From assembly GCA_964057225.1 (NCBI GenBank), contig OZ059898.1, positions 14,446,001-14,510,000 on the forward strand: a stretch of DNA of 64,000 bases. The letters are read 5' to 3'. The DNA is from Auanema rhodensis. Taxonomy: Eukaryota > Animalia > Nematoda. How positions within the stretch are numbered: position 1 is the first letter of the stretch; the number at the start of each line of letters is the position of its first letter. The notes under the pieces are model-generated. The model made no database searches, was not told where the DNA came from, and saw nothing but the letters and a program-made list of their open reading frames with translations. Positions 1-64,000 of the stretch are shown piece after piece. A program made the position numbers and the translations under genes.

Positions 1-45
1 AATTACAGAATTCATGATGTCATATGAAATTAAGGAGACGATAAA

Positions 46-69
46 AAGAGAGGGAGAGAGAGGGAGAGA

Positions 70-142
<73 letters not shown>
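46..142. repeat. (GA)n microsatellite
   Basis: About 48 near-perfect GA units, read directly. Confidence 0.98.
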
Positions 143-143
<1 letters not shown>

Positions 144-463
144 ATTGATCCTTAACGATGAACATACTACATGAATATACATATGTATATTGAGAAACTG
201 GTTACAATAGACGAAAACAAATCTAATTGAGCCGAATAAATTATTTAATCTTTTGTAAAATTTAAAATTTTCAAGAAGTATATTCTTAATATCATTTTCC
301 TATTTTATTCACTAACTATTCTCTTCTATCGGCAAGCTCAGTTCTAAAATGTATTCGTTTGTTTGTTTGTTTATTTTCTTTTCTAAAAACATCCTCATAA
401 AACTACATTCATATGCATATAAATAGAGAATTTAACCATTTTCTTCATTTAATTTACTCTTTT

Positions 464-637
464 TCACATTTTTTCATGTTTTTTCATATGTATATAACTG
501 AATAGCAACAGCAACAGCAATAACATCAGCATCAGCAGGCGAAGCAGCTTAAATCCTGAGCGAGGAATGATGCTACCGGCTGTGCTTGGAACGGAATCAG
601 TTTGAACAAGCTCCCATGGGGCATTAAGATTGTCCAT
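464..637 (-). CDS. Candidate 57-aa single-pass membrane microprotein (or terminal exon)
   Basis: TTTTAG acceptor directly before the ATG at 637. Translation MDNLNAPWELVQTDSVPSTAGSIIPRSGFKLLRLLMLMLLLLLLLFSYIHMKKHEKM*. No recognised homologue; the Leu run derives from a CTG/TTG repeat. Confidence 0.25.
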   Translation of the reverse strand: MDNLNAPWELVQTDSVPSTAGSIIPRSGFKLLRLLMLMLLLLLLLFSYIHMKKHEKM

Positions 638-3345
638 CTAAAAAGGAAAAAAATTGAAGATGGAATAGATGAAGATGAACTACTGCTGTTCACTATGTGC
701 TTCATGTGTTCATCTGAATCGTTTAAATGCTCATAATTAGCTAAAGATGTATTTGATTGGTGGACTTCTTTTGAAAACTCCAAAATCAAAATGAAAAAAG
801 GCCAAGAGCATGGAGCGTTGAAGGAAAAGCTGTTTTGATCTGGCTAGTTCTCTTTGAGCATGCATGTGTCTATTAAAGTGATTTCATCACTTCTCTGTAA
901 TTATTGGCTTTGTGGGTCTCTTTAATTCTCTGAATATCGTTCCTAACACTCTTTTTCGTTCCTTCCCTTATTCTCTCCCTCTCTCTTTCTCCCTCTATTA
1001 GGTTATTAGCACTTAGAGAAAAGTGAGAGAGAAAGAGAGAGACTACGGAAGATAAAGTTAAAATAAGAGATACGATAAGGATGTGAGAAGAAGAAAGTTG
1101 AGAATTAAGAAAGGATTGGTGGGAGCTGAAGCTTTGAACCCATTAACGACTTTAGAGTTCAACTTTTGAAAATTTGTATGTTGGTGTATGTTTCATGTGG
1201 TAGTAAGCAAAATGCTATGAAAATACATAGTAGATATTCAATAAATAGTTGATAAATTCACATTTTCTTCGTTTTCGGTTCTTCAGTATGTCATCATACA
1301 AATTGTTTATGTATATTTTTCTATAACAAGTTCAATATTCACATGAAGAAGTTAACTTAGCCAGCCGATCTTTTTAAGCTGAAAAATGAACGAAAACTCT
1401 GACACTAAAATAGCTTTTGGAACTAATAAAAAGCTCAAAAACCAGAGACAAAACGACGGAACGCTAACTTAGCTTGCCATCTAACTAACGAAGAGAAACA
1501 AATGACCAATAGCTTACGAGCAAAACGTTGAACGACCCTCCTGTTAGTATGCACACTGATGAGACGATGAACAGGCCACGATGACGACAACCCAGCCGGC
1601 ACCTAATTCGTTTATTCTAATTGCAATCATTTGCCACGTCTTCAGCTGCTCTTTCATGTTCCTCTACCATCGTGCTTTCATCATCCGTTGTTGGCCTTTC
1701 CCTTCTTTGGATGCTGAGCTTCTTGAGAACTCTCATGCCCGTTGTCGCCTCTCCCACTACTTCTCGTCGCCAACACATTCTTCTTAGCTATTCTCTCTCT
1801 CTCTTCTTCTTTTTCTCTTTTTGCCTCACTTTCTAACTCCCTCTCTTTTTCTCTTTTTCTCTATTTCTCTCTCTCTTCATTTATCTGTATTTCTTTCTCT
1901 TTTTCTTTAGTTCACCCTTCCTATCCACCAACATCATCATCAAGTTGTCCAATCCAAACCCCCTTCTCTCTCTTCCAATTGCTTGTTGTAGTACCCAATG
2001 CTTCCAGCTACCAGAGTATTTCCATCCTATTTCTCATTCGGTCATCTTCCTTTTAAGATCGTCAGCCCTTGTTGTCTAACAAATGAACTTTTCAAGTTGC
2101 AATGTCTGTTACATGCCCATATCTCAAGTCACGCAATCTCATTAGCCAATAAGCACCTTTCACGTTACGTGCTCATTACGTGACCGTTCACGTCATTCAT
2201 TTCATTTTCCAATTTTCTTTTCTTTAAAACGGTTGTCTTTCGTATTCATCGTTACATACATTTCATACTAAAACATTACAGATGTTTTCTACTTATCTCA
2301 AATATTTCTGTGTATGATTGGAATGATAACATGTCTATGTTGGATTACGCTAACGTTAGGTATGTTTCACATACTTCATTTATCTTTTTTCTTATTTTCT
2401 TTCTACTGTTGTACTGATCATAAAATCTGCTTTGGAAAGAAATTTGAACCTTTTAGCCCAGAAATGATGATATTCCTAGGTCATATTGTCTCTTATTATC
2501 TGACTTGAACTTGAATACAATACAAAGTACTTATATTGCAACATTACTCATTTACATTTTGATTCTACTCAATTCATCTTATAATTATTCGCCTTTTACT
2601 TATTCTTCACATTGAACCTTTTCTATAGTTCAAGTTTGTACAACCTAGCTTATCATATATCTTGGAATCCTACATTCAAAGTTTGTGATGCCTTTAGCAA
2701 CGATTAGTCATATATCCTCGACTTCATAGCATTGAATTACCAATCTCTTCTCATAGTTTGAATATCAATTGACTTTCTAGACGACATTCTATTCTCTTTT
2801 AACATATTATCTGATTTTCTTTTATAATTTTCCTATTTATTAGGTCATTTACGAAATGTTTTTCTCTATCTTCTTTGCTTTTCTCTCTCCTAACTTACAA
2901 TTTAACATTCTATTCCTGACACTTATGTGTTTTGCGGAAGTACATGTGATGAAGCAGTTGTTAATCTTGTTTCGTTGTTCTTTTTGTCATTTTTTTTGTG
3001 AAAAAATGATGGCATTCTTGCTAGTAGGTACAAGCTTGTCGTTAGATCTAACATTTCCACATAAAAATAAAGCCAAGTTGTAAAAATGTTTAAAGAACAT
3101 AAACAATAAGCATGAAACGTCCTCAAAGTTATGATATGATGAACTTAAATAAGCAATAATATGTCAAAGATTGGGCCATTTTCGAGTAAACAGCTTTGAA
3201 AAGAAACTTTTTTTATAAAAATGAGACAAACTAAGCAAAGCAAAGAGAAGGAGGAGCTTGATAAGCCGAAGAAAGAGTGGATACTATGTTTCTCTCCATC
3301 AAAGAAACAACCATTTGCTCATTCGTCTCTTATTCACCCCCCCTC

Positions 3346-3349
<4 letters not shown>

Positions 3350-3398
<49 letters not shown>
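3350..3398. repeat. (CT)n microsatellite
   Basis: Direct read. Similar CT tracts at ~4168-4228, ~12138-12205, ~15975-16046 and ~22226-22262. Confidence 0.97.
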
Positions 3399-3402
<4 letters not shown>

Positions 3403-4166
3403 CAGTCTCGTTTTATTTCATACTCTCTCACACATCAGCACTTTCTGGCTAGCTCTCACACAGCAGTCAGCATTATTTCTCGTGCTGCTTCTTCTGTTTC
3501 TTATTCTTCTTCATGCTCACTCTCATATCTCCCACTTCCGCCCACATCTCGTCCCCAGAGCTATCTGTGAGTTTGATGTTGATGTGGATGTAGATGTTGA
3601 GGGTGAGGTTGATGATATGAAGATGATCATAGTGCTGGTAGTTTCTTCATCTATTCATCAAGATAACAGAAGCTTTTCCTTCCTTCTATCTATCAATTTC
3701 GTTTATTTCTTCTCTTTTGTTCCTACTATTTTCACATTCGTTTTTACGATGTGCTACCTTTGGTCTCATAGAGTGGTAAACGTATGTATATTACAGATTG
3801 AGAGAGAGAGAGAAAGAGAGAGATGGAGAACGAATGCCTTCCCTCTTCCCTCTTTTTCATGTCTTACATTCCCTCGTTTTCCAAATAATTTTCTATTTTT
3901 CTCCTTCTCTCCATCTCTCTCTCTCTTGCCTCTATCATTCCATTTGCTCCTTCTCTCCTTATTCTACGTTCTCATTCAACCTCTTGTTCTTATATCCTCT
4001 TCTCTTCACGGTTACCACCCAATCATTCAGCTTCCAAATCATTTTGTGTTCATCTTCAGCACCTTCATTCATTCATCTCCCACTCCCTCTATTTCTTTTC
4101 TCGGCAATTACATCGTTCCAACCAACCGTTTTTCATTTTCATTCATACTATCTCATGTCGTTCGAA

Positions 4167-4229
<63 letters not shown>

Positions 4230-5672
4230 CTTTTCTCTCTCTTTCTCTTACTTTTTACTGGTTTTGTCCTCATCGTTCATACTCACAAGAAAAACTTTTT
4301 TACTTTTCTCCAAAAAGTCTCGGCCTTATCTTTGTCAACTTGCCCATCCATGCAATAGCTTGTCACTTCTTTCTCGAGCCACCATCTCGTCCCTACTTTC
4401 TCCGTCTTCTTCTTCGTTCTATCAGTTTGCTTGTCGAAGTTGCTCGATTTCCCAAATTTTGCGATTTCAGGCGTTCGGCCCATCCAATGATCTCTCCTCT
4501 ATCTCTATCTCATCCACCTTTATTTCTGTTTTTCAGTTTTATTGCCATTCTTATATAGTTTGATTTAACGTCATCTCTATGAAATTATCCATCAAAATCA
4601 CAGATTCGCCTCTCTCGTTTCCTCCAAAATACATTTCAATTTCACTTTGTACTTTACCATTTCAAGATTCTTCTTTTTGTGTCTTCTTTTGAGTCTAGTT
4701 TATATTTGACATTCTTCTTCCTGAAACTTCTCAAACTCTTGACTTTCGTTCGAACTTCTTTGCAAAAAATTAGAAATTTCAACTAATCTCAGGTCATAGT
4801 TCAATGATTGCCCGACGAACACCCATCCGGCTGTTGCTTGACTTTGGCTATTCGATTGTCAAAAAATTCATTTACTTTGTCTTCAACTCTTACTGCTAAA
4901 GCATTCGATTTGTATCATCTTGCTCATACTTTTTCGACCTCATCTTCTGGAGTTTTCTGTCTGACTCAATTGGAAATACATACATCTTTGTGCCAACCAA
5001 ATGAATCGTTCTCAACCCAATTGATTATAAGGATTATCTGTTCGTAGTCCGACTTTTACTTCTTGCAGCTGGTCTCCAGATGTTCTTTTGGATTTTTAAA
5101 ATCATTTTTCTTTCATCTTCATTCTCACCATCTTTGCCATCAATGTACATCTTTAACATTCAGTTTTTCTCATCATCTCCCTCCTCCTGTCTCCTCCCCA
5201 CCACACCAACGCCGTCATGATGATGCTGATGATCATGAGCCTCATCGTTGTCGTTATTTGCCACCTAATTCGTCACTCATCTTCTAATTTTTCTTTTGAC
5301 AATTTCAAGACTCTTATCATCCTGTTTTCCGATTTTTCGTGCTCTTCTTAAATATTCTGACATATATAAGTATGTTCATATATCCTCCTTCATTGGCATT
5401 TACCATGTTAATCCTCATTTTTTATGAAATTGACGTTTCATATACATTGTCAGATTTCTATTTCATGGATTTGTCACAATATTTTTCTTTCAAAATATTC
5501 AGGAAAATACGTGTCGTCCTTTTTTTTCTTTGAAAATATGCTTTTGACTCATATTATCCATTAGTGGCTCTTGTATGTTTCATTCCTTCCACAAGTTGAA
5601 CAATTTTTTGTATCTTTTCGATTCCAGTTCCGTGTCCTTTAAATACTAATAATAAACTTATTCAGGGCCGAG

Positions 5673-8600
5673 ATGACGACGGGCATTCCCCGTGGTGTCG
5701 GAGCTCCTCCGCCACCCGGTTTGGATCCAAAACGTGGCAAACTCATGTGCATTAAAGTACGAATGTTGGATGATTCCGTTGCTGTATTTCATCTTGGTGT
5801 AAGTTTCATTTGATATTTTTCAATAATTTTGTGAAAGACGCTAAAATACGTCAAAAAGCTTTAGCTTGAGCTGTGGGTACTGACCTGACAATATGTTTGA
5901 TTTCAAGCTTGAAAAATAAGTTTCTTAATTACTCAGATAATTCATTTTACATTTCGTTGTATTTTCTCTTCAAAGGTCGATATCGCATAATCGCTAAAGA
6001 ATATATGTATATCAGTGTCTGTTTGTATGTTTGAGACAGCCACTTGTGACATATGCTTCTCCTCCTCCTACTCCTCATCGTCTTTTTGCTTTTCCTTTTC
6101 TCTCTCTTCCCTTTCTCTTTATCGCATTCTCTACATGTAGATTCATCAATCCATCTATCTCTCAGGTTTTGTGGGCTATCACTTGACCAAAACACGAAGC
6201 TAAAGGCCCGACATTGCGTTTCAAAAAGGCCGAAACTTCAAAATTTATGTCTTTTGGGCCAAACAGAATTTGAACAAATCATTTCATAGAATATCATAAA
6301 TTCCAACAATATCTGAAACAAATGGCTGAAATTTCTTATATATTTTATGATTTTCAGCATAAAGCCATAGGACAAACGTTGTTGGATGAGGTATCACGTC
6401 ATCTCAACCTCTTAGAAACAGATTACTTTGGTCTGGAATTTATAGATAATTTGAGAAATAGGGTAAGTAACAAATGAATTGTACATAAATTTTCTTCAAA
6501 TTTTTTTCCGCGAAAAAAAGGGAAGCGGAAAGCTTTTATAACATACACATGTTTAATACTCATCGAACTCAACTTTTATTAGTATACTGTAGTTATGTGT
6601 GAAATATTAAATTTATTTCCGTATATCTTATTGTTTTAACTTAAATCTTGTAATTTACAGTGTTGGTTAGATAAGGATAAAGCTATCATTCGCCAAATTT
6701 CATGTAGTGATGCTAAATTCTACTTTGTTGTCAAATTTTATAGTCCAAATCCCATTGATTTAGAAGAAGAATATACAAGGTATTTATATTATTTTTCTAT
6801 TTTTTATAAAAAAAACATTTTGTTTCAGATATCTTCTGACTCTTCAGATACGTAGAGATTTAGCTCTGGGCGATTTACATTGTTCCGAATCAACAGCAGC
6901 TTTACTTGCAGCCTATCTCGTACAGGTATAATCATCTATTTCCGTATAAGCTTTCTCCAATATGAATCTTCTTCCAGTCCGATTGTGGTGATTTCTCATC
7001 CGATGATTATCCAGATGCCACATATCTATCACATACGCGCTTCGTACCTAATCAAACATATGAATTTCAACAGAAAATCATGGAAAATCATCGAAATCTT
7101 GTGTATGTTTCACTTTTTTTTGATTAAACTAGTAGTGTATGAGTAATTGAAAGATTGACTGGCACTAATCCTTTATTTCTTCTTTCGTGTCGTTGCAATT
7201 TTTCATTCGGACCTCTTGATGTCTGTTAGAAAAGTAACGAAACATGACAAATCGTAGTAGATGTAACTAAGTGGACTTAAGGGGATTTACTAACTTTATT
7301 ATTCTTACTATAAACTTCTTAAAAAAAAAGAAATGAAAAGAAATCCAAGGAAAATTGTTTGAAATACGAAATATTGGAAATTGAAGTTAAGGCTTTAAGT
7401 TTCTGAATGCTTTTTCATTTTCAGAGGAATGTCTCCAGGTGAAAGTGATTTAGCGCTCTTAGAGGTTGCTCGACGATGTGACTTTTATGGAATTAAGTTT
7501 CATATTGCTAAGGTTGGAATTAATGCTCAAACGCTATATTAATGATTTTACAGGATATTGAAGGCACAGAAGCCAATCTTTCTGTTATGCATTTGGGAAT
7601 TAAAGTTTTTCATCAACTTCATTGCGTTAGTACATTTTCTTGGGCGAAAATTCGCAAATTAAGTTTCAAACGGAAAAAGCTGTTAATCAAACTTCATCCA
7701 GACAGTTATGTAAGTATTCTTATATATTCTTAGTTTTAATACATGAATAATCATATTTTCAGCAATATTATAAGGAAACTATTGAATTTGTCTTCGATAC
7801 ACGCAACGAATGCAAAAATTTTTGGAAGAAATGTGTTGAACATCATGCCTTCTTCAGATGTACTTCTGTTGAAAATTCAAAGAAAGATGGTCGTTTGTTC
7901 AGTAAAGGCAGCTCTTTCAGGTAAACTTCAAATTCAAATTATAAGTAAAACTCAAGTTCTTTCTTTTAGATACAATGGTAGAACTCAGAAGCAGCTTATC
8001 GACTATGTTCGTGAACATCATAAGCGTCGTGAACCTTTCACAAGGTTTGTTATTATGCTCATTGATCATCTATTCTTTTCTTGAAACATACTTAAACATC
8101 CGAATTTCTGCCCTAATCTTGTTCCTAATTCAAATACAAAGCTCTCTTTCTCTGCAGGCCGTTGCGATCAGCTGGCGCCTTGTCTACTAGTCGTGGCGAC
8201 TACATGTGCTCCGGCTCTGTGCAATACTCGATGGTGCGCGAAAAGAAGCCAAATGGATCTCGTCATGATCATCGTTCCATGCCACATCTAGCTACTACAA
8301 CATCTGGCAGCGGCATCGTCAGTGGTAGCACCAGCCATATCAGTGGCCCAGCAGGAGGATCCAGCGTCATCGGCACATCAGCAGGTACATTGGATGCGCG
8401 TATCATCTCATCATCCAGCTCAACGCATCATCCCCCCGCGCGAGCATCTGCCTCATCCACATCTTGCTCAGCATATGCTCATACCATTTTGAATCATCAG
8501 CACTCTAATCCAATCCAAAATAATAGTTTTAATTCTAATAATAGTCATAATAATAACAACAACAATCAATTAACTCATCTGAAACAGCCTATATCCGATA

Positions 8601-10957
8601 CTGAGAAGCTTAAAATATATAGTAATACTAGTTATAATAATAATAATCGCCCTAATCAGCATGATCGAACTGAGCCATCCAATATTCTGAAGGATAATAA
8701 CGTTGAAAATATTTCTTTATCCTTACCTAATGTCCTATCTGATGATATTCAAGTTGTATGTCGTGAACTTGAAATCGAAAATAACTCGAAAAAGCCGCCG
8801 AAATCAATGTCTGGGGATAACTTCTTGGAAATGATTGATAAATCGAATGATTATGATAATGTGAGTGAAGATTCATATCGTTTGTCTGATAACGAGCGTA
8901 GTGTACGATCTGAAGTCGGCACACAGTCTCAGCAGCAGGTCTACAATACCACTTTTACCACCAAACGTATTGGCAATGTGATTGTGAAGAGGGTTGTATC
9001 GCAGACGAAATCAACGCCAAATACAACGGATGATGAGGATTCAGAGCACATTACGTCAACACGGTCAGATATTCAGCCACGTAGTCATAGTCAGCCTCGA
9101 CGACGTGCTCTGAAAGAATATCCATTCTACTCTACTACTGTTGTACCAATTGAGATTGATGGACCAAATGTAGATTTACAAGCTAGATTATCACAGAAAT
9201 CGGCTTCTTCTACTCCAACGTCCACTCTGAATTCACATCATTCTCGTAAACCAATTTATACATCATCTGGAGCACTTCTTCTGAAGCCAAAAGTTATATC
9301 GATGGATCAAGATGAAGCTTCATCATCTTCTTCTGCTGCTTATGCTAGCGTTAAGATTTCTCCCGATTCAGGAACTTACAGTACCATAGTATCTCCTGTT
9401 GTTCGTGAAATGCGTGAAGAACAAATCGTCCGAGTTTCTGGACCTTTGCCAGGAAAAATCCTGACAAAGGAAAATATGGTCATAACACCTGAAGGTATGA
9501 AAGAACGTCGGCAAAAGCCAGTAATACCTCCAAAACCAAAAATTCCGGAACATGGTGTGAAGCCTGGAATGGACGTTGTCGGCCATCCCGTTGTGAACAT
9601 GAGTCAGGATATCAATCGTGCTCGTAGCGAAGATCGTTCAACATCCAGTAGTCACACGAGTCAGACACCTCCTCCTGCTACTCCACCAGCTCCTGTTTTT
9701 TCTGCTCCACCAGCCCCTCCAGCTCCCCCGGCTTTACCTTCACAGGTTTCCACTTTCAGCCAGAATGCAGCTTCATCTTCGATATCTACAGTTCCCGTTT
9801 CGACTGCTACTATAACTAATGCAGAAATCGAACCATTAACAAACACAGTAACAACAACGACTTCAACAGCTTCTCAGCCATCTGGTGCTCGACGTATTCT
9901 GAATCGTCCAGCTCTCATATCAGTCAAGAGCGAAGATAGTCCAGAAATTGAGAAGTGTCATCTATACAACAGCGATATTCCATATACGTTGACGTTGAGA
10001 AATTTAGATACACCGAAGGAAACTGAAACCGTATTCGAGACAACCTCTCTTAAACGGCTGAATAAGCCGACCGCTGCCGAAGCTGCAGCAGCTTTCGAGC
10101 GTAGAAAATCGCTGGATCTGGTACCACGTAAGCGACTACCATCTCCTGGAAACTTCTCTTCTCAAGATCATTCCATATCTCCAACTAGCCCAGATGGAGA
10201 TGTGCTTGAATATCTTTTGAGACGCCGAAGTATGAGTCAAGATCGAAGCTCATTGTCCAAGAAAGGCAAACGTGGAGATGTGCGACGACAGACACAGCCT
10301 GTCAGATTTGATCTTCCAGCTCATTCTCCAGCCTACTCACCAACAACTACGTCTTCCACCCCATTTATTAGTTTTCTTAATGATGACGTCGATGATTGTA
10401 TGTCGGAATCCAGAAGCTTACACGACGATATGGATCGCTTAGATAAGCAGACTCAGAGCATTAGCTCTCTGAACGTAGACGAAAGAGCTGGATCTGAAGA
10501 GAGTGATGCTCTTCCACCTCCTCCGTCTAATCTACGACGCAAAGCAGCTCCTCCTCCACCTCCACCGAAAAGCAAAAGAGCTGCGGAGCGAGTAGTTGAA
10601 ATCAAAGCAACGACAGTATTATCTCTTACCGATGAAGATGCCATGTCTAAATCTGTCGAGGGACCAATTGCTCCAAAGAGCAGTCCTGAGAAAACAAGTG
10701 CAGATGAGCTATCATGGTCAGAACAGCCACAAGTTCCAGCTCCAAACGAACGAATGTCCTCCCTAGAACGCCAGATTCAAGAGTTTGCTTTGATGAAAAC
10801 GTTACCGACCACTTTGAAAGAGATATCAGCAGAAAAGCTTCCAACCGATTCGCCACCATTCATCGACGACTCGCCAAAGGAGAGCTCCGAGCCGAGCATC
10901 GAGGAAACTCCATCCTCTATTCGTACACCTTCCGGCCTCATTGTAACCGATTTCTAA
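5673..10957 (+). CDS. frm-3: FERM + FERM-adjacent protein, isoform with long disordered terminal exon (FRM-3A-like)
   Basis: In-phase exons 5673-5798, 6358-6462, 6661-6779, 6829-6925, 6978-7102, 7425-7512, 7554-7709, 7763-7920, 7970-8044, 8158-10957. Translation MTTGIPRGVGAPPPPG..KVRMLDDSVAVFHLGHKAIGQTLLDEV..DYFGL..VKFYSPNPIDLEEEYTRYL..FSWAKIRKLSFKRKK..FWKKCVEHHAFFR..GSSFRYNGRTQKQ, matching C. elegans FRM-3/FARP as I recall it. Ends GLIVTDF*. Confidence 0.93.
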
Positions 10958-13900
10958 ACGCTTGAATGTGATTATATGTTTGTGGCCAATCAGCCTTAAT
11001 TGAATAAAACAAAGCTAATTTTACGAGAAAAAAGGCTGATTGCGTCGACCATAACAGCATGAATTTTCAATTTTTTGTCTGCTTCATCTCCGCTTCATTT
11101 TATTTTTTTTCAAAGCTTGTACGGCATTCCATACTCCCTCTCTTCATCAGCTTTTTTTTGTTTTTATTTATTTTTTACCACAAAAGAAGAAACATATTCT
11201 AAAAATTTTTTATTATCTTCTTTTCAATTAATTCATAGAGATTTTACAAGTTTTGCCTTGCCTTTCACCCCACACTTCACCTCATTCACAGCTCACACCT
11301 GCACAAACCTTACAAGTTACTTTCAAGACTTATATTGCACCCAAGCGCGCACAAGCAGCAGCTGCAGCAGCCTTTACTGTGTTTTCACTTCGTTTTTTTG
11401 ATTCGTTCTCTGCTTTTTTGGATATAAATCAATAAAATATAATTAATTTTAGCTAATTATATCCAAATATAGCAGGTAAGTATTGCATGAAAGATGTTTT
11501 TAGTTGATTTTCAATCTTTCCGGCTACCAACCTCATCCATGTTTTTCCTTCCTACTTAAAGCTTGTGCCTTCGTATATTTGTGATAAAGTGGTGCTTATA
11601 TAGATTTTATAAAATATTTATATTTATAATTATATATAAATATACAAATATATATATATATATAATTAGTTTTTGAAATGAAAAACAGAAGATAAAAGAC
11701 GGTCTTCTTCAAGTTTATAGCAATAGCAAAGCTTTTGTTACTGCGATTTTGAACTTGTAAGCTTGATTCTTCTATTTTCATGATTTTTCTTTGTTTTTTT
11801 TTAATTTTTTTCAACAGAAAACATACGAAGAAATTACCTTCAAAGGCCATTTTGATATTGCGAGATTAGACAGCGGGTTAAATATATATTATTATAGTAT
11901 AAACTATAATTAAAACTAGCATTTCATCAATAAATATAAATATAGGCTTAATATATAGTTAAGTAATAATATTTTTTTTTATTTTTAGATGAGTTTATCT
12001 ATTGATTGTTTTAGTTTTTTCGTACCCTTTCTCTACCTTTCCACATATAGTCAAAACTTTTTTTTTCTGTATTTTCTTTTCACAACACTTGTAGTCGTAA
12101 TACTGTTAGATATGTAGGTTCCACTCACTCTCTTAATCTCTCTCTCTCTCTCTCTCTCACTCTTTCTCTCTCTCTCTCACTCTCTCTCTCACTCACTCTC
12201 TCTCTTTCTTTCTAGTCTTACAACACTCATATTCATTGCTCATTGCCGAACTTGTTATCACGTATTCCACCACAACTTTTTTCCGATACACATCTCCCAA
12301 CATCTTCTGCGCCTTTTTTTCAAAAAATAGTTTGATCTCTCTCCTAATCCTTCCCTCTCTCCCTCCTACCCTCCCCGCCCCCTCTCTCTCTCTCTCTATC
12401 TCTCTCTCACTGTATGTACTGTATATGTATTGTTCAAAGTCCTCATAATGCCTTTTGTTTGTTGTTTTCTACTACACTTGCCACACTATATACCATATGT
12501 ATGTCTTTGTTTATTAATTTTATTTTTTAAAAGAAATATAAATTGTAAATAAAAGTTTATTGAAACAGTAGTGTAGTGGTGGATGTCTCAGTTAGATCAA
12601 GCTTTGTTGTTGGCTTTTCGTCCAATGTCCACTCAATCAGCATGATCCCAAAAGAAAGCTCAGTATGGGATAGGCATAAACTTATTTTAAAACTTATTCT
12701 TTAAAGATGATTATAAGATCAAATACTACAATAATTATTATTTTTTCAATCATTTCTTTAGATTATGCTTCATTTAAAAAGAAGAAAGAAGTCATATATG
12801 GTGTTAATTCAACATTTTCAACTGAAAGTATAGCTTTGACGGAGCCAATAAGCCGCAGTCATACACAAAAAACAAATACGTAATCTGAAACTTTATAAGC
12901 ATTTTCATCTGAACAAACTTGAATTTTAAGTGTTCGATTTGGTTTAAGTACAAGTTTAACATCAAATATTGATAGTAATCCCAATCTATATCGAGCTGAT
13001 TCAAGTGATAGTGGTGGCTTATCACTAGCATATGATATGAAAACTAGTAAATGTGGTAAGAATATATTATATGAATAGAATATATGTATATATATCTATA
13101 TGTATCAAATATTATTTAGATAATAGTTCAAGTATTCATAGTACACGAAGTATTCTTCCGGATTCTTTTGAATGTCGTCTCGATCCTGAATCAATGTCTG
13201 AAAAGTCTGATAGCTATCTAGAACGAGAAGATTCCCTCATAGGCCAACGAGTAGCTTATTTCTTTTTTGTTTTTTTTACAAAAATTTCAAATTTTCAAGA
13301 CATTCCTAAAGCCGTCCGTGTCACTTGTCGATATTGCTAAAGATTTATTGAATATTGAAAGAACAACATCAAATGATCTAAGAATTATATCTCAGGTTAT
13401 CAAATACTTCTTCGATTAACATCAATTTAATCTTTGCAGACACTATTCAATAAATTAGAACCTTTATTGGATAAATGTAAAATTCTCTTAGAATTATTCA
13501 ACGTTTTATCTGATTTACATTGTTCACAATCACAATTTCTTGATGAATTAGATCAAATTACGAGGTAAGAACCATGATCACTAATAACTTGTACTAGTAT
13601 AGTATTTATGAAACATACATGTATACAATTATTTCGATATACTATGAATACACATATGTATATGTATTTTTCATAAAGTCATATACATATGTCATCGGAA
13701 TGTTGTATTCAAAAATGGTTTTATTAAATTTCAAAAAATTTAATTATTACAGTACTCATCAACAGGATATTGATGATTTTCCGCAAAAAGTTCTATGTGT
13801 TGTTCATAATGTTGTTCCTATGTATACATCATTAATTCAACAATATCCAATTTATATCTCAGCTTTAGATGAACTATGTCGATCACAAATACCATTCAAA

Positions 13901-15667
13901 ACAGAAATCATGTATGTTTCTTCATGATTTATGCTCATTTACTCAATTTCTGCATTCTTTTCAGGAAAATTGAATCTTCAGAAGAATGCTTCATCCCTAT
14001 TAACTGGATTCTCATGAGAATTATTCACCGAATTGCATTCTGGCAACCGGTACGACCATTGATTTTTAAAAAAAAAATTTTTTTTCTCTTCGAGACATTC
14101 CCATAATATGAAAACAATTGAATTTTCAGATATTAGTTCGACTTGTTGAACAACAGCTGACTGATGGAAAAGAGGAAAAAGATATGACATCAGCCCGAGT
14201 TTCACTTGAAAAAGCCTCAATTTTTTGTGAAAAAAGTAAAAGTCAACGTGAAGCTTTAATAGAATATGTAGCTTTGCTTCAAATTGAGAAAGACTTGGGA
14301 TCTCCAGGACTTCTCTCACATCCTAGTCGAGTAGGCTTTACACCTTCATATACATCTCAGTGACTTAGATATCAATGACAATCTGAGCAGAAACTTCATT
14401 TGAAAGGAAACAATCTACTCATTTCAGCGTTTACTCCGGATTGGATTTGTTGAACGATGGTCACAGAAGGGATTAACAGCTAGAGTCTTGGTTCTCTGCT
14501 CCGATAGGCTACTTCTTGCTCATCGTGTTAACAGTAACGATCATCCATTTGCTGTACAAGGTGAAATTAAACTGAAAGGAATGCTTGTAAGTGCATTTAT
14601 CATCATATCAAAGCTATACGTTGAGTATTTATTAGGTTGAAGATGGAGATACTTATAACGTAATTGGTAGACAACATGACGTCATTACAGTACATAGTGG
14701 AGATAAGTCAATTGTAATCACAAGTACATCCAAAGATGAATGGCTAGATGTAAGTACATGTAACATCTGACTCAAAGCAATGCATCTTTCCAACTATTTT
14801 TATCAGAAAAAAAAATAAGAAATTTCAAAAGTCCATAATATCCGCTTTTCATGGACTTATTGGCGAAAAAACATTTTTTTTTTCAATTTTAAGGACATGT
14901 GTACAGCTGTGAAAACGGCAGCCAAATGTCGTCTTGAGTTACCACAGCTGCAACTGGATAAGAACGATGGTCAGAAAGATGATTCAGAATATATGTCAAG
15001 TATGTTTTGATTTTTGTTCATTGAATTTTCAAAAAAATAGCGAAACGTTTCAGGATCAAAAGGTGAGGAAGAGAATCGAACAGGACCAACTCCATTGCAA
15101 GTGTGCTGGTATCGCAAATCCACATTAGGCATCCTAGATATATATAGAGTAATTCTTTGAAATATAGTTATTTTTGATATAAAAAAAAGGAAAATTCTTG
15201 AAAAATCAACAATATTTTCAGATCGTTTCCAATACACAAGCTGGATATCTTTTAAGAAAATTAAGAAATTCATCAGGATGGCAAAGACTTTGGGTTGTTT
15301 TAGCTGGTCAAGCATTATTTTTTTATAAATGTCATCAAGTAATATTATTTTATATTTCACATAATTAAACTTTTATTTATAGGGTGAAAAACCATTAGCT
15401 AATTTACCATTAATGGAATACGGTTTTGCTATGCCATCTGTTGAAGATATGATTATTCATGATTTCTGTTTTAAGCTCTTCTATGGTTCACACAAATATT
15501 TCTTTCGTACAGATACATCTTACAGCTTTCAACGGTATGTATTATCTTTCAAATCCCTTCTTCATCATCAGTTTCTTACGATTTACAGCTGGACAGATGC
15601 CATTCGTCTATGTGCCATCAATAATCGTCAAATGGATCGTATCACAGCTCTTTCATTACATATATAA
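5673..15667 (+). CDS. frm-3: FARP-type long isoform FERM-FA-DH(RhoGEF)-PH-PH (FRM-3B-like)
   Basis: Downstream in-phase exons 12762-12879, 12931-13046, 13120-13250, 13300-13395, 13440-13564, 13753-13911, 13965-14049, 14130-14330, 14428-14586, 14636-14749, 14894-14999, 15054-15148, 15222-15338, 15383-15534, 15589-15667. FARP motifs IAKDLLNIERT, CFIPINWILMRIIHR, LQVCWYRK, GYLLRKLRNSSGWQRLWVV, YFFRTDTSYSFQRW. The junction to the FERM part is inferred (phase-1 donor after 8384). Confidence 0.82.
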
Positions 15668-15985
15668 TCCAATTTTTATGTTTCTTTCTCTTTTTAATTT
15701 TTTATTTCCGGTTCAACATCATCTCAGCATAATCAGAATAGTATAAGGATATATCTTGTCATCAAATATTCATTTGTACTCAGTATCAGAAAAACAAAAA
15801 ACAAATTAGTTGTCATCTCAGGGTTGAAAGTATTAAAACAAATATTTTATTTTATAGTATTTAGGGATATTGATTACTATCTTAATGTTTTTTTAAATGT
15901 CTAATAGGTAGTAGTATATTAGTTAAATTACGTATGTATATGTACATATATAGATTATGACCTCGCATATCAGTCTCTCTCTCTT

Positions 15986-16026
<41 letters not shown>

Positions 16027-16645
16027 TCTCTCTCTCTCTCTTTCTCGTTTCTACGTATCACTAGATTGCATATCAATTTATTATTTCTGTCTTCCGATAA
16101 TCATCAAAAATTTATTATAAAATTCTAGAACATCATTGATATTAATCATTATATGAAGACTTTGAAACAATCATGTTCGTGTATGTTTCACATACTAATA
16201 TTATTGTTGAATAAACTTTTAAAAATGTTAAATTTGCGGAGTCGTGAATCTTTAAAATAATAAAATTATCAAATACCTCTGTTATATAGAATATGACAAA
16301 TCATATTAAGCTTGATTAAGCTTGAAACTTATTTACAAGTTTCATTCTTGTACTTCAATCAGAGCTTGAATTCACGTGTTAGACAGAAGTTTACATAACT
16401 TAAGTCAATGATAATAAATTAATTAATTAAAAGAATAAATATTATAATGAACAGAGAAATTTTTAAAATATTTTTAAACATTCTATAGTACGAATTACCT
16501 TTTTTTCAAATTAGCATATACAGCTAATTCAATTTCACGTCAAAAAATTCATGTACGTGAAATATCTTCACTTTCGATTTAACACTAACTGGTCGGTCTT
16601 GTACGGTGTTTGAACCATCGCACTGGAATCTTTAGAATTTCCAAC

Positions 16646-17568
16646 ATGCGCTACTTGGCACAATCTGAAAAAATGACTGACACAACTGACATTTCATCTT
16701 ACTCAGCAGGTTTGTTCTAAAGAAAATCTTAAATACGTTGAATGAGTATGAGTGAAAAAAATGTTTTTTTTCCTTCTTTTTCTGGATTTTTTTTTTATTT
16801 GAACGCTAGGGAACCACCCAGGATACATCATACATCCAATATCAACTCAATATACATTACTTTATTATTTATATATAATCTCTGTATAATATAGAAATTT
16901 TATAACTATACTAAATTTCACTTTCATTATTAGATTGTTTTCTATACTTATATTTTGAATTTTTAAACTTCTGCAAGCTCTTATCATGCTCCGTAATAAG
17001 TTGCCGTTTGAACTTTTCAAATTTGCTAGTGATAACAAACGATATATCTAAGATATATCATTTAATTAGTATTAGTATTATAGTTATACATTACTATATT
17101 TTCAAAAATATTATTTAAAATTTATTTTTTCTCATATACTACTTACAAATATTTGTTTATTTCAGAATATTCTATAACAGAGAGTATGGTAAATCTGATA
17201 TTTGGATTTGGATCGTCAGCATCGAAACCGTCTGGCTTTCGATGTTGTTCCAAGTTCGTACGACTACAATCATTTTCAGCTTCATCTCACTATCTGATAG
17301 CTTCTTCAGTACGTGATGAACGATATCGTGTAAGTTCTTTTTCTAAGTTGCTACCATTGCATCATGAGCTATGTATCCCTCATTTTCTTTTTTTTTAGTC
17401 TATCATTTCATATTAATAGTTTTTCATTTTACTTCCTTTTCATATTTTTCATTAAATTTTAGGAAGCTGTATCCCTTGGTATTCCTGTTATATCAACATC
17501 AATACTAACTGTTCTATCAGAATATAGCTCTATGGAACTAATACTACAAGAGGTAAGCAAATTGAATA

Positions 17569-17603
<35 letters not shown>

Positions 17604-20600
17604 TAGAGAGAGAAATAAGGAAATATAGAGAGATTGAATTCATAATTTCATTCCCTCATTTTCATTTACATATTATTCATTCATTTTTACTTGTTTTCTA
17701 TTTAAATACAGTTTTTTTGGTGTAACTGAGTAAAAACAAAACAAAAAAAATACTAATTGTCATCATCATACTCACCATTCAATATCTGTTTTCCTTTTCT
17801 TTTCTTTTTGTTTTATTATTATTATCAGTATTATATAATATTTTTCTCATTTAAATTTATTATTATACTATACTACACTATAGTATAGTATAGTATAGTT
17901 TAGTATATATAGTTAGTAGTTTTTTTTCAATAACATATATATATATTCAGATAGATAGAGAGAGACAGAGAGAGAGACAGAGAGAGAGAGAGAGAGGGAG
18001 AGAGAAAGAGAGAAAGAGAGAATAGAAACTATTAGTACTTTTTAACTACAAATCAGGACATTTGTTCTTCTTTTATCTTTTGTAGGCCGATCGACATCGT
18101 CTTCCTCGTTTCAAAGGCACATTCATCTATCTTCATCTAGATGAGACTCTAAATGAGACGAACCAAATTAGACAGGAAATTATGACAAATGGTGGGCAAT
18201 AATTGGAATATTTTTTAATAATTTTCCTCTTAATTTCATTTCTTATCATAATATTCAATCAAATTAGTATATACTATACTATATGAGAGACAATAACAAA
18301 CTTCCTTCTAGGTGGATTAGTTGTATCCAATTATACTCAAGCAACACATATCATTGCTAAAACATCAGATGATAATACATTACCTCCTATATCCCCTAAT
18401 CAACATTTAATTAGTACTCGAGTAAGTTTTCTTATAAACTTGTTTCTTAACTTAAAGCTTTGCTAGAGAATTAGTATAGTTAACGAGAACGAGGGCAAGG
18501 ATATTTATGCAAATTCTGTAGAGTTCTAACAACATGCTGAAGAGAAAAAAATGGGTTTATATACAATAGCATAGTTATTTATTTATTTGTTCAACTAATA
18601 GATTTGAGTCAGTAATTCGCAATCCAAAGCATATACGTGTGTTTAGAGAGAGAGAAAGAGAGAGAGAAGGGGGAATAGAAGGGGAAGGAAGAAGAAAAAA
18701 TAGAATTTTTTAAAGAAAAATGAACAGATCTATTATTAATCATAAAAAAAACCTTCAATTATGCCATTTTACTTAACTATATTAGTGTCACGTCCTCAAG
18801 CGCATAATTAAGCTATCGTGCATAAGCATTTAAAATGATTTTTTTTCGTGAAATGAAAAAAAAACGATTAAATTGCCATGTAATTTGGACTGAAAAACAC
18901 GGAACGTAAAAATTTGAAGTTAATTGTTTTGTTTACATAATGCATCATTAAATTCTAAAAATTCTATATATAGTTATTTATGTATTTACTTCAATATTTA
19001 ACAATGCAAATTAGATTTATTCACTATATAATCTATATAATATATAAATAGAAAATTGATAAAAATACATGATTAATATGCTTATTTATGTGAACATATT
19101 TTGATTTTCAGTGGATTCATGTGAGCCATGATTTGAATTGGTGTGCTGATGAGAACATTTTCGCTTTGCGCAAGCCCACAAAGCTCAATCGTCGGCCGGC
19201 TCGCCGACGTCTGACCCTTACCGGCTATATAAAGTAGGTATTTTATGGATATGCCATATAAGAATAATTTACTATATATATGGTATATAGTATATATGAA
19301 CATATAATTGTGTAAAAATCTATTATGTCAGAGGGCAAGGACATAGAGATTCGGCTACTAAATACAAACGATACCAGCTGTGTCAAGAGCTTTACAGCTC
19401 CGAAATACGGTGTTTGCAGATGATGGACTTTTTATCAAGAGTATGAAATCATTTTAATTATATTTATATAAACATATACAAGTTACATAATAGAAAATAT
19501 ATTATACTATATGTATAAGTATTATTTTGATTATTTTTGATTCAATAGTTCATGATGTTTTCGACAATATTGTAGAGCTAGAGCTATGCGGGAAGTAACA
19601 TATCACGCATCCCTACTCTGCAAAACGGATGCATTGAACTCATTACGGAGTACGACAAAGACTAATTGATTATTTTTGTTGTTTTTACAGATAAGTACTG
19701 ACAATTACTTGAATGATGAACAGAATTTAATTATATTTGGAAGTTTTTTGCCCATGAAGAATATTCACTCGGAACTAGTTGAAAAGATTGGAAAAGTTTT
19801 AAATACCTGGGATGATGAAAGCATGATTGGTAATGTGAGTTTCTTAGTTTATTTTTTATTAAAATATGAACTTAATACTCCATGATAGCTAGATCTGATG
19901 AGATTTGAATGAAAATCCCCCCCCCTCCTCTTCTGTGTCTCTCATACAGAGTAGTAGTACATGCATATCCATCTTCATCCCATTTTCCACTCTATATATT
20001 CCCTTTTAGCCATTAAACTGCTTCTCCGTTATGTTTAACGGTATGCTTATATTCATATATTGTATAGTTAGTATAGTATTGTCTACTATATAGTTATTAT
20101 AATAATCAATATTATTATACATATGTATGAATGAGGCTGTGTTTCTTATGACTTGTAACCAACTAACTAACTGCCTATTTATTCTTTTGGGGGTGGTGGT
20201 GTTCATTGCTCGGTTAAGTCTTTTATCTTTCGCCTTTAGTCCATTTAATTCCATTTTCTTTAAGTTTAGTTTTGAAATTACTTTAACTGAACTGATATAC
20301 GAAATGGATGAGAAACCAACTAATCTGAAGATGACCAGTGGGAGATACATAAGAGATGGGAGAACAAGAGAGTGAATGGTCAACTAGATAGATTGGTGAG
20401 AGAGAGAGGGTAGATAGAGAGGGTTAGAAAAGAGGAAGAGGGAAAGAATAACCAAGGAGTGGATATTTAAGGGTATATTTAGAGGACTTTCTACTAACTA
20501 AACTAAAAGAGACCGAATGAAGAGATGTATTGGCAGATAAGGAAATGCTGAGAGATTTAGAGAAACATACAAAATGTTTGAAAGAGAAAGAAAGAGAGAG

Positions 20601-22221
20601 AGAAAGAGAAGTACGAGAGAATGAGATTGGATAGAGATGTGAATGGTTAGTCCAAATTAGCGCCTAAAGTAATCGACTATTCAGCCGTATCCTCGTTCCT
20701 ATTTCATCTACTGCCCTCGGCTATATCGGTCTGTGAAATCAATTTTCTGCTTGGGCAACAGTGAAGGATTATTAGAAGAGAAATAGCTAATTTCATGCAA
20801 AAAGTAAACAGTTTGTGGATTAGATGAAAAGCCGTCTGAGTAGGAAATAGTCATTGATTGAAGGAGGTAGACAATGAGATGAGTGATGGAGAAAAAACCC
20901 TCAACTGCCAAAATGAGTGAGAAAGAGAGAGAAACAGAGAGAGAGCGAAACAGATTTAGACGGATAGAAAGAAAGAAGAGTCATATACTTGAAACAGTAT
21001 TCTCAAACATTTTGTTTCTTCATATCAAAAATCAAAAATCTGTTTCAGTTCTTGCTGCTTTTTAACTTTTTTTTTCTTCCAATCTTGGCCAATATTGATT
21101 AGCTTTTTTATGAGTAACCATTAGACAAGACAGATTTCATATATTCAAATAGAATGAACGACGAGGCTTTAGAAAAACTGGCTCCAGATGTAAGGTCATT
21201 CACTACATCTCTACTTCGACTCATACATACAAGACGAATGAAGAAGAGAAAAAGAAGAATAATAGGAGTAAAAAAAGTTCTTTTGTTGGAAGATATTAAA
21301 TATCCCAAAAAAAAGCTCAAGTTGATTGTCCTAAGTTCATGAGGCACAACGAACGAGAAAACATAAAGAGAAATAAGACATGTGGGAGATTTATATCGTC
21401 GAAGAAAGGCTATATCATCCCTATCTATGTATTGATAATCTTCAAAACGAGGATTGCGGGTAACTGAATGGGGGGAAAGAGAGAGATGTTGATGATGATG
21501 ATGATGGAATATAACATTAGTTTAAACTTCACTTTTCATAAATTCCGATTATAACCTTATTCTCTTGAAGACACATCAAATGATATTCCTTCTTTCTTTT
21601 TTTCATATCCCCCCTCCCCGCCATCCCACCCTGAATCTAATGTACTGAAAGATGTATCGATATAACAGTTTTATCAGAATGTTGCATTTGAAACTTCATT
21701 TTGAGTGGTTGATTGGGTGATGTAAATTGGGATTGACTTCAATTCCCTTCTGCAACTTCAATGTCATGTTTTAGATTTTTGTTGAAATTGCGGGAGATAT
21801 GGAGAGAGGCTATTTGGAATATTTTCAACAGTTGGAATTATGCCAGGAAACATTCAAAGAATGCAAACAAAAAAACAATAGATTTCGATCATATATAGAG
21901 GTTAGTTGAGCATTTTCGGAAACAAGTTAAAAGGTATGAAGCCAATAGCCATAAGAGAGCTCCAATTAAAGGGTGAGAGGGAGAAAGAGAAAGAGGGTGA
22001 GAGTGAGATGATTGTTTAGATGGCAAGATTGTTTCGTATATAATATATATATATATATATACAACAAAACGTCATAAATATTATAGGTAAAGGAACAAGA
22101 TAGATCACTCGATAAGCAAAAGATAGAATATCTGTTCAGTATGCCATATCAACAATTAACCAGCAGAGTACTTGTGACCCTAAAAGGTAATATCAGATGG
22201 CTGTTTTCAATTTCTTTTCTT

Positions 22222-22269
<48 letters not shown>

Positions 22270-23619
22270 TTATCTTTTCTTATATATTCATACTATAAAG
22301 AACTATAACAGCAATTCATGAAAAGACCGATAAAACGTCATCGGATTACATTTGTCTTCTGGCCGCTATAGATGCAGTTGATCAGATTTTGAGGTTCGTT
22401 TGCTGGAACACATAATTTGATAAAGGAATGCAATGACAAGCATAACGTTCAGAAAATGTAACGAATGCAAGAAGTTAACAGCAGACAGCCGCCTAATTCT
22501 GAAGCAGATCAAAGATGTACCGGTAAATACAAGCTGTTTCATGTTTCTGTTCTTCCTTGTCGTGATTTTGCGCAGAACTTAAACTTGAAGATTTCATGAT
22601 AATGAAATCACTTTTGGTCTTATAGGCACATGTGATGTGTTCCAAAGGAATGTTTATCGCTCAACATTCTTTTCGATGTGTATTACCGGAAAAAGAAAAC
22701 AAACTTTCTCAACTAATTCAACTCTACTTGTTCGATGATTTGTTAATAGTATGATACGATGATGATAATGTTGATCATCATCATGCCTATGATTCATACA
22801 ACTTGAGAATTGCAGATTGCTAAACGCCTAAATCAAACGTCATGTGTATCACTGAGTTTGAGAAAAACAAAAGAAACGAAAAAGGCAGAATTCACTGAAG
22901 TTTATCCATTGTCCGGAATTCGAGAAGTGTGCCTCTTGTCGGATGGGCCATCGAAAGCTTTTGTTCTCACTTTACGAAACGTTCAAGATACCCAGTGGTA
23001 CCTAGACGTAATTGATAGTCTTGAAGAATCGATAGAATTCGTGAATAAAATTGTTGACCAGGTATTTATTTTAAGATCGACAGCTAAACTTGAGTCGTTT
23101 TTAGGTTAATAGGATATGTAACAATAGATACCTTGAGGTGTCATCTAACTCAAACAAAACTGAAATTTATAAAACAGAATGGGTTGAACGTTCACAAAGT
23201 CATCGGTTTGTAGGCTTATTTAGTTCTTTGTACACATACTCATGTTCATGCTTGAAACTGAAAAAGACCACTTCAATATATCTTTTTAGGTCTCGATCAC
23301 CCGCCCGCACCTTATCTAATATCAGAAATAGTATACGACGAACACTATCTTTCAAATCCAGAAGTAGGAGCCGAATAAGAAGAGAAGGTATCGATCCCAA
23401 TATTTTTGTTTCCACCTCGACAGAAGAATGCACAGTAAAGATACGATTCAAGTAATTATGTAATGTAGAACTCTTCAGAAGCCATTACAACATATACTCG
23501 AGGTCGATAACGTTGAGAACCATGAGCCTGTGAACCCCTACGATGGAATAAAGCATTTTAGTCCGTTTCCCAACCTAAGATCTCAAAGAGAGCGGTCAAT
23601 TCTAGATGACTGCTGTTGA
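16646..23619 (+). CDS. Divergent ECT2/Pebble-like RhoGEF (BRCT-BRCT-DH-PH-polybasic tail), ~680 aa, 17 exons
   Basis: In-phase exons 16646-16709, 17166-17329, 17463-17552, 18086-18191, 18312-18421, 19112-19233, 19332-19440, 19691-19834, 21775-21900, 22087-22186, 22312-22393, 22453-22522, 22626-22748, 22816-23061, 23105-23205, 23290-23434, 23479-23619. BRCT motifs HYLIA..ERYREAVSLGIPVI, GG..ATHII, WIHVSHDLNWCADE; DH motifs KRYQLCQELYSSE, IFG..IHSEL..WDDESMIGNIF; PH motif LYLFDDLLIIAKR; tail IRRTLSFKSRSRSR. Confidence 0.85.
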
Positions 23620-24200
23620 AACATTGAAAAACATCCGGATTGCTGTATATAGAAGAAATTCAACATTCGTCCAATTTTGTTTCTAATATTAACAATGTAC
23701 ATACCAGATAAAAAGTATAATAGTTACGCTTTTACTTTAATATGTATATAGAGAATCAAATAAAACCTTTTTATGAGAGAGTTGGCAGTTTATATCAAAA
23801 GTTCGAACACAGAACCACTCAAGACTAACACAAATTTACCTTCATTTCATGAAAGACTCAATAAGATTACCATCCAATTCTTAAAAAAATAAAAATAGCT
23901 AAGATACGGTTAAAAGACAATTGAAGCAGCTAATCTTAGCTCGGATAATCCACAAACTTCTTAAGCTTGTTTTTCTAAAAATATAAAAAGTTGGATTAAT
24001 CGAAACCAATAATCCACAAAAAATGATGATCAGGTGGAAGTAAGATTTTTTTGAAAAATGCCTGTTTCTCGCCACATAAAGTTTACATATAGAAAATAAA
24101 CAATTAGCTGAATGCATAAGATAGAAACCGATTTACGACATTGCTAAGAAAAGAACAGGTACATTCAAAGATACTGAATTTTTTCCGCACGCTGTTTACA

Positions 24201-24244
24201 CAAAACTGCGCCACGATCTGTCCGCCTATGCAAAACTGCGCCAC
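24201..24244 (+). promoter_or_regulatory. Direct repeat CAAAACTGCGCCAC x2 upstream of atp-4
   Basis: Identical 14-mers at 24201 and 24231, about 100 bp before the trans-splice acceptor (TTTTAG ending 24327). Confidence 0.4.
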
Positions 24245-24335
24245 CTTTGATAGTTCACTTTGAGAGATTTATTTTGGAATTACTATTAAATTTATTATTT
24301 TTAATTCTGTAAAAGTTAATTTTTTAGGTGATACC

Positions 24336-24944
24336 ATGTTCCGTACTGTTCAGTCTGTAAGATCCATCTCTGTTTCTGCTGTACGCAACCAAGATTTGGT
24401 TCAACAGGCTTTTGTTAACAAAATCAGAGAGCTCGGAAAGAAGGGAGGAGATCTCGTTAACTCTGACCCCTCTGTAAGTTGAAAATTTGTATGATTTTGT
24501 TGCTATTCAACCGTAGAATAGTGAATGATGATTAATTTGTGTTTGAAACATAGTAATTTCGTTTTACATGTGCATGTCTTTAACATTCGTCATTCCAGGT
24601 CAAGAAGGCCCTACAAGATGAGCTTAACAAGCTTGCCATGAAGTTCCAACTTGCTAATGCTGATGTTGTTTCAAAGATCCCAATCAACTTCGAGACTCCA
24701 AAGGTATTTAGTTTTTTAAAACCTCTGTTTAATATGTTTTTCTTCTCCAGGTCGAATCTTCCACCAAGGAACTTCTTGAGGGAAAGACTGTTGCCTCTCT
24801 CTTGGAAGAAGTAAACAAGGTATGTTATTAATATATTATTTTTGTTGTAAGCTGTATTTTCTTCAGGAGAAGAGCGAGTACCTTGCCTCTCGTGATGCCA
24901 AGAAAGCTGCTGAAGCCGCTCGCGCTGCCGCTCTTAAGCAATAG
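24336..24944 (+). CDS. atp-4: Mitochondrial ATP synthase coupling factor 6 (ATP5PF/F6)
   Basis: Exons 24336-24473, 24599-24703, 24751-24819, 24867-24944. MFRTVQSVRSISVSAVRNQDLVQQAFVNKIRE..SDPSVKKALQDELNKLAMKFQLANADVVSK..YLASRDAKKAAEAARAAALKQ* matches C. elegans ATP-4. AATAAA at ~24966. Confidence 0.95.
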
Positions 24945-26089
24945 ATATTTTGTAGCTAGAATTCGAATAAATTTTACTGTTTTTATAATCTTTGCGTCTA
25001 TAACATTTTTATTTACACCACATTAATATATATTATATATAATATAACATAAAAGACAGGCGGTTTATTTTCTATCAAACCTTTAATTTCGTGGCGAGAC
25101 CATTTTCAAGCCAATGTTACTCTTGTCCAACCCCTCCCCCCCCGGATCAATAGATGGGCGGGGCTCCAAGGTTATCCCCTGGTGGTCAACGCCGACAGTC
25201 GCTGAGTCTTTACGTTATGCTAAAGCAGTACCAACTGAAGTATATATTATTTAATTAGTAATAATATTCTGAAGAGTTTCCTATTGACAACGCTGATAAT
25301 ATTCAAATACGATATTCTAAACCATATTTGCTATTTTTTCCCGCCAAGGCGGTTTTCCATCTATAGTTTTATTTTGTGAGTGATACGAGTACGAAGTTGT
25401 ATTGATTTCTTGATTCTTTCCATAGCCTAAGACTCTCTTCTTATAGCTGTTCACAGTTTTTTCTTATCCATAGGTGTTCCTTTCTCTCTTATATGTGCAT
25501 TAATATACTGTCATATTGTAATTAAGCAATTATAAATTAATGGGGGTGTTTTTGTCGCTGAAACTTTTTTCGAAGAATTTTGGCGGTTATTAATCGTTGT
25601 TTATTTTCTTTTCAAACTTTTTCTGACACTGTTTTGTTATAATCAACCTTTTTTCTTATCTTTCCAAGCCAGCAAATGTGTAACATTTTTTATAAAATCG
25701 AAAAATTCTTCTCTCTTAGAGATAAGTGTGCGATCACATCAAATGTGCTTATACTAACTTTTCTGGTTTTTTAATTTCATTCTATGAATATCATCATGAA
25801 TTGTAAGCTCATTTGTTTATCAATCGGAAAATCATCCGATAAGATTATGACGGTTGACAACCGGTTTCAATCATGATCCTCGCGAGGTCAATTGAAATTT
25901 AGGGCATATAATTTATCTCCTGTTCCGCTCTTCTTAACTGTGAATTCATCAATATTTCTGTGAATCTTATTGCTTTCTTGAATATTTTCTCGCCTTTGTA
26001 CAAATCTTCAGCAGATGTTCGAATTTCTTCTTTTTTTCACGTTCTATTCCTTTTTTGTTTCAGATTGATATAATGGTTCCTGGGTAGTC

Positions 26090-29000
26090 ATGAAGATTCT
26101 AGTGTTGTTAGCTATTGGCTTCATAGCCGTTAGTAATGTATGTTTTAAAAAAAACATTTTCTTTTTCAATTGTTTTTTCTTTGTTTTCTTACTGATCAGT
26201 TGCAGGCGGCGGATATTCCGTCTATTGTTAAACGAGAGCTCAAAGCTTCCCCTATTATTAGCAAAAAAACAGAGGTAAGAAACTTTTCTTTTTCTATAAA
26301 TTTTTAATATTCGTTCCTTAACGCTCCGAGTATTCTTTGAACTCATGTTTCTATAAAAAAGTTTCCGTAGTTTTTGGTATTCAATTGAATTATGACTTTT
26401 CCCTCTGAATATCTAGTCTTTTTCTGGATTATATGCAAATTCAATTGCATCTTCGTTCGCTAGAACGTATTTTCTCCGAATTCAATTGATGCTCGATTCG
26501 AAGGTCTTGAAATTATGATGAACGGCATCTGCAGATAATTGAGTAGCTTGCGTGTTCCTTAAGTCTTATTCACTTGGCTTAATTTGATTTTATCATTCGC
26601 TTGCTTATAGGGCGTAGAAGGTAGTGGAGATGTTAAATCTCTTAGTGCTCAACCAGACATGGAAATTCATGGATCTGGCTATGGTAGTGATGACGAAGAC
26701 GGTGATGACGTTCATGGCTCTGGCGGTATTTTTTTCTCAATCTAGCTCTTCTTTATGTTATCGATGTAGATAAGTCCGACGTTTATGAGGGCTCTGGTCG
26801 GCCAGAAGTGACTGAGAGGCCACAAGTGTCTACTACATCGACTACCACTGCAACACCTTTCGGAGTGAAGAGCACTACGACTACCACTCATGTATGGTTG
26901 CATTCCGCTGTGAACTTGATATTCTTTTGGTTTTGCAGGCTATTCTCAATCCTATTAAAAAATATAACGACAATGAAGAAGATTCATCGAGTAATCAGGA
27001 ACTTCCTGACGTTTTTGTACAGGAGACTAGAGAAGAAATAACTACAACAACTACAACAACCACTCGAAGGCCAACTACGACTGTGCCTAGTGGTGATTCA
27101 GCTACTCTCTATCCATTCCACAGTATGCTGAAGCCCGGAATTTTCGCAGGTTGGTTATGTTTGCTTCAAGTTTGTATCATCAGTAATGTCCTTGAAAGTA
27201 TGATCCGATCTCTTTCTCCTGACCATTTTGCTTTCCTTTTCTCTCGCCCTATTTGGAATGTATCTCTCTTTCTCATGTGATTATTTGAAATACGAAGTGG
27301 AATATTGTTTCTCATATGTCTATCTTTCTCTTGAATCTTTTGAATTATTAACCCTTTTCAAGACCGCAAGTAACAGCTGTATTATTATTGATACCTGTAG
27401 AGGTCATATTCTTTGGCATTAGTGTTTGGACATTTTAGCTTCGTGTGGATTGAAGTTCTGGCAAGTCATCATTCATCTTTGCTATTTGATCGATTACACG
27501 ATTAACGCCGTGTCCAAGTGTTTTGTATTGAGCGGATTGCTCATCTCGTTGTAATTCGTCGAAATAATGGATGAATAGTGCCGCCACTATTATAGATTTG
27601 AGACCCCCAGAATGAAGGGCCACAGCAGACAGAGGCGTCATCCGGCTAGTTAGCGGGACAGACGGTTAATTCCTCTGTACCGAAGAGATCTGTAATCCGC
27701 GAATGCTGGCATATTCGTAAAATTTGCATTTGACCCGCGCTTATTCCAACCTGCTGTCGCTCTGATCCAGTACCTTTTTGTGTCTTCTTAATGTATTTGG
27801 GTGCTCTCATCTTTACGACAGTTGGGTTCGTGACTAGCGTGAGCATAGTGGCAGAAGTGAACATTGGAGACAAAATGTTGACATATGGCATAATATTTTA
27901 TGATTCTGATGACAAACCTTTAGTCTAGAAGATATTTAGTGTGCTGAACCTCATGTCTTCACACATCATGCTCCGTCACTTCCTTTATAATGAATGCTGA
28001 GTTGTGATGATGCTGTCTTGTTCTGTTGCTCTATATGAGTCAATGACAAAGACAATGAAAAGAAAAGCATCCGATATCTGTCTTAGTTTTGCTTCTTTCC
28101 CCCTTATCCTTCATTAGTATTCATCCAGACCAATTCGCTATAATAGCAAATGATGTTTCACTATTCGAAACGGACATAAGGATTGCTTTTGTGGCCACAG
28201 CATACATCGAAATAAGATCCTCTCCCTAGACAGACATTCGCACGAAGTGTACATGAATGAACAATGTCAGGACAATGCCAGGACGAGATACTGCCTGATG
28301 GCGTTCTAGCGGGTTGGGTAGGGCAAGGCCTGCTGCCTGCTGGCGTTATAACGGGTTAGGTGACTGAAGCTCTCCTGGTCCTGGAACATATTAGGCTTGA
28401 ATGTCGGTTTTGTAGCATCTTGTAATCTATATTTACTTACGCCTCGTTTCTTGCTCTTTCTTACTAATACGATCTGTCAAACAATTGACCTCATAAGGGC
28501 AAATTCTGTGCTCTCTCCTTATATGTATATATGACATCTGCATATCGTGCTCGATATGATTGATACGCCGGCCGGCGAGCATGTTTGTTCAGGGGAAGAA
28601 GGAGTAGAAAGGCAGATGGCGGTGACCTTGCCAGAGCTGTTATTTCAATCCTTCTGAAGATACAATATATATGCTAAATAAGGCGGTTTTAAACTTCACT
28701 TCTAAGAAAAGAAATCATTTCGAATACTTAATTGGCTCGCAGCATGGGAAAGTATCTTGGACGGCTTTTGCTTTTTCTTCCAAACACATGCGTCTTTGTT
28801 TTACTGTTGAAAGAACTGGTGGATGGGCCGACTTTCCAGATGTACAATTCGAAAAGAAACTCTACTGAACTCTAAGGGCTACGACTTAGTAAATGTGTCC
28901 CATCGGCATATTATTTTGTATAATATCTTTCTAAAGTGGGGGAAATCGTATAGTCTTCATCATATTTGTTTGAGGCCGATGACCATTGGGGCACCTCAAA

Positions 29001-29860
29001 GAGATGTAGACGCCGATAAGCAAACCTCGGGGGATTGGTGGCACATCTTACCTAAAGAGGGACTACTTTTTTATTGATTGGTTGGAATTAGCCACCACAC
29101 TTGGGTATCATTGACTTTGGGGACTGCTCCTTAAAGTTTGTGTACATGGAGTACATTGAATAGCCTTGAATGCAATGATCATGAAAAAGGGAGCAGATGC
29201 CTCCTGCTAGTTTCTTGATGTGTCATCCTGTAATTGGGGGAAGTGCTAATTTGACTGAGTGTGAAGAGATGGGATGTGGGGACAGAGGGAATGGTTAGGA
29301 AGGGCGACATAGTTTCAGCCATATTCTTACCAGAAGGAGAAAATAAAGATAGGGTTAACGCTGGAGAGGTCGCTGCAGTTATAAGCCGGATTAGTGGATA
29401 ATAGGATGAGAATGATTGTTTTCTGAGACTGTCATCGTTTTGTCATTTTTTAGTGTTATGAGAACAGTGGGAGTCTATCAATTTTATTGTTTTATTGACT
29501 GCTAATAGCTTTTGAGAATTTCTTCGACCAACTATCTTTTCTCCTCGCCCTTCCAAAACTTTGTTTCTTTTGTTTTCTAAATATTCTGTGTTTATGACCA
29601 ATTTGTATATATATATATGTCAACTTTCTAAGGATATGCTTAAGCTTTAAAAAATTTAATTCTTTTTATGGTTTATTACTTTTTCAGCTGTTATTGGTGG
29701 AACAGTTGTCGGTTTGCTCACAGCAGTGCTTCTCGTAATGTTCATCATTCATCGGATGCGCAAGAAGGACGAGGGAAGTTATGCGTTGGATGAACCAAAA
29801 CCTAGACCTTATGCTGGATATGCTTATACCAAAGCTTCAACCAAAGAATTTTACGCCTAA
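26090..29860 (+). CDS. sdn-1: Syndecan (transmembrane heparan sulfate proteoglycan), ~245 aa
   Basis: Exons 26090-26137, 26206-26274, 26611-26725, 26770-26891, 26939-27149, 29688-29860. Signal peptide, acidic SG sites ([18 protein letters not shown]), Thr-rich stalk, [24 protein letters not shown]1 [11 protein letters not shown]2 KEFYA*. Confidence 0.97.
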
Positions 29861-31305
29861 CTCATATGTGTATGTTACTTGCTTTCTGATCGTATTCCAT
29901 TTTGGCTCGGCTTCGCCGACTTCCCATGTCATCTAATGCCATCCCTGTATTCTGCGGGTGTATTCGTTTAAAATTTTCCTCGCAAACAGTTTGTGAACTT
30001 CTGTTATCTGATGTTTTTGCAATAATTTTTATTTTGGAAATTGCACTATATTACCTGTGTCTTTTTTGTGTGAAGGCACAGAGGTTTCAGGAAAAGAAAT
30101 ATATCTCATTCTTTGTGTCTCAAGAAAATACTTATTTCGATTGATTACAAATCTTTCCAATCTAGTTATTTTACCTCCTGAATACAGAAGACGATGTTCT
30201 TCCACAGGGCCTTATATCTAATTTCTGCTATATTTCGCTATGTACGTTGTTATTACACGATTAGTCTTAGTTTTCCTCAAGTTTTCATTTAATAATTTAC
30301 ATTTTCTTTTAAGATTGATTCACTTTCATAATAAGTTCATGATGATGATTTATTGATGTGCTTGTTTCTCTCTACTGTATCACTGATGAAAAAAACTTCT
30401 TTATTTTGGTGCTGTTGCACATTCTACGTATCTACATGAAGAATAAGAATTAATTTTCACACGTTCTTGTTTCCCACTGTTGCACGAAGAATGTTTAATG
30501 TGATTATGAAATAAACCTATATAGACTGCTCAATGTGTATGTAGGTTTTGAAGATGTAATGTCCAATTTCTACTTAGAATTTCTTAATGAAATCCTTTAT
30601 TCTAGCATCAGTGGTCTAATGAAATCCTTCAGGGAATATCAAACGCGTATAAACTAGATTCATCTTATAATTCGCAAACTTTTATGTTAAAGATAATCGC
30701 ATACAATTTTCCAATGCGGACGAATTCAACATTTTTTGGTTGTTGCTTGATATGCAAATGTGTCACGTGGCATTCCCAGACTTTATTTCTGGTTACTTCA
30801 GGGCGAAGAGCGGTTGCTTTTACAATTAGGGAACTTAAAAGAGTTATGAGGGGTCGAAAGGATTTTGTTGTGGCTGCATTGTTTAAGCAAAGCTATTTTA
30901 GTATGTTTTTGATGTACAAGATGATGCGATAAAAACTATTTTGTAATATAGTTACGTCATGATAGGATTGGGATGATAAATTGTTATTGTTGGATGGAAT
31001 ACGGCTCTGCTTATGGATAACATTTTTATTTGTCAGGAATGTATGATTATCAATGCCAGAAGGGGGGAACGACTCAACTCGGTTTGGTATCAAAGTACTT
31101 GCTATAGTAATGCTGCGTTGTTACGTTTCGAACTATTGGAATGAGAGATAGATGCAGCAATCTCATTTGAAGAGATCAGGCAGTCATAAGAGGCAGCAGC
31201 AGGAGCGGCAGGAGTTGATGCACAGAGAGAAGAAAGAGAAGAGAGGTTGAAGAAACAGTTTACAACGACGGCGAACGGCCTAGAGAGGACCCCACCCCCG
31301 GTGAG

Positions 31306-31318
31306 ATCGAGAAGCTTC
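31306..31318 (+). promoter_or_regulatory. Heat-shock-element-like site upstream of unc-45
   Basis: ATCgaGAAgcTTC, one mismatch to TTCnnGAAnnTTC, about 245 bp upstream of the ATG and next to a CCCACCCC GC-box. Confidence 0.45.
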
Positions 31319-31561
31319 GCGCAGCTTTCGCCTATCCGGACCTAGTTCTCTCAGTCTATTGAATCTGTACTACCTTGTTTGCTTTAGCTTCTAGGTCTTC
31401 TAAAAGCTAAGCAGCTTCAGTTCATTGCAATTGTCTCTCTCATTTCATTTTGTCTCGGTTCTTATTTCTGTTCATATATATTTATATATATTTAATCTTA
31501 CGATTTGTTATAAAGCTTTCTATTAATATTAGTTTACTAAAAATGTAAGATTTTCAGCTTT

Positions 31562-34500
31562 ATGGTGGCTGAGGTAGTTAGTGCGGAAAGTCTCCGTGAC
31601 GAAGGAAACAATGCTGTTAAAACAGGAGACTGGAACCAAGCCATAGATAAGTAAGCATAATTCTATTGTATACAAATTGTACACGCCCTCTTAGATACAC
31701 TGATGCTTTAACATTAACAACTGAATCTGATGCTACTTTGAAGGCTTTGCTCCACCGAAATAGAGCTCTTGCTCGATTGAAAATCGATGATTTTGAAGGA
31801 GCTGAAGCAGATTGCACTAAAGGTTACTTGAAACAATATTTCCCTGTTTTTTCAAAGATGAAATTTAGCTTTGAGTTTTGATGGGGCCGACTCCAAAGCA
31901 TTATATCGAAGATCACTTGCTAGGGAGCAACTTGATGAAATAGGAGGGGCTTTCAGCGATGCTAAAGAAGCTTTACGCTTAAATCCTAAAGACAAGTGAA
32001 AAAAAAACGAAAAGTATTTCTTGTTTACCTGCTTTTTTCAGAGCCATCACGGAAGTCTTACAGCGATTAGTTATTGCAAACAGCGAAAAAATAAAGAAAA
32101 TAACAAGCATGGATAATAAAGTAAAGATTTTGAGGGTTGTTTGTTGATCAGTTTTATGCTCTATAGGTTTCTGATATGGCAAAACTAGCTTTTGAAGGAG
32201 CAGCAAAAGACTTTGAACAAAAGCAAAAGGTTTGTTTCAAAGAACACTCCTACCATTCATAACGAGGGTGAATAATTAATTTTCAGGCTTACAATAACCT
32301 TTTGGTGCTTTCACGCGAATCCGAGTCCGGAGCCAACAGAGTATGGAATGAGGTAGAGCTTTGCTAAGGTTGATGACCTTTACACAAAGTCCTAATTCAG
32401 GGAAAAATCATTCCGATTTTACTGCGGTCTGTTGAAGATAAAAAGGAAACAGACGAAATTGCAATTACTGCCATCAGAATAATTGATGAACTATGCAAGA
32501 ATCATAAGAGAGTAAGACAACATAGCTCAAGAATTATATATTCAATTGCGGGTTCTAGGCCATGAAATTTATGACAACTTTAAATAATGATGAGAGGGCT
32601 TCAGTAAGATATATTTGTCGGTTAATTTGTCTTCGCCAATCAAAAGAGTTTGTGGATGCTGCTGGTTTGATAGTTCAAAGATTGTTCAATGCTATGGCTA
32701 AGATGGATCGAACCAAGGAGATGAAGCCTGATCCTGAAGTTGCAGAAGGTGCGGTTTTGCCGTGCAAATTTTGGGAAGCAAATTTTTTGTTTAGAAAATA
32801 AGCTCTGGATTCTCCGTGTTATTCAAGAACTTCGTGAAATGCTTGTTGATAAAGCTGTCAGTGCTGTGGTTCGTGATATGGCAAGCTCTAAAAAATATCT
32901 GAATATTTCATTTTTAGTGTCGTGAAACGGTCATTGACCTGTTTACTAAAAATCTTATGCATATGGATGGTGGTATACCTCGTGGATGGTCATGGGACTT
33001 TGTTGCCGGAAGAGGTACTTAATCTTCCTTTTTTCGGCCGCTTTTTTGGGCTTCAAATGACCTCTGCTTGTGCTAGGGCCCAGATAAAAAAACTTTAAAA
33101 ACGTGTAATTCACTTGGTTTTTTAAGGTCTTTTGACTTTACTGGACGTTTCTTCTCAAATTCCTGAGCAATGTGACTATCCTGTGAGTCATGAAACACGA
33201 CAACATATCGCTATTTGCCTTTCACGTCTCGATGATGACATGGTGCGGATTTTACTTTGAAAGAAAGACCTTTACTATAAGGGACCGGTTCACCGGATGT
33301 TGATAAAGATTCATATTTTAGGTCTTTGATACCAAAAGAACTATTTACAAAGAGAAGGTCGACGAATTTTATAACAGTCTTTTAGCTATCGCTTCTGATA
33401 CTGAGGAAGGACATAAGATTCGCATAAAGCTAGCATGCTTTTTAATTACTATGCTCCAGGTCGAAGCTTTTCCTGATTTTTGATTTTTAAATTGCTTAAT
33501 TACAGGGTCCCATTAATGTTGGAATTAATCTCGTTACTAATGATCAAATCACAGCTATGATGATGCAAATGGCTGCATCCGAACACAAGCTAATGCAGGT
33601 AAATTCCTCATTTGACAATCAAACAAACTACTGCCAAAATATAAATGTATATGATATATGAGTAAAGAATCATCTTACAGAGTGTAGCCGCAGAATTAAT
33701 TGTAATGACCGTCAGTAAGCATGAACGAGCCACAGCTATCTTGAAGGTGAGTAAGCTCAATATAATACAATTAGGAAGGAAAATTACTTATGTCCATGGG
33801 TCGTATAGTAAACAGCTTAGATTAGTAGAAGATACTATGAATAAGGCTAATTTAAAAAAAAACATGATGAGAACGGTGGGGACGGGGTATTGAAATGTAT
33901 AATATATAATTTGAAAATAAAATGCAACCGCTCTACAGGCTTGTTTTTAGTTAAAATGAAAATTTTAATTCCTTAATGTTTTGTTTTTCACGTAAACGTT
34001 ATTCTAATTTGAAGGTTGGTATTCCAATTTTGAGGAAGCTGTATGATTCTGAAGACGAAAATGTGCGAGTTCGTGCTTTGGTGGTAAGACTACGCTTTCA
34101 TGGTCTCATTATATTGCTAATGATTTAAAGGGATTATGTAAATGTGCTTCTGCTGGAGGTGACGACGCTTCAAAGGCAACAATGAAAGAAGGGGCACCCA
34201 TCAGACTAGCACAATCTTGTAAAAAGTTCTTGTTGGAGACAAAAAAGTTTAGCGTAGATGTTCGAAGGTTAGAGTAGACTAAATGCTCGCTTCCAATAAT
34301 TTGTTTTCAGATTTGCATGTGAAGGACTCTCCTATCTATCTTTAGACGCTGACGTCAAAGAATGGATTGTTGATGATTCACTATTACTTCAGGCTTTATT
34401 ATGTTTGGCTAAATCTGCTGGAGCTCTGTGTGTTTACACCTTGGCTACCATATATGTGAATTTGACAAATTCTTATGAAAAACCAAAGGTTGACGAAGAA

Positions 34501-35791
34501 ATGGTTAAATTGGCTCAATTTGCCAAGCATCATGTGCCTGAAGTACATCATTTGGATACAGAAGAATTTGTTGAGAAGAGAACCAAAGCATTGGTAGAAG
34601 AGGGATCTGTCGCAGCTTGTATGGCTATATCTAATACAGAATCTAAAGCTGCTCTTGAACTTATTGCTAGGTTTCTATACATAAATATTCGAAAGCTTAT
34701 TTTCTCGCTCCAGAGCTATATCAGCATTCAGTGATTACGATGATCTAAGAGGCAGAGTGATCAGTGAAGGAGGAACTAAACTTTGTCTCAGATTGTGTAA
34801 GGATGCTACACCAGAAGGAAAGATTAAAGCTTCACACGCTTTGGCTAAGCTTGGATGTAAATCTGATCCTAACATTGTATTCCCTGGTCAACGATCTTAT
34901 GAAGTAGGCTTTTCATATTATAGCATTTGGTAAACTCAAGCTTCTTAGGTTGTAAAGCCAATGGTTGATCTTCTTCATCCTGAAGTTGACAGCAAAGCCA
35001 ATTATGATGCTCTTCTTACCTTAACTAATTTGGTAATTCTCTATCTATATATAAGTGTAACATCATTTCTTTGCTTTTCCAGGCCAGTATGTCAGATTCT
35101 GTTCGTAAACGTATAATTAAAGAACGAGCTGTGTATAAGATTGAGGAATTCTGGTTTATGACTGAGCATGAATATCTCAGAGCTGCGGCAGCAGAATTAC
35201 TTCTTAACCTTTTGTTCCTGGAAGATTTCTTCAAGGAAGTTGCCAGACCCGGCACTGATAAACTCAAGTTATGGGTCCTTTATGCTGCCGAGGAGGATGA
35301 GCGGCTGGCTCGTGCATCTTCTGCCGGATTTGCCATTTTGACCGAAGATGAGGAGGTCTGTACAAGAGTGTTAGAAGAGATTAAGAGTTGGCCAGACATT
35401 TTCAAGGAGATTTGTATGCATGAAGATCCAGAGGTAAATAATCCTATTTCTTTTTCTAATTTCCGTGTTGAATTTAGGCCCAAAGGCGGGGATTGATGGG
35501 AGTCGCCAACATTATGAAGAGTAGTGAGAAAAATTGCTCGGAAATCGTAGCTGTGAGTTGAATTAAATTAAACTCAACCAATAATTTTCTAAATAACCCG
35601 CCTCTTTCCAGAGTGAAATCTTCCGCATTTTGGTCGCTGTCTCCAAGTTAGGAGCCAAAAACAAGGAAAGAGAAGGCTCAACTGAACAAGCTGTGATTTG
35701 CTTAGAAGCTGCTGAGAAATTTGGTCTGATAAAGCCAACTGATAGAGAGATATTTGAAAGAACTGAGAATTTGAGTACAATTTCTGAATAA
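31562..35791 (+). CDS. unc-45: UNC-45 myosin chaperone (TPR + central + UCS), 22 exons
   Basis: MVAEVVSAESLRDEGNNAVK..LHRNRALARLKIDDFEGAEADCTK..KNLMHMDGGIPRGWSW..VRALVGLCKCASAGGDD..EEMVKLAQFAKHHVPE..NYDALLTLTNLASMS..EEFWFMTEHEYLRAAAAELLLNL..KFGLIKPTDREIFERTENLSTISE*, split by ~21 mostly 40-60 nt GT-AG introns. Confidence 0.97.
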
Positions 35792-36213
35792 GCTGTGTTC
35801 TGATCGTTGTTTTGAGAAAATTCCAGAAATTGTTCAATTGGAACAAGTATCTCCACATGATGTGTCAAAAGCTTTTAATATTTTCTACAATCTCGTATTG
35901 TGGTGGCGTGTAAAACGCAAACCTTTTTTAGATATTTTTTATCAATATTTTAAATACTTGTCTATAATCTGAGTGCCTTTTTCTATTATAATTATTCATA
36001 TATTGCTTTAAAAAAATTTATCCAAAATCGATGAATGACAAGCTTTCATAAATCTACTTGTTTGAGCTACAAAAAGAAAATTCGTAAAAGTCACTTCCTT
36101 ACGTCTTCCTTTTCTCCCCAACATTTACCCTAATGAAATGCTCATAATTATCAGAATTTTTGTTTGAAGTGCCTTTGAATATAGACTTATACGGAAGAAA
36201 GTTTTAAAGTTGT

Positions 36214-36231
36214 AAAATAAATCTTTATTTT
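36214..36231. terminator. Palindromic bidirectional poly(A) signal between unc-45 and the PDZ gene
   Basis: AAAATAAA-TC-TTTATTTT: AATAAA on + at 36216-36221 and on - at 36224-36229, between two convergent stop codons. Confidence 0.55.
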
Positions 36232-36438
36232 TCTGCAACTTGAATCGCATTTTTATCAAGAATGCCATGACAAGAAAGGCTGCAACAAATACAAAGAAAA
36301 AGTGAAGATTAGCCGTTTCTAGTAATGTATCAGGGAATATATTAGATAGATAAGGAGCGACTACATTGATATGATATGCTTTAGTTTGGATTTTCTTGTT
36401 TGTGCTGAAAGCAGTGGAGCCCGAACCCGAGGGAGCTT

Positions 36439-39400
36439 CTAGCAGAGTGCGGGACCAATAGTGGGCATGAGAACAATGACAACGGACGTTTTACCAGCTA
36501 TTAAAGATTGGACATATTCTAAGGTTCTGAAATTATGAATAATAGAATTTTGAAAGTATTTGTGTAGAGACTAACCTTCCTTTAACCAATTCATCGTCAA
36601 CATACAGAATTTCATCTCCGATTGAGAGCATAGGCGTTAAGGATGGCAAAGAAACGCGAGAAATGAAAATGCCTGAAAGTAGTACGATTCGTAAGAAGAA
36701 CATCATAAGAACAATAGCTTGCTTGGAGTTGCCCAGCTTATTTGAAGTTCAAACTAACCTCGTTGACCGTTCATAACTCCTGTTGCGATGTAAAATCCGA
36801 ATGGACCAGGCTGGGTCTTTTCCACCAGGACCGTTCGGAAACCTCGCTGATCTAATGCTATAAGCTGAGCACGAACTGTTGGTTCAGCAGCTGCTGGAGC
36901 TTGTCTACTGAGAAAGAGCCACACATTAATATTCTATGTAAAAGAAAGATATTTACCTGAAATCTAAATCGACTTCAGGATATCTGCCCACGCTAGCTGA
37001 TCGTCTGGTCAATGGCGGTGGAACAACTCTGCCTCTACAGCGTCTTAAATGCGTTTTTGCGTAATTCTTTCATTCATAATAAAACAAGTATCGTACCTCT
37101 GCTTCAAGAAAGCTGGCTGTCTCAACACTTCTCGTTCGCTGTCAATGGCATCAGGAATGTTGACAGCAGAACCCATAAGCGGTGCTACTGGTAAACGTCG
37201 TCGTTTCTTCATTAACTCGTCATGAATAGTAGTCATTGGATAGTCAGATTCTGTATTTACACGTAAGTTATCTAAGCTGCCAACCAGCTGATCCACTGAT
37301 CCTAATCTATTCATCTGAAATATTAAATATGTTTTCACAATAACATTTTCAGCTTGAGATTCCAACCTGATAATCGAGCAAATGGGGACGAGTTCGTAAT
37401 TCAGCAGCAGCTTCGTAACGATTTCTATTAGTCTGTTGAATACCACGTGGAAGTGAAGCTGATCTGTTTCGCATTGTTCTCGATAATGTATCTTCAACGT
37501 TCTGACGAATAACAGTGTCTCGAACGGATTCACGACGCGGAGCTGGCTCCATAGATCTGAATAACGACATGAGGTTCTTGCTGTCATTTCGCGGAGTGCA
37601 TCATCAAGTCTTTTTGCTATGAGAATATGCTTGTTTGGACATGAATTACTCAATAAAACTTTTTTCCTTGACTTCATTCGACATGAATATAATGGAAATC
37701 GACTAACCGAAGTCGTTGTAAAGCGATATTATACGATGGGGGGCCGGGAAGTGATTCCACGTCCTCAATGGTGTATGCATTTGGTCCTGATAATCGTCGG
37801 GTTGGTAAAGCTCTAGCTGAAAAAAAATTTGCTGCAGGCTCTCTTGACATGTTTGCCGAAACTAATACAGAAAATCGAAGTCAAACTTACGTAAGGAATC
37901 GAATCGACGGTCTGATAATGATTGTTCATATTTGGAGAAGTTATTGCTTGGAGTATTGAACGTCTTCACATAGCTGGAAACCGCACCAAGGCGGTCAATG
38001 CCACGTGGCGAGTTCGATTGCTCCGACGACACTGAGCTGGACGTCGAAGCTCCGCTGTCTACCTGTAATGAGGTGGATGAAGCATGTGCCTTGAAATAAT
38101 CTATGCCATACCTCATCGGCAAAGCGGACACGAAATTGGGATTTGGTGGATCTCTGCTGTGATTGTGCCGTTCCGGGACGTGGGGGAAGGGTGCGCCGAT
38201 TCGAAGGCTCAGTAGGTCCGTGAAACAGTCTTCTAAACAAGAATAGATTGAATATAGTATGAGAAAACAAACAACTAGTATATATTGAGTATAAATATAA
38301 ATATTAAAAACTTATAGAATTTGTAGTTCCAACTTAAGATATAGCAACTTAAATTCGACTAGTGAACATCATCAGACAGCATAAACAAATGTCAAAAGCT
38401 CAACTAGCTCTCATGTCAAAATTGAACAATTCAAAAATTTCAGAAAAAAAAACATCAAAAGGAAATTTTCTCGAACATCCTTTCGCCTTTGTCTGCTTCC
38501 AAAAATAGCTACTTGTTAAGTTTTTTTGATGTCCAAAGCTCGTTTCGGAATTCAGAATATGGGCTACCTGGCACTATTTGGAGTCAAATAATCCCGATTA
38601 TCATCCGATAGGTGACGATAGATGTATTGAGGTTGGCTATTGTATGAGCTGGGAAAAGATGGTTGAGAGCCCTGAAATAAGAACAAATGTGTTTTTCTAT
38701 TTTAGTTCAAGAAATGATCAAGAAAAGTTTAAAGAAATGTGTTAAGTTTAAGATTTGAACTTGCCTGACGAGGTGATGATTGATCTGAATCAGCACAGAT
38801 TCCACTATCAGTATCACTGTCTTGTGGGGCGATATCACCTGAAAAGACAGAAATAAGAACTAGAATCCAGTAAGTTGAAGAAACTGCTTCAGAATTGTTA
38901 TGATTTTCGAAATTTAAATATTAAAAATAGTTGGAAACAAGAGAATAGAAACATCGTTATTCGTTCTTTGTTTAAAAATTTTTAAAAATTGATTTGGAAG
39001 AAATTAGATTGGAGAATGAGTATCATCAGATCAGATTGCTGTTTAGGGTAACAAGATCTTATAGAAATGAACATGAATTTTCTTCATTGTGTTAGACTGC
39101 AGACAGAATCTATTTTCAATGAGATTCAGAAGAAGATTCATTCGCCTATTAGGACTAGGAGCAATCGCTTCATTGGCCCAAAAAAACGCGAAAAAGGACA
39201 AAAAACTGCTTCTAGGTTCCAAGCTCAGAAGGATGCTGCCAAGGCCTAGTTCTGGCCGTCATCAGCATCTTCTGCTTCTCCGCTTTTCGTAGACATTTTT
39301 GGATTTATTCGGAACCACTTTTCCGGGCGTTGCATTCAACCCGTTTGAAGGATTTGTTCACTGTTAATCCTAAAATGACACAAAACGCCGAATAGATGGA

Positions 39401-40141
39401 CACTTGGAAGGAGAAAAAGGACCAAAATAAGAGAGAGATGATGGCTCTGGGGGTGGCAGAAGAAATGCAAGTAACGTGCGTATACTCGAAACCACCCAGT
39501 GCCATTATTTCTTCCAAGAAAGCACAATGTATGTCACTTCCGTTTAGATTAATAAATGGAAGAAGGTTGAAAAAAGAAACTGAACAGCATTCAGATAAAA
39601 GCAAAAATGAATGGACAAGTTGAGGTCTTCTCCAAACAACCAAAAGTCCAATCGGAAGACTTCTATGAGGACGTGTAGCCGACCAAGCTACCTCCGATAT
39701 GCTTCCGTTATTACTGGCTGTGTTCGTCGACTGCCTTCCGATTTGGTTCATTTGCCATTAAGCGGCTCGGTACTTCACTTTACTACTTTCAAATTATTAT
39801 TTTTTCTTTTTCTGATAACCATAACATGAAAGCCTGATTATGAAATAAGATCTATGAGAAGAGATACATAGGACGTTATCTAAATAACGGAAAAACAAGG
39901 TTTTTTCTTCATTTTTCGCTATAAGATCGTTCAGCTTCTTGAAAATTCGTAACGGATGAACATGAGTGAAGACAGGAGACAAGACAAGTAAATTGAGAAT
40001 AGAAGATTAAGATTGAGGAAAGAGAAGAAGCGAAGAAGTCACGCTCAGGCGCTAAAATCACGTGGACTTAATAAGTATGAAGCATTTTATCAAGACAACT
40101 TGTAAAATAGTAAAGAAAACCGAGTGATTTTCTCTCTCTCT

Positions 40142-40172
<31 letters not shown>

Positions 40173-43100
40173 TAGCCAATTCAAAGACCTCATCTTCTAG
40201 TCTAGTGGAATTTATGCGTTCCGCCTTCAATTGAAGCTGCCACCTCATCGTATCCCTCTAGAGGCAGGCTAAGCAAAACTTAACAGTGAAGAAGACGACT
40301 TGATTTATGGATATGGATGCCATCGCTTTTTTTTTTGTTTCTCCGACTAGCTGTTCGTTTCAGCAGCTGCTACTGACATACACTAGTCTTGCTATATACA
40401 TACATATATAGATTTATATATATAGTTCATATAGTATATAAATATATTAAAAGAAATTAAAAGAAACATGTCTGTATGATGTAAGCTGATTTCATATAGA
40501 GGGAGAGAGATAGAGGGAGAGAGTGAGAGAGAGGGAAAGAGAGAGAAAAAAAGAGAGAGAGTTTTGGAGAGAAAAACATAATCAAAACAAGCTTTGCCAG
40601 CTACAAGGATGACACGAAAAGAAACAAAAAATACCACAAAGAGCAAATGAACGACGACGAAGACGACAACGATGACATGTAGACGACAATCACATGCCGA
40701 ACAACGATGCCAACGACAAAATTCTGACTAAGAAACAAGGTTAGGCTAAATTGAGGCCTGGCAGAAGATGAGAACCACATTTATCTGGCAATGCTTTCGT
40801 TTTAACGCGAGAATCATCATCACTTCTCGAAATGTTTTTTCTGCGGTCGAAGCTTCATTTATTCACTTTGTTCAGCTTCATCGTTATCGCCTACGTTGTC
40901 GTTTTCTTCTGATTTTCTCTCTTCTTCGTCTTTTTCTTCTTCTTCTTCTTCTTCTACCACACGATGATTTACATTTTTGAATATACATATTCCCTCATAT
41001 ATTCATGATCTTTGCTGCTTAACATTGATGTCGATCGCAACGCTTCTTCAGTTGCCGTCGTCTTCCTCTTCGTGCCGACGTCTTCAGCAGGTTTTTCTGT
41101 TCAGCTATATCCGCATCATCTTGTTGTCGTGAAACATTCGGATTTCGACAACTTTTTTTCTGCTCAGGAAAATCTTGTCGATGTTGCTATTGTTGCTTTT
41201 CAGACACAATGCAAACAAGGAAATCATGAAGCATCTCTTGAAACAAATTAAAAAAAAGTCCAAAATTTGGAGAAAATTCGTGTAAAAAATGGAAAAAATG
41301 AAGTATTGAAGCAGATACTAGAGTCTAGAGTTAAAAACGATGTAGCAGACGAGAAGAGAAAGGTACACGATGGCAGAATCTGAAATCGGAGATATCTCTT
41401 CATCGTCTTCATCGTCTATGATGAACTATGACGACGACAAGCCCGAAGTGAGGGAAAGAGGAAAAGCCTAGTGATATTAGAAGAGAGACAGAGAGATAGA
41501 GAGAGAAGATGGAGAGGGTAGATGGATGGATGGATGGAGGGAGCTAGCAGAAGACAAGGAAATGAAAAAGGTTTGCAAAATCGTTTTGAAAAGCCTTTTC
41601 TGATTCAAAAGCAAATATTCCTTTGCGAGATTTTATTGCTTTTAATGAACTTTCTTCATCATCATATAGGTTCTCATCATCATTCTCACTCTCGTGATCG
41701 CCATCCTCATCAACCTCATCATCATTCTTGATATCCTCGTGGCTGCTTTTCTTTTTCTTTAATTCAAACAAATGTTTCAGCGAAAAAATAATATAAAAAC
41801 TGGAATTCTCTTATATAAATCCCGAAAGGAAGATGTATTTCCTTTATTTTACTGGAAGATGTATCGATTTGACTTATAAAATGTATTGGAAGGAGGGTGA
41901 GAGAGAGAGCGAAGGGAGTAGGTAAGATTTGTTTGAAAATCCACATGTTTATGACAAGGCGCTAATAATAACGTCAAGGTAAGCAAAGGGGGCAATAGAA
42001 ATGAAGAGTAGTGTCATCATATGAATTAAGTGTGTCACATGAGGTTAACCGTGGGAAAAGAACGTCAACCGTCTCAGATGAGACGGTTGATTGTCAGAAC
42101 TGATCGTGTCAAATGAAGAGAAAACCTCTTTAACACGTCGATGAATAGCTAGTTTACGTGAAGACGACGTCAACGTGTAGAAGCTTTAGGTGTGAAATGT
42201 TCATTCAGATGACGAAGAGAGACTTTGAAGACCATATAGTGAAGTGAGGAAATAGGTGAACGACTAGTAACTTGGACGTCGGCAATGATTGCGTTTTAAC
42301 GATGACGTAAACGTCTGATGTACGTTTTGGACTATGTATGTGTGTATGCCTGCATCAGTGTTTAGATTCTCATGATGTGGTAACGATCTCAGACACATAC
42401 ACGGCCAGATTGAATCAGATTAAGCAAGGAGTCAGACTGGAATGTTTCAAATGCAATCCGAAAATGAAATAAATCTGATTGACAAAGTCAGTCAGTCGGT
42501 TGCATATGATGGTGTGGCTGTGCAGCTTGTTCGTCGGCATGAACTCTGCTTCGTTCGAGTCAATTTCTGCTCAATACATCTGTTGTTTTCTTCCTCGTCA
42601 TGTGGAGTTAATGATAATGATAGTGTTCATCATATTCTGAGTTACAACTTGTGCATCATGAATTGGAATTATTAGGAAAGAAAGTCCATTGATGAAATAA
42701 AATATGAGGAAACTAATAGAAAAAGAGAAAACGTAATAAAAATAAAAAAAAATTGGATTGGATAAAAATATAATATATAATGAAAAGTTAATCTATATTA
42801 TATTAACTATGTGATAATATAATAATATAACGTAAAAAAACTATTAAAAACACATAGTTATCATATAATTCCAGTGTTATAGCAATGACTATACTACATA
42901 TGCAGGATATATGATGAGATCTGCAGATGAAATTGAAATTTTACGGAAAAAAAACTACATTCACAACCATTCAATGCCATTTCTGATTACTAAATGAATA
43001 TACTATATTCAATTTATTTCTGTTATACGTGAAAGTTCACGTACTTCCCGTACTTCTCGTGCTTCCCGTACTTTACGTACTTCACGTGATTCAAGTACTT

Positions 43101-44863
43101 CACGTACTTCACGTGATTCAAGTACTTCACGTACTTCACGTGATTTACGTACTATGAGAATATGCTGATTTAAAGTTTGAGCAAAAAATGAATTTCATGT
43201 TTGAATGAAAAGTTGATTTTGATCGACAATGATGATGATGATTGTCATCATCAGTATTATTTATATAATACTCATCATCATCATCATCATCATCAAGAAC
43301 AACAACAACATCATCATTATAAGGCTTGTATGACATTGATGTTGTAACAGTGAATGATATACATAAGTTAGTGAAATGAAAAATGTAAGCAAATCGACAA
43401 TTTTGTAAGGAAATAAAGAACACACAGAAAAAAAAGAATAAAAAAGTGGTTTATGATGTTTACGTGAAACTGAGGAAAAAATGTCATTTTTCTCCATCAA
43501 GGCCGGAAAAAGCGAATACATGTACATGGAGGATGGATGTCGATGTGTGTATGTACATTATACATATGTGTATGTATGTGTGTATGGATATGACGTTGAT
43601 GATAAATGAAAAACAGCTTTTTTCAAGTGAGAAGTATTGTTTTAGGAATTTCCACTCGTTATCGTTATCGTCATCGTTCTAGTTCATCTTCAATTTCTTG
43701 TATAATTATTTCTTATAGTTAAGAAGAGATAAGTGAGCTGGTGAGCTCACTCAGCGCATGAGAGTAGAGTGAACCGAGATAGCAGAGAGTTATTGGAAGA
43801 TGCATAGAAGAGCAGAAACGAAAAAAACCATTAAAGTTCATGAAATAATATAATTTGAATATCATTAGCAAGAATTAGCTTCATTTATATCGTCGTTGAG
43901 AGTAGCTACACAAGATAGAATAAGGGTGAGGGGGGAGTATAGAACATGCATCACATATCCATAGATAATGCTCAGCACATGCACACACATGGACATGTTA
44001 GTAGAGCTTGGATGGCTTGAGAAGTATTGAAATGTGAAGATGAAGCTGAAAGAAGTTGAGAGCTGATGTGAGGAAAAAAAATGAAAATGTGCGCTGTATT
44101 GAAAGTTCGAGTAAAACTGAGAATGAAAACACTGCTGATGCTGCTGATGATGCTGGCAAGGAGAGAGGATGGAAAAGACGAGAGAAGCGCAGGCAGCAGA
44201 GCAGCGGCAGTTGATGTTGCTGCAGCTAGCAATATTAGGAAAAATTCATGTTAAAGCTGTTAGTGAAGGAAGGAGAAGAAAAAGAAGACGAAGTTGGTCA
44301 AAGGACATGTGCTTTCTAGTTGTCATTCATTTCTAAAGAAAAAATTGCAGACGATTCATCACGCAGTTTGAGCTCTTAAATAGCAAAAATAGACAGAAAA
44401 CCTTGGAAAACAAGGCTTTCGGCCTGGCTCAAAGGATAGCTCAGCATCTACTAGCTACTAGCTTCTAACTATTTCGATTCTGAACACATTTCCTGTAATG
44501 TTTAAGGAAGAAATTAATTATTTTTGTCTTAAATTCGATATGCATGTTTCATGACTCGCCTGCCCAGCAGCATGAGAGGCATGTATGTATTTATGATCTA
44601 TGTATGTATGTGTATGTTTCAACACAAGTCTAATTTGCTCTGCTTCAAGTGTATGCTTATCGTCTTTATTTGTTCCGCAACAAAATTAGTTCAATATCAT
44701 CGATTGTTTCTGTTATTTTTGTATTTTTATTTGGTTACGAGTGGAACAAAAGGCAAAAGGATTACAGTAATGTCTTACCTAGTTTCATCGGATTAGCTGG
44801 TAGCTGATACGATTTCGGTTTCGGCGGTGGTTGCGGAGGTTGTCTTAGTAGCGTCGATGACAT
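36439..44863 (-). CDS. ~500-aa disordered protein with a single C-terminal Par6-like PDZ domain
   Basis: In-phase exons (5'->3') 44863-44779, 38838-38765, 38671-38568, 38232-38112, 38062-37891, 37816-37708, 37556-37367, 37314-37097, 37043-36957, 36907-36759, 36672-36576, 36526-36439. PDZ: RTVLVEKTQPGPFGFYIATG..GIFISRV..LSIGDEILYVDDELVKGRTLEYVQSLIA..VVIVLMP. The first exon is less certain and further 5' exons are possible. Confidence 0.85.
42065..42090. repeat. Perfect 12-bp inverted repeat, 2-nt spacer
   Basis: TCAACCGTCTCA-GA-TGAGACGGTTGA. Confidence 0.9.
43036..43152. repeat. 13 x 9-bp tandem repeat (TTCACGTAC) with 27-bp higher-order period
   Basis: Units read directly; TCACGTGA recurs at 43082, 43109 and 43136. 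Confidence 0.95.
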
Positions 44864-47790
44864 CTGAATCATGATAAGCTGATGAAAGGACGAAAAAAAC
44901 GATGTTAATGATCATTATATAAGTAACGAGTAACGAGAAAAAACATTGAATAAAGACGAAAACGACCGAAAAAAACGAGAATAATAATTAAAAGAAGAGG
45001 AAGTAGAAGTAGAAGACGATGAAATTGTCTTTGATCCGAAAATTAAGGAAGATTTTCAATTAGAAGTAAATACCACACACAGAAAATTCCAGAAAAATAC
45101 CAAAAGAAGTTGGATGAAAATGACAAAGTAAAGTAAAGTTAAGAAAAAACTGACAACGAACATATTTGCAAGCTTTGCTTAGATGGAAAGATGAAAATGA
45201 ATCAGTAGTGATGGAGCTGTGTATAAGAGAGAGAGATTGAAGAAATACTTGGAGTTTATAGCAGTTGAATGTGCAAATAAACAACAAAAACATTGAAAAG
45301 GTTAAAACAATTGCTTTGCAAATCTGAATGTACGGAGAGAAGCACGTGTACGTGAGTGTGTGCATCAAACATCATCAGTGAGCTGTATTCAGGGTGAGTC
45401 TTAATGTCAAGAGATTGTGGGGTAGGGGTTGTGGTTAGATGGATTCTGATGTATTGTTAGTTGGTCGTCTTACATCATTATGATGTTGTATCTGTTTGTG
45501 AAGCTCGGCAGCTGAGATTGAGAAAGCGGGGGAGAGAAGAAGAATTGGAGGATATGTTTGGAAGTTTTGGTAACAATGCGATACAATGGAGATAAGTTGA
45601 TCAGCTGAAGTCTATGGAAGCTCTGACATGGATGACAGAGGATATGTACATCTTAGTTTTCGTTTTCTTCACAACCTTATGAATACAACAGAGTAGTAAA
45701 TAGATCGACATGTATACATGTATGAGAGAAGTAGGAAGGCTTAATAGCAAGTAACAACAGAAAAGGCGGAAAGTGAGAAAAAGAAATTTGGGGAGGAGAG
45801 TATGAGTAGGCAAGAACAGTGATTACGCATATTCGGGACAATAATAAGCTTTGGCTATTTGATTGAAGTAGTTGTGATAATGAATACAAGTGATGGTTCA
45901 TATTCAGTTCTAGTGTATGATGGTGTCCTTCGAATACTATGTGAGTGATGACAGATGCATCAACCATGTGAGTTCGGACAGACGTGCTATTTCGTTTTTC
46001 GGTTGCTGTGGCAGCTTTAAATGGCGAGAAGCGGGTAAAACTTTGGCAAACGAATAAGTAAGAAAGAGATTAGTTTGAATATAATGAGAATGACCTTCAT
46101 ATACTATTAAACAAAAGAAATGGACTGTTCTCGTTATCCGGACTAAACGGAAAGAGATAGAGAGAAGAGAGAGGGAAAGAATGGTAATGGCGGGAAGGTA
46201 GATAAGTTGGGAAAAAAGGTAGAAAAATGACGAAAGAGGGGGGAGGAAAAGATAGAAAAAGAGAGAGAGAGAGAGTACTTCATGTCAGAACTGATGACAA
46301 AACATAAAAATAGGAAAAATAGGGAGTCGATTACTAAATTGTTATCGTTGATTGTGAAACATGGATGTGATGCTCTATACTGGCTGTTAGAAGTGATATA
46401 CGTGTTGTTGGAACAACAGTCTAACAAGCTTATATTGTATTCTAGCATATGAAAGCCGTATTAGACGCTCAGACAGATAGAAGGAGGGTGGGGTAGGGTG
46501 GGTTGGGATGATGGTAGACGGAAGGCCATGACTGGTGACAAGAAAAGACGGAGGTTGTTGTATGAAAAGGAAGAAGAAGAAAATGGACAAAGATCGAGAA
46601 ACGAAGAAGAAGTATAGTGATGATATATCTGAGAGAACAATGATTGTTAGATGTATTTTGTTCCAAAAATATCTGAATGTATATCTAAATATGGCAAGAC
46701 ATCAGAAGTCTGGTCAGTCAGGAACGTTATCGACGAACGAGGTACTGAAATGGAAAATAGTAAGAGGAGATGCGAGAATGAGAGAAAGAGAGCTGAGAGA
46801 GAGTGAAGCAAAAATGGTCTGTAGAAGAGAAAGTTTGCGGAGCAAAAAAAGAGAAAATGAAGAGATGAGGAGGCAAGCGATGGCTTTGTGTGTGATCGGT
46901 GAATAGACAAGTGTAGCCATAAAAAATGACAATGAATTTACGAATAACAAACAAACAAACAAGCAGATGAATGTATGTTGGTCGACAACGACGATTTAGA
47001 AGCGCACGACGATGATGGTGACAACAGACGACGACGACGATAATGATGATGATGAGAAGGAGAAGCAGAAGGAACGATAGCTGAGATGAAGATGATGTTC
47101 GAAAGCTGTAACGTATCTATAGATAGATAATGTACGGTATTATGCTTGCAAAACGATGAAATGGGCAGAGATGATGAAAAACAGTTGCGGAAGCTGGATT
47201 CCATTGCATAGGCTGTGTAGATGATTGACATACTCACACACAAATTCACATGTGATCAGTAACAAGAGCAATGATAATGAGCTAGATTCTGAACATTCAG
47301 ATGACATTCAGAAGAAAACGATGAAGATGGCCCAACTGAGAAGAGGCAACATTGTGAAAGGAAATGAACGATTACATGACTATTGATGAACGTCAAATGG
47401 TTAGTATGGTTAAGATGGTATGGTTAACGAACAACTATTCCAGAAACATGAAAGTATGCAAAGATTGAGGAAAATGTCTCGGAGAGATTATGAAAAGTAA
47501 GAGAGCGAGCAGAGAAATGATGGAAAAACAATGACGATTTCGTTCTTTCCATCCTTCTCTCTCTATGTTTCTCTGTGCCGGAGATTAGAGGAATAATCCA
47601 TCTTTTGAGTCGTCGTCGTCGTCGTCGAACAGAAGTTGTCGTCGTTGACAGAAGATACACATAGACGTACATGAGACGACATTTAGAGTCAAACGGTTTT
47701 CGTTCGAGGAATGTCCTTAGATAGTGGAGGAAACCCATTTTTTTGCACAAAAAAGGTATTCAAGCTGTAGAAATGAAATTGAGCTATGAC

Positions 47791-47791
<1 letters not shown>

Positions 47792-47834
<43 letters not shown>
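47792..47834. repeat. (GA)n microsatellite
   Basis: Direct read. Other GA/CT tracts at ~50961-51006, 53270-53312, 54550-54628, 55518-55562, 56119-56165, 58576-58650 and 62750-62792. Confidence 0.97.
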
Positions 47835-47839
<5 letters not shown>

Positions 47840-50092
47840 AGAAAAAGTAAAAGGGAAGAAACGGAGAAGAAAGAGGTTCGAGGTACAAGGAGCATAGTTA
47901 GTTACGCTGATGGAGACATATGCATATCTAAGTGAATGATGGTATAGTATGTAGTAGATGAAACCTATAGTTATAAACACGAAGTTAAACTGGCCATTTA
48001 TGTGGAAACGTTAGCTAGATGATGAGAAGAAGGTAGCGTGACGGATAAGGAGAGAAGAGAATGAGGCAAGCATGGATCAAAGAAAACGACGAAGAAAGAG
48101 GAGTATAGTTCTGAAGTAAAGGTAGTGAGAGATTACAAAGAAACGGTCTAAACCAATGGGGGACAAGGGAGTGGAGTGGAGAGAGAATATGCCCTTGAAG
48201 GGGCATTAGGCAGTAACGTCCATTTTGGGACAACGAGATTCTGAAGCGAAAAAGTGCTGAGAGTCGGCTAAGAAAAGTTAGAATAACATGAGCGACAGGA
48301 TTGAATAGACAATGTTAGAGAGAAATAGAGGGAGAGAGGAAGAGGGAAAGTAAGAGAGTGAAAAAGAATATTATGGTTACTTAAGATTCGAATAAACAAC
48401 CTGACTTATAAATTGATTGATAGGTTGTTCATGGAAGGAAATAGTCAACTTTGATTGGAATTTCGTAGTAAATACTAACAGACAACATCAGCGCTCGATG
48501 AGACATCATGAATCAGATGAAGATGATGTCAATGATGTCAATGATAAAGAAACATTATTCAAAGGTAACACGTATACTAAGATGGTAAAGTAAAATGAAA
48601 TTGAGAGGAAGATGAGTTAATGGTCGTGATGGCAGAAGAAGAGATTCTGACGGGTTTTTTTTGCTTCTCGTTTGTTTCCGAAAACAGACATTCATATACA
48701 GCATGTAAAGACATTGTAACCCTTTCCTCTTTAACAGAAGCAGTAAACGAGGAAGAATACGAAAGACAATTTTTTTTAGTTTGTTCGTTTACTGTTCAAG
48801 AAGTTGCGAATAGGCTGATTGAGAGCATGAAAACTGCCGTTTTTCTGTTCAGAGGATAAGCTGAAGAAAAGAAAAATGGCTGAATAGCACAAAAAAACTG
48901 AAACGCTTGAAAAGGACATCATGAAGCAATCTGGAGAATAATAAGAGACAGAAGTTATACAGTGGAAGACATAGTGATAAAGAGGAAGGAGAGTTAAATT
49001 GGTTGGAAAGATCGAGGGGTTAGTGCGAGAAAGCAAGAGGGAGGAAAAGAGAGAGAAAGAGAGAGAAAGAAAGAGGGAGAGGCGATATAAGGCAATCTTA
49101 GCAAAGGGTACTTGGGCATAAGATACACATATTTACATACATCTATATATCTCAAGGGGATGATATAGTTTGTGGTTGAAAGAACAAAAACTAAATATGA
49201 GTATTATACGCAAACGAACGAAAAAACTAAAATTCGAGGAAAATATGCGGAAAACGTTATGAAAACTACAAAAAGGAAACATCGGAATCATGAGTTGAGT
49301 GAGGCCAACCAGCGTCAACTGAGACAGCGATAGCGAATTCTGATGGTAGAATGATTGGGAAAAAACAAAAATCGGACAGATCAGGATGTTGGTCGTTACG
49401 GAACGGTGGAATTCGGAATGGCATCGATAAGCTCAGTGAACTAGAGATAGAGAGATCAAGACCAAAAGAGAAAGAGAGAGAAAGATTGGCATGTGGTCCC
49501 CACTTCAAGGTATACAGGAGGATGCCAAACTAGAAGGACATTGACAGCATGAGCGACAATGCAAATGTTGCAAATGGAAGACAAAAAAACGAGAGAGATC
49601 AGAATGAAACAGACAATAACCATATAAGGAATGAATTACGTTTATGCTTTCGTTTTAAGACCAATTACTTGCAATTGGTTAATGGAGCAGTGAGTGAAAG
49701 TGGTCACCTAAACGTGTTAACCATATCGAGACAGGAATAAGGTGAGAGTATAGGAAAAAAAGATCAGAAAGGTGAAAGAAAGAAAAAAGAATAAAGGAAG
49801 TAAATTCTCCCAGTTTTTTGCCAAAAAAATTTGAAGAACTTATTGTCTTGGATAATTCCAAAGAGGTTGTTCATAAGCTTAGAAGAGAGGGTAGAGAAAA
49901 GAAGGAAAGAAATGAGTGTTAGGGATAAGATGAGAAATGAGAATAAAAGGTTGAAGAAAAGAATAAGAACATGAAAGAGAGGATAAAGATATATATACAT
50001 AGATATAGAGAGAGAAGAAGAAGAAGAAGAGAGGGATTAGAGAGAGAATATATGAGTTTCTTTGGGCTTTATGTTAAAGAAAACATCAAATT

Positions 50093-50326
50093 TCATTCGC
50101 TCATCTTCTTCAGTAGAGCATGAAATGAACTTGTGGAAAACAATTTGGTCCCATTTTTAGAATATGTTGATGACGTGATGTTGGATACTTCAAAAGGGAC
50201 GACAACGATGGAGGCGATGGGCATTTGATATCGTCGCCTCTGGGTGGTATTCTGGCCATTCGAATAAGATAAGAAAAAAGTGAATAATATGATGTTTAAG
50301 AAATAAGAATATAAATAAATAAACAT
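50093..50326 (-). CDS. Candidate 77-aa secreted peptide
   Basis: True ATG. Signal-peptide-like MFIYLYSYFLNIILFTFFLSYSNG, then QNTTQRRRYQMPIASIVVVPFEV.. with three N-x-T sequons. A putative 5'UTR intron spans 50925-50425 (GTAAG..CTGCAG). Confidence 0.35.
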   Translation of the reverse strand: MFIYLYSYFLNIILFTFFLSYSNGQNTTQRRRYQMPIASIVVVPFEVSNITSSTYSKNGTKLFSTSSFHALLKKMSE

Positions 50327-50960
50327 ATAATTAAAAAAAAAGAAGTTAAAAAAAGGTTAAAAATAAGTTGAATGGTCTAGAAGAAACCGACCATGTAACG
50401 TAGATGAGCAACCGCTTCTCGCACCTGCAGCTACAACAATAAAAACGAAATGAGCACAAGAAAAAAGCACATTTTACGTGCAATTTTCACGTAACCTAAT
50501 GACGTGAATAATTTACGTGAAACTCACGTGAGATTATCTTTACACTTTTGTTTGGTTCAATATTAAAGTATTTAGCAGAAAAAAATTAGGAAATTAAATA
50601 CTTATGAAAGAAAATATATAATTTGAAAACTTTTTGATGAAAAAAAAAGTTGATGAAAGTAAAGATTTTAAAGAGTATTGTCTTGCATCATAACGAACTT
50701 CAATATACATACAAAGAACACATGATATAATCTTGAAATGAGATATTCTTATAGTTAATATAGTTTGAATTGTAGATGAAGGAGTATCAAATGGATAAAG
50801 AAGTAGAAAAAGAAAAAAAAGAGGTTTAATCAGGTAATATACATCATATGAATATGAATATGAAATGAAAATAAATGTTTTTTTTATATATTTAAAACAA
50901 GAAAATATGAAGAGGAATCTCTTACTTGTCTTCCAAGAGGTTGATTTGAAACGGGAAAAT

Positions 50961-51010
<50 letters not shown>

Positions 51011-51268
51011 TACAAAAAATAAATTAAAATGTTCAAAACGAAAAAAAAGTTGAAGAAGAAGAAGAAATGGATAAAGGGGCAGTGAAGTTGAGTAATGAAC
51101 GAAGATATGAGAGTAACAGAGATTGAGTTGAAGAAGAAGGAAAAAGTTCCAATAACTTCTTAATTAAATGACGTCATTATGATAGAAAATGAGGTGAATG
51201 AATAGAAGTGATAAACTAAATACTATGAAGAGTTAATGAAACAAAGATGAGATTGAGGGAGAGAGAGA

Positions 51269-51434
51269 GGTAACGAATTGAGGGAATCGAATGATAGGAA
51301 AGAGAGAGAGAGAGAGGTAACAAATTGAGAGAATCGAATGATAGGAGAGAGAGAGAGAGAGGTAATGAATAGAGAGAATCGAATGATAGGAGAGAGAGAG
51401 AGAAAGGTAATGAATAGAGAGAGAATAGAACGAT
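51269..51434. repeat. ~45-bp minisatellite x ~4 with embedded (GA)n
   Basis: Units GGTAAyrAATwGAGrGAATCGAATGATAGGA(GA)n start at 51269, 51316, 51361 and 51406 (the last is degenerate). Confidence 0.9.
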
Positions 51435-53265
51435 AATTCTCTATTGACGTTTAGAAATGAAAAAAAAAACAAATTTTTATAATATATTAACTCTTTTAAA
51501 ATATACATATGTATACTATATATATCTATGTAAATGAATATAAATATAACATATAATATTGAAAAATAAAATATTATACGTATATGGTATAGATTAATGT
51601 ATGTATGTATGTGTATCTTTCTCACAACTCATCAAATTCAAGAATAATCTGATGAGTTTGTATGAAATGTGCAACTGCGAATAGATTAATCTTCTGATCA
51701 GACATGAAGCAGTAGCAGTTTGTGAAACCTTAACCAATATCATGAAGCTATATAGGCATCAGTGTGTTTCTCATCAAGTAGACAAAGACATGTGCTTCCT
51801 TTATCAAGGTTTTCCTCATTTTTTTTGCAAAAAATAAGTGAAAAATACATTTTTTCGAATGTGAAACATGTATGAGTGCATGCTATTGGCTTGACGACAC
51901 ATGAACGTATAATTTTTGTCCGGAAAGTAAGATGATTCTAGGATATTTGGAAAGAGGGGGTGGGGGATGGTGGCCATGGTGTTGTTAGCAGCTTTTTTTT
52001 CTCTATTTCTTGATTGGATCAGAGATTAAAAGTTCAAATATAATAAAAAATAGATGGAAAAGGCATAGATGATTGAGATGAAAAATCACTAACGAGAAAC
52101 GATATGAAAACATTGAGAGGACGAAAGCAAAAAAAAAAAAAAGAAAAAAAAATTATAAAGAATGAGGATAAAGACTTGTCAGACATAACTCGTGGTATGA
52201 TCTTCACACATGCTTGCTTGTCCGTCGTCAGCTTTTTCGCAACGCCTCTTTGCTCGTATTTTTGTTCCCTGGAGGCATACGCAAATCGGACGTCTGCTTT
52301 AGAGTTGTTAGCCGATCGAGAGACAATGGACATGATAGGATAAAGAAGAGGCTAAAAGAGTGAGAGAGAGGGATAGAGGGAGAGATTGTGGTGGGCTGTA
52401 GAGCGATACGTTTTAGATTTGGCAAACGTCGAAAAGACAGATGAAATTCCCGCATTGCTTTGCCAGCACGGAGTCTTCGACATCTTTGAACTTTATCTAT
52501 ATTTCTTGCATCTCTCACTTGTGAACTTCTACTGGTTCTCTCCTCCCACTTTTCTGTTAACTTCACTCAATTGAGACAGTTACAATCTGTTAATATTCCT
52601 CCAAACTTCATTTAGAAGTCAGCCTGAAAAATGCAAAAATTATGTTTTTTTATGTTTGTATCAAGTATTAGAATACAAAAAAAAAGAATATTTAATTGAA
52701 AAAATGTGATCATTTAACGGAAATACAGGAAATTTTTATATAAAAAACCGGAAATCAATTAATTAGAGTAGTGAATTGGTGTGAAGAAGTGGAGAGTCAA
52801 GTTGTGAGATGGAAACAAAAGTTGAAAATTTTGTGGAAGAATGAAAAACAAAAAACAAAAAGATAATGTGAAATGAATGAATAGTTAAAACCATATAGTT
52901 AGTATTTATAAAATATTTTTCAAAAAAGAAAACAGATAATGAGCTGATGATGATTGGCCGACAAGAAAGTTTATGAATGAAATATTATATGAAACAGGTT
53001 TTTTTATATTCTTTCTCACACCAATTTACATATAATATTTATATTTGGATTAGAGCATAAGCCGTTTCTATTGTTTTTTTCTGTTTGGAAATACGTTATT
53101 TCCAGTTTACTATTGGGTTACGTCAACAAAATGAAGAAAATGCTTGAAACTGTTCATTTCTTTTCCGGATTTCTCTTCCGGATTCCTCACTTTCTCTCAC
53201 GTTCTCTTCCTCTTCTATGCTTGTCTTATCTAGGACTTCACATACAACATCAACATACACACTCT

Positions 53266-53316
<51 letters not shown>

Positions 53317-54578
53317 GACTAATCATTAACATGATGCATTTCAATTAAAGTCATTATTGAACAGAAAAAAAGAAAGTTTAAGCCATTTCTTAGTCAGTCT
53401 ATTCTTCTTTATGAAATAGTTGTTAGGCGGTGAAATAAAAATTATTTTTCTCCTTTATTCAACAATTTCCAAACTTAACTCAAAAGTTGAAGCCGTATCC
53501 TCTGTTGCTCTCTCTCACTTACAATCGACGACATCGGCATCGATATCGTCGCTGTGGACTTCATGAAGCATTACTCCAAGAAACCGTTTTTGAAGCCAAA
53601 AAAAAGTTTTTCCTTTCAACTGAAGAAAAATCAGAAACATCATTCATTTGGCAAATATTGTGTGAAATGATGTGTATAAGACTGTATAACAGAAGTGCTA
53701 TTCAATATTATTTCCCGGTTTCATCTCCAATCATCTCTTCTAAGCTTCTCTTTTTCATTTTTTCTTCTAGCTCTTTGGATCACCACTCCCTTCTCTTCGG
53801 TCGCCACTTAGAACAAACTAGTCAAATGTTCGAATGATTACGTTTCGTATTTCTTTTAAACACAGACAAAAAAGTTCGTTTCCGTTATATTGCTCAGCTC
53901 ATTGAGGTTAGAATTCTACCATTTCATGAAGTTGAAGCAAAAGCATTCACAGCAACTGTTTGATTTTGTGCTATTGATGAGGACGGATTAGTCATTTCAA
54001 AGGCAAAAAAAAGCTTTCAGCCAAAAATGAAGTAAAAGCTTACGAATGTTCGTTGACTCTTGAGAAAAAAATCTTTTTTATGGTCGTTTTGAGGAAAAAA
54101 AAAGGAAAACGTGAACACGGAGTTCTTTATGGCGATTTGTGGCTTCATTTTTAGATGGACAAGAATCTAAAAGATACGGAAGAGCATGGCCATAGAAAGA
54201 GCAATTTGCATGTTGATGCTGATTTCGTCTAGCAATATTCATAAGAAGAGAAGCTAGAAAGAGAAAGATGCAAACAGGTTAAGGTATAAGAATGAAAGAG
54301 CAACAGAGAGAAAGATAGAGAGAGAGAGGGTATAGATAGAGAGGGATTAAATGGTTATAAAAGTTTATAATAAAGAGAAATATATGAAAATATAAAAAAG
54401 AAATAAAGTATTGATAGATAAAAGAGAATATTTAAATTTAATAAGAAGGGAAATATAGAGATATAAGGAAGGATGCCTTCCGAAGGAATGGATCTCTGAT
54501 AGAATGACCATTTTACAGAAGATTATGCTTTAAGAGTGATCTTTGAGATGGAGATAGAGAGATAGAGATAGAGAGAGA

Positions 54579-54626
<48 letters not shown>

Positions 54627-55514
54627 GACTATAATGATTTGTTGAATAAGATAACATTTAATGAAAATATAATAAGATATAGTATAGATGAAATTGAGTT
54701 AATAATATTGAAATGAATGTAGTACTTACTGGAAAAATGAAAATTTATATTCAAAACTAAGAAAATAGTTCATAGAGATATGTATTTTCAATTATTAAAT
54801 AAAGGTAATTAATAACTTAAATTGATCATAAATTGAAATATTAAAGAAAATAAATGAGAAAAAGGAATACGATGCTTTGCTATAAGAAGAGTCACTTATG
54901 GTTAAAAGTATCTTTTAACTAGAAATATGAAAAGGAGATAGACTGCTGGATAGATAATACAGGGAAAAGCATAGAGTAATAGCATAGTTAAGAGCTATTT
55001 TTGATATAAGGAGAAGCTTGACTGCGCTTGATGCAAATATTTTCAGGTCAACCATCAATGACTGTCTAACTATGAAATAGTATGGCAATTGAAGAGGATT
55101 AAGAGATCGAGAGCATTATGCACCTGTTCATACATTCTCAATATGCTTAACTACCTTTTAACTATAATTAAGTGAGAAATAAATAAAAATATGAAATAGT
55201 ACATATATAAGAGATGATTAGGCACTATTCAAGCATACAGGTCAAAGCATAAACAGTAAACAAGATTGATTAGGAGCTGCTGTTGATGAATCAAGTCAAA
55301 TCCCTGACGTCGGTAGCTCATTGACATGACCAGGTTAGCATTCAGCCGATCCTTTTTTTATTTTTATTTTCCGTCTAAACAGACAGTGTTATACTACGTC
55401 AAGGCCGGAAAAACATCTGTCAATTTTCTTTTGAAGGCAAGGTGAACGTCGGTGGAAAAGATGTATGCAGCTTCATGTTCACGTAGCAATGTAACAGTTG
55501 TATGCATGCAGCTA

Positions 55515-55569
<55 letters not shown>

Positions 55570-56112
55570 ATATGTAGTTAAATATATGTAGTTTATACAT
55601 ATAATTAATAAATATATTTATTTTCTTTTTTTTTGTTTGACGAAACAAGAAAAATAATTTCTTTTTTCAATAATGTTTATTGAAAGCAACATCACGAATT
55701 AATAAGTTGTTTCAGTTGATGTTTTAACTATATTTCCATTTCAAGTTTTTTAGTTGCAAAAAAAAGTTTATATGCTTGAATAATGGATTAGTTGTAATAT
55801 ATAATATATGAAAAAGGTTCAAATTAACAAAAGAAAACATAAAAATGAATTTTTAAAAAAAGAAAACTACGAATATTATGGTATGAACAACCGTATAACA
55901 TCTATTATCAAATATAAAATACAAGAAATGAGAAACAAATATGAAAACAGAAAGAAAGATTATCTAGTCACGTCATTCACGTGGCGTACGTCAAATTGAA
56001 AAAGCATTGGCAGGCAAAGAAGACAAAGAATAATTTGCATAATCAAGCACATACACACATCATTATTATGATTTTCACATTAGACTTAGATAACATGTAG
56101 TTTTCTTGTCAC

Positions 56113-56161
<49 letters not shown>

Positions 56162-58571
56162 CTCTATCTTCCTATATTTAGCTTTCAAATTCGTTTTCAA
56201 AATAATCTAAGATATGATTTTAATAAAATAACACAGAAAATGAAAAATTATGAAATCAAACAAGAAAATAAAGGTTTCACGTTGCATACAAATAATAAAA
56301 AATTAAAATACAAAAGTATTCAAGATAATATTTGAAGAAAAATAGGAAAGTTAACAATATTTGTTTCAATTTTTTTCTTTTTTTTTGCAGTTTTTTCAAT
56401 GAAATCCTAATGTGTAGACTGGAGATGGGGGGGGGGGATTCTGATCGGCTTACCTTCGTATACGAAAAATAAAAAATAAATTTTGAAAAAGCTCAGACTG
56501 AGTAGAAAAGTATACTTCTATACATGTATAAGTTTGTCTACCTTTCGAAACCGAAAATGAAAGGAGAGAGAGAGAGAGAGAGAGAGCATTAGAGGACAGG
56601 GGAATAGCAGCTCTCTTGCAGCCGTCAATTGTTGGACATACGGGTCTGATCTCTGACACCTAACTTGTCTTTTCTATCTTTGTCGCCTCGTTTTTTCATT
56701 TGCTCTTCTACCAATTCACACATATCATCGTTTGGAGACGACAAATTTTTTTTTGTTTGGAAGGAGATCAGTTAGGGAGTGGTCTGTCTTTCTAAAGACA
56801 ATGGAAAAGAGCAATCTAGACGCATAACATAACTGAACATCATCAGACGGTAGAATCGAATAGAATGTGACGATGACGTGTGTATACGAAGCTAAGCATC
56901 TTCAAAGCAATAGCACGGAATATAGAAAGAAAAGGTGAAAATACAGATAATCTTAGTAGGTTCATATTCTTATTAATTGATTTATTTTGTTTAAAAATTG
57001 AAAATATAATTGAAATGTGACGAGAATAAAGAATGAGCTTGTATACTTTAGGGACGCACACCGTCTCATATGCAAGTGAGTATTCATGAACTCAACTCTT
57101 TTGAACTTTGGCCCAATCGAATCAACTAGAATGACCTCATTCTCTCCTGTTCCTCCCATTTTTACTAAAAAAATACTTGACCATGAAAATTTAATGACAA
57201 AAAGCTGAAGAATATGGAAGAAGCCTAAAGGGAAAAATTGAGAGAGAGAGAGAGGATGGGGAGTGGTGGGGGGTAGTGAGATTGAGGGGGAGATTGGGTA
57301 GGTGGAGCTATTCTGCTTATGATTTATGTATCTTTCATTCACTAAATACGTAGAAATGTGAATGATTATAGTTATGCAAAGTTAAAAGAGAAAAAGGTTT
57401 AAAACATTTCCTCGTTTTTCTGAACTGAAGCTTCATTATTTGCCTCGGAGTGCGTTGTTGAATTACGAGGTTCTGAACTATTGGCGTCGCGCTAACACAT
57501 CATCAGCATGATCGTTCGGATTAAAACAATTAGAAAAAGCTTCTCTCTGTCTGGTTCTTCTGTTAGTACTAGACACACATTCTCTCTTCTTCTTTCAATT
57601 TTCATATTACTAGATTGAATGGAATAGCATAGATAAGAGGAAAACGATGAAATAATCACACAGTTAAGTTTGCTATTCTCTTTTCGAAAATGATCAAAAA
57701 CTAGTTGAAGAATGTAGTTTGAGAGCCGATACAGCCATCGTTTCTAACATCTGACGTCAAATACTGTACGTCTGTTTTGATTTCGAATTTGCTTTCAATG
57801 GCAAGGCGGCAATTTGATATGGTGGATGCCATACGAAGATGATGGATGTTGATTGTAGTGTGTGGCATGAGGCTGAGCTGCTCGACGCAAGTTTGCTGAT
57901 GAGACAAAGTTGAGACGCCGCCAGCTTTGTCAAGCTCATCTCTACTTCATGACCAGAATTTTCTCATCGGCTTCTGTTTCTCAGCTTTCAGGCATCAGCA
58001 AGCTTGAGGACGCTGCTGCTGCTTCTGCTGATGCTGCTGTTGATGTTCTTCAGAACACTACTGATCGCTTGGCATGATGTCAGTAAGATTCTGATCGTCG
58101 GGTAAGATGCCAAGAAGAGAAGAAGGAGATTGAAAAGGAGAAGAAGAGATAGAAAACGAGAGAGAGAGAGCAGGATAAGGGCATCATGAACTGGCAGGCA
58201 AACAGATACGGAAGAAGCTGAGTAGACTATGTAAAAAGTATTTTTTTGTCTTTTTCAAACCTTTCGTTTGTGATGTTATGGGGCATCTAAATTTATTTGA
58301 ATACATATAGTATATAGTTAACTAAATATTTTTTTTTGTATTGAAATGGCGATTTAGAGAGTATGAAAGCGGATGCAATAAAGGCACAAAAAATGAAATT
58401 AGTTTATATCTCTTGTACATTCAAAATGAAGAAAAAAAAAGAAAATTTATGACTTTTGGTTGAAATTTGATAAAATATTCTTGGCAAATCTCATTGATAG
58501 AAAAATGAGAATATCGTCTTTAGGGTCAAATCAGTGTTATGCAACTAAGAAGTTGAGTATATACAGCTTCG

Positions 58572-58631
<60 letters not shown>

Positions 58632-59378
58632 CAATCTCTCTCTCCCTCTCTTCCCCTCTCTTTCTCTCTATTCAGATTAAAGAAAATGTGTTGATGATTT
58701 GGTAAAATCAAGAAGAAGAAGAAGGGAGAGAAAATGAGAAGAAGAAGTTAGTTAGTTATAGAAGGACAGCAGGACGTGTTTAAGAAGCCGATTCACAACT
58801 TTTTCTTGTCGTCAGCTATCTAATTCTCAAACTCATTTGTGTGTGAGATGACTTGTTACATATCTGAAATCCCTTACATGCTGATATACAAAGGAAACTG
58901 AATATGTGATAGAGAAAGAGAGTAAGATTTACAGAAAGAGAGAGAGAGAGAGAGAGAGAGGGGTCAGAGAATAAGAAAATAAGAATTTGAGATTCAGTAA
59001 AATTTTGAATTATTTTTAGGAACAATTTGAAAGTTATAAATAGATTGAGCTGATTATGATTCAATATAATGATGCTACTATACTCATTCATCTTTTTTTT
59101 CTTCTTATATTTATAAAATATAAATATTATACTATATAAATGTAATTAATATACAAAAATTTGTTAAATTTTGTTGAAAAATATTTGAAAAAACAAAATA
59201 ATTTAATTTAAAAGTTAGTATCAGTGTTAGCATATTTAAAAAAAATTATTTCAATAAGTATAATTTAAAATTTGAGATTTCACAATTTCTCTCTCTCTCT
59301 TTGTGTTTCTCATTTTTATTTTTTAATCTTTTGCACGATGTTGTTTCTTTTTTTTTGAAACAACGATGATTTGAAGGC

Positions 59379-59410
<32 letters not shown>

Positions 59411-59890
59411 TATATATAGAGAGAAGGACAGAGAGAGATAGATAGGTCAGAAAAAGAAAAGAAGACACGGTTTTTTAAAAAAATAAAAAGATTGAGAAGG
59501 TAGAATGAAAGGAGATCCGAAAGCTAATGAACCCCAGAATAGAGGTTTGATAAGAGAAAAGAAAACAAATTTCAATTGAAATGTCACTTTCTTCCGATTT
59601 TTCAGCAATTTCCTGAAGCATTTTTCTTAAAATATGAGAACATTACTAAGATCTGACTCACCTCTCCCCCCATCCCCAAAGCCACCTATCAAATGAAATT
59701 TATACGGGGTATTATAATAATATATGTTATATGAATTGTAACTAATCGAGAAAAAAAAGTGAAAAAACAATGAAAAAAACGAAGGAAAAGAGCTTTTCGA
59801 ATGGAGATGATGTCGACTATAGCAGTAATCAGATGACAGTGGCTACTTCGACGACGGCAGTTTCCGTCGACATTGCCGTCGTGCTGCATC

Positions 59891-60277
59891 TTATCGCTGT
59901 TTCACTCTCGCTGTCGCTGTCGTCGTCGTCGTCGTTGTCGTCATTGACTCGTTGTCGCTGTCGTCGGCCGCAAGGGCGGCAGCGATTAAAGAGTTAGTTA
60001 GTTTGACGTCGTTGCCGTCTGACAAGATTCGGTGTTGACGAGCGAGAGGTCTTACTCGAGGAGAAATAAGCATTTTCAGATTTTTCAGGCAAAGATCCGA
60101 AATTGTTTTCATGTTCGGATGTCTTTGATGGCTTGTTAGAGGCGACAAACGAAAAAGAATGTCAGATGACGAGTTAAGCATAGAGTGAGAGTGCCCATGT
60201 GCCAACGGCTGAAAGGATGTCGTCATGATGATGATCATCCACATAGCCATTCTCGTCATTATTGTCATTCTGGTCAT
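59891..60277 (-). CDS. Weak candidate 128-aa secreted ORF
   Basis: ATG at 60277. MTRMTIMTRMAMWMIIIMTTSFQPLAHG then HSHSML.. is weakly signal-peptide-like; the sequence is GC-richer than its flanks; the C-terminus derives from an (ACG)n repeat. Confidence 0.18.
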   Translation of the reverse strand: MTRMTIMTRMAMWMIIIMTTSFQPLAHGHSHSMLNSSSDILFRLSPLTSHQRHPNMKTISDLCLKNLKMLISPRVRPLARQHRILSDGNDVKLTNSLIAAALAADDSDNESMTTTTTTTTATARVKQR

Positions 60278-62745
60278 CACTGGAGCTAAATTCACATTCG
60301 TCAACCAGATTGAGCAGGCTTATGAGATGCTTTAAGCTACAAATATGGTTTTCTGGCCATCAAGTAAGCTATTATAGAACGGCATGTTCACCTTCAATGT
60401 GTATACATATGTATTGTTTCTCCGATCATATTCTTATTCTCCGTTTCATCCCAGGATGAAAAAGCTTAGAATTCTCATTAGCTTTGTCTCTTCTGAGCAC
60501 AAGCATTATCGAAGTCATTTTTGCCTCATCATATTCATCGTCATGGTCATCAACTTGGTTATCTATCAGCTTGGAATTGTGAAAGATCGGTAGGATCATT
60601 CGTGTCTATCAACATGTAAGCTTTTCAAAAAGCCTGTGTCAACTAAGTTATGATGTTGCTGATGTTTCTCTCTTTGAATATACTAATGTGTATATGTATC
60701 TCAGTATCTCTTATTTGGCAATTTACCAAGAAATGGTTCCAAGAAACAATGACAAGCAAGAAGAAAATTGAAAAATGCTTCTAATTCTCTTCATTTTTAG
60801 TTTCCATGCATGTTTTTTAATAAAATTATATATGAAGAAGGGTCTTATTCCAAGAGTGTGCGAGAGAGAGAGAGAGAGATGGCCAACAGTCGGCGACGGG
60901 GAGCTCCGAAAGAAGGAAAAATTGAAAGCGGAAGAAGAAAAATAAAAGTACAAACAAGCAAATATGTAGTTTTTAGGTTTTTCCTTCATTTCTCTTTCAT
61001 TTTTCCTTCTTTTCTTATCTTTCTCTTCCTCTATCTCTTTTTTCTCTCTCATCTCTCCCTTCATATGTCTTATCCCTCCCCCCTTTCTCTCTATTCTTTA
61101 TATAAATTCATCCTTTCTTTCACTATTTTATAGATTCATTCTCTATACCTTTTAGGCTTCGTTTTCGTTGTGAGACCAATAAAATGATTGTGTATATGTG
61201 TATGTGCATGAATACGGAGTACTCAAGATTCTTTGAAGCGATTCTGATTGAATTTCTTAGCATAAACCGTCGTTCTCGTTCTTCTGTTAGAGCGCTATTC
61301 TAAGTTCGAGGTCGTTTTGGAATGACTTGAGGCCAAAAAGGAAAAAAGCAGAAAAACGAATAACTAGCTGAGATAGAGAGAGAGAAAGAGAGAAAGAGAG
61401 AGAGAAAGAGAGAGGGTGGGAAGTTAAAAAAAGTAAAAGATATGAAGTGAAAAGGGTAAGTATCAGTACAAATATAGAATAATACATAATATACATAGCA
61501 TAGTATAGAATGCTAAGTATGTGATTATGAGAGAAGGAAGCTTTCTTTGTCTAGAGATAGTTAACGAAGTAAAAAAAGGTTTTTAATTGGAAGGCATTTG
61601 ATGAAGAAGGATAAACGAGATGAAGTTGATGGAAGCAGGACGAAACCAGATAGATGGACGGACGACAACGTGAAGATGCGAGATGAAGTTGGAACTAAAG
61701 TTAAACGAAATAAGACATTGAGAAATACAACTGTAGTTCGAAGTTTGTAGTGCACTCTATCGTTGATCATGCACTATCAGTATTGAGGTGAAGATGATGA
61801 AGCTGGTTTCTGATTTACGAAGTTATATGTGATGTACATACATCAGAAATTTCATATTTTTGAAATTTTAAATAAAAAAAACGGAAAAGCAGGACTTCGT
61901 GAATATTTAATGAATTGAATGGAGAAGAATGATGATGGCTCCAGCTAAAGATGAAGCAAATGTTGAGTTGTGAAGTATGAATAGACGATAGAGAATAAGA
62001 GAAAAACCTGAAGAAAACGGGAAAAAAAGTATCGCAATAGCCGTTGAGCATCGATAAGTAGTAGCATAGTGAGCCATTAGGCTAATGAAGCTTTGATTCA
62101 AGGCCAGAATTGGAGCCAAACATTGAAGTGAAACTGAGCGTCCACTTTGGATGTGACACCCACTATCCACTACCGAAACAACAGCTATTACCACCATGTC
62201 GACAATGTTTTTAGATTGGTGGTTGTAAGGAGGACAAGCCTCTGCAGCTGGCTCGAGAACATCAAGCAATGAAGCAAGAACGAACGATGATGTGGGAATT
62301 CTGGAGACACAAGAAATAACAACCATCATAATGAGAGTTCATCACGCTCAAAGGACGTTAACGGATGATGATGCCAATGACAGGCCAGCTACGATTATCA
62401 AAAGGTATTGCAGAATTCATTGGAGCAGAAATTGCTCACATAATACCGATAAGAGAAAAGTAGAAGAGGGGGGGGGGGAGAGGCTGGATTATCGTTGTCT
62501 GTCTGGGAGGTAGAGCAGCGACAATAAATGGGCGCCGAATGAGCCGAAGAGCAACGACATGGCTGAGAACAGAAGGGCTCCGCACTCGCGGATCGTCGAT
62601 CTTGGTTGCCAAAAAGAGCTTCAATGGCTCCAACTACTATAGACGCAATTATTATAAAAGAAAGCCTTCTCTTAGAGCAGAATCTTGCACATATACTAAC
62701 ACTATTCTAACATATACACGTACAGCCCTTCTTTCGTCCTTTCTC

Positions 62746-62800
<55 letters not shown>

Positions 62801-64000
62801 CTTTTCTTTCTTCTATTCAGTGTCAAGCAAATCTATGTTCTTCTATTCTGGATTCTGGTAACCCCGTTTTCGTGTTCAATCCCACTCTTTTGACTAGATA
62901 TCTTTATAGAAAAAAGTAAACTACATAGAGCCTGCCTCAAGGCTTCTACGGCAACGATCAAAATTCAGCTGTAGCATATGCGTGTGTGTGATATACCTCA
63001 CTGTCGAGACGCTGTGTGTGTAGTTCGTATGCCTTCAAGCTTACGAGAAAAGCTCATTAGATAGCTACTCGGACTGGCAATCGTCTGTCCACTTGAGAGG
63101 CCTTTTGCTGTTTCTTTTCGGTTTTTCCTTTTTTTTCTAACTCTTGTCGGTACGAGACCAATTAAAATTATATATACTGCAAATTCATATTCAAGCAGTA
63201 AAAAGGTCTTGCATGACATGAGGAGAAGAAAAGAGAATAGAGAATAAGGCATTTCAAGCTTACAACAGGTTCGGAAATACTTTTCAAAGAGGAGTTAAAA
63301 AGTAAAATAAGGAAACGAATAAAAGAGAGTGAGAGTTGTGGGGGGGGGGGGGAGAGAGAGAAAACAGGAGGAGTGAAGTACGGGAAATTCTGAAAGCGAA
63401 GGCGGAACAAACCTATTGCCCCCACTACACATTGGTACAAGCTTCAGGTTGACAACTAAACTATTAGTGTTAGGCGATGCACAAAAAGGTTAACAAAAGC
63501 CCTTTTAAATGCCTTTTTTATGAGATAAAGCAAGCAATTCAATGATAGATAGAGAAGAGAAATTATAAAAGATTGAGAGAGAATGAATATGAAAGAGAGA
63601 GAGAAAGAGGGGAGAAAGAGAGCGAGAGATAGAGCCGACAGAAATCAAAGAGAGAAAAATAAAAATTTTTCTTTTGACTTTACTTTATAGCAAAAACGTG
63701 AAAATAGGTACGAGTGTAGTAAAGAATACTTGTGAAGATTATTCTTTCTCTATTTCTCTCTCTGTGTGTGTCTCTCTCTCTCTGTGTCTCTCTCTGTGGC
63801 CCTCTCTCTCACTCTATGTTTGTCCACCTTCATCCCGAATTCAATTCGTTCCTTTCATAATATTTCGTGATAAAGACATCGTAAGAAATGTGTGAAACGA
63901 GAGGGAGATCATGGAATAAAGTCAAGAAAAAACAGTTCAAAAAGGGGTTGAAAGATGAAAAGTCAATGGATTAAGCTACTTCAACTTCTGTTGGCTAGCG

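Follow-up and report, generated by a model that had tools for sequence, protein, structure and literature searches.

ECT2 is a central and usually well-conserved switch of cytokinesis in animals, and centralspindlin is generally accepted to control it through the triple-BRCT module. The S-loop of the human protein carries CDK1/PLK1 control sites. In human cells, cytokinesis needs the binding of the PH domain and polybasic region to the plasma membrane; BRCT1-mediated recruitment to the midzone is dispensable (PMC5177604). The expected orthologue in nematodes is C. elegans ECT-2 (LET-21), which has a cryptic BRCT0 and residue E129 in the BRCT0-BRCT1 linker.

We analysed a window of 64,000 nucleotides from Auanema rhodensis, a member of a genus of three-sexed worms, in which a sequence-only reading had proposed a diverged and truncated ECT2-like gene (positions 16646-23619 of the window, + strand). 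Its 17-exon, fully in-phase model of 680 aa was rebuilt exactly, with GT..AG at every intron, an ATG at 16646 and a TGA ending at 23619. The gene is indeed hidden from the ORF track, where the longest ORF that carries any exon is 99 aa, and all the motifs quoted by that reading were found (RRPARRRL in the linker, TSILTVL, ELYSSE, SMPYQQL, KCNE and RRTLSF). The protein is predicted to comprise, in this order, BRCT1-BRCT2, a 34-aa basic linker, DH, an ECT2-type PH and a polybasic tail with RRTLSF. This is a real, expressed roundworm ECT2 that has been shortened, a compact variant within the known family rather than a new kind of system. Most likely, this Auanema-type rhabditid nematode has a single orthologue of ECT2 (Pebble / C. 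elegans ECT-2), and the locus represents it in a compact and fast-evolved form.

Assignment to the ECT2 family

An exhaustive phmmer search with exon 14 against 1.84 billion representatives returned one true relative, P0001 (647 aa, 83% identity over the exon), an unnamed protein product of Auanema sp. JU1783 that has neither a name nor a described function in the database. This species is A. melissense (PMC11796466). P0001 aligns colinearly with the model from end to end, with an identity of 74% overall, 87% in the DH, 80.5% in the PH, 76% in the linker, 68.5% in BRCT2, 62% in the tail and 56% in BRCT1. Both proteins start at BRCT1 and have the short linker, PYQQL, KCN, RRTLSF and the C-terminal DDCC. 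Apart from its species of origin, P0001 differs in being annotated without the 28-residue leader, and nothing else of note is missing. When P0001 was used in word-based searches, the one Auanema protein was the only relative to appear, and ECT-2 of Caenorhabditis was absent from the results. The exhaustive protein search with the PH exon likewise gave no ECT2 other than the P0001 cluster.

The closest similarity is to ECT2 over other Dbl-family GEFs. The best match of P0001 in the PDB was human ECT2 (6l30, E 6.5e-25), with ARHGEF11 as the next family (E 1.4e-3), and the nearest feature matches in the protein atlas were ECT2 clusters (score 0.95, against 0.85 for other RhoGEF families). The Dbl-homology (RhoGEF) profile matched P0001 at 65.2 bits (cut-off 27.6) over positions 2-180 of 180. 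Other Pfam matches fell below their curated cut-offs, namely ECT2_PH (23.3 bits, E 7.9e-5, cut-off 27.6), BRCT_2 (26.0 bits, E 1.2e-5, cut-off 27.3), BRCT (17.3 bits) and PTCB-BRCT (16.8 bits); the alignment of human ECT2 to P0001 runs through the PH domain. Single exons of the window barely register (E 0.008 and 0.039). The description of the gene as ECT2-like but strongly diverged holds.

The N-terminus alone gave the ECT2 BRCT module 4n40 as its best PDB match (E 0.0058), followed by BRCT1-2 of TopBP1, which a two-species N-terminal profile also matched (E 6e-4). This fits with the triple-BRCT modules of ECT2 and TopBP1 being kin, but TopBP1 has no DH-PH and keeps BRCT0. The order and spacing of the tandem BRCT1-BRCT2 are right, with no single test above a curated threshold and an AlphaFold model of low confidence (pLDDT 31).

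Among solved structures, human ECT2 (6l30, 4n40) thus comes first for each half of the orthologue, the N-terminal one and the DH-PH one. Its succession of BRCT1-BRCT2, linker, DH, ECT2-type PH and polybasic tail agrees with the order predicted for the Auanema proteins. The alignment pairs the Glu of CR1, the Asn late in the DH, the LFxFxD motif of the PH and the xRxFSF motif of the tail. The polybasic C-terminal cluster SIRRTLSFKSRSRSRIRRE, a putative membrane-binding element, aligns with the human tail around RAFSFSK and is conserved in P0001.

Gene structure and transcripts

Assembled RNA contigs from four likely RNA runs of one study (X11-X14) show that the gene is expressed and spliced. 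They confirm the nine junctions linking exons 1-10 and also the beginning of exon 11, whose first 30 bases are read by a loose contig end at 22186. Exons 11-17 were modelled from splice signals, phase and colinear similarity to P0001, RNA covering only the start of exon 11. Similarity to P0001, not RNA, set three boundaries: 22453 as the acceptor of exon 12, 23105 as the first base of exon 15, and 23435-23478 as the last intron. An alternative exon 12 acceptor upstream, at 22426, would add 9 aa that are absent from P0001.

The contigs of X11-X14 begin at 16577-16587, with the same ends across the four runs, and in-frame stops precede the ATG (the translation of 16577-16708 reads I*H*...M). The transcript is therefore without BRCT0, in agreement with the sequence-only reading, and P0001 also begins at BRCT1. 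Inside intron 8, short RNA contigs were found at 20782-20971, 21316-21483 and 21474-21766, at a depth of about 3. The neighbouring genes had been called well conserved, which holds only in part: downstream, an ATP synthase F6 exon matches Pfam, but the upstream neighbour is itself poorly recognisable.

Table 1. Features of the A. rhodensis ECT2 gene, in window coordinates
Feature	Position	Strand	RNA joint to next exon	Other evidence
5' untranslated region	16577..16645	+		contigs begin 16577-16587; in-frame stops before the ATG
Exon 1, start codon and 21-aa leader, no BRCT0	16646..16709	+	16709/17166 (four runs)	
Exon 2, BRCT1 first half (NLIFGFGSS ... HYLIASSVRDERYR)	17166..17329	+	17329/17463	66% identity to P0001 residues 1-47; aligns to human ECT2 BRCT1 via P0001
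Exon 3, BRCT1 second half, signature Trp lost (TSILTVL)	17463..17552	+	17552/18086	aligned to human KPEWIYKAW
Exon 4, BRCT2 start	18086..18191	+	18191/18312	P0001 match; BRCT_2 family match on P0001 residues 86-150
Exon 5, BRCT2 middle	18312..18421	+	18421/19112	P0001 match
Exon 6, BRCT2 end (Trp kept, WIHVS) and basic linker RRPARRRL	19112..19233	+	19233/19332	67% identity to P0001
Exon 7, end of 34-aa linker and DH conserved region 1 (ELYSSE)	19332..19440	+	19440/19691	90% identity to P0001; aligns to human KELYQTE
Exon 8, DH	19691..19834	+	19834/21775 (four runs)	70% identity to P0001
Intron 8, 1940 nt, GA-rich	19835..21774	+		joint 19834/21775 in four runs
Exon 9, DH	21775..21900	+	21900/22087	84% identity to P0001; Pfam RhoGEF E 0.0083 (exon alone)
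Exon 10, DH conserved region 3, PYQQL for PVQRL	22087..22186	+		joint 21900/22087; 91% identity to P0001; human alignment
Exon 11, DH	22312..22393	+		first 30 bases in RNA loose end; 90% identity to P0001
Exon 12, DH end, conserved Asn (KCNE)	22453..22522	+		TTCAG acceptor at 22453 fits P0001
Exon 13, PH start (LYLFDD)	22626..22748	+		65% identity to P0001; aligns to human LFLFND
Exon 14, ECT2-type PH core	22816..23061	+		Pfam ECT2_PH E 0.039 (exon alone); 83% identity to P0001 residues 441-521
Exon 15, post-PH region	23105..23205	+		start chosen by VNRICNNR vs P0001 VNKICNNR
Exon 16, polybasic cluster with RRTLSF	23290..23434	+		aligns via P0001 to human TRAFSFSK in the polybasic tail
Exon 17, C-terminal block NPYDGIKHF...RERSILDDCC and stop	23479..23619	+		77% identity to P0001 C-terminus, E 1.9e-13

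Regulatory and catalytic domains compared with other ECT2 proteins

The first ~105 residues of the human 4n40 chain (BRCT0 and linker) have no counterpart in Auanema. Only 28 residues lie upstream of BRCT1, in contrast with the cryptic BRCT0 and its linker in C. elegans, and a search with ECT2_BRCT0 (PF21243) gave no match in the genome (181 Mb). As C. elegans ECT-2 keeps BRCT0, the loss is lineage-specific. The BRCT1 signature Trp is also lost, as had been proposed, TSILTVL occupying the place of human PEWIYKAW in the alignment via P0001. Likewise, the S-loop is short: the BRCT2-DH linker has 32-34 aa versus about 95 in the human chain, thus about a third of its length. The whole protein has 680 aa, compared with 851-1205 aa for the ECT2 clusters listed in the atlas. 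In an ungapped extension of the profile alignment, both Auanema proteins have Gly where human ECT2 has T153, which binds phosphate (PMC5177604). Human K195 is conservatively replaced by Arg.

In the DH domain, the change of PVQRL to PYQQL in CR3 was found as described, SMPYQQL replacing RPVQRL. The Arg of PVQRL is nearly invariant in DH domains. Because it is Gln in both Auanema proteins, full GEF activity is uncertain. The catalytic Glu (ELYSSE) and the late-DH Asn (KCNE), said to be kept, do align to human ECT2, and the polybasic tail aligns as well. A C-terminal block ending in DDCC is new relative to the human protein and conserved in both Auanema species. Judging from these sequence features, N-terminal regulation was probably simplified, with catalysis and membrane binding kept.

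A more radical view is that this sole ECT2 has been rewired, being free of phospho-CYK-4 binding to its BRCTs and held at the membrane by the PH, the polybasic tail and a di-cysteine lipid anchor. The absence of BRCT0, a BRCT1 that has lost its Trp and is the least conserved domain, the Gly at the T153 position and the conserved DDCC block are consistent with it. Nevertheless, Ser/Thr residues directly after the Gly could assume its role, and the change at K195 is a mild one. Furthermore, both BRCT2 and the tandem layout have been kept and are conserved, as would be expected if the N-terminus still had a function, and that a terminal CC might be lipidated outside Rab proteins is no more than a guess. 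We thus consider rewiring unlikely. Its fullest version, somewhat more doubtful still, would have Auanema's only ECT2 stripped of BRCT0, with a degenerate BRCT1 phosphate pocket, a 34-aa S-loop and a gained di-cysteine as a possible lipid anchor, so as to activate RhoA in cytokinesis independently of centralspindlin docking, with a possible tie to asymmetric spermatocyte divisions.

Copy number and significance

The sequence-only reading took the gene for a lineage-specific paralogue, an extra copy beside a canonical ect-2 that would serve some specialised type of division, for example in the partitioning of the germline or of spermatocytes. Genome searches with P0001, with exon 2, with exon 14 and with a profile of BRCT1-2 found only this locus (C6:14.463-14.470 Mb). 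No second ECT2-like locus was found in the whole-genome searches, those with Pfam families included, and therefore the paralogue idea is not supported. ECT2_PH, like ECT2_BRCT0, had no match in the 181 Mb. As about 19 RhoGEF loci are detectable genome-wide by family search, a DH domain of canonical type should not have escaped. Canonical BRCT genes were detected by the same method, such as a PTIP-like gene at C4:10.286 Mb and a multi-BRCT gene at C7:13.70 Mb, but nowhere in the genome does a BRCT match lie within 70 kb of a RhoGEF match in the ECT2 order and strand. In the sole near pair, on C4, the two are on opposite strands, and the GEF carries SH3 domains.

Nevertheless, the divergence is far above expectation for ECT2, the gene has no BRCT0 when C. 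elegans ECT-2 does, and the spermatocyte divisions of Auanema are unusual and asymmetric (PMC9984802). In addition, a diverged gene that is split into exons can go undetected in genome-wide Pfam searches, as this very locus did, and a second copy that is equally diverged and dissimilar could therefore escape too. On balance, we regard an extra copy as distinctly improbable. Among the marks that the earlier reading had set against its own paralogue were a sole ect-2, a normal branch length and missed 5' exons restoring BRCT0. The gene is the only ect-2 found, but its branch length seems abnormal, and BRCT0 is not brought back by any overlooked 5' exon. Finally, a decaying or non-functional remnant or a mis-assembled model is scarcely credible despite the high divergence, the sub-threshold family scores and the replaced DH Arg, as the 17 exons together form an unbroken frame of 680 codons, spliced mRNA occurs in four runs with the same ends, and a second species has the same architecture and open frame, with identity highest in the catalytic DH and no frameshift or stop in either.

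For a single, compact ECT2 orthologue, the mechanism proposed here comes from homology only. At the cell cortex, the DH-PH module would catalyse the exchange of GDP for GTP on RhoA/RHO-1, and this activation would drive assembly of the contractile ring in cytokinesis. Binding to the plasma membrane would fall to the PH domain and the polybasic RRTLSF tail, and the two remaining BRCT domains may hold the enzyme autoinhibited or dock activators. The pattern of constraint, high in DH-PH and low in BRCT1, fits the human membrane-binding finding (PMC5177604).

As its exons are near-invisible to Pfam, its locus is missed by family scans and word searches return no wider relatives, a core division gene could wrongly be scored as missing in Auanema. 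A sole-copy ECT2 devoid of BRCT0, with a degenerate BRCT1, little S-loop and a constrained DH-PH-polybasic part, would represent a natural 'minimal ECT2'. It complements the result from human cells that membrane binding is essential and midzone recruitment is not (PMC5177604), and it would let the dispensable N-terminal controls be probed in a whole animal.

Assignment to ECT2 and an orthologue in A. melissense

Pfam searches with single window exons returned RhoGEF for exon 9 (E 0.0083) and ECT2_PH for exon 14 (E 0.039), both weakly, and no other family, and PDB searches with exons 2 and 8 gave no useful match. An exhaustive phmmer search of 1.84 billion cluster representatives with the 82-aa exon 14 yielded one real match, a 647-aa protein with 83% identity over the exon (P0001, named ‘unnamed protein product [Auanema sp. 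JU1783]’ in the database); the remaining three were short patches within very long proteins. Strain JU1783 is Auanema melissense (PMC11796466; PMC9984802). Word-based protein searches with P0001, either whole or as residues 196-530, found nothing except P0001 itself.

P0001 was used in the family tests as a stand-in for the joined window protein. Its DH domain matched the whole Pfam RhoGEF profile with 65 bits, followed by BRCT_2 (26.0 bits, E 1.2e-5) and ECT2_PH (23.3 bits, E 7.9e-5), while the first repeat gave weak BRCT and PTCB-BRCT matches. The DH domain alone exceeded the curated Pfam threshold, which gives a gauge of how diverged this protein is. The best PDB chain was human ECT2 (6l30, E 6.5e-25), and the next family was ARHGEF11 (E 1.4e-3). 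The N-terminal 195 residues retrieved the ECT2 BRCT crystal chain 4n40 (E 0.0058) and then TopBP1 BRCT1-2, which was also the match of a two-species N-terminal profile (E 6e-4). In a protein atlas built on language-model features, the nearest neighbours of P0001 were ECT2 clusters (0.95), with other GEF families at 0.85. Based on these family, PDB and atlas similarities, the window gene belongs with ECT2, as the sequence-only reading had proposed. An AlphaFold2 model of P0001 residues 1-195, with an alignment made of the window exons only, had a pLDDT of 30.8 and was unusable.

The window protein and P0001 are 74% identical overall. Identity is highest in the DH (87%) and PH (80.5%) domains, and decreases through the linker (76%), BRCT2 (68.5%) and the tail (62%) to BRCT1 (56%). 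As the frame is open across 17 exons in two species and the catalytic core is best conserved, sequence comparison argues for purifying selection on the gene.

Gene structure, transcripts and the 5' end

The longest exon-bearing ORF of the locus is 99 aa; GC content is 38% in exons and 30% in introns, and the surrounding DNA is AT-rich. Built by hand and script, the final model has 17 exons in phase, introns that are all GT..AG and a product of 680 aa, and thus this rebuild reproduces the exon count and length previously put forward. A first model of 16 exons and 638 aa, ending with TAA at 23455, was dropped because comparison with P0001 lengthened exon 15, moved the exon 12 acceptor downstream and revealed a last exon that is conserved. 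In tblastn searches of the window, P0001 gave colinear matches to each exon from exon 2 onward. The spliced protein served solely for the phase check and the alignment with P0001; database queries were single exons or P0001. Several introns of the gene harbour long (GA)n/(CT)n microsatellites.

Fifteen sequencing runs contain DNA of the locus. Four of them, all from one study, were guessed to be RNA; they contain 23-29% of the sampled words, which roughly equals the fraction of the stretch that is exonic. The evidence from these runs consists of assembled contigs rather than raw reads, and informs on structure and presence rather than level, strand or exact ends. The contigs were mapped over 16191-22190, and exons 12 to 17 of the model are based on homology. 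Nine GT..AG joints coincide base for base with the model junctions of exons 1 to 10, including that of the 1940-nt intron 8 (19834/21775), which excluded candidate exons around 20010-20040 and at 21113-21190. A loose contig end at 22186 reads 30 bases into exon 11. Intron 8 is rich in GA repeats, and its minus strand carries an ORF of 125 aa. Short contigs with a depth of about 3 also lie in this intron in two of the four runs, and may stem from unspliced precursor RNA or from separate small transcripts.

Contigs of 2192-2200 nt start at 16577-16587 in all four of these runs, and in three of them they stop at the same distance, 996 nt beyond exon 10. In-frame stops are present upstream of the ATG at 16646. 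Together with the contig starts, these stops leave no room for additional N-terminal coding exons, and the first BRCT strand is reached after only 28 residues.

Features of the ECT2 locus, its neighbours and the C4 gene pair (window coordinates unless a contig or fetched stretch is named)
Feature	Position	Strand	Evidence or remark
Upstream neighbour, whole	8162-15700	+	
Upstream neighbour, low-complexity exon	8162-10957	+	931 aa
Upstream neighbour, exon reading like DH conserved region 1	13267-13419	+	then PH-like and second PH-like
Upstream neighbour, last PH exon	15198-15368	+	Pfam E 4.9e-4, the gene's only Pfam match
ECT2 gene	16646-23619	+	17 exons, 680 aa
ECT2, exon 12	starts 22453	+	better acceptor than the alternative at 22426; P0001 similarity (tblastn)
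ECT2, exon 15	starts 23105 (alternative 23138)	+	P0001 similarity (tblastn)
ECT2, last exon	23479-23619	+	RERSILDDCC conserved in P0001 (tblastn); preceded by the last intron, 23435-23478
ECT2, intronic microsatellites	17561-17619, 17950-18024, 18631-18675, 22220-22270		(GA)n/(CT)n
Intron 8, short contigs	20782-20971, 21316-21483, 21474-21766		two of four runs
Intron 8, ORF	20006-20383	-	125 aa
Downstream neighbour, first exon	24336-24482	+	Pfam ATP-synt_F6, E 6.2e-5
Putative UNC-45-like ORF	35071-35496	+	141 aa
PTIP-like BRCT gene	L001 4400-7300 (C4:10.284-10.294 Mb)	+	fetched stretch
SH3-bearing RhoGEF gene	L002 1145-3750 (C4:10.284-10.294 Mb)	-	fetched stretch

Copy number and neighbouring genes

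The sequence-only reading had suggested a lineage-specific paralogue, possibly working in a specialised division. We searched the species' own 181-Mb, 112-contig assembly, in which the window is C6:14446001-14510000, with P0001, exon 2, exon 14 and a BRCT1-2 profile. All these probes returned this locus alone, at E up to 10, and the proposal of a specialised paralogue is thus unsupported. In six-frame scans, which also missed the present locus, ECT2_PH and ECT2_BRCT0 had no match, a result without a positive control for these two families. RhoGEF matches genome-wide numbered 35, in about 19 loci, and BRCT families were found in about eight loci; nowhere in the genome did a BRCT match lie within 70 kb of a RhoGEF match in the ECT2 order and strand. 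The searches should have detected a canonical second copy, in which the BRCT and DH domains would be ordinary; a second, very diverged copy is possible.

Two BRCT-RhoGEF pairs were considered and rejected. On contig C4, an apparent second ECT2 (BRCT at 10.286 Mb, RhoGEF at 10.291 Mb) is made of different genes on opposite strands, a PTIP-like gene on the + strand, whose N-terminus is Gln-rich and which has several BRCT exons, and a RhoGEF among SH3-like exons on the - strand. This convergent pair imitates the ECT2 signature in simple co-localisation scans. On contig C7, a BRCT_2 match at 11.547 Mb and a RhoGEF match are 75 kb apart and in the wrong order.

The upstream neighbour resembles another large, diverged RhoGEF-type gene and is absent from the list of the genome-wide RhoGEF scan. 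If that resemblance holds true, two poorly recognisable GEF genes stand in tandem. Downstream, the first exon of a mitochondrial ATP synthase coupling factor 6 gene follows about 700 nt past the ECT2 stop codon. Farther on, a 141-aa ORF without a Pfam match may correspond to the C-terminal portion of an UNC-45-type chaperone.

A reduced N-terminal module and a conserved DH-PH core

Several features of human ECT2 are kept in the Auanema protein: the CR1 Glu (ELYSSE vs human ELYQTE), the late-DH Asn (KCNE vs HINE), the PH motif LYLFDD (human LFLFND), an RRTLSF tail motif within a basic cluster (TRAFSF) and the BRCT2 Trp (WIHVS vs EWFWGS). In contrast, BRCT0 and its linker, which occupy the first ~105 residues in chain 4n40, have no Auanema counterpart, the Trp-carrying helix of BRCT1 has become TSILTVL, the linker between BRCT2 and DH has 32-34 aa rather than about 95 as in the human chain, and PVQRL is replaced by PYQQL in both Auanema proteins. 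The losses listed from the sequence alone were correct.

BRCT0 is present in C. elegans ECT-2, unlike in the Auanema gene, and is predicted in fly Pebble (PMC10238489). Its absence is thus a derived, lineage-specific loss, common to at least two Auanema species. Both species also share a novel C-terminal block, NPYDGIKHF..P.PN...RERSILDDCC. Its terminal RERSILDDCC has no equivalent in the aligned human ECT2 chain, and the conserved di-cysteine could be a putative lipidation site.

In human ECT2, T153 and K195 coordinate phosphate and are required for MgcRacGAP binding (PMC5177604). The Auanema protein has the conservative replacement Arg at the K195 position, and the T153 position appears to be Gly followed by Ser-Ser, as judged by extending the profile alignment without gaps. 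In human cells, T153A/K195M ECT2 supports cytokinesis, whereas ECT2 without PH and polybasic cluster does not (PMC5177604). The pattern of constraint in Auanema, strong in DH-PH and tail and weak in BRCT1, fits this hierarchy.

The diverged ECT2-like gene seen in the initial reading is confirmed in full, and is most likely the only ECT2 orthologue, which has evolved fast and become compact. Its conserved DH-PH-polybasic part would be the RhoA exchange factor of cytokinesis, with a seemingly reduced N-terminal regulatory module. Centralspindlin control of Auanema ECT2 may possibly have been lost or replaced.
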